Assembly (NCBI RefSeq): GCF_000143415.4
Contig: NW_003314348.1
Span: 686,062-750,061, forward strand
Direction of reading: 5' to 3'
Length of the DNA: 64,000 nt
Source: Selaginella moellendorffii
Lineage: Eukaryota > Plantae > Lycopodiophyta
The translations under genes were made by a program, and so were the position numbers. Below, one piece after another: positions 1 to 64,000 of the stretch. Position 1 is the stretch's first letter; the number at the start of each line of letters is the position of its first letter. The notes beneath the pieces were generated by a model that worked only from the letters and a program-made list of their open reading frames with translations, had not been told where the DNA came from and ran no database searches.

Positions 1-1679
1 GAGTAGTCACCGCCTGAAGAAAGCCTACTCAAGTCTGATGGATGAGGCTAAGCCTCAGGCTGAGGCAGCCATGCGGAAGAAGTGCCGTGGCCTGCTGTTG
101 GAGAGGAGCAGTGGCAATGACTTCTTCATCTTCAACAACCTGTTCATGAGCTGCTCGATGAGGGGATTCCAGATGCTGGCGATCCAACTGACAATGAATA
201 GTCAGTACCTAGATGCGCTCAAGAGCAAAGCGAGCAGTAGCAGCAGCAGCCTGGCCTTACTCCTCGAGTTCTTGTCGCGCTTCCTTGAGCTCATGTTGGG
301 AGGAATCCTGCTACAGATGAGGGACCTGCGCCTCGTGTTCATACACTGGTGCGCCATGGTGCTGGAGGAAGTGGAGGTTGCCGAGTCCAACATTTGCTGG
401 AAGCACCTCATCGAGCTCTCCACCACGCTTCTCAGCAAGGACGAGGAGAAGCTGTTGCAGCTCCTCTGCAAAACCTGCCACCAATCACCTCCTCCAGGGC
501 ATGCGGGTTGCCCGCATTATGAAGAAAGAACATCAACGCAGACATTAGATCGCATTATGAATGTTTGTTAAGATAGATAAGATTAACTGTTCATGAAGGT
601 CGGAACCCCTCGAGCTATACAAAAAGCTAGGTACTTATTTTGAGGAGTTCTCAATCACCACAAAGCTAAAGAGGTGGCAATATTCCTTCTGGAAGTTACG
701 CGACACTTAACAGGAGGGCTATTGTGTCCATACCATCCTATTGTGTTGCTGAGGTGTTGGTGGATGCTGGGCATCAATGTGTGGTGTGTGTCACTGTTTC
801 CACCTCTTCATAGCAGAGCTGGCAAAGCCGTTCCTCCCGTCGAGACCATTCCCATCATGCAGTCGGTGACCGCCCAGCCGATATGCTGCGATCCTGTGTT
901 TCCATTCCAGGATAACTCAGTTTTGATTTCTTTCAGTGTTCACCATTCAGAGATACCGCACGAATGTCGTAGAGTGATCAGCTCCTTGCAGCAATGCCAT
1001 ATTCAATTTAACATTTGTGAAATGGAAAAACATACGGTGTGGCAAGCATAACTTAGTACTTAAATTCTTTTCTGTTCTTCTTAAAGAATCTATCAATCCA
1101 ATCCAGGCAACAAGCTTTGGAGGCTCCAACATCGATACAAGTGTGTGGTGCTGAAGATTTGTCTCTCGTTTTCTAAGAGAATAGAAAGCTTTACCTTGTT
1201 CTTGATCCTGCAAGAGATACAACATACAGGTAAGAATTAGAGTGCAAAAGGCATGTAAAGCTCTTGAGGAGGATGCGTTTCAGCCCATACTCAAGGTTTC
1301 GCTTGGTGCCAAAGGTAAACAAAAATCTATTAGTCTATTTTGGTGTAAATAATATACCTGGAATATCTAAGCATATTTTAAAATATTCTTCAATCCAAAT
1401 TTTATGTTGTTAAACTCTTCTCTTTGTAATCAATGTTTAATGCTAATAATCTTACTTATGACTAATAGAAGATTTGAGCATGTATTTGTCATGGTTTACA
1501 AGAGAAAAACAACAGCTTATCTTCTTGGCATGTACACTTAAATATATTCACCATATTCTCAAGCTTCCATGCTATCATAGACGGAAGAGAATTTGTCAGC
1601 AATGATGAGATTTGCCATATACTGCAATTGACAACGATGATTGTTCCATTGCCACAACTAGAACTATGAATCAATTCAT

Positions 1680-2300
1680 GATATCAGGGTTATTAACATT
1701 GTTGATTGAATACTAAAAGGATTTTCTTAGCAGAGTGATTTTTCAACTAATGCAGCCAACTTGTTCAAACTCCTTGAGCTCAGCTTGGAAGCATGTTCAA
1801 TCCTCACCTCCACCACCTTAGTCAAAACATCAATAAGATCTAAAGTGCAAATTAATTTATCGAATCAAAGCTTATTGACATTGTTGATTGAATATTGAGT
1901 TGTAGTGGATCCAACATGTTCAATCCTCACCTCCACCACCTTACTCAAATTGTTCCTCACAAAGCCAACTCACCATTCAATTAGGAATGTCAATAAGCCC
2001 TGATTTGATAAATTAATTTGCAATTCTAACATGTTCAATCCCACCCACCAACTTAACATTTAATTAACAATGTCAATAAGCCCTAATTTAGTAAATTAAT
2101 TTGCAATCCCAACATGTTCAATCCTCACCTCCACCATCTTGCTTAAATTTTTCCTCACAACATCAGTAGGATCCATAGCCATTGCAACTCAAATTCAATT
2201 AGCAATATCAATAAGCCCTAATTTAGTACATTAATTTACAATCCCAACATATATAGTCCCACCTCCACCACCTTGTTCAAATCATTTTTCACAACAACAA
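1680..2300. repeat. Degenerate tandem/inverted repeat array, probably a decayed transposon
   Basis: Motif CATGTTCAATCCTCACCTCCACCACC recurs near 1793, 1915, 2030, 2113 and 2250 (last two degenerate). TGCAAATTAATTTATCGAATCAAAGCTTATTGACATT (about 1846-1882) recurs inverted as AATGTCAATAAGCCCTGATTTGATAAATTAATTTGCA (about 1986-2022). The region is AT-rich and CpG-poor. Confidence 0.6.
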
Positions 2301-5059
2301 TAGTCCATAGTCATTACAACAATGCTTTTGGAGGAACTTAGTTAAGTGTATCTCATGAGCCAATAAATTCTTCATCCTCAACAATGGTCTTTAAAATAAC
2401 TTTGGAGTTGTAAAATTCTCACCAATCAATTATACTATTAAACTAATCTTATGATTGGCAACAAGATTATTACTATGCCCCTCTCTTTCAAGGTAAATTG
2501 GCCTGTGTTAGTTTATCAAGTTGTCCCAATAATAGAGTGTGAACTTTGCAGTATTTGTTGAAATCTTTTTAACAACACTACTCACATGACATTAAGGCCT
2601 TTATACACTTCAATTCCTTTTCTCGATCCATCCATTAGTAACTAATTTTCTACCTTGTGAATTGCATAACTTCATTATTAGTTGAATTGTATTAGTTTCA
2701 CGACATTAACCAGGAACTACCCTTGAATGTCAACATAAATCCAAGCTTATCATTTTTGGGAGTTTCTATACAGGGATAGGGACATGCTTGTCCAAATGCT
2801 TTATGCCATGACTTTTCTTATTTTGAGAAGCTAGTGAAGATCTTGGAGGAACAACCACCTAATTTGAAGTTTGAGATAGTTACATTAGCTAAACCATGCA
2901 TTTATCAAAATTGTAATGAAATGGAGAGAACAAATAAACATTTTAAAGAAAAGAGTAAATGTAAAAACAAAAAAAAGGTTTAAGATTATAAAAATTATAA
3001 TAAAACTTAATTTATATCGACATAATTTTCTTAAATAGAATACAAAACAAACCATAGCATAGCAAATTGTTTCTAAACCCTATAAATCACTAAGCAAAAG
3101 ATAAAAGGAGGAGAATAACAATAAGGAGGGATAAATTAGGCCTCACCCCTTTCTTACAGTGATAATGTTTAAATGTTTACAGTGATAGTGTTATTGGAAA
3201 TTTCTTAGGAAAACAAGTGTTTGAGTGTGTGAACTCTAATTATAGTGAGGATTGGAGTGATCTCAATGTAACCCATAGTCAACTGTGGAAACACAATATT
3301 CCTAAACAATTCTTAATAAGGATCTAGTGCTTTGCACTCTCATTATTCATTAGATTCTCACCAAAGTTATTATATGGCAATATGTTATATAACATTTTGT
3401 GGTCTTGTTTTTGGGTAGAATTTCTATTAGGATTGAGATAGTTGGAGGTTGATTTCAAGCCCAATTTGTTCTTTTTCGCTTTTATTGGTCAAGAAATAGC
3501 TTTGTAGTGATTAATCCATGAGAGGAGTAGCTTTGCAGTGGTAGAAAGTATTCACTAAGGTGTATTGTCAAATGGGTTGCAGAGATCTTATCAAAAACAC
3601 ATCACAAACTCTGTTTGTGCCACACATTAGAAACATCCAATATTTCAATATCATTCATTCATTCAAATAGATGTTTATAAAATCACACCACATGCTCATA
3701 CAATTCATACTATAAGTTGTCAATGCACTCCAAGATAGGGAGGTTAGTAGTGATGAATATATACTAGAAAATATTAAAGGCAAAGTTGGTTTTTTTTTTA
3801 CATCCCACAAATAAAACTCTTGTCTTGAAGACCCTAATAACATTCCAACTTGCTCTCTATCACATTATGTTCAGAAGCATTGTCACTCTTAATACATTCA
3901 GACTGTATATGTGTTGAAAATTGCATGGTGGTTGATAGCTTGCAAGTGACTATGCCCCACATATCAAAGTGTGAATGTAGAATCTATATGATACAAACTT
4001 GCAATATGCTACCACATAAAATGTTTAAGTCTTCATAATTACAATGAAATTTACTCATAGTTCATATGCCATAACTCACATTAGTGTAAATCTGTCTTCA
4101 AATTTGAGATAGATGCCTCTATTATAGCTTTGCTAGATCATGCATTGCTAATGCTTTGTGAACTTACTGTTAGCTGAATTTATATTTTATTGTTTGATAA
4201 CTATATTGGAAGTTGATAATACCAGCACTATTTATAGCTATGTTAGTTCATACTTGACTGAATACCTCCTCTGTTGGTACTCTATTATATAGACCCTTCC
4301 AATGCATCTAGACTAGCAAATCCTCTAAAAGTCTTGAATGTTTGAGAAATTAAAAAATTACAGATATGAGTGTGAAATTTCTGATTACAGGCAAAACATT
4401 GTCCTCCACCACTTCTTCCATATTGTGAAACCACTTTCAGAAGCAGAGGACAAAATGTTATTTGCCTCCTCATGTAGTGTTTCACATAGCTATTTGAGTT
4501 TACTCATTGAATTGTACACTAGCAAATCCTCTTGTTTGCCTCTCTGAATGCTTGTCAACACCTTATCTCCATGTTTTTGGACTCAACAACATATGCTCAC
4601 CATATAGTGTGTGCCTTATGTAACCCAAGACCCATCCTAGCATCACGTCTGGCATGACAAAAACTTATGATTCATGGATACCATGAATGCATGTGGCATC
4701 CATGCATAGGTTCTATGACTCATGGTTTCTTATAAAGAGACGTCTGTGTATATATTTCTCTAACATCCAATTAGAAATTAACACAATTTGGTGCAATTTA
4801 CAAATTGCACTTCATATTTAGGAGTATTTTGATGAAAAATTTGGCATTGCCTGTTTGATGTAAGCATATACCCTTCCTTTGCTCTTGATATAATGCTATT
4901 ATCATGGTTAAAATACATGCTCTATCCTTGACAAAAGAAACTAAAGACATTTCCACTGGTGGTGAATATCCCAAGCTTCAGAAGTGAGTAGAATGTCCAA
5001 GAATGTCGGTAGAGTTGTCTGTGTGTCTAGGTTCTTACATTGAGCTTTTTTTTATGCAG

Positions 5060-5187
5060 GTGGTCGGCACTGAGCGAGAAAGCTGGCTCTTTTGGTGTTG
5101 CAGGCAACGACAAAGAAGACGACTGGTCGGAGAGAAAGTGAAAGATCACCAGTCTTATCTGAGAAAAATTTGGAGTGGGCTTTAGGT
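5060..5187 (-). pseudogene. Degenerate duplicate of a JAZ exon fragment
   Basis: GCTGGCTCTTTTGGTGTTG...GAGAAAGTGAAAGATCACCAGTCTTATC...ATTTGGAGTGGGCTTTAG aligns with 6478-6588 of the JAZ gene. Confidence 0.7.
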
Positions 5188-5329
5188 AGGTCGGATTTGT
5201 TACTTAATATCTTTTAGAGACATTTGCGTCCATCGCACTGCTTCTCACAAAGTTCAAGCCTTTGAAGAAGGATCCAGCAGCCACCGCGCCGACGCCAAGA
5301 CTTCACCACCCTGGTCGAGCTTGATCGCG

Positions 5330-5860
5330 CTGCCGGAGGTGAGGAGCATCCACAGCTGCGTCCACGAGAGCGGCTTCCAGCACCACCCTGATGATCGCCT
5401 ACGGCAAATGCGGCACCCTCGAGGACGCGTCCCGGATCTTCCTCCACAGCAGCAGCACCAATCCGCTCAACACCTCCCGCTGGAGCTCGATGATCGCCAC
5501 CTCGGCCAGGCACGGCTGCGCGGCGGAGGCGGTGGCGATCTTCCACCTGATGCAGCAGGAGGGAGCTCGGGCCGACGACGTAACTCTGCTGTGCGTCCTC
5601 GCAGCTTGCAGCCACCGCCAAGGCCGAGTTCGTCGTCTCGATGATCCACGACTACCACGTTGGCCGGACGGCCGCTGCTCTTGAATGGAAGGCTGGAGGA
5701 TACCAAGGAGAGCTCATTCGCAAGATGCCGTTTGAAGCTGCGGCGTCGGTGTGGATGACGCTGCTGGGAGCTTGTAGAACTCAAGGGATCTTCCTCGAGT
5801 AAAGGAGGCCAGTGCCAGGTGTCCGGTATCAACCCCGAGCACGCAGAGTTATATAGTGCT
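5330..5860 (+). pseudogene. PLS-class PPR/E-domain pseudogene fragment
   Basis: AYGKCGTLEDASRIF...WSSMIATSARHG..AEAVAIFHLMQQEG...DDVTLLCVLAACSH, followed in another frame by the E-domain motif MPFEAAASVWMTLLGACRTQG. No 5' portion is present. Confidence 0.8.
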
Positions 5861-5961
5861 CTCCATGTCTACGCGGAGAGTGGAACAAGCAAGACCACAG
5901 GTGTTCGCGAACGAGTTACTTAGCTCAGGGAAAACGAATGAGAAGTACCTGTTAGCGCTTG

Positions 5962-6960
5962 TTATAAGCTTTGGGGATCGCTGTGGGGACTACCAGGAGG
6001 AGATGAGGTTTTTTTGATTGGATATGGAGCAGTCGATGCACATCTGGTTGAGAAGAAGAGAAAAAAACTGACTTTTTTTATCTGGCTGGCAAGAAAAAAT
6101 GAACGAAGCAACTAGTTACCTTTCTTTTCTCTTCTCCAGGAACCTTTGGAGAGAGGCTTTTCTAGCTTGTGGCAGTGCTGCGCAGTGATGAAACGTTTAG
6201 AGCTTGAAATAGCGAAGCAAGAATTTACCTGAACATTTTGAGTTTGACGAGGAGCTCTGGGATATGTTGTTGGCGGAGAGCAGTAGATTTACTGCAGCGG
6301 CGGCTGTTTCCGAGCTACCAGATGTCACGCTCCCGGCCAGAAGCATTATAGCTTGAGCCTAGAACAGGGGTCAAGAAAATCGAAATAGTAGTAAGAAGAA
6401 AAACTTACCTTATCGATTGGCATGCTTTCGTACACGGCCACTTTGCCATCGTATAACATTGTAAACTCTCCAGAGAACGCTGGCTGTTTTGGTGTTGGAG
6501 GCGACGAAGACGACGACGGCGGTCTGAGAGAAAGTGAAAGATCACCCGTCTTATCCGTGTTATGCGAAAGATTTGGAGTGGGCTTTAGAAGCACGCTCTG
6601 GCCTTGATTTTCAGTTGTTTTGTAATGGCTCCAAGGGCGAAGAGACCATCTTCCAGGATTACAAACGCCTGCAACTGTGAGAATAAGCATCCAAAGAGCA
6701 GAAATTTCTGAAAGCTTACCAGCGGTCATGTAGCTTTGCATGAATCCAAACCCCTGTCTGGAACTCAACGCGTGCTCCGCATTGCGGCTATTGGATGCGC
6801 TCCCAAACGCTGCAGCGAGTTGGAAACCTGTCTGCCTGCTCATCTGCTGGAGTCGGGAAAGAGAAGCTGCTTCACCATCTCCATCCAATTGGAGAGAAAC
6901 TCGAGAACCATTTGCCGCTCCACCGGAGAGATCTCTCGTCGATCCCATACCATTGGCCAT
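5962..6960 (-). CDS. JAZ: JAZ (TIFY/ZIM + Jas) jasmonate-signalling repressor, multi-exon
   Basis: ZIM domain EFTMLYDGKVAVYESMPIDK|AQAIMLLAG (a TIFY variant). Jas motif ALPQARKASLQRFLEKRKER|CASTAPY across intron 6044-6119. Stop at 5962-5964. The start (MANGMG) is inferred. Confidence 0.9.
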
Positions 6961-7514
6961 TGCAAACACCTCGCCTGCTAAAGCTTCAACTAGGTAGTAT
7001 CTCCCCCCAGCTTATGTCTCGAACAACGACCAGACCTGGAAATCTGAGAGAGTACTCCCCCATAAAGGACTGGCTTTCTTTTGAGGAACATCCATAGCCA
7101 GATGTGTGGTGCGGATCACTTTGAAGTTCAAAGGCTATACAGATGTGCGCAGACGTAGACGGGTGAATGTCCTCATGTACAAACAAGAAAATAATTCACT
7201 GACCTGAGGGTACCACATGCTTATACGCTCACAAAATTCACAGCACACGATCGTCGTAATCAAAGCAATCCATGCTTTCCCCGTGCCATCAACATCGCAT
7301 GTCTGTAAGGAAATTCACAAGAAAACAAAAGTCAGAACCGCTTAAATAGTTGTAATGGGAAACATACCTACAACCACGTTGTGCCCACCGCGGCAAGCTC
7401 GGAAACAACTCTGCAAATAAGTGCCACTCTCGTCGCATAAACAGCTCAATAAAGCTCTGTACCTTTCTTTGCAAAAGCGCTTGTCCAGCTTGAAACGAGT
7501 GTCGAGGAACACAC

Positions 7515-9901
7515 TTATACCAGAGAAAAGCTGTCGTCGAAGAACGCTGCATGCCTCTCCGGCATCTTGTCATACAGCTTTGACCGCCGGAAAGTGGCGA
7601 CGATGGTTGATCCTCCTTCCAGATAGCGCTCTCTTAAGACGTTGAGCTCCTTCATGCCGCACCCCCCAAACTCGTCAAAGTCGGATCTTATGTGCTGGAC
7701 CATCATCGCCCCCAGGCCCGCCGAGAACATACGATCCACTACGTCCTGTCCACCGGCTTCGGCCATCGCAATCAAAGCGTCCATCGCACTGCTTCCCACA
7801 AAGTTCCGCGTGGTCTTTGAAGAAGGATCCAGCAGCTTAACCAGCTCGTCGATGGGCATAATTCGCAGAGTGTCTTGAGCGTTCTCGGCAGCGGAAATAA
7901 ACGTTACCAGCTTCTTCAAGACGTGAACCATGCTCGACAGTGAGTCATCGTCGGGCTTCAGAAGTTGCCGGATATGATGAAGTATCCCAGTGTCTATAAA
8001 ACTGCTCAAGTTGTACTCCCAGTCGCTTGGAGTATAGTAGTTTGCGATGAAGCGGAGAGCCGACTGTGCTGCCTTCCCTCCGGGACCAAGTTCCGGAATA
8101 AGTCTCGGGATCCCGGGCCCCAGAAGTAGAACAAATGACTGGCTAGTCTCCGACCAGTCTTGATACGTCTTGCAAAGAGAGCACAGGTTTATAGTCGCGT
8201 CGAAAACGCTAGCCTGTAGAGCTTCGTTCCTTGACCCGAGGATCCTGAGAAGAGCATCCCCTGCCATTTTTCTCGGTCTTTCTTTCCCGTATCTATAAAG
8301 CCACGGAGCTACTGTGGCTAGCTCTCTGGAGGAGTCCGGAAGTTTCAGGAGTTCCAAGCTTTCGAGGTCTTTCTCGGCAAGGTAGAGAGCGACCATGTCG
8401 TGAATAATGTAGCTGTAGGACGACTTATGCTTGCCGATCAAAGAGCCTTTCAGAAGAGCACCTATAGCCAGCCGAAAAGTTCCTTGCAGCCCAAGAGCAC
8501 GCCACATTTCTTCGAGACATGGCTCTGGAATCGGTTCCACCCATGATAGTGCAGCAAAAGCGGTGAAAAACTCCCTCGTCTCCTTTTCCATCGCCTTCAG
8601 GCTAAACTCGAGGGAACCAAACACAGTAGCGGCGTTTGATACGTCGTCGTCCATGAGATCCTTGTTTGGAACAGGGGCTCGGCTGGCATAAATCGAAAGA
8701 TCGTTAATTGCCTGAAGCCATTGCTCGTGCCTGGATTCTCCTTCCAGAGCCTGACCGATCACAGTGACTGTGAGGGGATGATGTCCGCAACGATGTAGGA
8801 GTTCGTCAGCAAGTTCCTGAGAATACTCGTTAACAGCCGAAAGATTGAAAGGAAAAACTATACTTGTACCGGCAAGTCTTGCACTTGGCTGTGGTGCCGT
8901 AGGATTTCTTTTCCAACTTGAGCGACGTCTTCCTTCGTTACCTCCACTCTGTCAACGTCACTCGAAACCATCGCATATAGCCTTGTTGTCACCAGGTACT
9001 TACACCGATTCCCCTGGAGTTTCATGAACCGGATCACCACGTCTGCCTCCCACACATCGTCAACGATGATCAAGTAGTTCTTCTCCTTGAGCGTCTCCTC
9101 TAAGATAACGAAGGCTTCTTTCAAGCTTATGCCGTCGAGGTCGTGCTTCTTATAGCCCAGCTGTGTCCGTAGGAGGTGAACAATCTTCTCAGCAAAGTCT
9201 TTCTGGTACTCTTTAGTGTTGTTTCCCAATGCAGCTCTGCTACACCCATAGCCAAGCAAAACTTTCAAGCTGCCGTCTACGAATCTCGTTGGCAGAGAGC
9301 TTGCTCCCACAAAATGAGCAAGCGATGACTTCCCGATACCAGAGAGGCCGTGCACGAGGACAACCTTGTGAGGGCTGCTCGCGAGAAGATCGCACACCTC
9401 CTGGACTTTAGAGCGCAATGGCTGGTAGCCATCCTCTGGTTGCAAAGTTAAGTAAGATGGTAGTCCTTGAGCGTACCTCTCCATGGCCTCTTCGATGCTG
9501 ACTGGAACATTTTGCTGCTCAAACCATTTCTGCAGCTGGGATTCCATGGAGTATGCGATTCTCAGCAGCTCGTCCCCGACAGCTGCTGACCAGCAGCACG
9601 CCATGACCCGTGTCAATCCTTTCCTGGAAGTGAGCCTCTCGGCCTTTCCTACCTCAGTGCTAAACTCCTGGACAAGCTCACGTAAATCTCGAAGCCTGGC
9701 CCGAAACTCGTCATTGTGAAGCTTGTTCGCGTACTTCTTCTCTGTCTTGGTCACGGAGCTCTCTAGCTGGGTCACTAACCTCTTCAAGTTCTGAAAGTTC
9801 GATGGCGCCTCATCTAGATTCACAGACGCGTCCTTGAGAGCCTTCACACCTTGAATGAAGCTTGTGATGACGCTGCTTGCGAGCACTGCCGCGTCCGCCA
9901 T
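7515..9901 (-). CDS. NB-ARC (STAND ATPase) protein with an N-terminal helical CC/RPW8-like domain and an ARM-like C-terminus; no LRR
   Basis: P-loop GLSGIGKS, Walker B YLIIVDDVW, RNBS-B KYLVTTR, GLPL-like CGHHPLTV and MHD-like IIHDMV. Short intron at about 8818-8866. Extra 3' exons at 7200-7500 are possible. Confidence 0.85.
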
Positions 9902-9920
9902 CGCTCGGGAGCTCTTGCAT

Positions 9921-10778
9921 CTACCGGAAACTCGGTGGGGCTTTGACGAAATGACGCTGCCTGGTTGACCCATGTACGGTAGAGACTAGCCAGCCGTCCA
10001 GAACTCCTTGGCGCAAGCCTTTCCTGCGTTTTCTTCCAGCTCTCGGGCATACCCAGCCACCACCCTTGAGACTATCTTCTTCGGGTGAAGGATCAATTCG
10101 TGTTGCATGACTATCGTTACTGTCGTGGTTTTTCTCTCCCCTTCGCATCATCCCCGTCACTAGATCCGACTTATCGTTCTTGCCTCGAGTATCCACCACT
10201 TCCTCTAACTCGGCCTCATTTACTACCATGATTCCGTGCGAGCAATCCTTTGCTTGAGTTTCGACCACTCCCACTACATCCGGTCTGTGTTCGTCGAGGG
10301 TTTTTAAAGCTTTTGCATCGTCAATCGCTTCCAAGCTAGCTCGGCTACTATCTGGATTTTTCGCACCAGTCGCCTAGAACAAAAACATAAAGAGAAAACT
10401 TAGAAGCAACACAAACACACAAGAACCTCATACCTGTGAGTAAGTGTCCTCCTTTTGTAGGCCTGAATCACTAGTCTCTTTTTCTTTTTCTTCTTCTTCT
10501 TCAGAATTGCCAGGATTGGTAAAATCTCTTCGCAAGCACTCTCGATCATCTTCTATTTCCTCGTCGTCTATCTGTTCCTCAGGGATTTCTAGCAAATTCT
10601 TGTTCGAAGAGTGTGATTGTCCTCTATCTCCCTCAAAATCTTGCGAATAATCTAGAGAAGAAGCCACATTGTAGCGAGGAGGCGAGAATAGATCTATCAA
10701 GGCCTCCGTGCCAAGGCATGAAAGAGGATCGCGGAGATATCTCTCATCTGTGAATCCAGAAATGCTATCCGACTCCAT
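9921..10778 (-). CDS. Acidic, probably disordered uncharacterised protein (2 exons)
   Basis: ORFs 10428-10778 and 9921-10334 join in frame through GT-AG intron 10374-10433 (YSQ|ATGAKN). Asp/Glu-rich with a basic C-terminal RKRRK. Confidence 0.6.
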
Positions 10779-10914
10779 ATTTCCGTCGATCCTAGCTCAA
10801 CATACGGGCAAGACGATCACTGCTTGGGCGCCGTTCTCTTCCTCTACGCGAAGAGCCCTACAACACTATGTCAGTACGTGGCACAATCCCACTGGCTTAT
10901 TTGGGGTTTATCAC

Positions 10915-10947
10915 TTTTTTAGGGTTCATAGGGTTAGGGTTTAAGGT
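10915..10947 (+). promoter_or_regulatory. Telo-box cluster in a short bidirectional promoter
   Basis: TTTTAGGGTTCATAGGGTTAGGGTTT lies just upstream of the RRM gene ATG (10958), between divergent genes. Confidence 0.55.
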
Positions 10948-10957
10948 AGCGCCCACA

Positions 10958-13054
10958 ATGCTCAAGCAGGTGATTGCGCGCGGCGTTACACAATCCGCGC
11001 CGACCTTGCTGCGACGATCCACATTCGCGCGAAACCTTTCCCAGTCTGCCGGTAAGATCAAGAATGCGCATTTTTCTTCCGCGGATTTCACAGGCATGCT
11101 CACACTTCCCAGCTGCATTGCAAGAGCCGGCGGCAGCGGCAGTGGACAAGAATGCGGCGATTCGCGAGGAGAGGATTTTGCGCATGGAGGCCTATGTCCG
11201 CAAGTAAGCTCCGTTTTTTTTTCTAGAATCTGGAGAATGTAGCTAAACGTTTCGTTAGGTATTGGGCCGAGAAAGGATGTCTTCCAAAAGCTTACATCCT
11301 GACAAAACAGTTTGGCGGAGCTAGAACAATCGCCCCCAAGGTGCTGGAACGCCTAGAGCCGGAGCTAAATAAGAACGGCGTTCCGGACGCTGCTGCTAGT
11401 TCTAAGCCAGCGACGGCTCTCAAGTCATCGCCAGCTTCAACGCAAAAGGCTTCTAGCGACGGTCCAGCCAACATGAGTGTAGCAACTTCGACTTCTCATA
11501 TTGCGGCTAGTACTCCCTCTCCTGGTTCAAGCACGCCGTTAAGCTCCAAAACAACGAGTTCAGAAACTGGCGTGAAGGATCAGGGAAAGAAGGAGGTCCA
11601 AGCAGCAGCGGAAGTAAAAGAACCGGCCTTCAGTTTGTGGGAGAAGCTCCACAGCATTGCGTCGGCGAAAGCGACTCCAACGCGTTCGTCTCAAGCGCCA
11701 TCGGCTCGGCCTGCTATCACGCCGCCGCCGCCTCCAAGGCAGTCAGCTGCATGCGACTCAACTGAAGAAGACGATAGCGAAAGTGAGAGCAGCGACAGTG
11801 AGGTGGATTTGCCGGCGGGGTCCGAGGACAAGAATCCAGCACAACCTTTGCTTCGAAGTGATTTGCAACCGAGGCATGGATTATACATAAAGTTCCTCGC
11901 TCCTCAAGCGACAGAGTCGGATGTCAAGGCCGCTTTTCGGAGCTGTGGAGACATTCATAGGATCCAAATCGTTCGAAGTCGAAATCCTGGCGCAAAGTAC
12001 ATCTATGGTTTTGTGGATTTCACGGTAAGTACTATAGAAGCTCCACGCTTTTGTTCTAATCATTCAACTTATTGACAGACTGAAGAGGCACTAAACTCTG
12101 CGCTGAAAAAGGAGATCATTATCAGGGGCATCAAAGTTCAAACCGAACCTTCAAAGAACGGAGCTCCGAAAGAGAAACAACAGAAGCAAGAGTCTGACTC
12201 GGACGATGACGCTGCAAAGTCGAACAAAAACAAAACAAGCTTAGCAGTTACAAAGACTATGGACGATCTGGCCTTGGCCCCCGAAAAGAGGCGATGCACT
12301 CTAGCCCTCGAGAGCATACCACATGCAAGCCTTCCTCAGATCATCGATGCCTTGGGGCAGTATGGAGAAGTCGTCAACTCACAGACAAAGCATAGCTCTG
12401 GCGGAAACACGACTGCGTACGTTGAATTCAAGGTACTTTTGTCTGCCATTCTTTCTATCCGACTTGCTGGAGCCTTACACCTGTTCTTTTCGTTTTTGTT
12501 GCAGAGCGAGATAGAAAAGGATACCGCTTTGGCAGCTTCTAAAGTGATCCTTGGTGGGAAATCCCTGAAACTGACCAGAGTCGATATTCCTCTAACGACA
12601 GTAGTAAGGCTATCTAATATCCCAGCAGATGCACGTGAAAAGATCGCGAGCAGCTATAAATCTTACGGACAAGTCGACAAGGTTGATCCCCGGATGGATG
12701 GCGTCGTGGACATTTATTACAGCGCGTCTGAGATAAAAAACATGGCGAAAATCCTGGACAAGTAAGGCGTTTTCTATTTGTTTGTGCGTTCGTTTGCTTC
12801 GATTTGCTAATGTGCGTTGTCTGCTCAGGTTGAACGGATTGCACGTAAGTAGAAGAAAGCTGCGAGCGATGCCTGCTCCAATAAGCTATCCAAAAACAAT
12901 GGCGGAGCTCGCTGGTACGCCGCAGGGATTGAAGTGGCTCGAGTCCCAAAGGGAGCTCGTGAGGAAGAACTTGGAGATCTCTCTTGCGAAAGCAGCCATG
13001 TATAGCCGGGATTTCGAGCAGCTCCTCACAACGACGTCAGTTCCAGCCAAGTAG
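10958..13054 (+). CDS. Multi-RRM RNA-binding protein, probably organelle-targeted
   Basis: Arg/Ser/Ala-rich N-terminus MLKQVIARGVTQSAPTLLRRS. RRM1 LYIKFL...YIYGFVDF, RRM2 TAYVEFK and a third RRM-like unit VVRLSNIP. Several short GT-AG introns. Confidence 0.8.
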
Positions 13055-13927
13055 ATCGCCTCCAATTGAGTCAAGGTATAGAAAAACGCTCGAGATTTTT
13101 TGTTCTTTCTTCCTCTTTGTCTTGGAAGTTTGCTCGCCATAAATCTGGGCTTGCAGGTAGTGGAGCAAGCAATCAATCGAACGCAGACACTGACCACGAA
13201 GTAAATCGAGAAGAGTTTTTTTTTTTTTGTCCTTTAAATTGCTCTAAAGTTTTGGCGTCTTTTTAAGCTGCGCATCGAAGAGCTATTAGAAGAAGAGAAG
13301 GATGTGATAGCAACCTTTGCAAGATAAATCGTTTTCAAAGGTATGATAGTCGTCGGAACCATATGGTCGTCTTTAAATATGTGGAGGTATCTATCCCATG
13401 GTCAGTCCAGTATGTAGTGTACCACATGAGTTATATCTCGTGGCACTATTCATTTTAGTATTCCTGGTTTGGAGTTATTGGCGGACGTGTACCGGCGGGT
13501 ACCGACGTTTAGTTTGCTCTGATTAACATGGTAAAAATAGTTTCAGTTTCTCTTAAGTCGGCCTGGGTAAATGTAGATTTTTTTTCTTAAGAATGGGACT
13601 GACAAATCTGCCATGGCAGCAGTTCCGGTATGGCTCTACATGACTTTCAAATTTCCAAAGATTAGTCTTAAGCAATCATATTTGATTAGTTGTTTGAAGA
13701 ACAATATAGTTGCGGTGCAGCTAGAAAGCGACTGATTTTGATTTTGGATCCTAAGCATGGGGCGTTCGTATAATACAGGATCATTTACGGTCTACGATAC
13801 GGCGTTTCTGGCGGTCACGGGCGTTTCTTCTTCCTGTGCATAGCTATGCCTGGTGGGGAATTAGTTTTCTAGGTAGAGTAGGGTTTGGACCGATCGACCC
13901 TGCGCATCTTCGGCATTTCGAGCGCGA

Positions 13928-15585
13928 ATGGGATCGGTGGATGGAGATTATTGTGTAGAATCGAAGAAATCGGCAATGGCGGGCGGAGGATCGAGCGCCA
14001 CGGCCACGGCGGCGGCGAGCAGAGGCGCGCGGCGGAGCCTGGCCAAGGATCTCAAGGATCAAGAACCCTACTCCCCGCGGCTCTTCACCAAGAAGCAGCT
14101 GCTCCTCCTCCAGCAGCAGCGGCAGTACCAGTTCTTGGAAGATCATCATCGCCAGCAGCATTCCCAGCAGCAGCAGCAAGCGCCAGTCAATCTTCTCAAC
14201 TCGAGAAGGGTTTATCCCTCTTCCTCCTCCTCCAGGCAGCTCCTCCTGCGCAATGCGGCGGATTTCGACAGCTCCAGCCATGGATCACCGCTCGTTCTTC
14301 CCCGCAAGGTCCCCAAGAAGATGGTCGTGGATGAGAAGCAGCTGGCCATGAAGCTCCTCCGGGCAAGGAATCTCGTCTCTTGCTCCTCCACCTCTTCGTC
14401 TTCTTCCTCGTCCGAGAATGCATCGCTCAGGGCATCGGCCGAGGGTGGGGATATTTTGCCCAGATCCTCGCTCGATATTCCGAGAAGGAGCTTGCTATCG
14501 GGCTATGGCGGCGCTAGAAGCCAGCAGATTCACTCCCTCGTCCGCCAAAAATCCGTGTCCTCCAGTAGCAGCAGCCTAGAGAACGCCGGCGCCGAGGAGA
14601 AGATCAAGGCATTGTCGAGCGGGACGATGGTGATGTCTTGCTCGGGGCGGAGCTCCGACGCCGAGGAGAGCACCAGTGGCAGCAGCGTGGTGAGGATGAT
14701 CATGGGAAGAAATGGAAATGGTGGATATGCGAGGAGAGCGCACCATCACATCCCCCCTACTGCTCCTCCAGCGCCACCTCCAGTGGCTCCAATGCTCTTG
14801 CGATCGGCGTCGTGTTCTTCCGCGATGTCGAGCTCTTCCAGCTTGAGCAAACTGGTAAGGTTGAAAGCCGCGGATATGGGCGTGACGATGCAAGAGCACG
14901 CCTTCTACTGCGCGAACCAGGTGCTCGACGCCATGGACAAGCTGCATTGTAAGAGAGTAGCTTGGACGCTCAAGAAGGTATGCTCTTTTTCTTTATGTTC
15001 TTCGTCCATTCTCGAGTCAGTGCGTGGATTAGTTCTTAAGAGTTGTTTGCATCATGTCGACAGCATTTTTTTTTCCTCGCTCTCTGTTGTGCTCTCTGGC
15101 ATTGTTCTTCATTCAAACGATCGCCTTCTTGTGCGATTCTTCGACGTTTTCTTTTCCCTTCTTTTCTTTTGTGTTCCAGAGTTTTTGGCTGCTTTCGATT
15201 GCACTTTGGTATTCTCGCTCCATTGTTTATTTCTCTCCAGATTCTCAGTCTTGCGATCATTAATTACTGGGCGCTCTCTCTCTCTCTCTCTATCGGCGTG
15301 TGCGTGTTCATGCGATTCCTTTTTCCTCGGTTGTTTAATGTTTCTGGTCAGATCTTTCTTTTTTCGCGAGTCTTCGCTCATCGCTTCCCAGTCAAACTTA
15401 TGCTTTTGCTTTTGTTTTCTTGGTAGGAATTTGACAAGGCATACGGGCCAGCATGGCACTGCATTGTGGGGACGAGCTTTGGATCTTATGTGACACACTC
15501 GGTCGGTGGCTTCCTCTACTTTTCTATTGGCAAAGTTTCTGTTCTACTTTTCCAAACGGCCGTGGAACTGATAGAACACCACTGA
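13928..15585 (+). CDS. Dynein light chain LC8-family protein with a long Ser/Gln-rich N-terminal extension
   Basis: [12 protein letters not shown]...AWTLKK| intron 14978-15426 |[42 protein letters not shown], stop 15583-15585. Confidence 0.9.
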
Positions 15586-16293
15586 AGAAGAAGAAGAAAA
15601 CAGCTCACTCACTCGTTTCCAACAACACCGAGGCAAAAGATAAAAGAAAGGATTTGTTTGAGGACAGATTCAGATCATCGCAGGCTTTAACTTTTGCTTC
15701 GACTCTTTTTGTTCCAGAGGTTGAAGTTTGAGGCCTGGATCTGGACGTGATCTGGATCGAGAGAGCGAGCGAGCGAGTGTGGTTTGTTCGTTTCCTTTTC
15801 CTAGCTAGGATTGATTGATCTAATCTTGTGTTAGTTCATAGTTTCAGGAAAGCTGTAGGCTAAGAATGTACAGGAAAGAACAGACCCAAGACTTTCGTGT
15901 CACATCCTCTCTCGTGTCAACATTGGTTGCAATTTCGACGTCCAACATATCGTGCATCATTCTCTTCGGTCAGTAAGTCACTTCCGTCAGTCACTCCTTC
16001 GATCCTCACTCATGCATAACTAGATTTTTCTTGTCGCTCGGGAAAGCCCAGGAATCTCGAGCGAGTCATTATCGCCAAGCCAAACTCAACGAGTTTCGCT
16101 GAGTCCTGACTGAAAACACAGTTTCTTAAGTCTCGTCATTCATACGTTTTCGGTTATGATGATCCTGGTTTTGCTTTGTGTGTTGTTAAGTGTTGCTTGC
16201 AAGTTGGTAGTCTAAGCTTATCCGACGAGATCATTGAAACTTCCTCTTGTTATAATCCTGGGAAAGAATTGTCGCTCCTCGTTTCCAGATCGA

Positions 16294-16865
16294 TCAGACC
16301 ACGTCCAGCTGTGATTTGTCGCTCAGCCTGCTGGATCCATTCCAGAGCTCGTTAAAGTCGCCTCTCATCCAGGCGGAGAGCATCACGGGTCCTAAAGTCG
16401 ACGGTACCTTCCCAAGGATGGAAAAGAAAAAAGATCACCACAACGCAAGGATGGCGTTGAAAAGAGATCTTACTTACCAGGTAGAGAAGCGCTGGTTGTG
16501 CCGAGTGAGTTAGCAAACCTGCTGCTAAGGCACAGATCAAACCGATGGTATAACCGCACTGAGCGTACCATGTGTACTTGTGCTGGTTTTTGGGCGACGG
16601 TAGCTCCGAGCCCCGGGCTTTGGTGCTCTTGCGGTGATCAAAGCACACCACCAGTGCCACCAACATGCCTGGAATTGCCTGAAAGCACAGATCTCTTGTG
16701 AGTAGACTAAACAAAAGAAATAAACAAAAGAAAACAAGTCTAGCGATCTTAGGAGGAACGAAGAGCATCAGAAAAGATCCAGAGTCAGAATCCAAGAGTT
16801 GAGAGAGAGAGAGAGAGATCCAATGGCATCCGGGATATGAGAGGAGCGCCACCTTCCTAGAAAAC

Positions 16866-16910
<45 letters not shown>

Positions 16911-17681
16911 GACCATATCTCCAAGGCCGAGCATGAGATAATCGCCGACAGCATTTGGGTTCCCGGCGGCGCCACCGATCAAATGCCTAGGAAACACAAG
17001 CTTGACGGGCATATCGAGCTGCTTGGTGATGGATCCCAGCCCCGGCAGATTGAGCTTGTCCGCGACGGTGCGCACTGGATTGGAAGCCTGCTGCGTCGCC
17101 ACGGACACCATCACATTGGCGCCAAAGAACCTCTCAGACCAAAACACCCAAAACACGTCATACACGAACAGGCACGCCAGGAGGAGCGCGCAAACTCTCA
17201 CGTTTGGGAGGCGAATGTGGCACACGAACGCTACGCAGATGGAAATCCCCAGGAGATTGTTGAGCAGCCAATGCCCCGAGACGAGCCACAGCGCGATCGC
17301 GGTCGCGGTCGCGGCCGCCACGAGCGGGGCTTGGATTCTGGGAGAGCCCAGCCGGGCGGCGTAGGGCGCGATGCAAAACGCGAGCGATGCCGCGGCCATG
17401 GCGGTGGTGAGGAGGGTGATGATCTGCGAGACGGAGGAGAAGAGGTAGAACATGAGGAGGAGGCTGCAGGAGCTGGCGAGGGGGATCATGAGCGCCTGGG
17501 AGCTATCTAGGGTTACCGACGACGCGCCGATGATCATCTCCTTGCTGCTGCTGCCACCGCCGAGCGCGATCTCATGGCCGAGGGCTCTGTGCGCCGAGGC
17601 GAAGACTACCGCTGCGGCCGTCGAGATCAGCGCCAGAGAGGACGGCTCCAGCAGGTATTGGAGCTTCCAGAGCGGCTCCAT
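16294..17681 (-). CDS. SPPL1: Signal peptide peptidase-like intramembrane aspartyl protease (SPPL1/SPPL3 type)
   Basis: Catalytic YD (LFVYDVFWVF), LGLGD and QPALLYLVP motifs, with two introns. Confidence 0.9.
16800..16907. repeat. (GA)n microsatellites inside an SPPL intron
   Basis: GA runs at about 16801-16818 and 16867-16906. Confidence 0.9.
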
Positions 17682-17734
17682 TTTCTCCTCCCTCTCGCGC
17701 GCGCGCGCCCTAGTGTGATCTGATTTTAGGGCTT

Positions 17735-18148
17735 TCACATCACCCTGTTTTTAGGGTTCTTAGTTAACTTCCTTAGATTGTTTTCGAGCTCCTCTTCGGT
17801 TGGGATCTTGGGGATCAACGCTGCGCGGCATTGCACGCACGGGCTCGCGTAGTAGGAGATGCTCCCTGGATGGCAGTAGAGGCGGCAATCGCTGGGAGAA
17901 TAGCTGGGCATTAGCATTTTCCGATTGAGGAGCTGGATCGTTTGATCCTTGTCGCCCGCGAAATGCCGCGATCGATCTGGGCAAATTTGCGCGAGAATTG
18001 CTGCTGGAGAGACCATTCGATCTATCAATGTGCCAATCGAACTGATGATTCCAGGTCTCTCAAATCGATCGATACATGACAAACCTGGGATTGTTGTTGC
18101 ATCCAACAAGACACAAAGAATTGACATGATCAATCCAAGGAACCCCAT
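17735..18148 (-). CDS. Candidate small secreted cysteine-containing peptide precursor
   Basis: Hydrophobic N-terminus MGFLGLIMSILCVLLDA, an in-frame 81-nt GT-AG intron (18004-18084), then RKML and CRLYC...CVQCRAALIP. Confidence 0.4.
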   Translation of the reverse strand: MGFLGLIMSILCVLLDATTIPGLSCIDRFERPGIISSIGTLIDRMVSPAAILAQICPDRSRHFAGDKDQTIQLLNRKMLMPSYSPSDCRLYCHPGSISYYASPCVQCRAALIPKIPTEEELENNLRKLTKNPKNRVM

Positions 18149-18562
18149 GCAGCGCGTGAGAGAAGAAGGCGATAACCTCAACTCCCAGAAGTTTATCGAG
18201 GAAGAAAAGAAGTTTATCGGGTGATTTGTGCGAGGTTTGACCCCGTGGACCGGTCAATGAGAGCTGACCACTCCTCGTGCCACGCGGCACGGGCTAAATG
18301 GTCACATGCCCGGATGGATCCAACGGCTGACGCACATAGGGCCTACCTTCTAGGTATTGTCGCTCTCTTTGTAAGTGCGTGCTCGCTAGCTGCTCGTCCC
18401 TCGCGAGCTTGCCCCCGCCGTGACGATTCAACCCAGGAATTTTGCTCGCTAGGGTCAGATCGACGCGGAAAGAATGCTGGCCGGGCTAAATCCGCGACGA
18501 ATATGGCCTTAGATAGAAATAGGCGCTGCCGCTGCTTAGGATCATCGGGATAGCGCAAGGTC

Positions 18563-20149
18563 ATGGCGCTCTCCAGGATCTTCCTCCTCCTCTGCCTCTT
18601 CCTCGTCGCCTCCGTGCTCACCTATCAGTCCCTGAGCGTGGCGCGGAGCTCCGTGGTGCGAAATTTCGGCCGATCGCGGGCCGCCGGCGCCGCATCGTCG
18701 GCTCTCGTCTCAATGCCGCGGGATTTCGCCAAGGCGCGGCGCAGGGAGCGGCGCTTCCACACCGCGGTCACGGCCACATCGGCGCTCTACAATCGCTGGC
18801 AGTGCCGGATCATGTACTACTGGTACAAGAAGTTCAAGGACGAGGCTGGATCCGAGATGGGAGGGTTTACGCGTGTGCTCCACTCCGGGAAGCCCGATAA
18901 TCTCATGGACGAAATTCCCACCTTTGTGGTCGACCCTCTCCCCCCGGGCATGGATAAGGTATGCGATCACAAAGCTCTCTCTCGGGCTTCTTTGGGATTG
19001 GAGTTCCTAGCGATCGTTGACTTGAAAGCTTTTTTCTTCGTCCAGGGATACGTTGTTCTAAACAGGCCCTGGGCTTTCGTCCAATGGTTGCAAAAGGCCA
19101 ACATCGAAGAGGAGTAAGTTCTTTTCTCTTGGAATCCATTGGTCTTAGAAGTCATTCAATGCTCATGGCTGGTTTTTCCCTTTCCTTGTTTCCTGGTTGT
19201 CAGGTATATATTCATGGCCGAACCGGACCATGTCATTCTCAGGCCAATTCCAAATCTTGCCATAGACGACATGCCTGCAGCGTATCCATTCTTTTACATC
19301 ACGCCCAAGTCACACGAGAAGTTGCTTCGGAGGTACTTCCCCGAAGATAGAGGACCCATTACTAACATTGATCCAATTGGGAACTCACCCGTGATCATCA
19401 AAAAGGTAGCTCCTGTTGTTTTTTTCTCTCGTTAAGCATTGGCTACGTCGCTTGCAGTCACATCTTCTAAGGGTTGCGCCGACTTGGGCGAATGTATCGC
19501 TCCAACTTAAAAACGATCCAGCCGCAGACAAAGCGTTCGGCTGGGTTCTAGAAATGTGAGCGGGAGTTATTTGTCACTACCTGTGTTGTAATTTTCCATC
19601 TTTTACAGGTATGGCTACGCTGTTGCTTCGGCTTTGCATGGGATCCAGCACATACTGCATAAGAATTTCATGGTTCAGGTATGTACACTCGATCTTTCTG
19701 TAAGAAACTTAGTAGACTCTGCGTTCACAGCCGCCGTGGGACGGCAAACTAGGCGAGGTGTACATGATCCACTACACTTACGGATGCGACTACACAATGA
19801 AGGTAGTGCTTTGGTGTGGTTTCCTGCGCGCGCACCAGCCTGCTGATTGCATCATATGGCAGATTTCTTGGTGGTGAATATTTCTCACGCAGTGCTGGCT
19901 ACGGTTCTTTAGGGAGAATTGACTTACGGCAAAGTCGGGGAGTGGAGATTCGACAAGCGTTCCTACACTCAGAAGGTCATGCCCCAGAATCTGACGCTTC
20001 CACCTCCAGGCGTTCCAGAAACAGTGGTATGAATGATCATAAAAGTTTTCTTTGTTTGAGCTTGTTTCTAATGCTTTGCTCTCCAGGTGAGATTAGTACA
20101 GATGGTAAATGAGGCCACTGCAAACCTTCCAAACTGGACAATGCAGTGA
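18563..20149 (+). CDS. HPAT: Hydroxyproline O-arabinosyltransferase (GT95; HPAT/RDN1/PLENTY family)
   Basis: FHTAVTA...WQCRIMYYWYKK, MGGFTRVLHSG, GYVVLNRPWAFVQWL, YIFMAEPDH, IDPIGNSPVII, FGWVLEMYGY, and C-terminal NEATANLPNW. Confidence 0.95.
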
Positions 20150-20304
20150 GTGCTGGTGAGTCCACGCAAATTCTCACTGTCGTTTGCTCAAACTGGGATT
20201 TTGGAATTTCAGCTAGGCTCGACAATGGTACATAGCTAAATTTTTGCGAAATCTAAGGACGTATAAGGAGACTGGGACCCCATTTTGTCAGCAAAGGGAA
20301 TCTT

Positions 20305-21718
20305 TCAAATAAACTTCTTTCTAATCGAAGCCGTGCCGAGCAAATCGCTGGTGAGATAACCATAGTTTTTAGCGCGCTCGAATATTTCTTTCTGCCAAAA
20401 GTTGAAAAACCGCATTAAAGTTTTAAGCATCTTGCGACACCAACCTGGAGCATTTGCGTAACGTCACCATTTGTCTGCGAGAAGAGATCTCGATTAAAAA
20501 ACTGAGGTAAAGACTAGAAATCGCTCTACCATGAGATGCAATGGTTGCCAACTGCTTTGGCTCCATTGTTTTGGATCGAAGTTGGCATTCCATGGAACTG
20601 GCATCTTGATGCTCCTCACAGGCTGGATCAAACTCAAACTATCTGGAAATGCGAGAGAAAAGGTAAATAGGATCTGTAAGCGTGGTGGTTTGCTCGCTTA
20701 CTGGTCACGAAGGCTTCTTTCCACGAGGATCGCTCGTCCCAAGAAGGGCTGGTCTCGCTCACTGGTATGCTCGTATCGTTGCAAATCCTATCGGGAACAC
20801 CGAAAGAGAAGTTGGAAGAACGTAAGCTTGAGAAAGCTTCGATTTTACTCAATGACTAGTTGCCGGATCGTCCCAGGTAGAACTCCGTTTTCCAGGGCAG
20901 CGGTTTGGACAGTAACTCTGCCATCACTGGGGGAAATGAAAAGGATGAGCTTAGAACGAGAAAAGCACGAAACTTACGAGCTTAAAACAACGAAGAAATT
21001 GGATATGGATCCCTCCAGCAAGTGCTGGCCATCGTTTGAGAGGACTACTTCGGTGGTATTCTCAGGCTTGCATTGCTCCAGCACTTGGCGAGCACTGGAG
21101 AAATCACTCGCGAGAAAAGCTTGTAGGAAGAAAGATCGAAAGAGAAAAGTTTACATTACCTTACCCACTGCGAAGACTTGGCGAGAGGAAGCGGGCGGCT
21201 AGGCCCCATGACGGCAACGCTGGCCGTGTTCACGACGATTGCAGGGACAAAGCTTGAGATATGGACAGAAACGTCGAGAGATCTCTGCGAACAGGGAATA
21301 GAAAAGGTGGAGCTTCGCGATGAAAAGTGATTACCTCATCGGAATGACGAAGATGAACAGTCACAGCGACCTCCTCTTTCTCACTCCGTCTCTTCAATGC
21401 TTCTCCCAGTCCCGCACGTAAGGACGGATTCAAAAGCTCGGGAAAAGAATGGGAGCTGGGCGATGGCGAAAACGTCCTGGTTCGCAAGAGGCGAAGAGAC
21501 TGAGCGAGACGAGCAAGATGCCTCTCCCAGAGGAGCAAACGAGCTCCTCGATCAGCAGTCCGGGTCACGGTGAAAGCACCTGAAAGTCGAGAGCTCCGGA
21601 TAGCTTGGAAGAATTCGTGCTTACCTTCGGGATGGGAGCGAAGAAAAGACGTGACTTGCCCTGGATCATGCTCCTGCAAAGCTCCATTTTGGACGAGAAG
21701 GCGCCATCCAGAAGCCAT
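20305..21718 (-). CDS. Class-IV PLP-dependent aminotransferase-like (D-amino-acid aminotransferase/ADC-lyase-like) protein, multi-exon
   Basis: N-terminus FLRSHPEG|AFTVTRT..LLWERHLARLAQSL. Later exons EVVLSNDGQHLLEGSISNFF, VLPGTIRQLV and WKEAFVTS are typical of the plant aminotransferase-IV-like family. Confidence 0.8.
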
Positions 21719-21936
21719 TCGTGAAAATTTGCTGCCAAGATCGAGAGAAATAGCACCACCTCCTAAAGTACTAGCAAAAGAAACAAGTCGTCTCTAGCAG
21801 TCGTGATCTCAACGAAAAAAAAAGGAATTGTTGTGCGAAGTCAAAGACAAGCTAGCTACCAGAAGAAGCTCAAGAAACAAAAGAAATTTTTTGAGAGTAG
21901 TCAAAGAGTTTATTCTCTCATCTCTCTTACCCCTTT

Positions 21937-22392
21937 CTAGTGGAGGTAAGCTGGAATTTTAATGCGAATGAAGAGAACGCTCATCGCATAGGCGATCACC
22001 ACTGCCGCAATTCCACCCAGCCCAAATGACATCCTCACATTCTTGCTCCAGCCCTTGTGCGTGGCCAGATCCAGCGCCACAATCCCCATTCCACCAAGAA
22101 CAAACATAAATCCCGATGACAAACCCTCGATAATGTACTGCCCATTCACTCGCCCCGGCAAGAATACCACTGGACGGATCGCACCTGTTACTGGATCTTG
22201 GCGGCTGCCGATCCCTGGCGGCTCCACAATCACATCGTAGATTATCCCAGAAACTACGAGAAAATATGATGCTAGCACCAGGAAGAAGGCTGTCATCGGC
22301 GATGGCAGCTCCGGGACCAGCGATCTAAGGCGCATTCGAGGCGGCCGAAGCCCCTTGTAGATCAGCCGCACCGCATGTTCCACTGGATCCAT
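21937..22392 (-). CDS. OSTC: Oligosaccharyltransferase subunit OSTC/DC2
   Basis: SYFLVVSGIIYDVIVEPPGIGS...GRVNGQYIIEGLSSGFMF...RIKIPAYL, single exon. Confidence 0.95.
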   Translation of the reverse strand: MDPVEHAVRLIYKGLRPPRMRLRSLVPELPSPMTAFFLVLASYFLVVSGIIYDVIVEPPGIGSRQDPVTGAIRPVVFLPGRVNGQYIIEGLSSGFMFVLGGMGIVALDLATHKGWSKNVRMSFGLGGIAAVVIAYAMSVLFIRIKIPAYLH

Positions 22393-22485
22393 CGCCTGCC
22401 CCTGTTTCTAGGGTTCCACAGCCACAATTTAGGGTTCTTGGGGACAATTTGAGGGTTTTAGGGTTCTTGTTCCTTGGCTAGTCCG
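22393..22485. promoter_or_regulatory. 93-bp bidirectional promoter with telo-box-like motifs
   Basis: The OSTC and CCDC93 ATGs are head-to-head, with four (T/G)AGGGTT motifs in between. Confidence 0.6.
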
Positions 22486-24797
22486 ATGGAGCGGATTCAG
22501 GATCTTCTCGTTGCTGGGGGCTACTTCCGGGCGCAGATTTCGAATCTCTCGCCCTTTGACAAGCTTACGGGAGGCCTGGCGTGGTGCATTGCCGCCAGCA
22601 ATGTGGACGTCGACTACGATCATCTAGACTACAGCGATGATCTCATTCTTGGAGAGAAAATGTAAGCTCCGGCTTGACTTCTACGGTTTTTTTATCGCTT
22701 TGTCTGTGGTTTAGAAAGATTGGAGAGGCGATCGAGTCGGCTCTCCAGAGAATGGGGTGTCCCTATCCTCTTCAAGCGCATCAAATCCAGGGGTTGGATT
22801 ATCCGGCTGTGTTGCCAGTCGTTCAATGGCTTGTCAAGCGAGTTCTAGACACTCGCAATGAAATTGGAGACCTGGTAAGATTTTCTTCTCTTTTCGTTTT
22901 GTTTAACTCGTAGTTCTTGCACAGCTCCGGAGATACTCTCATTTCCAGTTCAGTAAGAACTATGAGCTGCCGATACAACATCGATCGAAAGACTATAACG
23001 TATCATTCAGTGATCTTAACAATTAGGAAACCACTCTTACTTTTCTTATACAGGACACTATACGAGCGCATGCTGAAGATCCTCAGTCGGGACACTTGCA
23101 ACACATTTCTCGACAATCCAGGTTTGTCTGACATTTTTCGTTTTCTCAGCTCTTCCATAAAGCTTCTTGGTTTTTCAGGAATTTGCAGTTGTTCTTCGAC
23201 AGAAATATACGCGCGGAGTACACAGTCCTTAAATACGGGTCGAAGAGGTAAGCCTACTTATACGCTTTGTTCTTACAAGTTTTAGATAAACTCTGTCTAG
23301 TGCTCAATCTGAAGCAGTCTCTAAGGTATGGTGAACATCTTTTACATCCGACTAAAACCGATGAAACGACAGCAATGGAAATCGATTGAAGCTTCTGAAA
23401 GGCAAGTATAGATCTACTTGTTTCATTTGATCTCTCATAATTCCACTTAACAGCAAGTTCGATGGCGAAGTACACAATGACCCTTATGACCAAAAGGTAG
23501 GCCTGCCTGTGAGTCTGAGTTTTCTTATTTCGCCTCTTTGTAGATTGACGAATTGAGAAACAAGCTCGAACGAAGCAAAGAAAGGCTCTCGGTTTTTGTT
23601 CATGGCAGCAAGAAAGCTTCTTTGTTAGATAAGCGGGATCATATCGACGAGCAGGTTTGTGGTTTTGTTTCCGCTTGAACAAAGCTTGATTTTTTGCAAC
23701 TGCAGACTAGAGCAAAGGAAAGCGTTCTATCGGAAATAGCTAAGCTGCGGATGTCTTCTGATGTTTCGAAGGATCAAGACACACTGGACAACGTCATAGG
23801 AGCATTGAAGTTGTTGACGGTTTCTAAAACTCATATCACTCCATGCTCAACTGCTAAAAGTTTATTTTCAGCTTCTGGAAAGAGAGAAGGTCGCGTTTGT
23901 GGAAGCGTCTAGAGACGATCGAAACAGAATGGAGAGGCAACTAAACAGCCTGAAAGAGTCACTTTCGACGGCCGGGGAGAATATCCTTGAGAAAAAGACA
24001 TGTCTTAGGAAAGTAAGTCACTGATCCTTACCGTCTCTTGCTGAAAAGATTTTTTCAGGAACTCGCAAAACTAAGTCGTGATGTTGTTGTTCTTAAACGT
24101 CGCGTGGATGATGTTCCTACACAATTGGAACTTATACAGTAAATTTTTTTCACCTCGAAAAAATGTGAGAATGTACTTACTCCTTAGTAACAGATACGAA
24201 CGATGTTTTATGGAGCTCTACGTGAACATTCAGGTGAGCTTTTAACATTCACGACAATTTGTTTATTTTCCTTCTCTGGTGAATAGGCCAAGCTACGCGA
24301 GACTCGGAAGTATTATGCGTCCTACAATGCTCTTGTTGAAGCGAATGAGTTATCACTGAAGGAAATATCTCTACTGAACTCGATAAATGACCAGGTCCTT
24401 AACGCAATTATCATTTCATTGTGATGAAAGACGAGATTCTATTCAATGCAGTACGAGAAGGCGATGGCAACAAGCGAGGGTCGTCCCAGATTTGTTGAAT
24501 CCATGCAAGAGATATCGAAAGGGGCACAACGGGTCAGTGGCTTACTCTTTCGTTATCCTTGCTAACTCTCGTCAACATTGCAGAAGCTTCAAAAGATGGA
24601 GAACCGCTGCTCCGAGAAGAAGACCACGTATGACAGTCTGAAAACAAAACACGGAGCTGCAGTTGCAAAACGACGTCAATACTACGCACTTTTGAAGCAA
24701 CTTCAGGTAGTATTATAGATGTCGCTGATACATATCCTTCTTACGTTTCTAATCGCAGGAAGAGTTTACCCGGAATGAGAAGCTAAAGACTCAATGA
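22486..24797 (+). CDS. CCDC93: CCDC93 (CCC/Commander endosomal recycling complex subunit), many exons
   Basis: IQDLLVAGGYFRAQI..LSPFDKLTGGLAWCI, CPYPLQAHQIQGLDY..V.PVVQWLVKRV, and C-terminal DDVPTQLELIQYERCFMELY coiled coil. Confidence 0.9.
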
Positions 24798-24920
24798 CAT
24801 CGTAAGCTACTGTCTTCTTTCTCTTTAAAAATTATATTTATCTGTTAGCGACATTAATAAATCCCTCTAGAGATGCTCTTCGTGCAACAACCAAAAACGT
24901 GTGTACATCGGAGTCTAGCT

Positions 24921-26406
24921 ATGGAGGAGAAGAAGCAGCGACCACACTTGCTAGCAGTTCCATTTCCAGCTCTGGGCAACATCAATCCTATGCTTCAACT
25001 GTGTAAGACGCTCGTATCCAATGGATTTTTCATCACTTTCTTGATCTCAAACAAAAGGGAGACTTTTCTAGCTACTGAGCAACAAGCTACTGGTCAGCAT
25101 TTGAGATTTGTCTACTTACCAGATGCTTTCATTCCAGAAGCCTTCTCCGTCACTACGGTTCCGCTCCAGTTTGTTGCTATCTTGGAAAAGAATCTCAAAT
25201 TGGCGGTGCCAGAGATTATTCGAGATATCATGACAGATGATTCTCTGCCTAGAGTGTCTTGCATACTCACCGACTTAGCAATTACTAGCCTTCAAGACGT
25301 CGCTCACCAGTTCGGGATTTGCAAGGTCTCTCTTTCAACATTTTCTGCTTCGTGGCTTAGCATCGAGAATGGTCTTCTTGTGCTTGAGGAAAATGGACTC
25401 CTGCCGCTAAAAGGTACTTTTTAATCTATTCCACTTGAGTTTTTATTATATTTTTTCAGGCACTTCGAGGATCATAGATTTCGTACCCGGCCTCCCTCCA
25501 ATTTCTGGACTGGATTTTCCTTCGCATCTTCAAGAAGTTCACGCCGTAGATCCCGACTTCTCTCTCCGGTATACCAGAAACCAGATCATACGGAGTGATG
25601 CATTGGTGTTTATAAACTCTTTCTACGAGTTGGAAACATCTCAGCTCGACCAACTTGCTAGAGACACTCCACAGTTTGTTCCAATCGGTCCATTGCTTCC
25701 GTCATTTGCATTTGACGGCCAGGTTGGAGTGGACGAACACGAGCAGGAGAGGTGTGGTTTTTGGACGGAAGATATGAGCTGCCTCGACTGGCTGGACCAG
25801 CAGCCATTTAAATCAGTCATCTACGTCTCCTTTGGAAGCCTGGCCAGTGCTTCTCCTGACCAAATCAAGCAACTCTATACAGGACTCGTGCAAAGTGATT
25901 ATCCTTTCCTTTGGGTGATACGACCAGACAACGATGAGCTTCGAAAACTTTTCGATGATCCAAGTTATGACAAATGCAAGTTTGTTTCCTGGGCTCCTCA
26001 ACTCAAGGTAAGCTTCTTCTTTTACCTCTTTTTCTTGCTTAATATGTCGTCCACACAGGTTCTCAAGCATCGTTCCGTGGGTGCGTTTCTCACTCATTGT
26101 GGATGGAATTCTGTTTTGGAGACGATCGTTGCTGGAGTCCCCGTGCTTGGATGGCCTTTCTTGTTCGACCAGCCACTTAACTGTGCGCTCGCTGTGGAGC
26201 ATTGGAAGATTGGCTCTCGCTTGCCACCGGGTCCAGATGCCACGCTCGTTGAAAAGGCAGTGAAGGATATGATGGGAGAAGCGGGCCAAATGTGGAGAGA
26301 CAATGTCACGAAGCTTGCCATCTCCGCGAGAGATGCAGTCTCTGATGGAGGTCTTTCACATCGAAACTTGGAAGCTTTTAAGTGTAAAATGGAGATTGTT
26401 TCATAA
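24921..26406 (+). CDS. UDP-glycosyltransferase (GT1), copy 1, 3 exons
   Basis: PHLLAVPFPALGNINPM, WLDQQPFKSVIYVSFGS and PSPG box WAPQLK|VLKHRSVGAFLTHCGWNSVLETIVAGVPVLGWPFLFDQ. Confidence 0.93.
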
Positions 26407-26454
26407 AACCAGATTTACTTAAACTAAACTGCCGGCAGAAGCTCTAGAGTGGCC

Positions 26455-26725
26455 AGAAAGATTTCCAGCGATCCTGGACCGGAGAAGCGGAAATTCACCG
26501 GCTTTACCTCGCGAAGCCGGCCCAGCCCTGGAATCGACGCGCAAGCTCCCATTCTACCCTAGCCACATTCAAATACAGAGGTTCCTTCGAATATGCGGAT
26601 GCTCTTGATTCCTAGAATATGTTTTTTACATTGGGCCGCTGTTCTTCCTTCTTTGTTTCATCGCTGGTGGGCTTAGCTAGCTCTTCTCCTCATTAGAAAT
26701 GCTTAGTTTGTGGTGTTTCACTGAC
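26455..26725 (-). pseudogene. Orphan copy of exon 1 and upstream region of the ART-like gene
   Basis: Near-identical to about 42862-43200 (AAGATTTCCAGCGATCCTGGACC...CCCATTCTACCCTAGCC...GAGGTTCCTTCGAATATGCGG). Exons 2-4 are absent. Confidence 0.75.
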
Positions 26726-26735
26726 TCCTTTAGTT

Positions 26736-28221
26736 TTATGCCATTTTACACTTAAAAGCTTCCAAGTTTCGATGTGAAAGACCTCCATCAGAGACTGCAT
26801 CTTTCGCGGAGATGGCAAGCTTCGTGACATTGTCCCTCCACATTTGGCCCGCTTCTCCCATCATATCCTTCACTGCCTTTTCAACGAGCGTGGCATCTGG
26901 ACCCGGTGGCAAGCGAGAGCCAATCTTCCAATGCTCCACAGCGAGCGCACAGTTGAGTGGCTGCTCATACAAGAAAGGCCATCCAATCACGGGGACTCCA
27001 GCAACGATCGTCTCCAAAACAGAATTCCATCCACAATGAGTGAGAAACGCACCCACGGAAGGATGCTTGAGAACCTGTGTGGACGACATATTAAGCAAGA
27101 AAAGAGGTAAAAGACGAAGCTTACCTTGAGTTGAGGAGCCCAGGAAACAAACTTGCATTTGTCATAACTCGGATCTTCGAAAAGTTTTCGAAGCTCATCA
27201 TTGTCTGATCGTATCACCCAAAGGAAAGGATAATCACTTTGCACGAGTCCTGAGTAGAGTTGCTTGATATGGTCGGGAGAAGCATTGGCCACGCTTCCAA
27301 AGGAGACGTAGATGACTGATTTGGATGGCTGCTGGTCCAGCCAGTCGAGGCAGCCCATATCTTCAGTCCAAAAACCACACCTCTCCTGCTCGAGTTCGTC
27401 CACTCCAACCTGGCCGTCGAATGCAAATGACGGGAGCAATGGACCGATTGGAACGAACCGTGGATTGTCTCTAGCAAGCTGGTCAAGCTGAGATGTTTCT
27501 AACTCGTGAAAAGAGTTTATAAACACCCATGAGTCATTTTGTATGATCTGGTTCCTGCTATACCGGATAGAGAAGTCGGGATCTAAGGGGTGGACTTCTT
27601 GAATTTGCAAAGTAAAATCCCGTCCAGCAATTGGAGGGAGGCCAGGTACGAAATCAATGATCCTCGAAGTGCCTAAAAATTAATTTAAAGAAAAAATCAA
27701 CTCAGACTGGAATAAAAGAAAAACATACCTTTTAGCGGCAGGAGTCCATTTTCCTTGAGCACAGGAAGACCATTCTGGATGCTAAGCCATGAAGCAGAAA
27801 ATGTTGAAAGAGTCACCTTGCAAATCCCGAACTGGCGAGCGACGTCTTGAAGGCTAGTAATTACTACGTCGGTGAGTATGCAAGACACTCGAGGCAGAGA
27901 AGGATCTGCCATGACATCTTGAATAATTTCTGGCACCGCCAATTTGAGATTTTTCTCCAGAATAGCAGTAAACTCGAGCAGAACCGTAGAGGCGGATATG
28001 ACTCCTGGAAGCAAATTATCGGGTAAGTAGACAAATCGCAAGTGCTGGCCTGTAGCTCGTTGCTCTGTAGCTATAAAATTCTCCCTTTTGTATGAGACCA
28101 AGAAAGTGATGAAAAATCCACTGGATGCGAGCCTCTTACACAATTGAAGCATAGGATTTATGTGGCCTTGAGCTGGGACTGGAACTGCTAGCAAGTGTGG
28201 TCGTTGCTTCATCTCCTCCAT
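26736..28221 (-). CDS. UDP-glycosyltransferase (GT1), copy 2, inverted relative to copy 1
   Basis: PHLLAVPVPAQGHINPM and a PSPG box ending WPFLYEQ. Same intron positions as copy 1. Confidence 0.93.
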
Positions 28222-29124
28222 AGCTAGACTCCGATGGACACACGTTATGCACATAAAACTAAAAAAGATAGTCTTACACGCCTCTAACGATTAGAAGATT
28301 ACTTTGAAAACTAAAACCCTTATTAACAAGAACATTTAAAATTCAGGGGTAGCTGCGCACAGTACCTGTTACTGGCTGTCAACGAGTGAGCATGTGCTCT
28401 GTGACAGAACTGTTCTGGTGGTTAGATGTTCTCAGAATCCTGGCTATAACATTTTTTGATCCAACAGCCACCGATAGTCCGATTAACTTAAAGGTGTTGG
28501 CCTCATAAAGAACTAAGAAAAGATGAAATGAGTACTGAAAATTGTTATACATTGAAATGCATAGTCTATATTCCTATATTTGTTAAGGTTAATAACACTT
28601 TATTAACTATTTTCACATATTCATCATGGCCCGTTAAATAAAACATAATTAATATCCATTACTACATTTGAGAAAAAAAATTCCAATTCATTAGAAATAT
28701 CTTTAAGAACAACAATTGTCTTCTGTGAATGGACCTTAAATTCCATACATAAAAAGGATTTTCGAGATTTCATTAATCTCTTGAGCAACGATCAGAACTT
28801 AAAATACAAAGTGTTCTCCTATCCTTGTTGAGCTCAAACATGAGCCTTGATGAGGTACTGTCATCTCTTAGCATCCCTGTTATGCAGCAAGAGGTATCTT
28901 TCACACCAAGCATCCACGTGTCGTGAATGCCACCATCAATTGAGGTTGCAAGGGGCTCCTTAACTTGCCACAACATTCTAGATTGTGAGTGAAGATTAGC
29001 AACCCACCCATTGATCCTCTGTAGACCAAAGTTCATCAAGCAGCAAGTCCATAGCTTAAAGCCAAGAGGTATGTAGTGATCATCACTTTAGTTTAAGTAA
29101 ATTTGGTTTTATTTCGTCCCAGAT

Positions 29125-31645
29125 ATTCGATCTTTAGCAGAGATTGACATTATCTATCCACATTTGGCCTGCTTCTCCCATGGTATTCTTCATTGCCTTT
29201 TAAATGAGTCCTAATGGCTCTCTCCCTCTGCTATGGAGCCCTCTCACAACCCAGCACTCAGCATTGCCTTTGCCTACTTGCCTCTGGACAGCACTCCAAC
29301 GCTCCATATGTGCTCCTCTGTCCAGCCCACTAGTGCCCCAGCAATCCAAGCCCTTGTGCCTCTTCAGTGCCTTGTGCCTCTACGCCTAGCACTCACCTTT
29401 GCTCTCTCAGCACTTGTGCCAGCATCTCAGGACCATGCTCAACACCCCAACACCTTGCTTAGTGCCTCTGATTGCAGTCTCTACTTGCCCAGCCCTCTCT
29501 CAGTGCCTCTGCCAGCACCTCTCTGCTCATGCCTTGCACCTCTCTCAGTGCCTCTGTTAGCACCCCAGGGCCGCTCTCTGACACCAGTGCCTCACTCAAC
29601 ACTCCAGTACCACTTGGTGCCTCAAGGCAGCCCTCTCTCAGCACCTCTACCAGTGCCTTTAGGCCGATGTCTACTTGATCACATCCTAGTGCCTTGTTCA
29701 GCTTGCTAGTGCTATTATCTTGGTGTTCAGTGCAATGCAGTGCCAAATCTTGGCACCTTTCAACCACGTCCGGTGGCTCATTGTCATCTTCATTGGCGTC
29801 CTCCTCAGCTAGTGCCATTGTCCCAGGATCTGAAGCCCTCAAGGCTCCAACACCATGAAGAGAAGAAGAGCAAAAGCTATGATGGACAAGGATGACTCGA
29901 AGGATGATGATGAGCCACCAGACGTGGCTGAGAGGTGCCAAGATTTGGCACTGCATTGCACTGAACACCAAGATAACAGCACTAACAAGCTGAGCAAGGC
30001 ACTAGGACATGATTGAGTAGACACCAACCCAAAGGTATTGGTAAAGGCGCTGAGAGAGGGCTGGCTTGAGGCACTGAGTAGTACTGGAGTGCTGAGTGAG
30101 GTGCTGGTGTCAGAGAGTGGCCTTGAGGCACTGACAAAGGTACTGAGAGAGGTGCGAGGCATGAGTAGAGAAGTGCTGGCAGAGGTGCTGAGAGAGGGTT
30201 GGGCAAGTAGAGATTGCGATTAGAGGCACTGAGTAAGGTGCTAGGGTGCTGAGCACTCAGCATTGCCTCTACTTGCTTGCCTCTAGACAACACTCCAACA
30301 CTCCATACGCACTCCTCTATCCAGCCCACCAGTGCCCCAGCAATCCAAGCCCTCGTGCCTCTTCGGTGCCTCGTGCCTCTACACCCAACACTCACCTCTA
30401 GCCAGTGTGAAGTGCCCGGCACCTCTGCCTTACATGCCCTAGTGCCTTGCTCAACACCCTAATGCAGACTCTGCTCAGCCAGCCCTCTCTCATAGCCTCT
30501 ACCAGCACCTTCTTGCCTTGCTCAGCACCCTAGTGTAGTCTCTGCTCAGCCAGCCTTCTCTCAACACCTCTGCTAGTGCCTTAGGGCACTCTCTCACACC
30601 AGCACCTCACTCAGCACTCCAAGCCCTCACACCTTTGCCTGCAGCCCTCAGTGCCTCGTGCCTCTACCCTACAGGGTGCCCAGCACTCACCTTTGCTCGA
30701 TGCCTCATGCCAGCCCTCTTTCAGCGCCTCTGCCAGTGCCTCCAAGCCGGTCTCTGCTCAATCACGCCCACCAGTGCCTAGCAATCCAAGCCCTCGTGCC
30801 TCTTTGGTGCCTCGTGCCTCTACGCTCAGCATCACCTCGTGCCTTGCTCAGCTCACTAATGCTGTTATCTTGGCATTCAATGCAGTGCAGTGCCAAATCT
30901 TGGCACCTCTCAGCCACATCCAGACACACCTCAAGGCTCTGATACCATGAAGAGAAGAAGAGCGGAAGCTACAATGGACAAGAATGACTCAAACAATAAT
31001 TGTATATAATATCATAAATATATATACATGATCAAGAGACACACCTCTAGCCTACACCTGGATCAGTGAAGTGGCACTACTGCCACCTAGGATCAATGTC
31101 ATAGAGAGCATATACCTCAACACAATCTTCCAATGCTTCACAGTGAGCGCACAATTAAGTGGCTGCTTGTACATGAAAGGCCATCCAAGCACGAACAATC
31201 GTCTCCAAAAGAGAATTCCATCCACAATAAGTGAGAAATGCACCCATGGAAGGATGCCTGAGAACCGATATATTAAGCAAGAAAAAGAGGTAAAAGAAGA
31301 AGCTTACCTTGAGTTGAAGAGCCCAGGAAACAAATTTGCATTTGTCATAACTTGGATCTTCGAAAAGTTTTCAAAGCTCTGGTCGTATCACCCATAGGAA
31401 AGGATAATCACTTTGCACGAGTCCTGAATAGAGTTGCTTGATATGGTCGGGAAAAGCACTGGCCATGCTTCCAAAGGAGATGTAGATGACTGATTTGGAT
31501 GGCTGCTCGTCCAGCCAGTTAAGGCAGCTCATATCTTCCGTCCAAAAACCACACCTTTACTGCTCGAGTTCGTCCACTCCAACCTGGCCGTCAAATGCAA
31601 ATGACAGGAGCAATGGACCGATTGGAACGAACCGTGGATTATATG
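29125..31645 (-). pseudogene. UGT pseudogene (copy 3) interrupted by an LTR element
   Basis: 31123-31640 is a frameshifted UGT (..[19 protein letters not shown]). Its degenerate 3' tail resumes at about 29125-29207 (CCACATTTGGCCTGCTTCTCCCAT). Confidence 0.8.
29208..31122 (-). mobile_element. Non-autonomous short-LTR retroelement (TRIM-like), internally rearranged
   Basis: On the minus strand, TG...CA of about 175 bp (31122-30948) is followed directly by TGGTATCAGAGCC (30947-30935), the tRNA-iMet primer-binding site. A second degenerate PBS/LTR junction lies at about 29842-29900. The interior is low-complexity and CpG-depleted with no gag/pol ORF. Confidence 0.75.
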
Positions 31646-31649
31646 TTTC

Positions 31650-31838
31650 CACGCTCGCCAGTTCAGGATTTGCAAGGTGACTCTGATTTCGTACCCGGGC
31701 TCCCTCCATTCACTGGACGGGATTTTACTTTCCATGTTCAAGAAGTCCACCCCATAGATCCTGACTTCTGTATCCGGTATAGCAGGAACCAGATCATACA
31801 GAGTGACGCAGGGGTGTTTATAAACTCTTTCCACGAGT
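31650..31838 (+). pseudogene. Inverted internal UGT fragment
   Basis: DFVPGLPPFTGRDFTFHVQEVHPIDPDFCIRYSRNQIIQSDAGVFINSFHE, opposite in orientation to the adjacent copy 3. Confidence 0.75.
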
Positions 31839-31839
31839 A

Positions 31840-32175
31840 AGTTTTGGTCAAGCCCAAAACTTTGATATCTTCCTTGTCATGGAAATCGATCCAAAAGTCC
31901 AATTCTTTTTAGTTTTTTGGAGAAATAGAGGAATGCTCACTAAAGAAAAAAGACACAATGGAAAAAATATTACATCTGAGTCTAGAAAAAAAGAAGCTGT
32001 TTATATATACCTTGCTCGGAGATGGATTGTGGCTACTGGCAGTGACGATGTGGCGCATTGGCAGAAATCGTCCAGACATCCCTGTGCTTTTCACTCTGGA
32101 AAGAAGAAAAAAGAGAGTCCATCAAGCTATCGATCACCAAGAACATATCTTACGGGATGAGAGGGAATGGTAAGA
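31840..32175 (-). pseudogene. Orphan copy of the 3' exons of the ART-like gene
   Basis: Matches about 41818-42142 (TTTGGTCAAGCCCAAAA...GGATTGTGGCTACTGGCAGTG...CACTCTGGAAAGAAGAAAA), with small deletions that shift the frame. Confidence 0.75.
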
Positions 32176-33270
32176 TCAGAGATTATTCTAGATGTCATGG
32201 CAGATGATTCTCTGCCTAGAGTGCCTTGCATACTCACCGACGTAGAGCCTTCAAGACATCGCTCGTTCGGGATTTGCAAGGTCTCTCTTTCAGCATTTTC
32301 TGCTTCGTGGCTTAGCATCCAGAATGGTCTTCTTGTGCTCAAGGAAAATGGACTCCTGCCACTAAAAGGTATGCTTTTCTTTTATTCCAGTCTGAGTTGA
32401 TTTTTTCTTTAAATAATTTTTTAGGCACTTCGAGGATCATTGATTTCGTACCCAGCCTCCCTCCAATTGCTGGACGGGATTTTACTTTGCAAATTCAAGA
32501 AGTCCACCCCTTAGATCCCGACTTCTCTATCATGTATAGCAGGAGCCAGATCATACAGACTGACGCATGGGTGTTTATGAACTCTTTCCACGAGTTGGAA
32601 ACACCTCAGCTCGATCAGCTTGCTAGAGACAATCCACGGTTCGTTCCAATCGGCCCATTGCTCCTGTCATTTGCATTCGACGGCCAGGTTGAAGTTGACG
32701 AACTCGAGCAGGAAAGGTGTCGTTTTTGGACGGAAGATATGAGCTCCCTCGACTGGCTGGACGAGCAGCCGTCCAAATCAGTCATCTACGTCTCCTTTGG
32801 AAGCCTGGGTGATATGATCAGACAACGATAAGCTTCGAAAACTTTTCGAAGATCCAAGTTATGACAAATGCAAGTGTGTTTCCTGGGCTCCTCAACTCAA
32901 GGTAAGCTTCTTCTTTTACCTCTTTTTCTTGCTTAATATGTCGTCCACACAGGTTCTCAAGCATCCTTCCGTTGGTTCGTTTCTCACTCATTGTGGATGG
33001 AATTCTCTTTTGGAGGTGATTGGATGGCCTTTTTTGTACGAGCAGCCACTTAACTGTGCGCTTGCTGTGGAGCATTGGAAGATCGGCTCTCGCTTGCCAC
33101 CAAGTCCAGATGCCACGATCGTTGAAAAGGCAGTGAAGGATATGATGGGAGAAGCAGGCCAAATGTGGAGGGACAATGTCACGAAGCTTGCCATCTCTGC
33201 GAAAGATGCAGTCTCTGATGGAGGTCTTTCACATCGAAACTTGGAAGCTTTTACGTGTACAATGGAGTAT
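32176..33270 (+). pseudogene. UGT pseudogene (copy 4), 5'-truncated with internal deletions
   Basis: Begins at EIILDVMADD. A deletion after SFGSLG causes a frameshift, and the PSPG box is shortened (WNSLLEVIGWPF). Confidence 0.85.
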
Positions 33271-35022
33271 GGACTTCACTTTCGTTGTGCTATTAAGAAC
33301 ATTGGCCATGAGCATGTAGGCCGCAGAGTCCTTGGCATTGAGCCTCTCGAGAGCCTCGAAAGCAATCCTCGCCACCGCCAGGTTCCTCCACTTTTGAGAC
33401 GCCGCAAGTACACTCGTCCAAGTCACAGCGCTGGCCCCCATTGGCATCGATCTGGCAAGCTCCACCGCCGCCTCGAGCTGGTTGCCTCTCCCCAGCAAAT
33501 CCACCATGCAATCGTAGTGCTCCACACGAATAGTGCAAGCTCCATGCTTTGCGCGATCGAGCATCGCATCGAAGTATCTTTTTCCCAGCTCCACAAGCCC
33601 CTGGTGGCTGCAAGCCGTGAGAACGCACGTAAAGCTTATCTCGTCCACCTTGAGGCCCTGCTCTTGCATTGCGTGGAAGAGCTCCAGCACGGCTTTGCTC
33701 TTGCCTTGACGGCTATGCCCCGCGATCAGTCCGTTCCATGTCGCCGAGTCAGTCATAGCCATGCAATCGAAAAGGTGGTGCGCGGAGGCGATGCTTCCAC
33801 ACCTTCCATAAACGTCTACTAGAGAGTTTGCGAGAAGTGGCTCAGATTCTAGCCCACACCGACAAATCCTCGCGTGAAAGAAGGCTAGTTTCTCGATGTT
33901 GGCCAAGTTGCCGCAGGCTTTGAGAGCCGCGGTGAAGGCTTGGGCATCCGGCTGGAAGTCACGCAGGAACTCCGAGAACAAGTCGAGAGAAAGTTGCGAC
34001 TCTCCATTCTCGACGTATCCAGCGAGGAGCGAAGTCCACGAGATTGGAGTGTGGAGCTTCATCCTGTCGAAGACTCCACGGGAATCCAGTAGGCTCCCAC
34101 ACTTTGCGTACAAATCCACCAGCGTGTTGCTCACAACTACGTGCGCCTCGGATCCTTGTTTCAATGCCTCGGAGTCTAGATCCATGGCTTTCTCCAGTGA
34201 CACCACCTTGACGAGGTTTCCATTTACGTCTACGCCAGCTTCTTCAGATGCTAGACTCATGCAGGTTTTAAGCCCAGTAACAAGCGCGCCAACGTCGAGT
34301 TTGCAGCCACTTTCCACCATCTTTGAGAGCAAAAGAAGCCCAATCTCAACTTGCCCATTAACGGCAAATGCAGACACTAGAGCAGTCCAGGAGATTACAT
34401 CTCTTTCGGGCATTTTATCGAAAACTTTGGCAGCGTCCAAGGTGCTACCGCAGGTCCCATACATGTCTATTAAGCTGTTGGCCACGAAAATGTCTATGCA
34501 CCCGCAAGAAACAGCCTTGGAGTGGAGTTCCATGCCTTTGGCAAGAGCCCCGAGCTTCACAAGCTCTCGATTTGATACCACTTGGCCCGTTTCTTTCACT
34601 GCCAGGCCACTACAAGCCTTGAAAGAAGCCACAAAGGTTCTACCGTTCAAAGACTCCACACCCAAACGCTCGGAGACGGACGAAAAGATCTCTAGACAAA
34701 GTTGCTCGTCGCCGTTTTCGGCATAGCCAAGCAGCAACGCGTTCCAGGACACCAGGCTGTGGCACGCCATTCCGTGAAAAAAGCGAGAGGATTCCTCCAT
34801 GCTTCCACACTTTGCGTAGAGATCGACGAGGGAATTCAAGACAAAGATGTCGAGATGGAAGCTTTCGAGGAGCTGAGACTGGACGAGCCGAGCCCTCTCC
34901 AGGCTGCGTAGTTTGAGAAGATTGTCTCGAGTGATCTGTGCATCCTCTTGAGCTGCGACGGAGACGCAATCTTTGATTGTGGCCATGGCTTCTCTGGCAG
35001 CTCTTTTGAATCCTCTCGACAT
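33229..35022 (-). CDS. PLS-class PPR protein with E domain (RNA-editing factor type, no DYW)
   Basis: Repeated NSLVDLYAKCGS / VSWNALL / VISWTAL units, and C-terminal EHYDCMVDLLGRGNQL..MP..VTWTSVLAAS. Confidence 0.9.
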   Translation of the reverse strand: MSRGFKRAAREAMATIKDCVSVAAQEDAQITRDNLLKLRSLERARLVQSQLLESFHLDIFVLNSLVDLYAKCGSMEESSRFFHGMACHSLVSWNALLLGYAENGDEQLCLEIFSSVSERLGVESLNGRTFVASFKACSGLAVKETGQVVSNRELVKLGALAKGMELHSKAVSCGCIDIFVANSLIDMYGTCGSTLDAAKVFDKMPERDVISWTALVSAFAVNGQVEIGLLLLSKMVESGCKLDVGALVTGLKTCMSLASEEAGVDVNGNLVKVVSLEKAMDLDSEALKQGSEAHVVVSNTLVDLYAKCGSLLDSRGVFDRMKLHTPISWTSLLAGYVENGESQLSLDLFSEFLRDFQPDAQAFTAALKACGNLANIEKLAFFHARICRCGLESEPLLANSLVDVYGRCGSIASAHHLFDCMAMTDSATWNGLIAGHSRQGKSKAVLELFHAMQEQGLKVDEISFTCVLTACSHQGLVELGKRYFDAMLDRAKHGACTIRVEHYDCMVDLLGRGNQLEAAVELARSMPMGASAVTWTSVLAASQKWRNLAVARIAFEALERLNAKDSAAYMLMANVLNSTTKVKSILHCTRKSFQVSM

Positions 35023-35129
35023 TCATGATCTAAAATGAAGGTTTAGTTAAAGGAAGAGCCCTAGTTAGAAGATAAAGGTATAAAGTTAAAGGAAGGACCC
35101 TAGTTCTGTGAAATTAGGGTTCATATCTT

Positions 35130-35779
35130 ATGGTGGAGCAGCAGCAGAGTCTCCATGACGCGGCCAGGGCGGGCGACTTGGATGCGATTAGATTGGCGCT
35201 GGCGGCGGATCCGGACGCTGTGAACAAGCGCGATCGCCACTCCCGCACACCGTATCCTTTGTTTCTTCAATCTCTTGCTTTGGTTTCTTGACGAGCCAGG
35301 AATGGGCATCCAGATTGCATCTGGCAGCGTGGGCGGGACACGCCAATGCCGTGAAGCTCCTCTGCGAGGCGAAATCTCCTGTCAACGCCGCGGCGATGGA
35401 TGATATGTCGGCGCTCCACTTCGCGTGTCAAAAGGGCCATCTCCAAGCCGTGAAGGAGCTCTTGGGCAGTGGAGCCTCCATCAATTCGCATTCCAGAAAG
35501 GGGCTCACTCCACTGCACTGTGCTGTCCAGGGCAACCACAGGGATCTTGCAACTTACCTGGTGAGGCGAGGGAGCAATCTCTCCGCCAAGAACAAAGCAG
35601 GGAAAACTCCCGGCGATCTTGCAAGCTCCGAGCTGCGCGAGGCCATCGAGGGCGAGAGCCTGGCTCTCAAGGCCAGGAAAGAGGCCAAGGCCGAAGAGCG
35701 AGCTGCCAAGGTCCAAAAGACCGCCAAAGTCTCTCTCACTCACTTAGAGCAAGAGGATCACGTCGAGCAAGAGGATTGA
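35130..35779 (+). CDS. Ankyrin-repeat protein, 2 exons
   Basis: SLHDAARAGD...RDRHSRTP|LHLAAWAGH, ALHFACQKGH and TPLHCAVQGNH. Intron at about 35252-35313. Confidence 0.9.
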
Positions 35780-35898
35780 AAACATAGGACCGCTCACCTC
35801 GAGCAATACAAGATCGATCGAAGATCACCACTGCGAGTGAGAGGATCACGAGCAAGAGGATTGAAAGTATAGGATCTCTCACCTCGAGCAATACAAGG

Positions 35899-37569
35899 TC
35901 ACCGCAGCGAGTACATGCTAGAGAGCATCACATACGGCGTTCCATCCTCGGGTTCTAGCTCCGCCACAAGCCGGGCAGCTCTGTGACCCTGTTCGTCCAT
36001 CCCCTCCACTTGGGTCTTGCAAGCGCTCAGCAAGTGCATCCACGAGTAAACATCCGGCTCGAATGGCATCGCCGCCATGAGCTCCTCCGCCGCCACCAGC
36101 CTCCCGGATCGTCCCAGCATGTCCACCATGCAAGCGTAGTGCTCCATCTGGGCTTCCACTCCAAAGTCTCCCACGCCAAGCTGGAAGTAAGCTCGGCCGC
36201 CGTGAACCCGCCCGGCGTGGTTGCAAGCGCACAGCACGCTCACCAGCGTCACCTCGTCCGGGCTCACGCCTTCGAGCGCCATGGCGTGGAAGAGCTCCAG
36301 AGCTTGCCTCCCGAGCCCCTGCTGCGCGTAGCTCGCGATCATCGCAGTCCAGGATACCGCGTCCTGCGTGTGGAGCCGCTCGAGCACCGCGCGAGCCTCG
36401 CGCAGGCTGCCGCATTTCCCATACATGCTGATGAGCGAGCTCTCGACTTTGGAGTGGTAGAGCACAGAGCCACTCTCGGCGATGGCGGCGTGGACCATCC
36501 TTCCATCGCTAACCGAGGCCAAGTCGCCGCAGGCCTCGAGCGCGCTGATGAACGCGACTTCGTCTGGCCTCTCGCCCTCCAGGATCATCCTCCGGAAGGT
36601 GACGAGCGCCTCGTCGAACTCGCGGTTCCGGCAGCACGACGAGAGCATCACCGTCCAGGACACCACGTCCCGCCGCTTCATCCTCTCGAAAGTCTCTCTC
36701 GCGTCGGCCAGGCTCTGGCACTTACCGTACATGTTGACGAGCGAGTTCTCCACCGCGAGCTCGCCGGTGAATCCGAGCTGGGCGATGCTGGAGTGGATCT
36801 CTCGGCCTCTGGCCAAGCTTCCCAAGTTGGCGCACGCATCCAAGCCCCCCGTGATCGTCACTGCGTCGCCCCTGACGCCTTCTAAGTCCATGACGCCGAA
36901 GAGCCTCAGTGCCTCGGCCGAGTCTTCGTTTCTCACGTAGGCCGCGATGAGAGCGTTCCAGGACACCACATTCCTCACGGGCATCTTGTTGAAAAACTCT
37001 TTCGCTTCTTGCAAATGCCCGTGTTGGGCATAAGCCGTCACCATGGAGTTCCAAGTCACGACGCTTCTCTCGCCCATCTCGTCAAACAAGTCGCGAGCTT
37101 TCTGGAGATGGCCTTTTTGGGCATACGCGGCGATCATGGTATTCCACGAAGCAGCGTTTTTCCTCGGCATCTTATCGAACATACTTCTCGCCGTGTCCAT
37201 ATCCCCTCTCTGGGTATAAGCCGCGATCATGGTGTTCCAGGTCACTTCACATCTCTCGGTGGCAGCATCAAAGAGTTCCCTGGCACCTTGAAGATGGTGG
37301 CTCCTCACATAAGCGGCGATGATCATGTTCCACGTATAGAGGTTCCTGTGTCTCGGCCCGGTGCCATCGAACACTTCTTTGGCGTCCTTGAGGCTTCCAC
37401 ACTTGCCATACATCTCGATCAAGAGGTTTCGCAGGAAGCCGTTCTTGTCGAGGCCGGCAGTAGCGATTTCAGCGTGGACACGCTTGCCTTCTTCCAAGTT
37501 TTTGGAGCTCCCACACTTTCGCAGGAGGGGAGCGTAGTGATCCAAGTCGTGAGGGCTGATCGAGATCAT
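35899..37569 (-). CDS. PLS-class PPR protein with E domain
   Basis: Tandem WNTMIAAY short repeats, MYGKCG units, and EHYACMVDMLGRSGRL...MPFEPDVYSWMHLLSAC. Confidence 0.92.
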   Translation of the reverse strand: MISISPHDLDHYAPLLRKCGSSKNLEEGKRVHAEIATAGLDKNGFLRNLLIEMYGKCGSLKDAKEVFDGTGPRHRNLYTWNMIIAAYVRSHHLQGARELFDAATERCEVTWNTMIAAYTQRGDMDTARSMFDKMPRKNAASWNTMIAAYAQKGHLQKARDLFDEMGERSVVTWNSMVTAYAQHGHLQEAKEFFNKMPVRNVVSWNALIAAYVRNEDSAEALRLFGVMDLEGVRGDAVTITGGLDACANLGSLARGREIHSSIAQLGFTGELAVENSLVNMYGKCQSLADARETFERMKRRDVVSWTVMLSSCCRNREFDEALVTFRRMILEGERPDEVAFISALEACGDLASVSDGRMVHAAIAESGSVLYHSKVESSLISMYGKCGSLREARAVLERLHTQDAVSWTAMIASYAQQGLGRQALELFHAMALEGVSPDEVTLVSVLCACNHAGRVHGGRAYFQLGVGDFGVEAQMEHYACMVDMLGRSGRLVAAEELMAAMPFEPDVYSWMHLLSACKTQVEGMDEQGHRAARLVAELEPEDGTPYVMLSSMYSLR

Positions 37570-37639
37570 GGAACATCAACCTTTTAACGAGCCAGAAAAA
37601 TTACCAAAAGAATCACTGTACAGTCTTGATGCCTACTCT

Positions 37640-39189
37640 TCACAGCATCCATCTCTTTCCTATGTAGAAGGCGATGGCAACTAAAACCAAACACAGAGAT
37701 CCAACCCACCAGCGAACTCCCCACGATTTTTTCTCGGGGACTTCGGGGACTTCAAGCAAAGCACCGACCTGCAAAAGGCATCAATCACTCGCGAAGGCAA
37801 AACAACACACCTCGATCGGTGGTTTGGCCCAGTTGGCAATGATCCCTGGGACGTGACCTTGGCCGACAACCGCAACAACGGAGGCGTGTTTGCTGCACGC
37901 GCTTCTCAGTGTTGAAGTCATGAATCTGCTCGAGCAAACCAAAGCAGGAGAAGATTTACGAAGCGTACATCGAACTTACAAGTCTCTTTCCGTCAGGAGA
38001 GCGTTTATAAGCGAGGGAAAACTCTTGACATATTCTCCCAGGAGCTTTACAGTGTCGTCGGAGAGCTCCTGAAGCAAAGTATCTAAGGGAACTGCTCTAC
38101 AGGGAAAACGAAAAGTTGGCAAACCATTTTGTCAACCCACGGTAGGAAGATTATACTCAAGAGTAAACTCCCGCCCAGCTTCATCTTTTGCCACAGTGTC
38201 AACCCCGCCGTAGCTCGTTGTAGTGTAATCTAAAGACGAACAAGTCACTAGACTGACAAAAAGTCATACACTACTTACCGAGTTAAGCCGGTCCCCGAGA
38301 ATAATTTCCGCATTGCACGCGCGTCCTGTATTGTAAGCTCTTCGGAATTCGTCCCCCGGTGAAACTTCCAGCCTTTGAGCAACCTGAACGTCTATAGTTT
38401 TGAAGTGATTTACACCTACGAGGAACGATACCTTTGCGAGGAAGTAAGAATACATTTTTCCAAGGGTATTCTCTTGCTTTGATCGCCAGGCTTCTAGCAT
38501 CTTCTTTACTGTGGGAATCTGAGAGGAAAACAAAATGAAATACCAATCCATAAAAACGTACTTCATGAATCGTTGGTTGCAAAAGCAAAGAGCGTCGTTC
38601 ACTGCATAACTCAAGAAAAACTGCCTGTTCACGAAATGAAGAACAAAAAGGTGAAATGTAGAACAAAAAGCGAAGAAAGCTAAACCTCTGGTTTGACGAG
38701 CTTGATCACGGCCTCAACGAGATCGCATGACTCCTGTTATTGTATTTCAATTCCACAATTTCATGAAACAAGAAGCAAACAGATACCATGCTAACGCGAA
38801 GGAAGAAAACTACAAATACTTCCCTTAGAAACATGCGATGTGCCGACGATATAGACCGTAGACTCAAGGCCGGTCTCCCCCGAAATGTGATGAATGATTT
38901 TCACAGATTTTATCATCTTCTTAGGCAACTCGCGGAGAGCTTCCACTTCTTCTCCCTCTTCTTCTTTTTCTTGTCCTTGACCTTCTCCTTCTTCGTCGCC
39001 TCTTCGATCCTCCTGTTCCTCCGCCCCGGCGTGTTTATCAGACCTCTCCGTCTCTACTGAATCTTCAACACGATCCAATCGATCGCCTCCGGGATCCACC
39101 TTAGAATTCTCCAAGCGATCCGTCTCGAATGCGGCGGGAGGAGCATCATACACCTTTCCCGCGGCGTCTCCGTTCGTGCTCTGCGCCAT
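37640..39189 (-). CDS. TraB-domain protein copy 1, tail-anchored; possibly splice-defective
   Basis: VYIVGTSHVS, AVFLELCSER, PGDEFR..IILGDR, VVAVVGQGHVPGI and a C-terminal hydrophobic helix WWVGSLCLVLVAIAFYIG. The first intron donor reads GG. Confidence 0.8.
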
Positions 39190-39469
39190 GCTCCGCACTA
39201 AAACCTCACTCAATATCAACGCTTCTCTTCGTCATACATTTTAAAGCCCGCGAAAAGCCATTCAAAGCGAAGTACCATTCTTCTTTGCAGGCACCGCGAT
39301 CCTAGTCTTCTTTCGGAAGTCCAATTCAAGCGGCGAACCGGCGGCCTCGCCCGGCGCACGCCGTCGCGTTTTTCTGTTTTTCGAAAAAACGAAAAACTCA
39401 CAGATTTGAGATGGATTACTTGTGCACCAATCCCTCTCCCAGGATGCCGTCGTGCATGTTGATGAGCGA

Positions 39470-40128
39470 GTTCGCCACCGTGAGCTTGGGCGATCCTGGA
39501 GTGTACGACGCCGGGACGATGACGGGAGGCTTGGATGCGTGTGCCAACTTAGGAAGTTTGGCGCTAAGTGATCCCTTTGGAGATGCCCAAGCATTCGCAC
39601 AAAGTTTGAGGTTCCAAGTCCATGAGCCTCAGTGCCTCGGCCGAGTCTTCGTTTCTCACGTAGGCCGCGATGAGAGCGTTCCAGGACACCACATTTCTCA
39701 CTGGCATCTTGTCAAAAAAAACCCTTTCGCTTCGTGCAAACGCCCGTGTTGGGCTATGCCGTCACCATGGAGTTCCAAGTCACGACGCTTCTCTCGCCCA
39801 TTTCGTCAAACAAGTCCCGAGCTAGCCTCTTTGGGCATACGCGGCGATCATGGTATTCCACGAAGAAGCGTATTTCCTTGGCACAAACTTCTCGCCGTGT
39901 CCATATACCCTCTCTGGGTATACGTCGCGATCATAGTGGCGTCTCACGTAAGTGGCGATGATCAAGAGGCTCCTGTGTCAATGCCTTCTCTAGCGTACTT
40001 GAGGCTTGCCATACATTTCGATCAGCAGGAAACCGTACCGTTTTTATCAAGGCTTCTCTTCTAACAAGTTTTTGGAGCCGCCACACTTTCGGAGAGGGGG
40101 AGCGTTCGTGAGGACTGATCGAGATCAT
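39470..40128 (-). pseudogene. Collapsed PPR pseudogene, duplicate of 35899-37569
   Basis: Same start MISISPH and matching segments (GGACACCACATT, CCATGGAGTTCCAAGTCACGACGCTTCTCTCGCCCAT) with many deletions and frameshifts. Confidence 0.85.
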
Positions 40129-40190
40129 AAGAGAGCTGGAACATAACGCTGTTAACCTCTAACGAGGTAACCGGAAAAATTACAGGCTCT

Positions 40191-41768
40191 TCACAGCATC
40201 CATCTCTTCCCTATGTAGAAGCCGAGGCCAACTCCAACCAAAAACAGAGATCCAAGCCGCCAGCGAACTCCCCACGATTTTTTCTCTGGGACTTCAAGTA
40301 GAGCATCGACCTGCAAAAGGCATCAGCACTAGAAAAATGCGAAGGCTAATAAACAACACACCTCGATAGGTGGTTTGGTCCAGTTGGCAATGATCCCTGA
40401 AACGTGACCTTTGCCGACAACCGCAACAACGGAGGCGTATTTGCTGCACGCGCTTCTCAGCGTTGAAGTCATGAATCTGCTCAAAGAAACCGAGCGAATA
40501 AGAGTTAAGAAGCGCCAGACGAACTTACAAGTCTCTTTCCGTCAGGAGGGCGTCCAGAAGCGTGGGAAAATTCTTGCAATATTCTCTCAGGAATTTTACA
40601 AATTCATCGGTGTCGGTGAGCTCTGTTAACTGAAGCAAAGTGTTAAAGAGAACTGCTCTATAGGGAAAACGAAAACCTGACAAACCATTTTCTCGAGTTC
40701 TTCAGCCCCCGGTAGGCAAATTATACTCCAGAGTAAAGTCCCGCCCAGCTTCATCTTTTGCCAGAGTGTCAACCTCGCCACAGCTCGTTTCAGCGAAATC
40801 TAAAACAAACAAGTCACTCCACTGACGGAATGCCATGCGCACTACGTACCGAGGCAGGCCGGTCCCCGAGAATAACAAGCGCATTGCAAGCGCGTCCGAT
40901 TTCATAAGCTCTTCGAAATTCACCCCCCGGTGGAACTTCCAGCCTTTGAGCAGCCTGAAAACCTGTAGTTTTGAAGTGATGTACACTTACGAGGAAGGAT
41001 ACCTTTGCGAGGAAGTACGAATAAATGATTCCAAAGGAATTCATTTTCTTTGATCTCCACGACTCTAGCATCTGCTTTACTGTGGGAATCTGAAAATTCA
41101 ACGGAGGAATACAAAATAGAATACTCATCCATAACAATCCATAAAGACGTACTCCATTTGTTGTTTTCAAAAGCAACGAGCATCGTTCTCTGCACAACTC
41201 AAGAAAAACTGCCTGTTCACGAAAAGAAGTCAGATAGAGTGTGTGGAACAAAAAGTGAAGAAAGCTAGCCTCTGGTTTGACGAGCTTGATCACGGCTTCA
41301 ACGAGATCGCACGACTCCTGTAATTGTTTTTCATGAATTCCATGAAACAAGAAAGGAAAAAGAAAGAATGCCATGCAGCCCAAAGGAAGAAAACTAATAA
41401 GCTCGAGAAACACTTGCCTTAGAAATATGCGCTGTGCCGACCATATAGACCGTAGACTCAAGGCCGGTCTCTCCCGAAATGTGATGAATGACTTCCACAG
41501 ATTTTCTCATCTTCTCAGGCAACTCGCGGAGAGCTTCCTCTTCTTCTCCCTCTTCTTCTTTTCCTTGTGCTTCTTCTCCTTCTTCTTCGCCCCTTCGATC
41601 CTCCTGTTCCTCCGCCCCGGCGTGATTCTCAGTCTTCTCCGTCTCTACTGAATCGTCGACACGAACCAATCGATCGCTTCCGGGATCCACCTTAAAATTC
41701 TCCGAGCGATCCGGGGGAGGAGCATCACAGACCTTCGCCGCGGCGTCTCCCGTCGTGCTCTCCGCCAT
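40191..41768 (-). CDS. TraB-domain protein copy 2 (tandem duplicate)
   Basis: VYMVGTAHIS, AVFLELCRER and PGGEFR..VILGDR, with the same exon layout as copy 1. Two donors read GC. Confidence 0.8.
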
Positions 41769-41920
41769 GCTCCGCCCTAAAACCTCAGTCGACAATGCGA
41801 CGAATTATACCAAAAAGCTTTGGTCAAGCCCAAAAACTTCCCAACGTTAGGTCTTGTCACGATCCTAGTCTCTTCCGAAAGTCCAATTCTTTTTAATTTT
41901 TGGCAGAAATTGAGGAATGC

Positions 41921-42956
41921 TCACTAAAGAAAAAAGAAAAAACGGAAAAGTATTACATCGAGTCCACAAAAAAAGAAGCTGTTTATATATACCTTGCTCG
42001 ATGTGAGATGGATTGTGGCTACTGGCAGTGAACGATGTGGCGCATTGGCAGAAATCGTCCAGACATCCCTGTGCTTTTCACTCTGGAAAGAAGAAAAGTG
42101 AGAGTCGATGAAGCTATCGATCAGGATGAGAGGGAATGGTAAGAACGAGAGAGATAGAGTGGAGTCGATCAATCTATGACCAAGAAGAGCTCTTACCGGA
42201 GAGGGTATGAGCACGAGAGAGATTGGAAAGAAGAAGAGAGAGAGAGAGAGTGGAGGCTCGATCAATCTATCACAAGAACGAGAGATCTTACCGGAGAGGG
42301 TATGAGCACGAGGAAGAGAAGTATCTTGGGGACGCCATTGAAGTTGGGCTTTGTGAAGCTTAGGCAGTTATTGACGGAGGTGCTGAAGAAGAACTTGTCG
42401 AGATTTGTGAGCACCAATCCCTCGTGCAGGATGCCATCGATGTTTATCTCGGGCGTGCCGTGGAACATGAATCTGATCAGATCCATCCCTGATCCATGTA
42501 ATAGAAGCGAAAGCAGGAGTGAGAGAGGAAATTTTAGGCAAGAAAGGAAGAAGAAGAGCGTACGATAGGATATTGGATCGATCGAGCGAGGGAACACGCT
42601 ACCTGGACGGTCATCGCCGAAGAGCCTCTGGCACTCGCGGCGGAAGCCAGTGTAGGGCGCGTAATCGGCTTGTTGCAAGCCGGGATTCATCTCCACGGTG
42701 TAGTTGTAGCAGCTGATCATCCAGGAGACCCTGGAGCGCACGAAATCCGGATCAAGGAAGGCCGCGAGCCAGTATCTGTCCTCGGACGCTGCCACATTGT
42801 GAAGCGCTGCCGGTTCTTCCTCCTGGCGAGCAAAGACGGGGCAAAGATCACGAAATTTCGAAAGATTTCCAGCGATCCTGGACCGAAGAAGCGGAAATTC
42901 ACCGGATTTACCTCGCGAAGCCGGCCCAGCCCTGGAATCGACGCGCAAGCCCCCAT
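41921..42956 (-). CDS. Small N-myristoylation-motif PARP/ADP-ribosyltransferase-fold protein (184 aa)
   Basis: Exons 42956-42912, 42822-42603, 42488-42292 and 42082-41993, then a stop at 41923-41921. All introns are GT-AG and in phase. Motifs MGACAS, RFMFHGT..NIDGILHEGL, FFFST...CLSF, KILLFLV and DVWTI...SLPVATI. Confidence 0.7.
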
Positions 42957-43224
42957 TCTACCCTAGCCAAGCTTCTCCGTGAAATTCATTCAAATACAAT
43001 GGAAGGCGCTTAAAACCCAGAGGTTCCTTCGAATATGCGGATGCTCTTGATTCCTAGAATATGCTTTTTACACGGTCTTGACGCCGCCGCCTTTGTTCTT
43101 CCTTCTTTGTTTCATCGCTGCTGGGCTTAGCTGCTCCTCTCGCTCGCGCAGCTCTTCTCCTCACTAGAAATCGCCAGCTTCGAGCTTTGTGGTTTAACTC
43201 TCCTTTAGTTCAAGTAAATTTCCA

Positions 43225-44470
43225 TTTTACACTTAAAAGCTTCGATGTGAAAGACCTCCATCAGCGACTGCATCTTTCGCAGAGATGGCAAGCTTCGTGA
43301 CATTGTCCCTCCACATTTGGCCTGCTTCTCCCATCATATCCTTCACTGCCTTTTCAACGATCGTGGCATCTGGACTCGGTGGCAAGCGAGAGCCGATCTT
43401 CCAATGCTCCACAGCAAGCACACAGTTAAGTGGCTGCTCGTACAAGAAAGGCCATCTAATCACGGAGACTCCAAGCACGAACGATCGTCTCCAAAAAGAG
43501 AATTCCATCCACAATGAGTGAGAAACGCACCCACGGAACGATGCTTGAGAACCTGTGTGGACGACATATTAAGCAAGAAAAAGAGGTAAAAGAAGAAGCT
43601 TACCTTGAGCTGAGAAGCCCAGGAAACAAACTTGCATTTGTCATAACTTGGGTCTTAGAAAAGCTTTCGAAGCTCATTGTTGTCTGATCCTATCACCCAG
43701 GCTTCCAAAGGAGATGTAGATGACTGATTTGGACGGCTGCTCGTCCAACCAGTCGAGGCAGCTCATATCTTCCATCCAAAAACCACACCTCTCCTGCTCG
43801 AGTTCGTACACTCCAACCTGGCCGTCGAATGCAAATGACGGAAGCAATTGACCGATTGGAACAAACTGTGGAGTGTCTCTAGCAAGTTGGTCGAGCTGAG
43901 ATGTTTCCAACTCGTAGAAAGAGTTTATAAACACCAGTATACCGGAGAGTGAAGTTGGGATCTACAGCGTGAACTTCTTGAAGATGCAAAGGAAATTCCC
44001 GTCCAGAAATTGGAGGGAGGCCGGGTACGAAATCTATGATCCTCGAAGGAATAATAAAAACTCAGAGGAATAGATTAAATTACCTTTTAGCGACAGGAGT
44101 CCATTTTCCTTGAGCACAAGAAGACCATTCTGGATGCTAAGCCACGAAGCAGAAAATGTTGAAAGAGTCACCTTGCAAATCAGGAACTGGCGAGCGACGC
44201 CTTGAAGGCTAGTAATTGCCAAGTCGATGCACTCTAGGCAGAGAATCATCTACCATGATATCTCAAATAATCTTGGGCACCGCCAGTTTGAGATTCTTCT
44301 CCAAGATAGCAGCAAACTGGAGTGGAACCGTAGTGACGGAGAAGGCTTCTGGAATGAAGGCATCCTGTAAGTCGACAAATCTCAAGTGCTGACTAGTAGC
44401 TTGTTGCTCAGTAGCTATAAAAGTCTCCCTTTTGTTTGAGATTAAGAAAGTGATGATGAAAAAATCCATA
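43225..44470 (-). pseudogene. UGT pseudogene (copy 5)
   Basis: Frameshifted UGT pieces (NKRETFIATEQQ, FINSFYELETSQL, HWKIGSRLPPSPD) with the start missing. Confidence 0.88.
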
Positions 44471-45122
44471 TAAAATCAAATTTATTCTCCTTTTCAATCT
44501 CAATTGCATTTTTTTCTTGCCATGTCATTGTCAATTAAAGAGTGTGTCATTCAAGACTACTTCCAATATTACCTTTTCATCTTCTAAGGGTAGAAGTATT
44601 AAGTAATATGCTAGTCTATCCATTCTTATATATAAGTAATAAACCCCAAGTAATATATCTATTATCATACCATTCCTATCTACTTTTGGTAAAAAAAATG
44701 GCAATGCAATGTAGTTTTCTTTTTAATAGTGTAATGCTTGCTATGCTTATAAGAGCAATGAAGTTTAGGACTTGAAATTTTCTATCACAATTTTCAAGTA
44801 TATATGAAAAATCTAGCAAGAGCTTAGAGATTATGTTAAGGGATAAGACTCTAGTAGGAAATTATATGGTAGTTCTAATAGTTAGACTGCTTTTCTTACT
44901 TGCACGATACATCTATTGGTTATTATTTAATTAGCAACTTGAAGAACAAATAGTCTTATTTAATTAGCAACTTGAAGAACAAATAGTCTAGCCTTTCTTT
45001 CTAACATATTATTGTCTATTAATACATGAGTTTTTATTTTTCCAGTTGAGTTGGGATCCCTACTAGTAATAATAATATGGGAAGATAGATTTTGTAAAAG
45101 ATGGAGAAAAGATTAAAATCTT

Positions 45123-45560
45123 CATAGATATGGGTTCAAAGAAAAACTAATATAATCTTTATCTACTTTATGAAATCTACTAATATATGCTCAATTTTAC
45201 TAATTACACCCAAAAACATTTGTTGTAAACTACCCCCACCTTTAAAGCTAACACCTTGAATGAAAGTTATTATTATTAACAAAAATATTCTTATATTCAA
45301 GATGTGTGGTTTTTGAATCATATTTGTTTTTATTAAATTTATTATTTAGTGTTTCAAATAATAACATTTCAACATATATTTATATCTTTTTCCCAATCCA
45401 CTTAAACGTTTTTTATTAGTAACTAAAGAGAAATTCAGACAAATATATTCATACTTTGTTCATATGTAAGTTAAATATATATTTGGATGAGCTTACTCAT
45501 ATAATTTGAAATTTATGTGATACAGCTTTAGTCTAGTTAAATTAATTTATTTTTGCCTTA
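45123..45560 (-). pseudogene. Decayed tandem paralog of the AT-rich secreted-protein gene
   Basis: Minus-strand remnants in the same order as 45789-46245: ETLNNKFNKNKYDSKT, QGVSFKGGGS, N*AYISRFHKVDKDYISF and LNPYL. Stops and frameshifts are present. Confidence 0.7.
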
Positions 45561-45788
45561 TAAGTAAATATAAGGCAAAAAATGTATGTGCTTAGGATAA
45601 AACTTTTACTGTAAATTTATTTTTCTTTTGATTTATTTTAACTCATTTAAAAATAAATTTGACTACTTACTTTATAAACTTATAATGGAAAGTGCATTAT
45701 CAGTTAAGGTTTTCTAAAACAAATTAAAAATTATAATTATGTATTTGACACTAGAACTCACTAGTTTTATTTTTAAAGTAGACTATTA

Positions 45789-46245
45789 TTATTTCCATGG
45801 ATATGGATTTAAATCTAGATTATCAAAAATAATATACCCATTATTTATTCTATGTGTTCTACCAGTATATGCCCAATTTTGCCAACCATACCATGAACCT
45901 TTTGTTATAAATTCTCCTTCACCTCTGAATATTACACCTTGAAATTTAATAGAGTTAATTAAAATATCTTGACATTCTTGGTACGTTTTTCTATCATAAT
46001 ATTTTTTATCAAATTGATCATTTAATGTTTCTCTCCAAATAATAGAATTTCCATATAAATTACAGCTATTTAAAGCATTTAGCATATCTGGTTTCCAATT
46101 AACTAAAAACAAAATTACTACAAATGAAAAAAAAATCAAATATATACATACTTGGTTTACTTGTTAAGTTGAATAAATTTGCTGATGAGCTTACTAATAT
46201 AATTTTAATTAAAAGAATAAAAATAATTACTAATTTAGTTGCCAT
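45789..46245 (-). CDS. Small secreted protein of unknown function in an AT-rich island (2 exons, about 135 aa)
   Basis: Exon 1 (46245-46152) is signal-peptide-like: MATKLVIIFILLIKIILVSSSA. A 49-nt GT-AG intron (46151-46103) joins it in frame to ORF 45789-46139, ending FRGEGEFITKGSWYGWQNWAYTGRTHRINNGYIIFDNLDLNPYPWK. Confidence 0.7.
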
Positions 46246-46457
46246 TGTATATACTAGAATTTAATTCTAAAAAATTCATTTTAAATACTAAATAGCCAAA
46301 TTTCTTTTTCTGAGTTTCCAATTTCTTTTTCAGAGTTTCCAATGAAGTCAAGTAAAATTAAATAAATTAATTCTCTCCTATATCCTAAGCATAACGTATA
46401 TTTTTACAAAAAATTGTTTTAAAAAAGGAGTCAATTCTATATTTTTTTTGCCATAAA

Positions 46458-49400
46458 TCACGAGCTTGCTGTTGGTTTTCCAACGCTGTGCTCCATTTTC
46501 ACCCTTAATGCCTTCCTCCTCGCTAGAAAACCTCTTGCTGCTGCTTGTATTCTCGTGGCTGCGGTGACGCGTGATGGCTCCTCGTGCTGCTCGACTTGCT
46601 GTATGGTTCGTTTTGCTACAAATCTCGCAGCTCGTTGTATCTTTGTTGCTGCGATGTGGTTTTGCCACGGTGTTGCTTGAATTCGTATGCCCGAAGCACC
46701 GTAGTCTGCATGTTTTTGCTCCTGTCGAACTTGTAGTCTCAGTAAATATCTCCTCGTAGCTACTTGTATCTTTCTGGCCGCGATAACTTCCAGTTCTTGT
46801 GCCTTGTGAGCCTGTTCTTGTTCGTGTTTTTGCCTCGCTGCTTTCTTTCTTGCCAGAAACCCCCTTGCGACTGCCTGAATTTTAGTGGCCGCCTCAACTT
46901 CTTCTAGCTTTTCCATTCCTCCAGTGGCTGCTCTCTCCTTGGCCAGCTTTCCCCTTACAAACGCTTGAATCTTTTTGGCAGCGGTTTCTTCTCGCTCGTG
47001 CTTCTGGAAGCTACCCCGACTGGCTTTTGCTGCTTTCCTCCTCGCTATAAACCCCCTCGCAAGGGCTTGCATTTTAGTGGCTGCCTGAGCTTCTTTTGAG
47101 TTCTGTTGCTCTTGCTCCTGGTTTTGGCCTTCACTGCCTCTGGCAAATCTCCTCCTCACCAAAAATCCCCTCACAAGAGCTTCGATTTTCGTGGCGGCAC
47201 CACGTATGTAAACGCTTTGGATTTGCTTCTCTCTCTCAATTCGTAGTGTAAGAGGTAGACCCTGCGATCAGAGCACACAACACTCTTTGAGAGAGATTGA
47301 GAGGAAGATAAGAACATAAAACTCTCAACTGTTGGTCCGATCTTGTACAACGTGAACGTTTCCAGAAGCTGCTTGAATGGAATTCCTTTGTTTGGAACTC
47401 GAAAGCTCATAACCTCAAACTCAATCCTCAAGTACCTGGACGAGAAGCGGCAAAATAAATGAAAGCCTCTGATTGGCCAGCTTACCATTGCACGGTGGAG
47501 TTGTGTCGTCGTCCCAGAGGAACACCCAGAGCGTTCACAAAGTTTCGAAGTTTGTGCATTCCAATGTATCCCGAAGCTCTGCATTTTAGAAAAAAGATAA
47601 AATGAGAAAGGTTAAAGACCACATTTCTTACTCTGGATCGAAGGGCTGCTGAGCCCATAGCGCTTTAAATGCAAGCAGGTGTTCAGGCGAGACCATAGAA
47701 TTCTCGTTAACCAGCCCGAAAGTGATGGCATCCAGGATCAAGGCTACGAACAAGTTCATGAATATGAAACTCGATATCACCACTAGGCATACGAAATAGA
47801 TGACTCCAGCAAACGGATGACCACAGTCATTCCTCGCTAAAGAGTCTCCCTTTGTACACTTTGGCGAGTCCACCATCACGTCGACCATGATGCAAGACCA
47901 GTTGTCAAGCGTAGAAACCTGCAGCATAAGCTCTGATTAGAACACAAGCAACTGTATCGAAGCTTACTTGGAAGACGGTAATGAAGGAGTTGACGAACGT
48001 TCGAAAGTTAAGCGTGGGACCAATACAGGTTCCTTCTGCGACATGACTAAACATCTGGAAGCCAATACCAGAGAACGCGAACAGGAAGACACCGAGAAGA
48101 ACCATGATCTCTCCCATAGTCGGCAGGCATATGACCATAGTTCTCATGATCACCCGTGCTCTCGGTACATGAGGAATGATGCAGAAAACTCGAGCAATGT
48201 AAGCAAATCGACAAACATAGCCTCTAGGCGTTCCTTTCTTTCCCATCAAGCCTGAAGCTGCCAATATAGATATTGCTGCTTCCATGTGTTTGGAGTGCTC
48301 GTATTTGTAAACTTCGAACTGCAAACACACACTTGAAACTCAAGCATTTATCTAAGAACGCACAGACCTCATCACCAAGAAATTTGATCAAGGACTCCAA
48401 TAAAAAATACGTTGTAAGAGCAACGTGAGCTTTCTGGCGGCGCATAGAAACATAAGCCGGCTGGCCAGCGTAGTTCGTTGACAAGAGTGCAGCGTATCCC
48501 AGCAGGCATATTATCATACTGTTTTGGTAGTGACGATTGCGGATAGCGTAAAAACATAGCTGCCGGACGTAATTCTTCGGTGGCCTCGGTAGCTTTGACG
48601 GTTCCAGCTTCTGGATGATGCGATTCATGTCTCGCCAGAGCTTCTGTCTCTCCGTTAGGAGCTTGGAGCCCGAGTTCTTCCCAAACTCGTTGATAAAAAC
48701 TCCAATAAACACCCGGACTATGAAAAATCCTCCACATATGCAAAACGCCACGAAGAAAATGGCATAAGCCGGACTGTTGTCCCGTTGCGGCTGCTTGTTT
48801 TCGCCAACGATATCCATCACGGGGTATAGCCAGTTTGTAACCCAGTTGTCGAAAGTCGAGCAAACGAATAAAGAGAGGAAGGCATTACCAATGCTGTCAA
48901 AGTGGAAAGTAGGATTTGTCCAGGCCCGTGGAACATATATTCCGATGTTGTTGTAGTAATGGCCAGTGCAATAAGCTCGATGAGTAATAGTAGCATCGTT
49001 GCACGAGTAAAGAAGGCCCCTGAATAACTGGACACCGATAGAGCCAAAAACCACGAAGATGAGGAACGTAAACAACAGAACGGCCACTATAGCTGGAACA
49101 GTCTTGACGAGATTCGACATCAAGCTTTTGAGTTCGCCAAAGCGACAGATGAACCGAAATGGTCGCAGTGCCGTCAATGCATGTATAGCTCGTCGAGAGT
49201 TCTCGCTCCAAGTAGCAAGATTGAGTGCGTCGATGATCAGAAGAGAAAGTTCCAGGATGTTGTAGGGGTCGTTAAAGACTGCACTGGGCGAAGATACGAA
49301 GCCTTGAACAAAAACTCTGAGAGAAAACTCCAGGAGGAAGACCTGCGAAAGACCCGTGTGTAATGTGAAGTTCACAAACACGGAGAGAAACATACTAACC

Positions 49401-52400
49401 ACGAACACAAGCTTGTGGAGAACTTTGATAGCCGTGTCGGCAAATACCGGCTCTCCAGTGGCTCGCATCTCAATAACAAGCCAAGTGCTTATAGCGACCC
49501 AAGCGATTGAGAACCAGCGCCACCATCTGCTGTTTAAAACCATCTTGCAAAATCCTGTCGCACGACCCTCTTCTCCAAGAAAAGATCTTTGCCTCTCGAG
49601 AGTGGGAAAGCTTTCCTCAAGTGCCTCGTAGTCTGAAAGTTGGAAGGACTCCTTTTTCCGGCGTCTGTCTAGATTTCTAGCTAGCTTGCTAGATACCTTG
49701 AAAGGAGGCCTGGTGATGTCAGCAAGCGTAAGAACAGCATCCTGAAGCGCAGTTCGCGAACCTCTTTTCTCACCAATGTCTGCTGGAAATCCAGAAGCCT
49801 GGAGAATCTGTGAACCACGACTGATCCTTTGCGGCCTTTCTGTTTCTGTAATGTTCTCTCCCACAGCTGCAGTCGACACTGCCTCCGAGCCATCTCTAGC
49901 ACTCTCTGCTGGCTCAGAAGCTGCTCCTGGAAGCAAACTCGTGTTGTCATATCCCAGTTCCAGGTTTCCGTCAATCTGTCTGCCCCGTCGAGAATGAAAG
50001 CCTGCTTTCACTCGCTCAAAAGCGTTCATCACCCAGCTACCTCTTCCCGTAGAGGCCCGATTTTGCATGCGCTTGAACATTCTCATGTGCTCGGTCTGCA
50101 GGAGAAAAGTTGTGGAGAGAGAAAACAAGGTTTGGAAAATGCACGAACCCGCTGTATTTTCTTTTTCTCGTTGTCTGTAAGCTCGTTATGCTCTAGTATA
50201 ACAGCAATGATAAGGTTCATAATGATATGGACTGTGAGGACGAAGTAAAATATATACAGAAAAGGCGCCACACCACTGCACGTAACAACGATGAAAACGA
50301 TTTGTCAAGAAAGATAGATGTAGCTTACTTATACTCCACCCCGGGCCTCATGGAGTTCCACATTTGATTTGGCCAGGATTCAGCAGTAGTTACCGAGAAC
50401 CAAAGAAGCATAGTCTGGAGCATATTATCGTGGTGTCCGCGAGGGTACCCGTCCGTGAACTTATAGTATTGACCACTGTATAACTCCATGCTCACGATAG
50501 AAAATATAACGATAACTAGCAGGTAAAAGAAGAACACACCCACCAGTGAGCCAACACTTTTGATGCACGTGGCCTGTAAAAAGTAGATTAGCTGATATAT
50601 TACCTTCGAAGAAAGAAGGCTGACCACAACTGAAGAATGTTTGTCGACATGTTTCTTGGACAAGTAGAACCACCGCATGATTCGAACTGCGGAGATATTT
50701 GGATACGCCCGTGAGATTAGTGCTCCAGAAGATACCGCGATTACGAAGAGATCAAACAGGTTCATCCCTGCAAAACTATTCACAGCTCAGATTTGAGGAA
50801 CTGAAACTTTCGCTTACTGTCAGCCATAAATGAAATTGGTCCGTAAGCAAGAAAACGCAATAGTAATTCTGCTGCAAACAAAACAAGGAGCACCGCTTGA
50901 ATACCATCTGTGCACTGACGTTAAGGTGTACGGTCACAAGGAAAAGACGAGGCTGATGGATACAAAGTGTGTACAAGAACTCCTTAGACATGCCGTATCT
51001 GTACAAACATAAGATAATCGCGTTAACAGTAACAGCCAGTAGTACACCGCGATCAAAACTTGGATGCTGAACAACTGCGCGGCATTTCTCGGATACTGAT
51101 AAGGCTGCTCTGCCACCTCTTCCACTTAATGAACGTTGATAAGTTCTTGAGCCCAATCGGCTGAATCTCATGGAGCTAGTGTGAAAGGTATCTCGAAAAG
51201 TCGAGTGAGTGCGGCTAAAAATTCGGCCGACACTTCTTTTAATTCTCCTGGATCTGTTTAGAAATCGCAAATGCCATTTCAAATGACGATCATCAGTTAT
51301 AATGTCGTCCCGGAGGATGTTCGCCATCACGGTTGCGCTATAAAAGGAGGTCGTGCTTTTACGAGATTTTTTCAAGAGTGCCTAAGAATATTGAATCCCG
51401 CTTAGTGTTTCCAGTGATAAAACCGTCACGTACCTGATGTTCCGCCCTGACTCGAAGAAAAACTCCACTTATCCCAGCAATAAACACATTGCAAAGAAAA
51501 TATGTCCCAATAATCACCAAAGTCATGAAGTATGAATCTGTAAAGCAGTGTCAGGCAGAATTGACCTCGCCAAAGTAAATCTAATACTTGCTCGTTCTCC
51601 TTCAGCATCCTTTACGCGGTACATTATCAGAGACCATCCTTCCAGCGATACAATCTGGAAAAGAGCTACAACATAAAGCACAAGGTGAAAGGCAACGAAC
51701 CTGAAACATACTGATCAAAGAATACCAGAGGTAATCAAAACTCGTTTGTCCATAGTTAGGATTTCCATACTTCTGCAAATGCAAAGTTGTATGATGAAAA
51801 CTGCGAACGGCGGAACTTTACCAAGCATTTCTGAGTCGAGGGACAACTGTATCCATCGACTACTTTCTTATCACAAAAACGTTCTGGATATGATAGTTGC
51901 TTGTCCTGACTTCGCAAGCACCTAACAGAAATGGGAAGTTCAGCTTAGTGGTGCAATATGCAAAATTTAATTGAGTACCTTTGAGACAATGTCTTTTGCA
52001 AAAACTGTGTCCCGAGCAGCGCATAGAAGACCAACATGAAAAATGTGAGGAGGATAACATTTTGAAGCGGACGGACACTTCTTTCGACTGCTACCATAAT
52101 AGCCTGCACAGCATAGCAGTTTCAGTTCAAAGCTAGAAAAGAAAAGAAAAACATACAATGACATCTGCAAAAAAATGGATGTGCTTCAAAGCTAGAAGGC
52201 CTCGAAATGCACGCAAGACCGCCAAACGTGCAAAATAATCTCTTCCAGTTATGCTTCTAACGATAATGTGTACCCTGTAGCATAGAGATTATGATACGCT
52301 CATGAAGCTAGGAATCTTACCAGGAATCAATAACAATGGCAAAATCAAGCCTGTTATAAGGGTTTCGAAGGTAAGAGTAAGGTCCCTTGCAGAACCCCAG

Positions 52401-53247
52401 ACAGAGGATCTTCAGTAACATTTCGATCCTGTTAAGAAAGCTTTAACGATGAGACAGTTCCATGTAACTTGCAAAAGAAAAACTTACGCATAAAGCGTGG
52501 TAATGACCCCATCCAGAAAGTCCAGCTTAAAATCCCTTACATCGGTCCATCGTTGTTCCCGGCTCCCAGCTTTTACTTGGAAAATCAGCACTAAAAGGTG
52601 AGATAGGATGAGGAATAGCAGCATATATTCCGCTGTCCTGGAAACAAATGTAGCACAAGGTTGTCATAGCTGGATCAGCAAATACAAGGTAGTTTGTTTA
52701 CTTGCATACTGGTTATGGATAAGCACGAAGAGCTTTAGACGCGTTGCGCTGTATTGACTCCAAAACCCAAGGGCACGACCCTCGATTCGAGCTCCAGTTC
52801 CTACAGCGCTACGCATTGCCTTCCTTCTCAGCAGCTGATAAAAGAAAGAAAAATCTTAAGCCGAGAAGAAGAAAGGAAATGTGTAGCGCTTACCAGCATA
52901 TGCCTGACTGCTTTATAAGCTCTTTTCCAATTTTCCATGGGCATGGAAGAGACTGGCGGGCGTGGAAGAATTTCCAGAGCAGCAATCAACGCGACAGTAG
53001 AAGGCTTTTGCCCATCGTCTGGTTTGTTCACGCCATGGATAGGAGGGAGCTGATCCTCCCATCGAGGATTCCGAGCTAGGAAATCTGGATCATCCTCTGG
53101 ATCTCTTTCGCTGCGCAGCAAATTCCAAAATCTAGACAAGATTTCCATACGAAAGACCGGCGCTTACTTCTGCATGAGCTGAGAGATAGTCTTGGAAGCC
53201 ACCTCGAGCATCCGAGAGAGCCTCGCGCTCTTGCGCGTCTCCTCCAT
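46458..53247 (-). CDS. Four-domain voltage-gated Ca2+ channel alpha-1-like protein with a multi-IQ C-terminus
   Basis: Four 6-TM repeats with pore loops VSLEGW, TTAESW, STFDNW and STLDNW. Other motifs: FHFDSIGNAFLSLF, FIFMNLFVALILD and HLLAFKALWAQQPFDPE. The IQ exon is joined in phase (KIGPT|GLPLTLR). Confidence 0.9.
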
Positions 53248-53445
53248 TTCCTCCGCCCCAGCTCAGAAACCCTAGGATAAGCACTGCTGATAAACCCTAA
53301 AATTTCAAATAGCGGTTACGCGCCATTGCCACGTGGATGTCAGCTGACAGGCTCTGTGAGCTCTCGCGTCGATAGAAGATTTCCTCTCCTCCTTCCTTCT
53401 GGCAATAAGATTTTCCTGTTCTTCCTCTTGGATGAAAGTGTGCTT

Positions 53446-55569
53446 CTAGATGTTGACCCCAAACCATTCTCGCACGAATTTCTTGCTCAGTGAAAGCCTC
53501 AAATCGGTGATAGCAAACATCTCTACCGAATTCTCGAGTGGCAATGAGCATTTGATAGCGGCAGACAATCCCTTGGATTTGTCCTCCACAGTAGCCTCGA
53601 ACTGTGGTCCCTCGAATCCTGGCTCCACATACTACAGAGCATCACTTTTAGAAAAACACGTAACTTAGAACGAACTTAAATACCTCCACGGAGGGAACCG
53701 AGACCAGCTTGAGGTGTAACGTCTTGACAATTTGCCAGAAGGCTTCCCTTCTTACGTCCCACGAAGTTATGACCGCCATAGCCGAGTGTTCAAGTGTTCC
53801 AGAAAAGGCTTCACTACGCCATGGCAAGCTCAGTTTCTTTGGCACTACCTCGAACTGGATACCACTCATATTATATCATGAGAAAGAAAAGAGAGAAAGT
53901 TCCACTCAACTGATGAGATGAGCGGTAGAACGACATTTTCCCGTGCCATCGATTCGCGCTCATCCCACAAAACCTGCGAGCGGGTGATTCGAACGATTTC
54001 GGGATCCTCCAGACAACACGAGTGCGTTACCCCGTGGAAGTTTCGTGTCCAAATGAGATGATCGAAAGTGTGTAATTGTACGCTGACGTGATAACCTTGC
54101 AATCAAAGAATCAGTCATTTCGCAAAGTTCCCAACGACGTTACCAAAATTGATTGAAGGCTCTGGATTTGGTCGCATTCGCTGGGTTTCAATCCGGAACT
54201 TGAAGAGTTTGAAAATGACTTGTGCCAAATGTATTCCAACTTTGATAAATAGTACCTGTTAGAACAATCTTAATCATGAATAGAGGGGAAGAATCGCTTT
54301 ACCTCTTCATTTCCATCGGTATTGTCCTGCTCAAATAATGTTCCCACAATAAGATTCATTGCACCAGCGACATCTTTAGAAGAAAGCATTGCAAGCCTAA
54401 GTGGTGGTGCAGAATAATCACTTTCCCAAAGCGATGGCTTCTTTGTCATCTATAAAATTAGTGCTGTCAAGGAACAACGAACAGAAGTGCAGCACGGCCA
54501 AAGCCACAGTGTGGATACAATAGCAGCCACTTGACAACATTGAGAAAGCGTGTCACTCGAAACGATAACCTGAGCGTCGTTAGGAGAACCAAAGAAAAAC
54601 AAAAAAAACAGAAAAAAACAATTTCCAAAGATATGTGCACCTCTAACGAAGCAAGGGAGAAGAGCTTCATCCCACGTTTCAAATATTTGAATGGACAATG
54701 AAGGACAGTGGAAGCTGGGAACCAGACAGCCTGCTTTCCTGGAAACAAGAGCCCAACCGGAGAAAGAAACGATAAGCGGCAAGGCCAAAAAAAAAAAAAA
54801 AAAAGAACAATGAAAGAAAGGGACTCACTTGTCAATCGAATTCGTTGCCCGTTGTTGATTCGCAAATAAAAAGTGAGCTGAAGTTCTTGCGCTAGCGTTT
54901 GGATACTCTTTCCAGGCGTAAAGTTTAAGACTGTAGACAGCACCAATACGATGAGAAAAGCGAGAACATGACAAATGCATCGTACCGTGCGGGACTTCGT
55001 CCAGAGCTTGAAGAAATCCAGCGTCCAAGGATTGTTTGATAGTCCTCTCAAGTAGCCTCACTCGCTGGAAACAAGCAAAACCATTAGCGAAACCAATCAC
55101 AAACGCTCAGAACAGCTAACTCCTCGAGGAAAATCTCTGATGAAGCTCTCTCGCCAGGTCCCAAATCCAGATGGTGGAAAAGGAGATTGCTGTCGAGAGA
55201 TATCGAGTCTATAATCACCATGCCACCTTAAATACATACTCCTCCAAATCTGATCACAGAAACAAAGTCTAAAGCTAGCCTGGAAAAAAAAAGAGAAGCT
55301 TCTTACCACATCGAGCGAACAAGCATCCCTCCAGACCTTACAAACCAATGCGCAGTTTATGATCTGGAAGATTGAATCGAGCTTTAAGAAACACTTGCAA
55401 AGAAGGTCCTGTGGAAGCCTTGCGATCGATCCGGTTTCTCCCTTCCTCGCAGGCAATCTTTGCCTGAAAATAAGCGACAATCTTTTAGAAGAACTGCAAA
55501 GGAGGAGATCCGAGAAACAAGACCGCGACCTCACCCGCGCGAGATGATTTCGCGAGCAGAATCTCTCAT
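53446..55569 (-). CDS. F-box protein, multi-exon
   Basis: IARLPQDLLCKCFLKL..FQIINCALVCKVWRDAC..D|IWRSMY..WH...GTWRESF. The downstream exons are uncharacterised and the end is approximate. Confidence 0.75.
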
Positions 55570-55905
55570 GCCACGAAAATCGAATGCCGGCGACCTGGAG
55601 GATGATGCGGTGGATGATCTAGCTCTCAGCGACGATGGCGCGGTCGGGATCGCAGAAGAAGAACCCCTTGGAGACTGGATGGAATGATCAAATCGATGGA
55701 TTCACGCAGCAAATCAATGTGGCCTACCGCTGCCGCCGAGGGAGAGGCCGCCGATCGATCGCGCTGCTCTTGGCGCCTCGACGCCATTCCCTCCCTCCCA
55801 GTGGACCTAAAAACTTATATACACCATCAACAATGCTTAAGAACTTCCATCTTCTCAAATTTACACTGTACAAGCGAAAGGCAAGAATTTCTTTTCTCCT
55901 CTCCT

Positions 55906-56520
55906 TCATTGTATCGCGCATTTGCATTCTCTGCCGCGAACACAACCATCGTCCTCTCGATCGCTGCGAGAACCACAAAAATCCATCGTAAGAAACTCTA
56001 GTGTCCACTAAGAAAAAATCGTTTTTTTCTACAGTGGCTGGATCTGATGGACGTACCTCTCTTCGTATTCTCTAACCACCGCGATCTCTTCGCTCCATTG
56101 GACGTTCTTCTTGTTCTTGCAGTGTTCTTCCTTGTTCTCGCGCTGTTCTTCCTGTTCTTCATCCATATCGTCTCTTACTTCTACCTTAGCTTCTCCGTTA
56201 TCTTCCGCGCTACCAGGCTCTCGATCTTCTTCCCCCAATCCACAGCGCCCCTCGGAAGAATCGCGGCGACTTTCGTGTTCTTCGCCGAGAAGAGGCTCCT
56301 GTAGCCCGTGATTTTGCTGTGCTTGCTTCATGCAGCTCTTGAGAGGGGGGCTGCAGCCATTGATTAGGATCTTTGGCGAGGCGCAAGGATCCGTCGCCAT
56401 AGTCTCGGCCATGAGCTCGTCCTCCTCTTCGTCCTCACTAATCGCCCAGCACTTGCAGAGCAGCCACGAGCACCCATTAGCACTGGAAGCCAGGCCTCCA
56501 GAAACCCACACTTCCCCTTC
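55906..56520 (-). CDS. Small acidic protein with an RVxF-like PP1-docking motif and a CaaX box
   Basis: LKSCMKQ and KKNVQWSEEIAVVREYEE. Intron 55964-56056 joins to SDREDDGCVRGRECKCAIQ-stop. The start is uncertain: the first ATG is at 56412 but the frame is open upstream. Confidence 0.7.
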
Positions 56521-57045
56521 TCTCGAAGATCCCCTGCCAAGAATCAAACCTCTAATCGCCCCTGCATTTGCGACCGCGATCACCCGATTCGCTCGAATCC
56601 CGGGCCGCGGTGTTGGAATCACGCCGCGGCGCCACGATCCACGACCCAATTCTCGAGCCCATGGAGTGATTCTCCCGGCCGATCAAACACCCAAACCTGT
56701 GGACGGATGAATTCTTTCGGCTGCTGGGGGAGTCCAGGAATCCTTTCGATAGATCGATGCGATCCAGCGAGTTTCTCCTCAGCCAGCGATCGAGCCACGC
56801 CCCAAATTCGTTCCTTGAAAAGTAGTGTTCTATCTTCCTGTGGGCCACCAAAGGCACGCACTGACCGCTTCCTTTGCGCCCTCGATTTTGCCTTAGTGGT
56901 TTTTCGTGGTCAACTAAATCCAAGTGCTTGCATGAGTGACAAGTATCTAGGCCTAATAAAATACACGAGAAATTTAATTCCAGCTTCCAGCAAATCTCTA
57001 GCAGCAAGACATGATAAAAAGGATGGTTTCTTCTTTTCTTCATTT

Positions 57046-58516
57046 TTACTTTTCGAGCTTGAAATCCATGTCTACGTACAAACCATCTTCGCTGCGCGAA
57101 AATCTCGTCGTGCGCCGGAAGAAATCCAAGTCTAACTTCATCACTGTTTCTTCGTCGTCGTCTTCTTCGTCACCACCGAGCGATCTCGTCAGTAGCGCTC
57201 GCAGCTCCTCGATCTTCGAATCGCCCTTGGCGGCTCTCCGGCACTCGAGAGCCAGGACCGCGATCTCTTTGGCGGTTTTGAGCGGCCAGCCGGCGGCCGG
57301 ATCGAGCAAAGCTTCCAGCTTGTCCTGCCGCAGCGCGTCCTGGAACCTCTCGGCCAAGCTGCTCGGCGATGGCCGCCTCGCCAGCAGCTGGAGGAGGAGC
57401 AATCCAAACGAGGATATGTTCCTGGATGTCTTCTCCAGGGGCTGGACTATCTCGTGTCCCTCGTAAGCTAGAACCTTGTGGAGATGTTTACCTCGGAGAA
57501 GAATGCTACTCGCTGTCACCTCGTCGTGCTCTAACGCGCTTGATGCCACGGCACTGGAGATCTCCAGGGCGATTTGTGTGATGTCTCGCCAGCGTAGAAT
57601 GTTTGCACTCTTGCCGTCTAGCCAGTCCTCCAGACCGACAATTGTGTCGTCTTCTTGAGGTTCGTCATCCTGGGCCACAATACATTAGTATATGGTGAAA
57701 ATAGTTAGAACAAACCACAGGCTTGGAATGGTTAATCGAAAACAAGCTGCTCTGTGAGGATGATTTGCTAAGGCGAGGACTGCAGCTGCTACTGTCGTCG
57801 ATATCGCCTGAAACTCCTCACAATTTTTAAAGAATTCAACACGAAAATAACCAAGAACTTACCGAAGTGTGAAACAATGTGCACTGCGCACCAGCGAGGT
57901 ACGTTCTTTTTAACGTAACCTGAAGTACTAAAATGCCGGGAAAACTTCCTACAAACAAAACAATAAGAGAAACCATTACGAAAACTAAATCGCGTACCAT
58001 TTCAATCCCTTCTGTGAGGGTCCGATCATAAACAACGCTCGGGCTTGAAGCTGGACAGCATGCTGGACGATAACCTTGCCTAAAGAGCCCTCAGAGCTCA
58101 CAATGGATACGATTTTTACTCGAACCTGGAAATCAAAAAATAAAAAGTAGAAAATCAGCTAAATTAAGCATTCGCCAGCATTTCTCACCTTATTCTCGAG
58201 GCAAATATGCTCTAGCTTTTTCACAGTTTCTTGGAGCCGCCGGCGCTCTTCCTCACGAGCCGACTTCACCAATCCTTGGTTGGCCATTGCAAGCGGGACT
58301 TCTCCAACTGGAAAAAAACATTGCGATTAAGTAGCTGGAATAAGATTTCTTACTGCCGCTTTTGATGGAGCGGATTGGTGGTCGAATGTAAAGGATGACA
58401 ATTCCAAATTGATGGAGCCATAGCTGATAGTTTCGTAACACCCATTGCAGCAAGCCCGGTCCCTGTTCCTTCCTTTTCTCTGTCAATATTACCAGTGCCC
58501 CCACGCTGTCAGCCAT
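57046..58516 (-). CDS. USP/STK_N-like domain fused to a truncated RLCK-type pseudokinase (PUB33-like architecture without U-box)
   Basis: N-terminal LLQWVLRNY..IVILYIRPP. C-terminal LEDWL...LRWRDITQIALEISSA, ISSFGLLLLQLL and LLDPAAGWP...IAVLALEC. HRD and DFG are not recognisable. Confidence 0.65.
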
Positions 58517-58632
58517 AACCTACACCATTTATAATTAGCAAAGATGGAAAACCATTAAAGAAGTGAGGGCGTTATCCATACCTCTGGCATTTCCTGAGAG
58601 AGATAGCGAAATCCCCAGAGAGCTGCTTGGCG

Positions 58633-59766
58633 ATGGTGCTCGTTCATCTCTTCCTGCTTCTCTCGTTGATCGCGGTAAGCTCAGGAGCCACCATCGTAGC
58701 ACGACTCAATCCCGGTGGAACTCGAGTCTCATTGAGCGTTGGCACCCCTCCGCAAAAGCAGCTGCTAGCAGTCGATCTAAATGCCGAAACATCCTGGCTC
58801 CCTTGCGGCAAGAACTCTTCCTTCGAACCAGGCAAGTCATCTACATTCTCCCCGCTTCCCTGTTCTTCGAATGCATGCTCCGGCCACTGCTCCACAAACA
58901 AGTGCTTGCTGCCGATATCACCGAAAACATCCGTTCCTGCGTTCCAAGAGACGCTGACTGGCTTCACGGCTCCTGCCGGTGCCAAAGGTACCGCCATCTT
59001 CGGCTGCGCCGCCGGAAAGTCTGTGGGCGTCGCAGCTTTGAGCAAGAACAGCCTTGCTCTTCCGCTCCAGATCGCCTCCTCCTTCTCAGTCCCTCGAAAA
59101 TTCGCCCTGTGCCTTTCTCCCGACTCGCCATCTTCGCTGTTCTTCGGAGATGACTCCAGTATCATCATCGGCGGGATCAACATCTCGAGCTTAGTCTCGT
59201 TCGTCCCATTCGTCAGCAATCCTGTGTTTCCATCACGCTACTACCTCGATCTCCGGACGATCCAGACCGACTTCTCGGATCTCAAGCTAGACCCATCCCT
59301 GTTCTCCATAAATCCCAAGACCGGCATTGGAGGCCTCACCCTGAGCTCCACGAACAGGTACACGAAAGTCCCGACCCCGGTCTATGCCGCCATCGCGCAA
59401 TCCTTCAAGAAATACGCCACGGCATTCAACATTTCGATCGTCCCAGCCCAAAATCTTCCCTTCGATCTTTGCTTCAACGCGAGCGGCATGAATTTCAACC
59501 GGCTTGGCCCTGTTTTCCCTGCGATCCAGCTCATCTTCCGGAACAACATACCCTGGAACCTGGTGGGTAGCCGGGTCATCGAATTCTTCCGCGGCAACGC
59601 AATCGGCTGCCTCGCAATCCAAAGCGCCGGCGATCCACCCGCCACATCCTCCATCGGCCTGTTCCACCAGTTCGACAATCTCCTCTACTTCGACCTCGCG
59701 CAAACGCGCTTCGGATTCGTGGATCGATCGCTACACATCCTCCGCCAGAGCTGCAAATTCTCCTAG
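58633..59766 (+). CDS. Secreted pepsin-fold glycanase inhibitor-like protein (XEGIP/EDGP/TAXI/basic 7S globulin)
   Basis: Signal peptide, VGTPPQK..LAVDL, LALPLQIASSFSVPRKFALCL, LSSTNRYT in place of DSGT, PFDLCFN and NLLYFDLAQTRFGF. Intronless. Confidence 0.9.
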   Translation: MVLVHLFLLLSLIAVSSGATIVARLNPGGTRVSLSVGTPPQKQLLAVDLNAETSWLPCGKNSSFEPGKSSTFSPLPCSSNACSGHCSTNKCLLPISPKTSVPAFQETLTGFTAPAGAKGTAIFGCAAGKSVGVAALSKNSLALPLQIASSFSVPRKFALCLSPDSPSSLFFGDDSSIIIGGINISSLVSFVPFVSNPVFPSRYYLDLRTIQTDFSDLKLDPSLFSINPKTGIGGLTLSSTNRYTKVPTPVYAAIAQSFKKYATAFNISIVPAQNLPFDLCFNASGMNFNRLGPVFPAIQLIFRNNIPWNLVGSRVIEFFRGNAIGCLAIQSAGDPPATSSIGLFHQFDNLLYFDLAQTRFGFVDRSLHILRQSCKFS

Positions 59767-59787
59767 CCCTAACAAAGCTTTGCTCTG

Positions 59788-59866
59788 TTTTTAGGGTTTT
59801 TGGCTAGGTTTGCTAATAAAGTGTAGTAAGTTTAGGGTTCTAGCGAGCCGCGTTCTAGGGTTTCTG
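59788..59866 (+). promoter_or_regulatory. Telo-box cluster upstream of eIF3i
   Basis: Three TAGGGTT motifs in the 113-bp spacer. Telo-boxes are established elements of plant translation-machinery promoters. Confidence 0.65.
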
Positions 59867-59879
59867 CGCGCTCGCGAAG

Positions 59880-61222
59880 ATGAGGCCGATTCTCATGAAG
59901 GGCCACGAGCGCCCGCTCACGTTCCTCAAGTATAACAGGGACGGGGATCTGCTCTTCTCGTGCGCCAAGGATCACAATCCCACTGTGTGGTACGGCCACA
60001 ATGGTGAGCGGCTCGGGACTTACAGAGGCCACAATGGAGCTGTGTGGTGTTGCGATGTCTCAAGTAAGTGATCCAGAATTTAGAGGGATAAAATCGTAAT
60101 TTTGGGAACAGGGCATTCGACTCGGTTGATCACTGGCTCCGCCGACCAGAGTGTCAAGCTCTGGGACGTGGAAACTGGGACTCAGCTTCACACCTTTAAT
60201 TTCGTATCGCCTGCCAGGGCTGTGGATTTCGCCGAGGGAGACAAGCTCGCGGTGATCAGCACGGATCCCTTCATGGAGTCTGTGTCAGCCATTCACATCA
60301 AGAGCGTAGAGTCGAGTGGCTTGCAGCGTAAGTGCTTTCCTTTCGTTTTCTCCGTTCTTCTTTGTTTTGCTTCCATAACTTATAGCACTTCTCAGAGGGA
60401 TCCATCAAAACTTTCACGGGGCCAACCGGGCGAATCAACAGAGTCGTGTGGGGGCCTTTGAACAAGACGATCATCAGCGCTGGAGAGGACACAGTGATAC
60501 GTATCTGGGATGTGGAGGTATGGAAGCTATGTGACTCAAGCACCTTTGTTCCTCTTCGTTTTCCTTTCTAGACTGGCGAGGTGATCAAGAAAACCGACAA
60601 GGAGAATGGACATTCTCGTGCCATCACTTCACTCTCGCTCTCTGCGGATGGCTCCCATTTCATAACTGGCTCTCAAGACAAAACCGCGAAGGTGGTCACC
60701 CAGTGCTGTCCTCAAAGAACTCACTTTGTTTTGTGCAGCTATGGGATACCAGGACTCTCACTTTGCTCAAGACTTATTCCACTGAGAGGCCAGTGAACGC
60801 TGTCGCCATTTCTCCGCTCATGAACCATGTAAGTGCGAGCAGAGCTTCTACTTTTCCATGACCGCTGATAAATTTACGAAAGGTTGTCGTTGGAGGTGGA
60901 CAAGAAGCATCCCAGGTGACAACCAGTGACCGACGGGCCGGAAAATTCGAGGCCAAGTTTTTCCACAAGGTAAACACTCCAAGTGGTTTTCTAAAGTTTA
61001 GTTCTCTTCTCTTCGTAGATCTTTTGCGACGAGATCGGTGGTGTGAGAGGGCATTTCGGTCCCATCAACGCGCTCGCATTCAACCCGGATGGAAGAAGGT
61101 AACCTCCTTTTTCACCTTGTTTTGCTTGATTTTACTCTTTATTTTGCAGTTTTTCTAGCGGTGGTGAAGATGGTTACGTTCGATTGCACCATTTTGACCC
61201 GGATTACTACAAGTTACAGTGA
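59880..61222 (+). CDS. eIF3i: Eukaryotic translation initiation factor 3 subunit I (TRIP-1, WD40)
   Basis: [31 protein letters not shown]...[16 protein letters not shown]|[20 protein letters not shown]. Confidence 0.97.
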
Positions 61223-61510
61223 GATGGAAGTTTTGAGCCAGAAATGGTAATTTTTTAATTTTTCTTCTCTTTTTGCTTAATTTTACTCTTTATTTCGCAG
61301 TTTTTCTAGCGACGGTAAAGATGGTTACGTTCGATTGCACCATTTTGACCCAGCTACAGTGAGCTGAAACCTGTTGTTTTTCCTTTTCTCTTTATCCTTG
61401 TTTCTTATCATATGATCATCGATCGAAGTAGCAAATGTGTAAGGGACCTTTCTTTCTTCCTATGGCGCTGATGCGCTCAAATCCAAATATGAAGGCTGAC
61501 CTTTCTAGTC

Positions 61511-63922
61511 TTACGAAGAAGATTCCTGTAACTTTGGGCTTCCAGGTTCCGAGATTTGAGGAAGCGCCGTGGCTTTGCAGATTGGACACGAGTTCTTCCG
61601 AACTAGCCACTGGCGGATGCAGTCCATATGATAGTTGTGCCCGCAATTGATAGTCCCCAACTCGACTCCTTCCTCGAATTCTTCCTGGTAGATCAAGCGA
61701 GGCAAGATCAGAAATCGCAAAAACAAAAAGGGAAAGTACCTGACAAACACAGCACTTTACATCACTGTCCTCCGAGCTCCGAGCTAAAGCAGCCGCATAC
61801 TTCGTTCTCTTCAGCTGCTGGACTATCGTGTCCTCGGATAAACCAGTCGAGACGGTTCCAATTCGATCGCCCAGAGCGAGTAGTTCCTGTAACAGCACAA
61901 TGCTAAATGCCTCCATGTTTAAAACAGTTACCTCATATGACATGTTGTCAATATCCAGCCTCCAGTCACTGTGGTCGTCGTGGAGGCCAATGCCCCCAAA
62001 CAGGAAAGTCGTAGCTTCCAGCATTATCAATTGCTGCACAATATAATCTCGTTAGCTAAACAAAAAATGCTCCAAAACTTGTAAGCACGGACCTCGCGTG
62101 TAAGATCTTCGTCCCTTTCTACGCGCTCCAACGCTTGCAATATCTGGAAAAGAAAAAAAGAGAGAAGGAATCATCAAAAGAAAGGAAGTCGCGAACGAAC
62201 CTCAGCTAATCCCCCGGCCATTAGGCGGGGACGATGGTGATCCCACTCGAGCTCCTGTGACGGTATAGCCATGAAGCCTTCACTGAGAGCCGAAAGGTCC
62301 CTTCTTCCCACGGCTAACGCTGGGTGTCTAAATGTCTGTGAGCTTTCAAACGGAGGTGGGGGTCTCATTTCTGGTGCTTCCATGAGCGAACTCGGAACCT
62401 GTGGTGGAGACATGGTTCGTCCGTGAGTGAAAAACGCCGCACGCCCATTGTAACCGTGCAACTGCCTTGCGTCACTTATAGGAGGGTGCCGTGCGCCCAG
62501 TGTAGGCAGATAGTTTGCAACTCCACGTCGAATGGCAGGACCACGGTTGCTCCCAGTTGTGAACGTACCATTCTCTAAGCATGCCATGCTGACACTTCTG
62601 ATCCTGCTCTCCGCCTGTTCCCTTGGAGAAGCACTGGCAGTCATGCTTCTGCCGGAGCTTACTCTGGCAATCCTTCTCGACAGACCCTGTCCACCAATGC
62701 TAGAACTTCCACCGTGAAGCCTTGCTGCTCTGCTACCTCCCGAGAAAGCCATCGCGGCACCGGGATCCCGTGGGTTAGATCCACCCGAAAATGTCAGATG
62801 ACCGTGACTTGGAGCTCCATCTGGACCCGGCGAGTAGTCGAGCAGCGCATTCCTCCTGATACGAAACGAGTCAGGGCCAGGAGGAAACGTCCTCCGAACA
62901 GCTCTTGGATACACTTGTGAGGGGTGCATGCTGATGCTGCCAGCGTTGCCACTCGTGCCACTGAGCCCCGCAAAATCTGGCATCCTGGAACTCGTGAACA
63001 GCGAGGCCCCCAGAGTCGAGTCCAGAGCATCGGATGAGAGCCTTGTTTTCTGAGGCCGGGGGCCTTCCATGAGTGCTGCAGACCTCGACGAAGATGCACC
63101 ACCCGATGGAGGCGGTAGCATAAACGCTGGCCTCTGCGAGAGATCCACACCCTGGTGACCAGCCCCAACACCATCCTGGATGTGCCTCATGCTCAAGCCG
63201 TCCTGGAAGCCAGAAGCCGACGGGATGTTGCAACTCTTTCGTTTGCACGAGGAACCTCTAGAAGAACTATTACCTGTTACGGTGGCCGGATTGTAACTTG
63301 GAGCTCCCATCTGCATGGTAGCGGCGACCGCATCCGGCTGAGCAAATGCCCCCGACGATGCTGCCTCATCCCTGCCCGGACCAACCTCCGATCCCTCCAA
63401 GTCGAGATCGTCAAACATGTTGGAGAAGGTGGCGTTCTCTTCCAAGTTCATACAGTCGTGGAAGATGTCGATATCTCCATCCGTAACACCACAGGGCCCC
63501 GATGCCGACATCTCCAAATTCCCACTACTCCGGTGGATTACTTGGCTCGCCCCTCGAGGACCACCCCGGCTATGGCTGACGCATCCCCCTCCTATCCGTG
63601 TGCCAGTGGCGAACGATGATCTTCCCGACCCACTATTAAATGGTAAATGATCCATGCTTGGAGGGGCCGGGAGTAACGACAGACCCGGTATGTCCGTGTC
63701 GAAAGCACCGTCTGGATTGGAGCGCGAGCCTGCCAAGGACGAGAATTCTGAAAGCCCCAACCTGGTAGCTAAGGCTCTCCGGTCCGCCTGAGCTTCCTCG
63801 GCGCTCCTCCATCGCCCCGACATGGAATTTTGCCGCATCCTTTGCATCACCGTCGCTCGCTCACTCGCTCGCCGCGAATCAAGACCTGGAAGTGGCAAAT
63901 CCAACGAAAATATAACTGACAA
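61511..63922 (-). CDS. RING-H2 E3 ubiquitin ligase (MBR/HIP1/RHG1a-like); 5' end probably outside the window
   Basis: DWRLDIDNMSYE|ELLALGDRIG, CCVCQ|EEF...CGHNYHMDCIRQWL..KNSCPICK, and a long disordered N-terminus. Confidence 0.9.
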
Positions 63923-64000
63923 ATACCAGAGAGGGGAGGATTTCTCTCACCGATGGACGTGCATTGGAAGAATGCGGTGCCCGGCGCCGGAGATTTCACG

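Follow-up and report, generated by a model that had tools for sequence, protein, structure and literature searches.

Two questions are raised by a short, intron-rich locus of Selaginella moellendorffii: whether it is a gene at all and, if so, whether its product belongs to the ADP-ribosyltransferase (ART) superfamily. Plant ADP-ribosylation is defined by the PARP1-3 and SRO/RCD1 families, and a small protein outside both would widen that picture. The candidate occupies positions 42956-41921 on the minus strand of the window (the whole stretch of 64,000 nucleotides that was analysed), with a UGT remnant on one side and a TraB gene on the other. The original prediction, made from the DNA letters, proposed a hidden gene here, encoding a membrane-anchored protein of 184 aa with an ART fold. 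Here, we examine its exons, its transcripts, its allele in the second haplotype and the relationships of the encoded protein.

Gene structure and coding signal

The proposed structure consists of four in-phase GT-AG exons, with a final acceptor placed straight onto TGA. It was recovered in full when all boundaries were re-derived: the phases fit, the parts add up (15+73+1+65+30 = 184 aa) and every peptide string originally quoted is present in the new translation. Exon 1 (42912-42956) comprises the ATG and 14 further codons, ends in phase 0 with a donor GT at 42911, and begins MGACAS, an MGxxxS-type N-terminus with Cys at position 4; its ATG lies in a good context (A at -3, G at +4), with an in-frame TAG 9 nt upstream. 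The predicted intron 1 (42823-42911; 89 nt, GT..AG) leads to exon 2 (42603-42822; 73 codons and one base), intron 2 (42489-42602) and exon 3 (42292-42488; two bases and 65 codons), all on the minus strand. Intron 3 (42083-42291) measures 209 nt here and 228 nt in the other haplotype. About 95 nt are duplicated in tandem within it (42123-42222 and 42210-42317), so that the final 28 nt of exon 3 occur a second time together with the donor. The predicted exon 4 (41993-42082) adds 30 codons on the same strand. Beyond it, the original model places an optional, predicted intron (41992-41924; 69 nt, GT..AG) ahead of the TGA (41923-41921); the alternative is unspliced read-through to a TAG at 41924-41926. 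The stretch 41921-41992 is probably non-coding, because a 1-nt indel makes the read-through tails of the two haplotypes differ. No convincing transposon-type terminal inverted repeats were found flanking the gene.

Exon 2, intron 2 and exon 3 together form one open frame of 228 codons, within which the coding signal is unevenly distributed. A codon model trained on the PPR and UGT genes of the window (log-odds per codon) gave in-frame values of +0.26 for exon 2 (GC3 0.75) and +0.48 for exon 3 (GC3 0.77), the strongest of the exons, with the other two frames negative in both. Intron 2 scored +0.03 (GC3 0.50), while exon 1 (-0.05) and exon 4 (-0.08; GC3 0.50) carry no codon signal. Intron 2, at 114 nt, is in frame and stop-free in both haplotypes, and intron 3 without its 95-nt duplication is also 114 nt long and open in the frame of exon 4; both are CT-rich, which may suffice to explain their openness.

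Transcription and splicing

Four RNA data sets were available: three stranded RNA-seq runs (about 9.2 million reads sampled from each) and a fourth set, X1, in the form of contigs. The TraB contig of X1 is spliced as well, which shows this set to be RNA. A 161-nt contig of X1, with zero mismatches to this haplotype, joins 42487 to 42602 and so skips exactly the 114 nt of intron 2 (CT..AC on the plus strand), confirming removal of that intron; exon 2 is covered by X1 contig 6. In the three RNA-seq runs the candidate has a depth of zero, apart from one or two reads of X9 on exon 1, and these continue into intron 1 (bins 42820-42961, depth 0.9-1.5). In the same runs the first exon of TraB, just downstream, is covered 50-97x. 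The four introns that had been predicted are thus matched by a transcript junction at intron 2 and nowhere else: the RNA data hold no junction reads for intron 1, intron 3 or the last intron, and no transcript support for exon 4. One further X1 contig (contig 5, 41922-42085) was considered as a transcript retaining the last intron and was rejected; it carries 6 mismatches and 2 insertions, which identify it as the other-haplotype allele of a partial gene copy at 32 kb (below), and is therefore uninformative here.

The gene is real with high confidence as regards exons 2 and 3, which are coding and spliced. Confidence is lower for exons 1 and 4, whose use is predicted. The RNA data are best explained if the candidate is transcribed weakly, or under some conditions only.

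The allele in the second haplotype

A second-haplotype allele lies at 4473-5526 of scaffold GL377684.1 (L003). It has four exons of equal length and keeps all eight splice dinucleotides and the TGA. Exon 1 is identical between the haplotypes, exon 2 has two synonymous and two non-synonymous differences, and exon 4 has none in 90 nt, while intron 2 differs at 4 of 114 positions. Overall, substitutions affect 6/552 exonic nucleotides vs 22/811 elsewhere (Fisher p=0.05), and gap columns number 0 in the exons vs 58 in introns or flanks. Among the indels, a net 19 nt in intron 3 and a single nucleotide in the last intron would each disrupt the frame of a colinear reading. The exonic differences divide into three synonymous and three non-synonymous (pN/pS 0.30, p=0.13), and these statistics rest on those six substitutions. 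Small as the numbers are, they show the pattern that the proposed exons and introns should leave if mildly constrained.

Annotation and the TraB neighbour

In the second haplotype, nothing is annotated over the locus, and there the description of the gene as hidden holds. In this haplotype it does not, as GenBank has an 825-aa TraB_PrgY_gumN model (window 42956-37640; L001 4614-9930) that starts at the very ATG of the prediction and spans both TraB paralogues of the window. Could the candidate exons then form the 5' end of the adjacent TraB gene? The annotation says so over its full span, and an in-frame, phase-0 acceptor at 41783, just ahead of the TraB ATG, makes such a fusion possible on paper. 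However, TraB RNA coverage starts near 41830 and falls from its high level to a depth of 0 further upstream, with no joint linking it to the candidate. The other haplotype, moreover, has two separate TraB proteins of 389 and 219 aa (L003 5717-7307 and 8997-9957), neither of which extends over the candidate; the 389-aa protein starts at the position equivalent to window 41768. The 825-aa model also merges the two TraB paralogues with one another. Because of the separate models and the unjoined RNA, we regard it as a fusion artefact composed of the candidate's start codon and two tandem TraB paralogues, and consider it very improbable that the candidate exons belong to TraB. RNA depth supports a TraB start near 41800-41830.

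Partial copies and history of the locus

Pieces of the candidate recur elsewhere in the window, all on the minus strand. One partial copy (26456-26827) holds the 3' end of a UGT, exon 1 (26552-26508) and 55 nt of intron 1. Another (31890-32182) holds exon 4 and its flanks, with deletions of 1 and 4 nt; the other haplotype carries an intact allele of this copy, from which X1 contig 5 derives. The third is a 32-nt remnant of an exon-3 paralogue (39421-39452), found directly upstream of the second TraB copy, where it abuts fragments of a PPR gene; in the other haplotype this remnant extends over 70 nt, and its translation is still FMFHG..NIDGIL.EGLV, followed by a stop. Since gene pieces recur in this way, including an exon-3 remnant beside the second TraB gene, the candidate-TraB block must have been duplicated in tandem, after which one candidate copy decayed. 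The gene, with its motif-bearing exon, is older than this duplication.

The neighbourhood of the exon-3 remnant is a mosaic. Between 39350 and 39750, fragments of PPR2 occur in both orientations (39750-39624, 39562-39506 inverted, 39486-39451) and are joined directly to the remnant. An origin of exon 3 from a PPR gene was ruled out, as PPR2 homology stops at 39451 and the exon-3-like piece begins at 39452; neither PPR gene, moreover, is significantly similar to exon 3. The product of a neighbouring single-exon PPR gene matches a protein of GenBank scaffold GL377652.1 (GCA_000143415.2) with full identity, and its 90% cluster includes XP_002991443.2 of Selaginella moellendorffii.

Several other features of the region were observed. 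In the other haplotype, exon 4 of the fragment copy (window 31890-32182; L003 14985-15215) agrees with that of the candidate at 90/90 positions, against a difference of about 9% in the flanks; the other-haplotype copy (L003 14985-15215) is transcribed in X1 (contig 5, depth 3.5). UGT genes and fragments are clustered in convergent and tandem arrangement at 24873-28254 and 32397-33200, with short fragment copies scattered among them. The truncated UGT beside the candidate (annotated as 252 aa, 43233-44249) has RNA reads over its 3' exon (43246-43458) that carry 4-5 mismatches each; paralogous UGTs are the probable source of these reads, and the truncated copy itself may be silent. AT-rich islands lie at 2001-4000 (GC 0.32) and 44001-46000 (GC 0.29), against a GC of 0.41-0.58 in the rest of the window.

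Homologue and family searches

Searches for relatives of the whole protein returned little. A word-indexed protein search with the 228-aa open reading frame gave no match (no protein of 125-399 aa scored), and phmmer with the translation of exon 2, intron 2 and exon 3 found no homologue among 1.84 billion representative proteins; its only match, a repetitive protein, is spurious because it aligns to the intron translation. Neither the PADLOC defence models nor Rfam gave anything at the locus.

Exon 3 is the exception. Its residues 5-40 (approximately 42367-42474) contain a stretch of the form h-h-H-G-T...I...G-L that is assigned, weakly, to the ART superfamily by three profile or sequence libraries and by a language model. 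The PARP profile of Pfam (PF00644) matches residues 6-25 at profile positions 51-70 of 199 (E=0.038); the score of 13.9 bits lies under the gathering cut-off of 26.7 and does not confer membership. The KptA/Tpt1 model of NCBIfam (NF002013) matches residues 5-40, ungapped, at positions 96-131 of 183 (E=0.043), and here too the 13.3 bits fall short of the curated cut-off (231 bits) for the family. PF01885, the Pfam counterpart of this family, was absent from the Pfam search at E<=10. Tpt1 is also the best match in the PDB (E=0.08), followed by PARP4 (E=0.8). The only named families among the language-model neighbours of exon 3 are PARP (0.85), rifampin ART Arr (0.85) and Tox-ART-HYD1 (0.83); all are ART-fold, and all lie below the level of 0.9 that makes a neighbour more than a lead.

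These signals must be read with care. All ART matches of exon 3 are sub-threshold, at 13-17 bits, and the four signals are not independent because they rest on the same 20-36 residues. Control open reading frames of the same region gave unrelated Pfam matches at E=0.026-0.087, which is noise of similar E-value. In favour of the ART reading, the motif pattern, written after the motif was seen, is expected 0.03 times per shuffled window. Exons 2 and 4 gave no ART signal in family, profile or language-model searches; the nearest language-model neighbours of exon 2 are sulfotransferase fragments, at low recognition. AlphaFold2 without an alignment, run on the unspliced translation of exon 2, intron 2 and exon 3, was uninformative (pLDDT 39.2, pTM 0.24). 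The proposed ordered series of ART motifs survives, at sub-threshold strength, in its exon 3 portion; 'LLCRV' and 'EYVV..ILP', put forward as further motif equivalents, were recognised by no tool, as exons 2 and 4 give no ART signal.

Comparison with known ADP-ribosyltransferases

The family most similar to the candidate in overall layout is the RNA 2'-phosphotransferase Tpt1/KptA (NF002013, PF01885), a member of the ART superfamily and the best match of exon 3 in both the PDB and NCBIfam. HGT lies at residues 98-100 of the 184-aa model and at about position 100 of 183 in the KptA profile, and the match is flanked by 93 and 55 residues in the model vs 95 and 52 profile positions. The two are thus colinear to within 2-3 residues at both ends, a correspondence that rests on the predicted exons 1 and 4; given these exons, the model has the layout of a Tpt1-type protein (two-lobed, about 180 aa, HGT near residue 100). 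Both have the HGT motif and, after it, a helix that ends in G-L. Differences are nonetheless substantial. The N-terminal lobe of Tpt1/KptA is not recognisable in the candidate, and the second His, in a VHLS-type strand, is replaced by Phe. The catalytic tetrad of Tpt1/KptA is Arg-His-Arg-Arg. This tetrad cannot be located in the candidate: exon 3 has no Arg in the stretch after FFFS, and the N-terminal lobe gave no alignment. Tpt1 also lacks a lipidation-type N-terminus, whereas one is predicted for the candidate.

The PARP catalytic domain (PF00644), including that of plant PARP1-3, aligns to the candidate through the stretch FMFHGT...I..I...GL (profile 51-70). The loop from the His to the aromatic residue is about 10 residues shorter in the candidate, and about 70 residues follow the match vs 129 profile positions, a shortfall of about 60 that does not fit a complete PARP catalytic domain. 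Canonical PARPs carry an H-Y-E (or H-Y-x) triad on three strands of a domain of about 200 residues; in the candidate the His is present, the Tyr is replaced by Phe, and the Glu-bearing strand is unaligned, recognised by no tool. Regulatory, WGR, BRCT and zinc-finger domains are absent. The absence of WWE, RST, BRCT and zinc-finger domains had been correctly foreseen, as Pfam found none of them in any exon or open reading frame, its only weak match being to PARP. If the protein is ART-derived, its size and spacing would place it nearer to Tpt1/KptA than to PARP, because the KptA match is ungapped over 36 residues with near-equal flanks.

The SRO/RCD1 proteins of plants also have a PARP-like core, and it is disputed whether they are catalytically active in the canonical sense (for example, PMC2848248 and PMC9614482). 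An RST domain forms their C-terminal part, and many have a WWE domain at the N-terminus (PMC2848248). The candidate has neither domain beside its putative core by Pfam, and no similarity to any SRO was scored by phmmer among the 1.84 billion representatives, which sets it apart from this family.

Of the catalytic residues, only the motif His is retained. Phe takes the place of the second His or the Tyr that would contact nicotinamide, and alignment places neither an acidic nor an Arg catalytic residue. With this replacement, and with neither the Glu of PARP nor the Arg tetrad of Tpt1 placeable, an ART-like product would more probably be an NAD-binding protein or inactive scaffold than an active transferase. 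At the N-terminus, MGACAS fits the pattern for myristoylation and S-acylation (Met-Gly, Ser at 6 and a nearby Cys), and could tether the protein to a membrane, provided that exon 1 is spliced to exon 2 as predicted; the reads over exon 1 retain intron 1.

Weighing the explanations

The best explanation as a whole, to which we give a probability of roughly 0.5, is an orphan gene whose exon 3 is of ART ancestry with Tpt1/KptA-like spacing. The locus would then be a genuine small gene of Selaginella moellendorffii, stand-alone and lineage-restricted, and exon 3 would most likely descend from the NAD-binding beta-alpha-beta core of the ART superfamily; ART ancestry of this exon, taken by itself, stands at about even odds. 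A tentative alternative, which we hold possible though doubtful, is that the gene is an orphan, young or slowly decaying, with an unrelated or undefined fold and a short motif that resembles ARTs by chance. The sub-threshold scores, the equally good noise from control reading frames, the want of any homologue among 1.84 billion representatives and the unrecognised exons 2 and 4 would all be expected of such a gene, as would its very low expression and a neighbourhood full of gene fragments and mosaics. The locus was, in addition, picked from thousands of windows, and a pattern expected 0.03 times per window will occur somewhere by chance. A chance motif accounts less well, however, for the agreement of the top matches of three libraries and of every set of named language-model neighbours on one superfamily, or for an ungapped match over 36 residues that reaches the second motif (FFFS against the strand of the profile). 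Of all the exons, moreover, the one with the motif has the strongest coding signal, and the motif was already present in the older paralogue remnant.

The full form of the original prediction goes further than an orphan gene of ART ancestry, to an active, myristoylated and palmitoylated minimal mono-ADP-ribosyltransferase or NADase at the membrane, possibly in defence. The MGxCxS start with its well-placed ATG, the retained His of the HGT motif and the intact state of both haplotypes are in keeping with it. Activity is nevertheless hard to reconcile with Phe at both aromatic-hydroxyl positions, with no alignable Glu or Arg catalytic residue and with the loss of some 60 residues of the PARP domain after the motif; the junction of exons 1 and 2 is unseen, the only reads there keep intron 1, and expression is absent in three deep libraries. 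We consider such an enzyme quite unlikely. A private, lipid-anchored ART-fold protein of about 184 aa, of Tpt1/KptA-like size and with an H-F-F variant of the site, that binds or consumes NAD+ at the membrane is likewise improbable as a complete description; to our knowledge, such a lipid-anchored minimal architecture has been described for no plant ART.

Implications

As it stands, the finding is mainly a point of annotation: an intact, spliced orphan gene has been left unannotated in one haplotype and mis-fused in the other. A single HGT-type motif is insufficient for calling an ART, and the claimed membrane-anchored enzyme is best treated as a lead. If the ART ancestry of exon 3 is true, Selaginella would hold a very divergent, minimal and possibly membrane-tethered NAD-using member of the ART superfamily, in an early vascular plant and outside the PARP1-3 and SRO/RCD1 families.

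Follow-up and report, generated by a model that had tools for sequence, protein, structure and literature searches.

Does an AT-rich island in the genome of the lycophyte Selaginella moellendorffii, with what looks like a gene for a secreted protein of microbial type, represent DNA of foreign origin or native plant DNA that has decayed in place? The island lies in a stretch of 64,000 nucleotides (contig NW_003314348.1, positions 686,062 to 750,061; referred to here as the window), and positions below are those of the window unless a locus or scaffold is named. An earlier note, made from the letters of the window, had taken the divergent composition, together with an intron and a signal peptide, to suggest a domesticated horizontally acquired gene or a fast-evolving protein of the defence type.

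An AT-rich island contains an unannotated two-exon gene

The extreme AT-richness that had been noticed at this locus was borne out. GC content reaches its minimum for the 64-kb window at 44.5–46.4 kb, where 500-nt windows contain 20–29% GC compared to 45–50% on both flanks; overall, GC is 24% in the island and 47% in the whole window. The observed/expected ratio of CpG (CpG o/e) is 0.14–0.17 in the island and in gene A, compared to 0.86–0.94 in the flanking genes. The island is bordered by the stop codon of a four-domain channel gene (46458–46460) and, at its other end, by the next annotated gene, which starts at 44249 (Table 1).

Table 1 Features of the AT-rich island and its surroundings, in window coordinates
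Feature	Position	Strand	Remarks
Single-exon PPR gene	35902–37569	minus	exact match on scaffold GL377652.1
AT-rich, CpG-depleted intergenic island	44450–46457	.	GC 20–29%; CpG o/e 0.14–0.17
Perfect 33-nt tandem duplication	44923–44988	.	left, more decayed part of the island; repeat family D2
Tandem copy B, pseudogene of gene A	45143–45510	-	in-frame stop codons plus six indels
Exon 2 of gene A, mature YvgO-like domain	45789–46102	-	103 in-frame codons from 46100, plus stop at 45789–45791
Intron of gene A, 49 nt, GT–AG, phase 1	46103–46151	-	donor GT 46151–46150; acceptor AG 46104–46103
Exon 1 of gene A (ATG and putative signal peptide)	46152–46245	-	31 codons plus 1 base
21-nt tandem repeat, two copies	46299–46340	.	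54–95 nt upstream of the gene A ATG; repeat family D9
Four-domain ion-channel gene, right-hand neighbour	46458–53247		GCA_000143415.2 annotation

Within the island we identified gene A, a minus-strand gene of two exons with its ATG at 46245–46243. The product of exon 1 consists of MATK, a 14-residue hydrophobic core and SSSA, an n–h–c layout from which a signal peptide is predicted. The earlier claim that such an exon splices in frame to a stop-free exon agrees with our reconstruction: the two exons join in frame across a GT–AG phase-1 intron, exon 2 is free of stops until its terminal one, and the tail that had been quoted is present, with the frame continuing for 11 further residues before the stop. 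Stop-free runs in the island reach a maximum length of 124 codons. Among 2,000 dinucleotide-preserving shuffles of the island, the longest run averaged 67 codons (s.d. 14) and a length of 124 was reached in 0.35% (p ~0.0035).

No gene is called in the island in the GenBank annotation of GL377652.1 (GCA_000143415.2). The exon 2 product, or anything with at least 90% likeness to it, was absent from a collection of 15 billion proteins that includes RefSeq and Logan assemblies, and a look-up of the product of the ATG-started ORF in exon 2 returned no record. Gene A is probably a real gene that the current annotation misses. Just 213 nt separate its ATG from the stop codon of the channel gene, so the channel 3′ untranslated region and the gene A promoter must overlap or abut; given this gap, it is uncertain that gene A has a promoter of its own. 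A scan of the locus for bacterial promoters and terminators is uninformative in a plant.

A dead tandem copy lies next to gene A

A second copy, designated copy B, is located ~690 nt downstream of gene A on the same strand and shares 66% nucleotide identity with it over 396 nt (E = 4e-26). The duplication is also visible as the collinear repeat families D1, D3, D4, D8 and D11. Copy B is a pseudogene, with one of its stops replacing the Trp of the N-W core. Its lesions are common to both haplotypes of the locus, which places the death of copy B before the haplotype split. GC at codon positions 1, 2 and 3 of copy B is 28, 25 and 13%, the same pattern as in gene A, which indicates that the ancestor of the two copies was already AT-rich while still coding. 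Similarity between gene A and copy B is equal at all three codon positions (72%) and adds no support for or against constraint. A six-frame HMM scan of the window recovered gene A and fragments of copy B, and no further copy.

Gene A is intact on both haplotypes

The second haplotype was reached through the allelic PPR protein. Its scaffold, GL377684.1 (locus L005), contains this island too, flanked by the same genes, and the gene A allele at about L005:1126–1581 retains the ATG, both splice sites, the reading frame and the stop codon. Because island and gene A are found on the scaffolds of both haplotypes, they are neither an assembly artefact nor a contaminant; that the island might be an assembly contaminant, an outcome the earlier note had allowed for, was thereby dismissed.

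Between the haplotypes, the coding sequence of gene A differs at 14 of 408 sites (3.4%), compared to 6.2% for the nearby non-coding DNA and the pseudogene (Fisher p 0.04). Counted on in-frame codons, exon by exon, these amount to 7.5 non-synonymous and 6.5 synonymous differences, with an allelic pN/pS of 0.27 (p 0.03); both tests of selection thus draw on a total of 14 differences, and their significance is only marginal. The sole difference in exon 1 is synonymous. On haplotype 2, a glycine that is invariant in the family has been replaced by Asp. Of the 22 columns that do not vary among its six relatives in the family alignment, gene A retains 19; at the 64 other aligned columns, it has the majority residue in 13.

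For exon 2 alone, GC at codon positions 1, 2 and 3 is 32, 34 and 12.6%, respectively (p 1e-4 for the GC1/GC2 excess). With GC3 so far below GC1 and GC2, the drift towards A+T has been much stronger at synonymous sites, so the drift of gene A occurred under constraint at the level of the protein. Overall, gene A has probably been constrained, and our assessment leans towards a gene that is still functional.

Divergence between the haplotypes is uneven across the island, amounting to 13% with 195 gap columns at 44470–45142 and to 5–7% elsewhere. The spacer between gene A and copy B contains a 106-nt haplotype indel.

The closest relatives of gene A are in Selaginella and ferns

Database searches and the structure model were based on the exon 2 product. 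A word-indexed protein search with this product gave no hit. A phmmer search against 1.84 billion representatives gave five hits, two of which were credible: the S. moellendorffii protein XP_024534696.1 (LOC112347667, with allele LOC112351200; E = 3e-8) and KP509_15G045600 of Ceratopteris richardii (E = 1.6e-5). Both proteins have 111 residues, and the alignment spans residues 1–91, nearly the whole exon. The other three hits (P0001, P0004 and P0005) were long repeat proteins in which a short Y-G-N-x-I-V-W-x-D motif was matched repeatedly, and were judged spurious. Profile searches added Adiantum L7F22_006840, Adiantum capillus-veneris GOP47_0001366 and a fern-like protein from metagenomes. 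Gene A is 34–40% identical to the members of this plant YvgO-like family, with direct similarity over the mature domain, and almost certainly belongs to it.

The Selaginella paralog LOC112347667 (L002:10001–10379) has 46% GC and a GC3 of 61%. Its gene contains a 43-nt phase-1 intron right after the signal peptide, as does gene A, so that in both Selaginella members a phase-1 intron separates the signal-peptide exon from the mature domain, immediately ahead of the conserved Trp. The two proteins also share two cysteines and a four-residue insertion, both of which are missing in ferns, and they form a clade opposite the ferns with support values of 91/96 in a small tree and 98/90 in a large one. 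The shared intron position, cysteines and insertion, together with the tree, point to vertical descent and an old duplication inside the Selaginella lineage. Gene A has 24% GC compared to the 46% of the paralog, lacks an annotation and has a dead tandem copy as its neighbour. Its product also extends 11 residues further at the C terminus than those of its plant relatives, and its core motif contains one additional Ser.

Among plants, single-sequence phmmer and word-limited profile searches returned relatives from Selaginella and ferns, and none from seed plants. The impression that the protein does not come from a known seed-plant family thus matched what these searches returned. A scan of viral contigs gave no relative, nor did a scan of metagenomes with the plant motif, and tblastn against plasmids returned noise. 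The two cyanobacterial hits from a scan of bacterial genomes with the same motif were due to chance and lie in unrelated ORFs, one of which encodes a 1128-residue protein.

The fern-like metagenome member is encoded on short, eukaryote-looking contigs (L003:567–821 and L004:331–585) from several environmental metagenomes and one Logan run. It groups with Ceratopteris in the tree and is probably fern DNA present in the samples.

An R-[RQ]-[LI]-L-Q motif precedes the mature domain in four fern proteins (P0003, P0008, P0010 and P0011) and in the Selaginella paralog (P0002). In the longer fern proteins P0008, P0010 and P0011, it follows the signal peptide and a spacer of 20–40 residues, a position that suggests a pro-peptide. 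The motif falls inside the signal peptide in the Selaginella paralog and is absent from gene A.

The plant family is remotely homologous to microbial YvgO and DUF7888 proteins

The earlier note had pointed to a GDGG..NWAF signature of small microbial proteins. To recover its bearers, the back-translated signature GDGG-x2-NWA[FY]-x-G was scanned over metagenome contigs and matched at least 120 loci. ORFs surrounding these matches encode a coherent set of related proteins, ~120–210 residues long and with export signals. One product (L051:1388–1927) corresponds, residue for residue, to a 'stress protein' of the Bacillus cereus group, and its 90% cluster includes 'Stress response protein YvgO' and 'Antifungal protein' E6Y8N2_BACTU. 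Further signature proteins with the same names came from B. pumilus, Priestia and Dolichospermum, giving a bacterial range for YvgO of the B. cereus group, B. pumilus, Priestia and cyanobacteria. A second microbial subgroup, with GDGG..NWAY, reaches the Pfam family PF25411 (DUF7888), the L013 protein matching with E = 1.6e-6 and 28.1 bits. The signature is that of a real microbial family, to which the plant proteins proved to be remote homologs by profile–profile comparison.

When the seven plant sequences were compared to 19 YvgO-type sequences with hhalign, the alignment covered 106 columns, corresponding to the whole mature domain of ~100 residues, with a probability of 97.7% and E = 1.6e-12. 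As the microbial set had been collected with a motif that is partly shared by the plant family, the 12 motif columns were removed from both alignments, after which the match persisted at 92.5% and E = 5e-7. The segment N-terminal of the motif gave E = 7e-5 by itself. Control comparisons with reversed and column-shuffled plant alignments gave E values of 0.014–0.6. The plant family also matched the DUF7888-type set (96%, E = 4.9e-9), a likeness weaker than that to the YvgO type, and the two microbial sets matched each other at 99.4%.

The homology is restricted to this level of comparison. Pfam and NCBIfam scans of exon 2 and of five or six relatives gave no match, even at E = 10, and gene A therefore falls outside DUF7888 as delimited by its gathering threshold of 27 bits, to which it is related at the profile–profile level only. 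With YvgO, the plant family shares a small size, an N-terminal export signal and the blocks N-[VI]-M-[VI], G-V, F-x-G-x-F and N-W-A-[FY]-x-G-x-[FY]-x-R ... V-x-F. Identity between the two is ~18%, however, and the plant genes contain a spliceosomal intron; the cysteine pair of gene A and its Selaginella paralog is a further difference. The core GDGG-x2-NWAF-x-G, invariant in YvgO, is altered in plants, where NWA[YF]-x-G is kept but GDGG is replaced by G-W-Y-G, or by G-S-W-Y-G in gene A. Because of this replacement, the plant proteins are best described as a divergent sister family within the same superfamily and not as members of YvgO.

In a joint tree, a long branch sets the plant clade (support 100/98) apart from both microbial groups, in neither of which it is nested; the microbial sample, collected through a single motif, is incomplete and biased towards it. 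Remote homology is confirmed at the level of sequence profiles, and the plant family would represent a divergent branch of the YvgO/DUF7888 superfamily in seed-free vascular plants. Our literature search found no paper tying YvgO or DUF7888 to plants.

On one metagenomic contig (L059:738–2551), three YvgO-type genes follow one another, two of which form a divergent pair, indicating that tandem expansion has taken place in the microbial family too.

Predicted fold and candidate function

An AlphaFold model based on the seven-sequence alignment (pLDDT 78, pTM 0.70) consists of an N-terminal helix followed by eight strands; a single-sequence model (pLDDT 45) was unusable. The mature protein of ~110 residues would thus be built from a helix packed on a β sheet, with its most conserved segment, a Trp/Tyr-rich stretch, aligned with the GDGG..NWAF core of YvgO. 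Foldseek comparison of the seven-sequence model gave no match at E = 0.001 or better in the PDB, and none in the viral models of BFVD. The best VIA-align score, to monooxygenase effector proteins (Z = 4.0), is below the tool's own noise level.

Several candidate assignments were discarded. Sequence hits in the PDB (CSE4, GFP, crystallins and nanobodies) were noise; those to β/γ-crystallins had E values of 0.5–2.6 and disappeared with the family profile, and no crystallin emerged from the fold searches. A GH28 or right-handed β-helix assignment proposed by the ESM Atlas (0.93, with 134 of 256 features shared) was incompatible with the helix-and-sheet model and was not accompanied by a Pfam match, and a second ESM Atlas query yielded no lead. 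GOP47_0001366 is named 'S-protein homolog' in UniRef, although neither this Adiantum protein (P0011) nor other members match PF05938 (Self-incomp_S1) or any other Pfam family at E values up to 10; it appears to have been given this name in error.

The one functional lead comes from the microbial side. YvgO of B. thuringiensis SF361 is listed in two reviews (PMC8703302 and PMC9755354) as a proteinaceous antifungal whose mechanism is not known. By homology with this protein, the most likely role of gene A would be extracellular defence, antifungal or otherwise antimicrobial. This assignment is taken over from a relative with which identity is 18%, and we regard it as tentative and rather unlikely to hold in this specific form. 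As a working model, held with similarly low confidence, gene A may encode a secreted defence protein in which the conserved Trp/Tyr-rich segment serves as the active surface.

Origin of gene A and of the island composition

We consider it most probable, at about 0.6, that gene A is an unannotated paralog in a family of secreted lycophyte and fern proteins that forms a branch of the YvgO/DUF7888 superfamily. Exon 1 would supply the protein with a cleavable signal peptide. The 2-kb island that holds gene A and its dead twin appears to have lost almost all of its CpG and most of its G+C, the likeliest cause being that a silenced or repeat-like segment was subject to cytosine methylation and deamination over a long time; selection would have retained the protein of gene A while A+T at its synonymous sites rose to 87%. 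Prolonged cytosine methylation and deamination deplete both CpG and overall G+C, and in the published methylomes of S. moellendorffii, it is mainly repeats and transposons that are methylated, with gene bodies largely unaffected. The losses in the island lead us to read it as a silenced, repeat-like segment, consistent with its tandem duplication, and its decay was probably driven by methylation. Comparable CpG loss (CpG o/e 0.13) was found at window positions 1001–5000, a gene-free AT-rich block, which argues that the composition of the island reflects local decay and not the recent arrival of foreign DNA.

A recent horizontal acquisition of the island from an AT-rich microbe, protist or giant virus would account for the gap between 24% GC and the 47% of the window, and a GC3 of 12.6% does resemble genes of AT-rich genomes; the distant relatives of the family are, moreover, microbial. 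Its nearest relatives, however, are the Selaginella paralog and fern proteins, with no microbe among them, and the paralog shares the position of the phase-1 intron and the Selaginella clade with gene A at a GC content of 46%. Plant-type relatives were not found in the viral, bacterial-genome or metagenome scans, the model had no viral fold match, and the gene-free block of the same window is equally depleted in CpG. We therefore consider a recent transfer highly improbable, and the earlier view of AT-rich composition as a mark of foreign origin was not upheld. A transfer at a much greater depth, from bacteria or fungi to an early ancestor of vascular plants, with gene A as a later vertical duplicate, is compatible with the paralog reading and deserves serious if tentative consideration: within plants, a lycophyte and ferns were the sole sources of family members, and the only other relatives are abundant microbial families. 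Against it, the plant clade branches deeply outside the two microbial groups instead of within one; no donor can be named, and the comparison draws on an incomplete microbial sample picked by one motif and on an absence from other plants that reflects single-sequence phmmer and word-limited profile searches.

The decay that probably explains the composition could also have overtaken the gene itself. Gene A may be a silenced paralog, recently dead or never expressed, that is decaying in heterochromatin with its frame not yet hit. That it is unannotated, that its product is absent from all protein collections searched, that its tandem twin is dead and that the surrounding CpG depletion is of the kind expected of methylated silent DNA all fit such a relic, as do the Gly to Asp change at an invariant position on haplotype 2 and the marginal selection statistics. 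A relic is nevertheless difficult to reconcile with an open frame of 124 codons at 24% GC, which arose in only 0.35% of shuffles, and with an ATG, splice sites and stop kept on both haplotypes despite 3.4% divergence. The 19 of 22 invariant residues retained, the pN/pS of 0.27 and a GC3 far under GC1 and GC2, hence drift under protein constraint, argue in the same direction, and we judge a relic to be possible but unlikely. The paralog reading, with a protein maintained by selection in decaying surroundings, is the one that we adopt.

Implications and comparison with fungal AT-rich compartments

If gene A is what we propose, a native gene can reach 13% GC3 and yet keep its protein, and extreme AT-richness in S. 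moellendorffii is an unreliable flag of foreign DNA. The current annotation would be missing a real gene, and a plant family now listed as hypothetical would gain a name and a testable function, the one studied member of its superfamily being antifungal.

The island invites comparison with the genome of the fungus Leptosphaeria maculans, which reportedly contains RIP isochores, AT-rich and repeat-derived compartments that hold genes for secreted proteins. Like these, the island is AT-rich and CpG-poor and would combine a gene for a small secreted protein with a decayed duplicate. It differs in belonging to a plant, in spanning only 2 kb and in having a cause that is deduced from composition, so the likeness is an analogy only; RIP itself is not known in plants. 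A bolder extension would be that S. moellendorffii hides secreted genes of the defence type in methylated, CpG-depleted islands and that its YvgO-like family is an ancient microbial gift, a conjecture that we consider improbable. If it were true, such islands would parallel, in a plant, the 'two-speed' compartments of fungi, combining silencing, tandem birth and death, and fast evolution, and their genes might be active only during an attack or in certain tissues.

Two other stretches of the window may contain repeat-derived DNA. The gene-free block at 1001–5000 has ~33% GC and a TpG/CpA o/e of 1.37, extends over 4 kb without an ORF of 70 codons or more, and looks like decayed, formerly methylated repeat DNA. 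At the left border of the island, positions 44201–44468 are 77% identical to part of a UDP-glycosyltransferase gene (L005:20356–20630) situated ~17 kb off on the allelic scaffold, and a further piece of 45 nt is 96% identical to L005:14900–14944. These matches suggest a fragment derived from a UDP-glycosyltransferase gene, or a repeat, at the island edge.

What the first reader, a model, noticed from the sequence alone, without database searches (positions are those of the whole stretch)
46458..53247. Land-plant four-domain Ca2+ channel with an EEDD selectivity filter
Seen: pore-loop residues are E (VSLEGW), E (TTAESW), D (STFDNW) and D (STLDNW). Known: EEDD is the ring of animal T-type Cav3 channels, and four-domain Cav-like channels occur in green algae but are absent from angiosperms. 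Inference: a retained Ca2+-selective channel, plausibly linked to flagellated sperm.
Basis: partly seen in the sequence, partly recalled or inferred. Interest (0 to 1): 0.7.

Follow-up and report, generated by a model that had tools for sequence, protein, structure and literature searches.

The report
Spikemoss four-domain EEDD cation channel gene
This spikemoss gene encodes an intact, transcribed relative of animal calcium and sodium channels, a type that reviews say land plants lack; I found plant relatives only in lineages that still make swimming sperm, but the gene is already in RefSeq and its ion selectivity and sperm role are untested.

Summary
Window 46458-53247 (minus strand) is a 23-exon, all GT-AG gene. 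Its 1866-aa product equals RefSeq XP_024517810.1 of Selaginella moellendorffii, which has four Ion_trans repeats and a tail of IQ motifs.

The pore residues E370, E704, D1160 and D1442 fall in the same alignment columns as Cav3 EEDD, Cav1 EEEE and Cch1 NEEE.

It is not an orthologue of animal T-type channels. Land-plant homologues form one clade (100/100) that mirrors the species tree. They come from liverworts, mosses, lycophytes, ferns and Ginkgo; no angiosperm or conifer appeared. Their sister group is a green-algal clade with an EEDE filter. Four papers (2018-2024) say embryophytes lack such channels.

Caveats:
- The Asp next to the domain II filter residue, which calcium-selective Cav channels carry, is Ser here, so calcium selectivity is not assured.
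- The S4 segments keep about half the usual charges.
- The main RNA contigs of four studies use an exon-3 donor 8 nt downstream. This shifts the frame and gives RefSeq isoform X2.
- Codon statistics still show purifying selection on all parts.
- The sperm link rests on distribution only.

The scan has flagged two paralogous loci of this genome before (s1-355612, s1-380501).

The parts
46458..53247 (-). Coding span of the channel gene: 23 exons, 5601 coding bases, 1866 aa. Exons (high to low): 53247-53168, 53110-52894, 52834-52710, 52637-52488, 52428-52321, 52274-52157, 52103-51979, 51921-51822, 51772-51701, 51654-51588, 51537-51434, 51381-50964, 50907-50818, 50767-50625, 50573-50329, 50275-50149, 50095-49400, 49342-48368, 48318-47968, 47918-47632, 47578-47486, 47435-47330, 47261-46458.
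   Evidence: The phase check gives one open frame with all introns GT..AG. Spliced RNA contigs from four studies show 15 of the introns, and loose ends support introns 1, 13 and 14; four introns (51922-51978, 51773-51821, 51655-51700, 51538-51587) rest on GT..AG ends, reading frame and the exact P0212 match, with the contig length arithmetic fitting their summed exon lengths. Every exon peptide is found exactly, in order, in RefSeq XP_024517810.1 (P0212).
52710..53247 (-). Exons 1-3: cytoplasmic N-terminus, aa 1-140.
   Evidence: Conserved with paralogues (41% to P0002, about 71% to the L001 locus). dN/dS against the L001 paralogue is 0.19.
52700..52709 (-). Two competing 5' splice sites of intron 3. 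The productive donor GT is at 52709-52708 (72-nt intron, isoform X1). The alternative donor GT is at 52701-52700 (64-nt intron, frameshift, stop after 15 codons, RefSeq isoform X2 starting at Met145).
   Evidence: The joint 52636/52701 is in the main contig of all four runs, and the contig length arithmetic (978 nt) fits the 64-nt intron. The productive donor is homologous to CA|GTACGT of the paralogue. X1 and X2 are both in RefSeq. Both haplotypes carry both donors.
51455..52627 (-). Domain I, S1 to S6 (aa 145-415).
   Evidence: Pfam Ion_trans; marker positions. The exon with the pore loop is 100% identical in the paralogue. There are no amino-acid differences between haplotypes in this domain.
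51640..51642 (-). Domain I filter codon, E370 (SLEGW).
50191..51048 (-). Domain II, S1 to S6 (aa 534-749).
   Evidence: Pfam Ion_trans.
50379..50381 (-). Domain II filter codon, E704 (TAESW). The next residue is Ser, where Cav1, Cav2 and Cav3 have Asp.
   Evidence: PMC10120453.
49517..50190 (-). II-III cytoplasmic linker, the least conserved part.
   Evidence: 52% identity and dN/dS 0.22 against the paralogue.
48683..49516 (-). Domain III, S1 to S6 (aa 957-1215), split by the 57-nt in-frame intron 49343-49399.
48848..48850 (-). Domain III filter codon, D1160 (TFDNW).
   Evidence: Aligned with the E of STFEGW in Cav1.2.
47724..48523 (-). Domain IV, S1 to S6 (aa 1269-1502).
47904..47906 (-). Domain IV filter codon, D1442 (TLDNW).
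47187..47723 (-). Proximal C-terminal domain (aa 1503-1624), homologous to the post-S6 region of Nav and Cav.
   Evidence: PDB matches to Nav1.5 and Nav1.7 run to query residue 1612-1613. Exon 22 is 97% identical in the paralogue.
46518..47186 (-). Tandem IQ array: one degenerate motif (IEALVRGFLVR, aa 1625) at the place of the single Cav/Nav IQ, then six consensus IQxxxRxxxx[R/K] motifs at aa 1663, 1697, 1727, 1764, 1807 and 1837.
   Evidence: Pfam IQ, E 4e-18 on the exon and 3e-14 on the protein; motif scan.

Best explanation
Shown: this is a real, intact, transcribed nuclear gene of Selaginella moellendorffii. It encodes a pseudo-tetrameric four-domain (4 x 6TM) cation channel of the Cav/Nav/NALCN superfamily. 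Its pore ring is E-E-D-D, one acidic residue from each domain. The gene was inherited vertically within the green lineage. Land-plant copies form one clade that follows the species tree, and their sister group is a chlorophyte-type clade with an EEDE filter.

Inferred mechanism:
- The four acidic side chains form a high-field-strength divalent cation site, so the channel should pass Ca2+.
- It lacks the Asp next to the domain II filter residue, so it probably also passes monovalent cations. It is likely less Ca2+-selective than animal Cav channels.
- The S4 helices keep about 3, 2-3, 4 and 2 in-register basic residues. Gating is probably still voltage-influenced, mainly through domains I and III, but weaker or atypical.
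- The C-terminal array of one degenerate and six consensus IQ motifs should bind calmodulin-type proteins and give Ca2+ feedback. An annotated isoform (X3) removes it.
- An alternative exon-3 donor switches between the full-length product (X1) and a frameshifted transcript (X2).

Inferred biological role, from distribution only: Ca2+ entry in flagellated sperm.
For: - Gene model and frame. Spliced RNA contigs from four studies with GT..AG introns.
- Exact identity of all exon peptides with RefSeq XP_024517810.1.
- Four Ion_trans domains plus IQ.
- PDB similarity over the full length: Cav2.2 344 bits, Nav1.5 333, Cav1.2 331, Cav3.2 293, NALCN 237.
- Filter columns shared with Cav3, Cav1 and Cch1.
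- IQ-TREE on domains III-IV (58 rows, 555 columns): land plants 100/100, (liverworts + mosses) versus (Ginkgo, ferns, lycophytes); sister clade containing Chloropicon 100/100; Cav1 and Cav3 elsewhere.
- Purifying selection: dN/dS 0.07-0.22 against the paralogue in every region, including the N-terminus.
- Between the two haplotypes: pN/pS 0.23, no frameshift, and no amino-acid change in domain I.
- Homologues in Marchantia, Riccia, Sphagnum, Ceratodon, Diphasiastrum, Ceratopteris, Adiantum and Ginkgo, and none from angiosperms or conifers.
Against: - No electrophysiology exists, so selectivity and gating are inferred from sequence only.
- The neighbour of the domain II filter residue is Ser, not Asp (PMC10120453).
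- S4 charges are reduced in all domains, and only two remain in domain IV.
- The main assembled transcript in four studies is the frameshifted form.
- Transcript contigs occur in RNA-like runs of nine studies, probably mostly sporophyte tissue. This does not fit strictly sperm-specific expression.
- Absence from seed plants other than Ginkgo rests on capped protein searches, not on genome scans.
- Hornworts, cycads and streptophyte algae were not identified by name.
- Chlamydomonas CAV2, Nav, Cav2 and NALCN were not in the tree.
Confidence: 0.75

Rival explanations
1. The channel works mainly in vegetative or sporophyte cells, for example in electrical or Ca2+ signalling or in tip growth. Its loss in most seed plants would then be unrelated to the loss of flagella.
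For: Contigs of the transcript are in 19 RNA-like runs from nine studies of this organism, at depths typical of a moderately expressed gene. Selaginella has five paralogous loci, more than one sperm-specific job would seem to need.
Against: The tissues of the runs are hidden. The main form in those runs is the frameshifted isoform. That would fit unproductive splicing outside the cells where the protein is needed. The distribution matches flagellate plants, including Ginkgo.
Confidence: 0.3
2. It is a weakly voltage-dependent, poorly selective cation leak or modulatory channel. It would resemble NALCN or Cch1 in function rather than acting as a fast voltage-gated Ca2+ channel.
For: In-register S4 charges are about 3, 2-3, 4 and 2, against 5, 5, 5-6 and 4-5 in Cav1.1. 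No Asp follows the filter residue in any domain (PMC10120453). No AID motif (GYxxWI) is present.
Against: The sequence is closer to Cav and Nav than to NALCN (344/333 versus 237 bits). It is separated from Cch1 on the tree. There is no Lys in the filter. Domain III keeps four charges plus a His.
Confidence: 0.25
3. This particular copy is on its way to becoming a pseudogene. It is mostly spliced into a frameshifted transcript and is covered by four paralogues.
For: The 64-nt intron form, which gives a stop after 15 codons, is the main contig in all four runs laid. RefSeq isoform X2 starts inside S1.
Against: The full ORF is intact in both haplotypes, with pN/pS 0.23 and only in-frame or intronic indels. 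dN/dS is 0.07 in domain I and 0.19 in the N-terminus against the paralogue. RefSeq also models the productive isoform X1.
Confidence: 0.05
4. The gene is contamination or a recent horizontal transfer from an alga or animal.
For: RefSeq's automatic names are animal ones ('muscle calcium channel subunit alpha-1', 'sodium channel protein type 3').
Against: It has 22 short GT-AG introns of 46-72 nt. It is present in both haplotypes of the assembly at 98.6% identity. It has paralogues in the same genome. The gene tree mirrors land-plant phylogeny.
Confidence: 0.01

Closest known systems
Animal T-type channels (Cav3)
   Same: Four-domain architecture; EEDD filter ring; DIV motif (T/S)xDNW, very like Cav3 STGDNW; no AID motif for a beta subunit.
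   Different: It does not group with Cav3 on the tree. PDB scores are lower than to Cav1, Cav2 and Nav (293 versus 331-344 bits). The neighbour of the domain II filter residue is Ser, not Asp. It has fewer S4 charges and a tandem IQ array.
Chlorophyte four-domain channels (Chloropicon primus 'voltage-gated calcium/sodium channel' and related metagenomic proteins; Chlamydomonas CAV2 is the studied example, from my own knowledge)
   Same: Sister clade, 100/100. Shared neutral residue at the third S4 position of domain I and the second of domain III. Asp in the domain III filter.
   Different: The algal filter is EEDE and the domain IV S4 keeps five charges. Land plants have EEDD and lose domain IV charges stepwise. 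CAV2 itself was not available to place on the tree.
High-voltage-activated Cav1/Cav2 and Nav1
   Same: Best sequence matches among solved structures, E 1e-101 to 1e-96. The homologous proximal C-terminal domain has an IQ-type motif at the same place.
   Different: Filter is not EEEE or DEKA. No AID and no IFM particle in the III-IV linker. Pfam GPHH and Ca_chan_IQ are not detected.
NALCN / fungal Cch1
   Same: Reduced S4 charge content.
   Different: No Lys or Asn in the filter. Lowest PDB scores (237 bits). The Cch1 rows, used here as the outgroup, form their own 100/100 group with no plant row among them; NALCN was not in the tree.
RefSeq models of this same gene: XP_024517810.1 (X1, 1866 aa), XP_024517811.1 (X2), XP_024517812.1 (X3), XP_002988341.2 (X4)
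   Same: X1 is identical to the exon model derived here.
   Different: The names are automatic animal names. I found no paper that discusses the gene.

Membership tests
Four-domain (4 x 6TM) voltage-gated-type cation channel superfamily (Cav/Nav/NALCN/Cch1) | Four homologous Ion_trans repeats in one polypeptide. | tested here: met
   Pfam PF00520, four stretches, E 5e-130. Domains lie at aa 145-415, 534-749, 957-1215 and 1269-1502.
Four-domain (4 x 6TM) voltage-gated-type cation channel superfamily (Cav/Nav/NALCN/Cch1) | Re-entrant pore loop in each domain, with the filter residue two positions before a conserved Trp. | tested here: met
   SLEGW, TAESW, TFDNW and TLDNW align with the Cav1, Cav3 and Cch1 filter columns.
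Four-domain (4 x 6TM) voltage-gated-type cation channel superfamily (Cav/Nav/NALCN/Cch1) | S4 helices with basic residues at every third position. | tested here: inconclusive
   The pattern is present but thinned: about 3, 2-3, 4 (+His) and 2 in-register charges, against 5, 5, 5-6 and 4-5 in Cav1.1.
Four-domain (4 x 6TM) voltage-gated-type cation channel superfamily (Cav/Nav/NALCN/Cch1) | Voltage-dependent cation current. | not testable with these tools
   Needs electrophysiology.
Animal Cav3 (T-type) | EEDD filter ring. | tested here: met
   E370, E704, D1160, D1442.
Animal Cav3 (T-type) | Asp next to the domain II filter residue (HFS+1). | tested here: not met
   Ser705 (TAESW). It is Ser in all land-plant sequences aligned. 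The criterion comes from PMC10120453.
Animal Cav3 (T-type) | Groups with Cav3 in a phylogeny. | tested here: not met
   Cav3 (100/100) is sister to Cav1, in a clade separate from the green clade.
Animal Cav1/Cav2 (HVA) | EEEE filter, AID motif in the I-II linker, and GPHH / Ca_chan_IQ domains. | tested here: not met
   Filter is EEDD. No GYxxWI motif. PF16905 and PF08763 are absent from the Pfam hits.
NALCN / Cch1 | Lys in the filter (EEKE or EKEE), or NEEE in Cch1; clade membership. | tested here: not met
   No Lys or Asn in the filter. Cch1 forms its own 100/100 group. NALCN has the lowest PDB score. NALCN itself was not in the tree.
Green-lineage (Viridiplantae) four-domain channel clade | Monophyly with chlorophyte channels, and an internal topology that follows the species tree. 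| tested here: met
   The clade of 29 rows has 100/100 support and land plants have 100/100, split as bryophytes versus vascular plants. Chlamydomonas CAV2 was not included.

The most novel reading that the evidence does not exclude
These channels are the flagellar Ca2+-entry channels of land-plant spermatozoids, a functional counterpart of Chlamydomonas CAV2 or animal CatSper. They would have been lost together with flagella in conifers, Gnetales and angiosperms. Their EEDD ring without the neighbouring Asp would be a selectivity type not yet characterised. Inclusion of the N-terminus and of the calmodulin-binding tail would be set by alternative splicing.
Probability: 0.35. Interest if true: 0.75.

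Novelty: new member of a known kind. Interest (0 to 1): 0.55.

Why it matters
Four papers from 2018 to 2024 (PMC5824947, PMC6259924, PMC6509283, PMC11085791) state that land plants have no four-domain Cav/Nav-type channels. Arguments about the loss of fast Na+/Ca2+ excitability in plants build on that statement.

The gene here and its relatives show that the loss is not a feature of land plants as a whole. Relatives occur in liverworts, mosses, lycophytes, ferns and Ginkgo. The loss appears confined to lineages without swimming sperm.

This gives a testable candidate for how plant sperm control their flagella by calcium. Only one Marchantia locus appeared in these searches, and Marchantia is genetically tractable. 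It also offers a natural EEDD pore without the neighbouring aspartate, which could test current rules of Ca2+ versus Na+ selectivity.

Tried and rejected
1. My first reading of intron 1 as 36 nt was wrong. RNA loose ends at 53110 place the acceptor at 53111/53110, giving a 57-nt intron.

2. A 30-nt intron in domain II was rejected. A loose end at 50574, a 17-residue gap in the paralogue alignment and RefSeq agree on a 51-nt intron, 50574-50624.

3. I first took the window for another Selaginella species, because the best representative (P0001) was only 64% identical. It is a paralogue. The gene's own product sat in a different cluster (P0172/P0212).

4. With the RNA-supported 64-nt intron 3, the frame breaks. 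Neither an assembly error nor an indel explains this, because the contigs match the DNA without indels. The explanation is an alternative donor.

5. A divergent contig matches only 52604-52630 and 52748-52767 (tables 5c and 7). I take it for a paralogue's transcript and did not resolve it.

6. MAFFT --auto on 177 full-length proteins timed out. FFT-NS-2 was used instead.

7. A search with the Ginkgo fragment returned only itself and Adiantum, so it says nothing about conifers or cycads.

8. Paper searches for the Marchantia gene ids, and for plant taxa together with channel terms, found nothing describing these genes.

9. No structure was predicted. Sequence evidence was decisive and the protein exceeds the size limit.

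10. On joining exons:
- Searches used single exons or ORFs by reference. After they used the stored RefSeq protein P0212.
- Scripts walked codons across exon borders by coordinate, for counting only.
Full report
**What is there.** ORF listing and Pfam scans of single ORFs on the minus strand of 46458-53247 gave Ion_trans in six pieces and IQ motifs in the last ORF. I built the exon model by reading the minus strand and checked it against RNA.

**RNA support.**
- One index search found 19 RNA-like runs from nine studies of one organism, each holding about 0.5-0.6 of the sampled words. That share fits a spliced transcript.
- Contigs of four runs from four studies, laid on 47141-53140, skip 15 intervals of 46-68 nt. 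All end CT..AC on the plus strand, which is GT..AG for a minus-strand gene.
- Loose ends fix intron 1 (53111-53167), intron 13 (50768-50817) and intron 14 (50574-50624).
- Four introns (51922-51978, 51773-51821, 51655-51700, 51538-51587) were among the joints not shown. They rest on GT..AG ends, the reading frame and the exact match to P0212, and the contig length arithmetic below fits their summed exon lengths.

**The frameshift at exon 3.** With the RNA-supported borders, the frame breaks between exons 3 and 4.
- The main contig of every run uses a donor at 52701, giving a 64-nt intron. Length arithmetic on one contig confirms it: 978 nt lie between two anchored pieces.
- That form stops 15 codons into exon 4.
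- A donor 8 nt upstream (CA|GTATGC, 52709) restores one open frame of 1866 codons, with 23 exons and all introns GT-AG.
- This donor is the homologue of the one used by a paralogue (CA|GTACGT).

**Identity.**
- The exhaustive protein search with the domain III ORF returned Selaginella moellendorffii, Ginkgo and Marchantia proteins at the top.
- A first tree put the window next to P0172. P0172 is RefSeq isoform X2 of this very gene, and it starts at Met145 inside S1. That is the longest ORF of the frameshifted transcript.
- Its cluster also holds isoform X1, XP_024517810.1 (P0212, 1866 aa, 'muscle calcium channel subunit alpha-1'). All 23 of my exon peptides occur in it exactly and in order.
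- So the window is S. moellendorffii and the gene is already modelled.
- Isoform X3 diverges after residue 1599 and lacks the IQ tail.

**Is it functional?**
- The second haplotype (L002) is 98.6% identical. Its indels are intronic or a 3-nt in-frame deletion. pS is 0.030 and pN 0.0070 (ratio 0.23). There is no amino-acid change in domain I.
- Against the paralogue at L001, dN/dS is 0.19 for the N-terminus, 0.07 for domain I, 0.13 for the I-II linker with domain II, 0.22 for the II-III linker, 0.07 for domains III-IV and 0.10 for the tail. Synonymous divergence is near saturation.
- The N-terminus and S1 are therefore under coding constraint, which only the productive isoform can explain.

**Family.**
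- Pfam finds Ion_trans four times (E 5e-130) and IQ.
- Against solved structures, the full protein scores 344 bits with Cav2.2, 333 with Nav1.5, 331 with Cav1.2, 293 with Cav3.2 and 237 with NALCN.
- E370, E704, D1160 and D1442 fall in the columns of Cav3 EEDD, Cav1 EEEE and Cch1 NEEE.

**Relatives and phylogeny.**
- Land-plant relatives found: five Selaginella loci, two in Diphasiastrum, Ceratopteris, Adiantum, Ginkgo, Marchantia, Riccia, Sphagnum and Ceratodon. Unnamed transcript fragments are closest to liverworts, mosses and ferns.
- No angiosperm or conifer appeared.
- IQ-TREE on domains III-IV (58 rows, 555 columns, LG+C20) gives land plants as one clade at 100/100. Inside it, (liverworts + mosses) stand against (Ginkgo, ferns, lycophytes).
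- The sister clade, also 100/100, holds Chloropicon and metagenomic proteins. Animal Cav1 and Cav3 lie elsewhere.
- The algal sister group has EEDE and land plants have EEDD (Ceratopteris EDDD). The resemblance to Cav3 is therefore parallel, not inherited.

**Mechanism, inferred.**
- The acidic ring predicts a Ca2+-binding pore.
- The residue after the domain II glutamate is Ser in all land plants, and the corresponding positions are Gly, Asn and Asn in the other domains. Spafford 2023 (PMC10120453) reports that an Asp there is ubiquitous in calcium-selective Cav1, Cav2 and Cav3, and that neutralising it makes Cav3 sodium-permeable. High Ca2+ selectivity is therefore not assured.
- S4 keeps roughly 3, 2-3, 4 (+His) and 2 in-register charges. 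The domain IV helix has five in Chloropicon, three to four in bryophytes and two here.
- There is no AID motif and no IFM particle in the III-IV linker.
- The tail has one degenerate and six consensus IQ motifs. Cav and Nav have one.

**Literature.** Four papers say embryophytes lack four-domain channels. I found none that describes the plant genes. Papers outside the held library cannot be excluded.

**Earlier scan notes.** Two paralogous loci of this genome were flagged before, with the same reading. I tested that reading independently here.

**Limits.**
- The tissues of the RNA runs are hidden.
- Contigs cannot give isoform ratios.
- Absence in seed plants rests on capped protein searches.
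- CAV2, Nav, Cav2 and NALCN were not in the tree.

Noticed in passing
L001:8062-14363 (S. moellendorffii GL377592.1): A paralogue of the channel gene is split in the annotation into a 174-aa model and a 1102-aa model (XP_024536113.1). Yet all exons matched (2 to 23; exon 1 was too short to match), including domain I, are present without stops. Its domain I pore exon is 100% identical in protein to the window's.
   Followed up: partly
window 47262-47329 and RefSeq isoform X3 (P0213): An alternative splice at the last intron gives a 1636-aa isoform that diverges after residue 1599 and lacks the whole IQ array. One run shows a variant joint 47279-47330.
   Followed up: partly
window 52604-52767: A lower-depth RNA contig in two runs matches only two short stretches here and diverges on both sides. 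It is probably the transcript of a paralogue cross-mapping on conserved exon 3/4 sequence.
   Followed up: no
window 44001-46000: A very AT-rich block (GC 0.29) lies just beyond the 3' end of the channel gene. Another AT-rich block is at 2001-4000 (GC 0.32). The scan already holds a first-reader note on 45789-46245.
   Followed up: no
P0212, P0255, P0256/P0001, P0174, P0002 (S. moellendorffii): Selaginella carries five paralogous loci of this channel, all arising within the lycophyte branch. Marchantia showed one locus and Diphasiastrum two.
   Followed up: partly
alignment, domain IV S4: Basic residues in the domain IV voltage sensor fall stepwise: five in Chloropicon, three to four in liverworts and moss, three in Diphasiastrum, two in this Selaginella gene.
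   Followed up: partly
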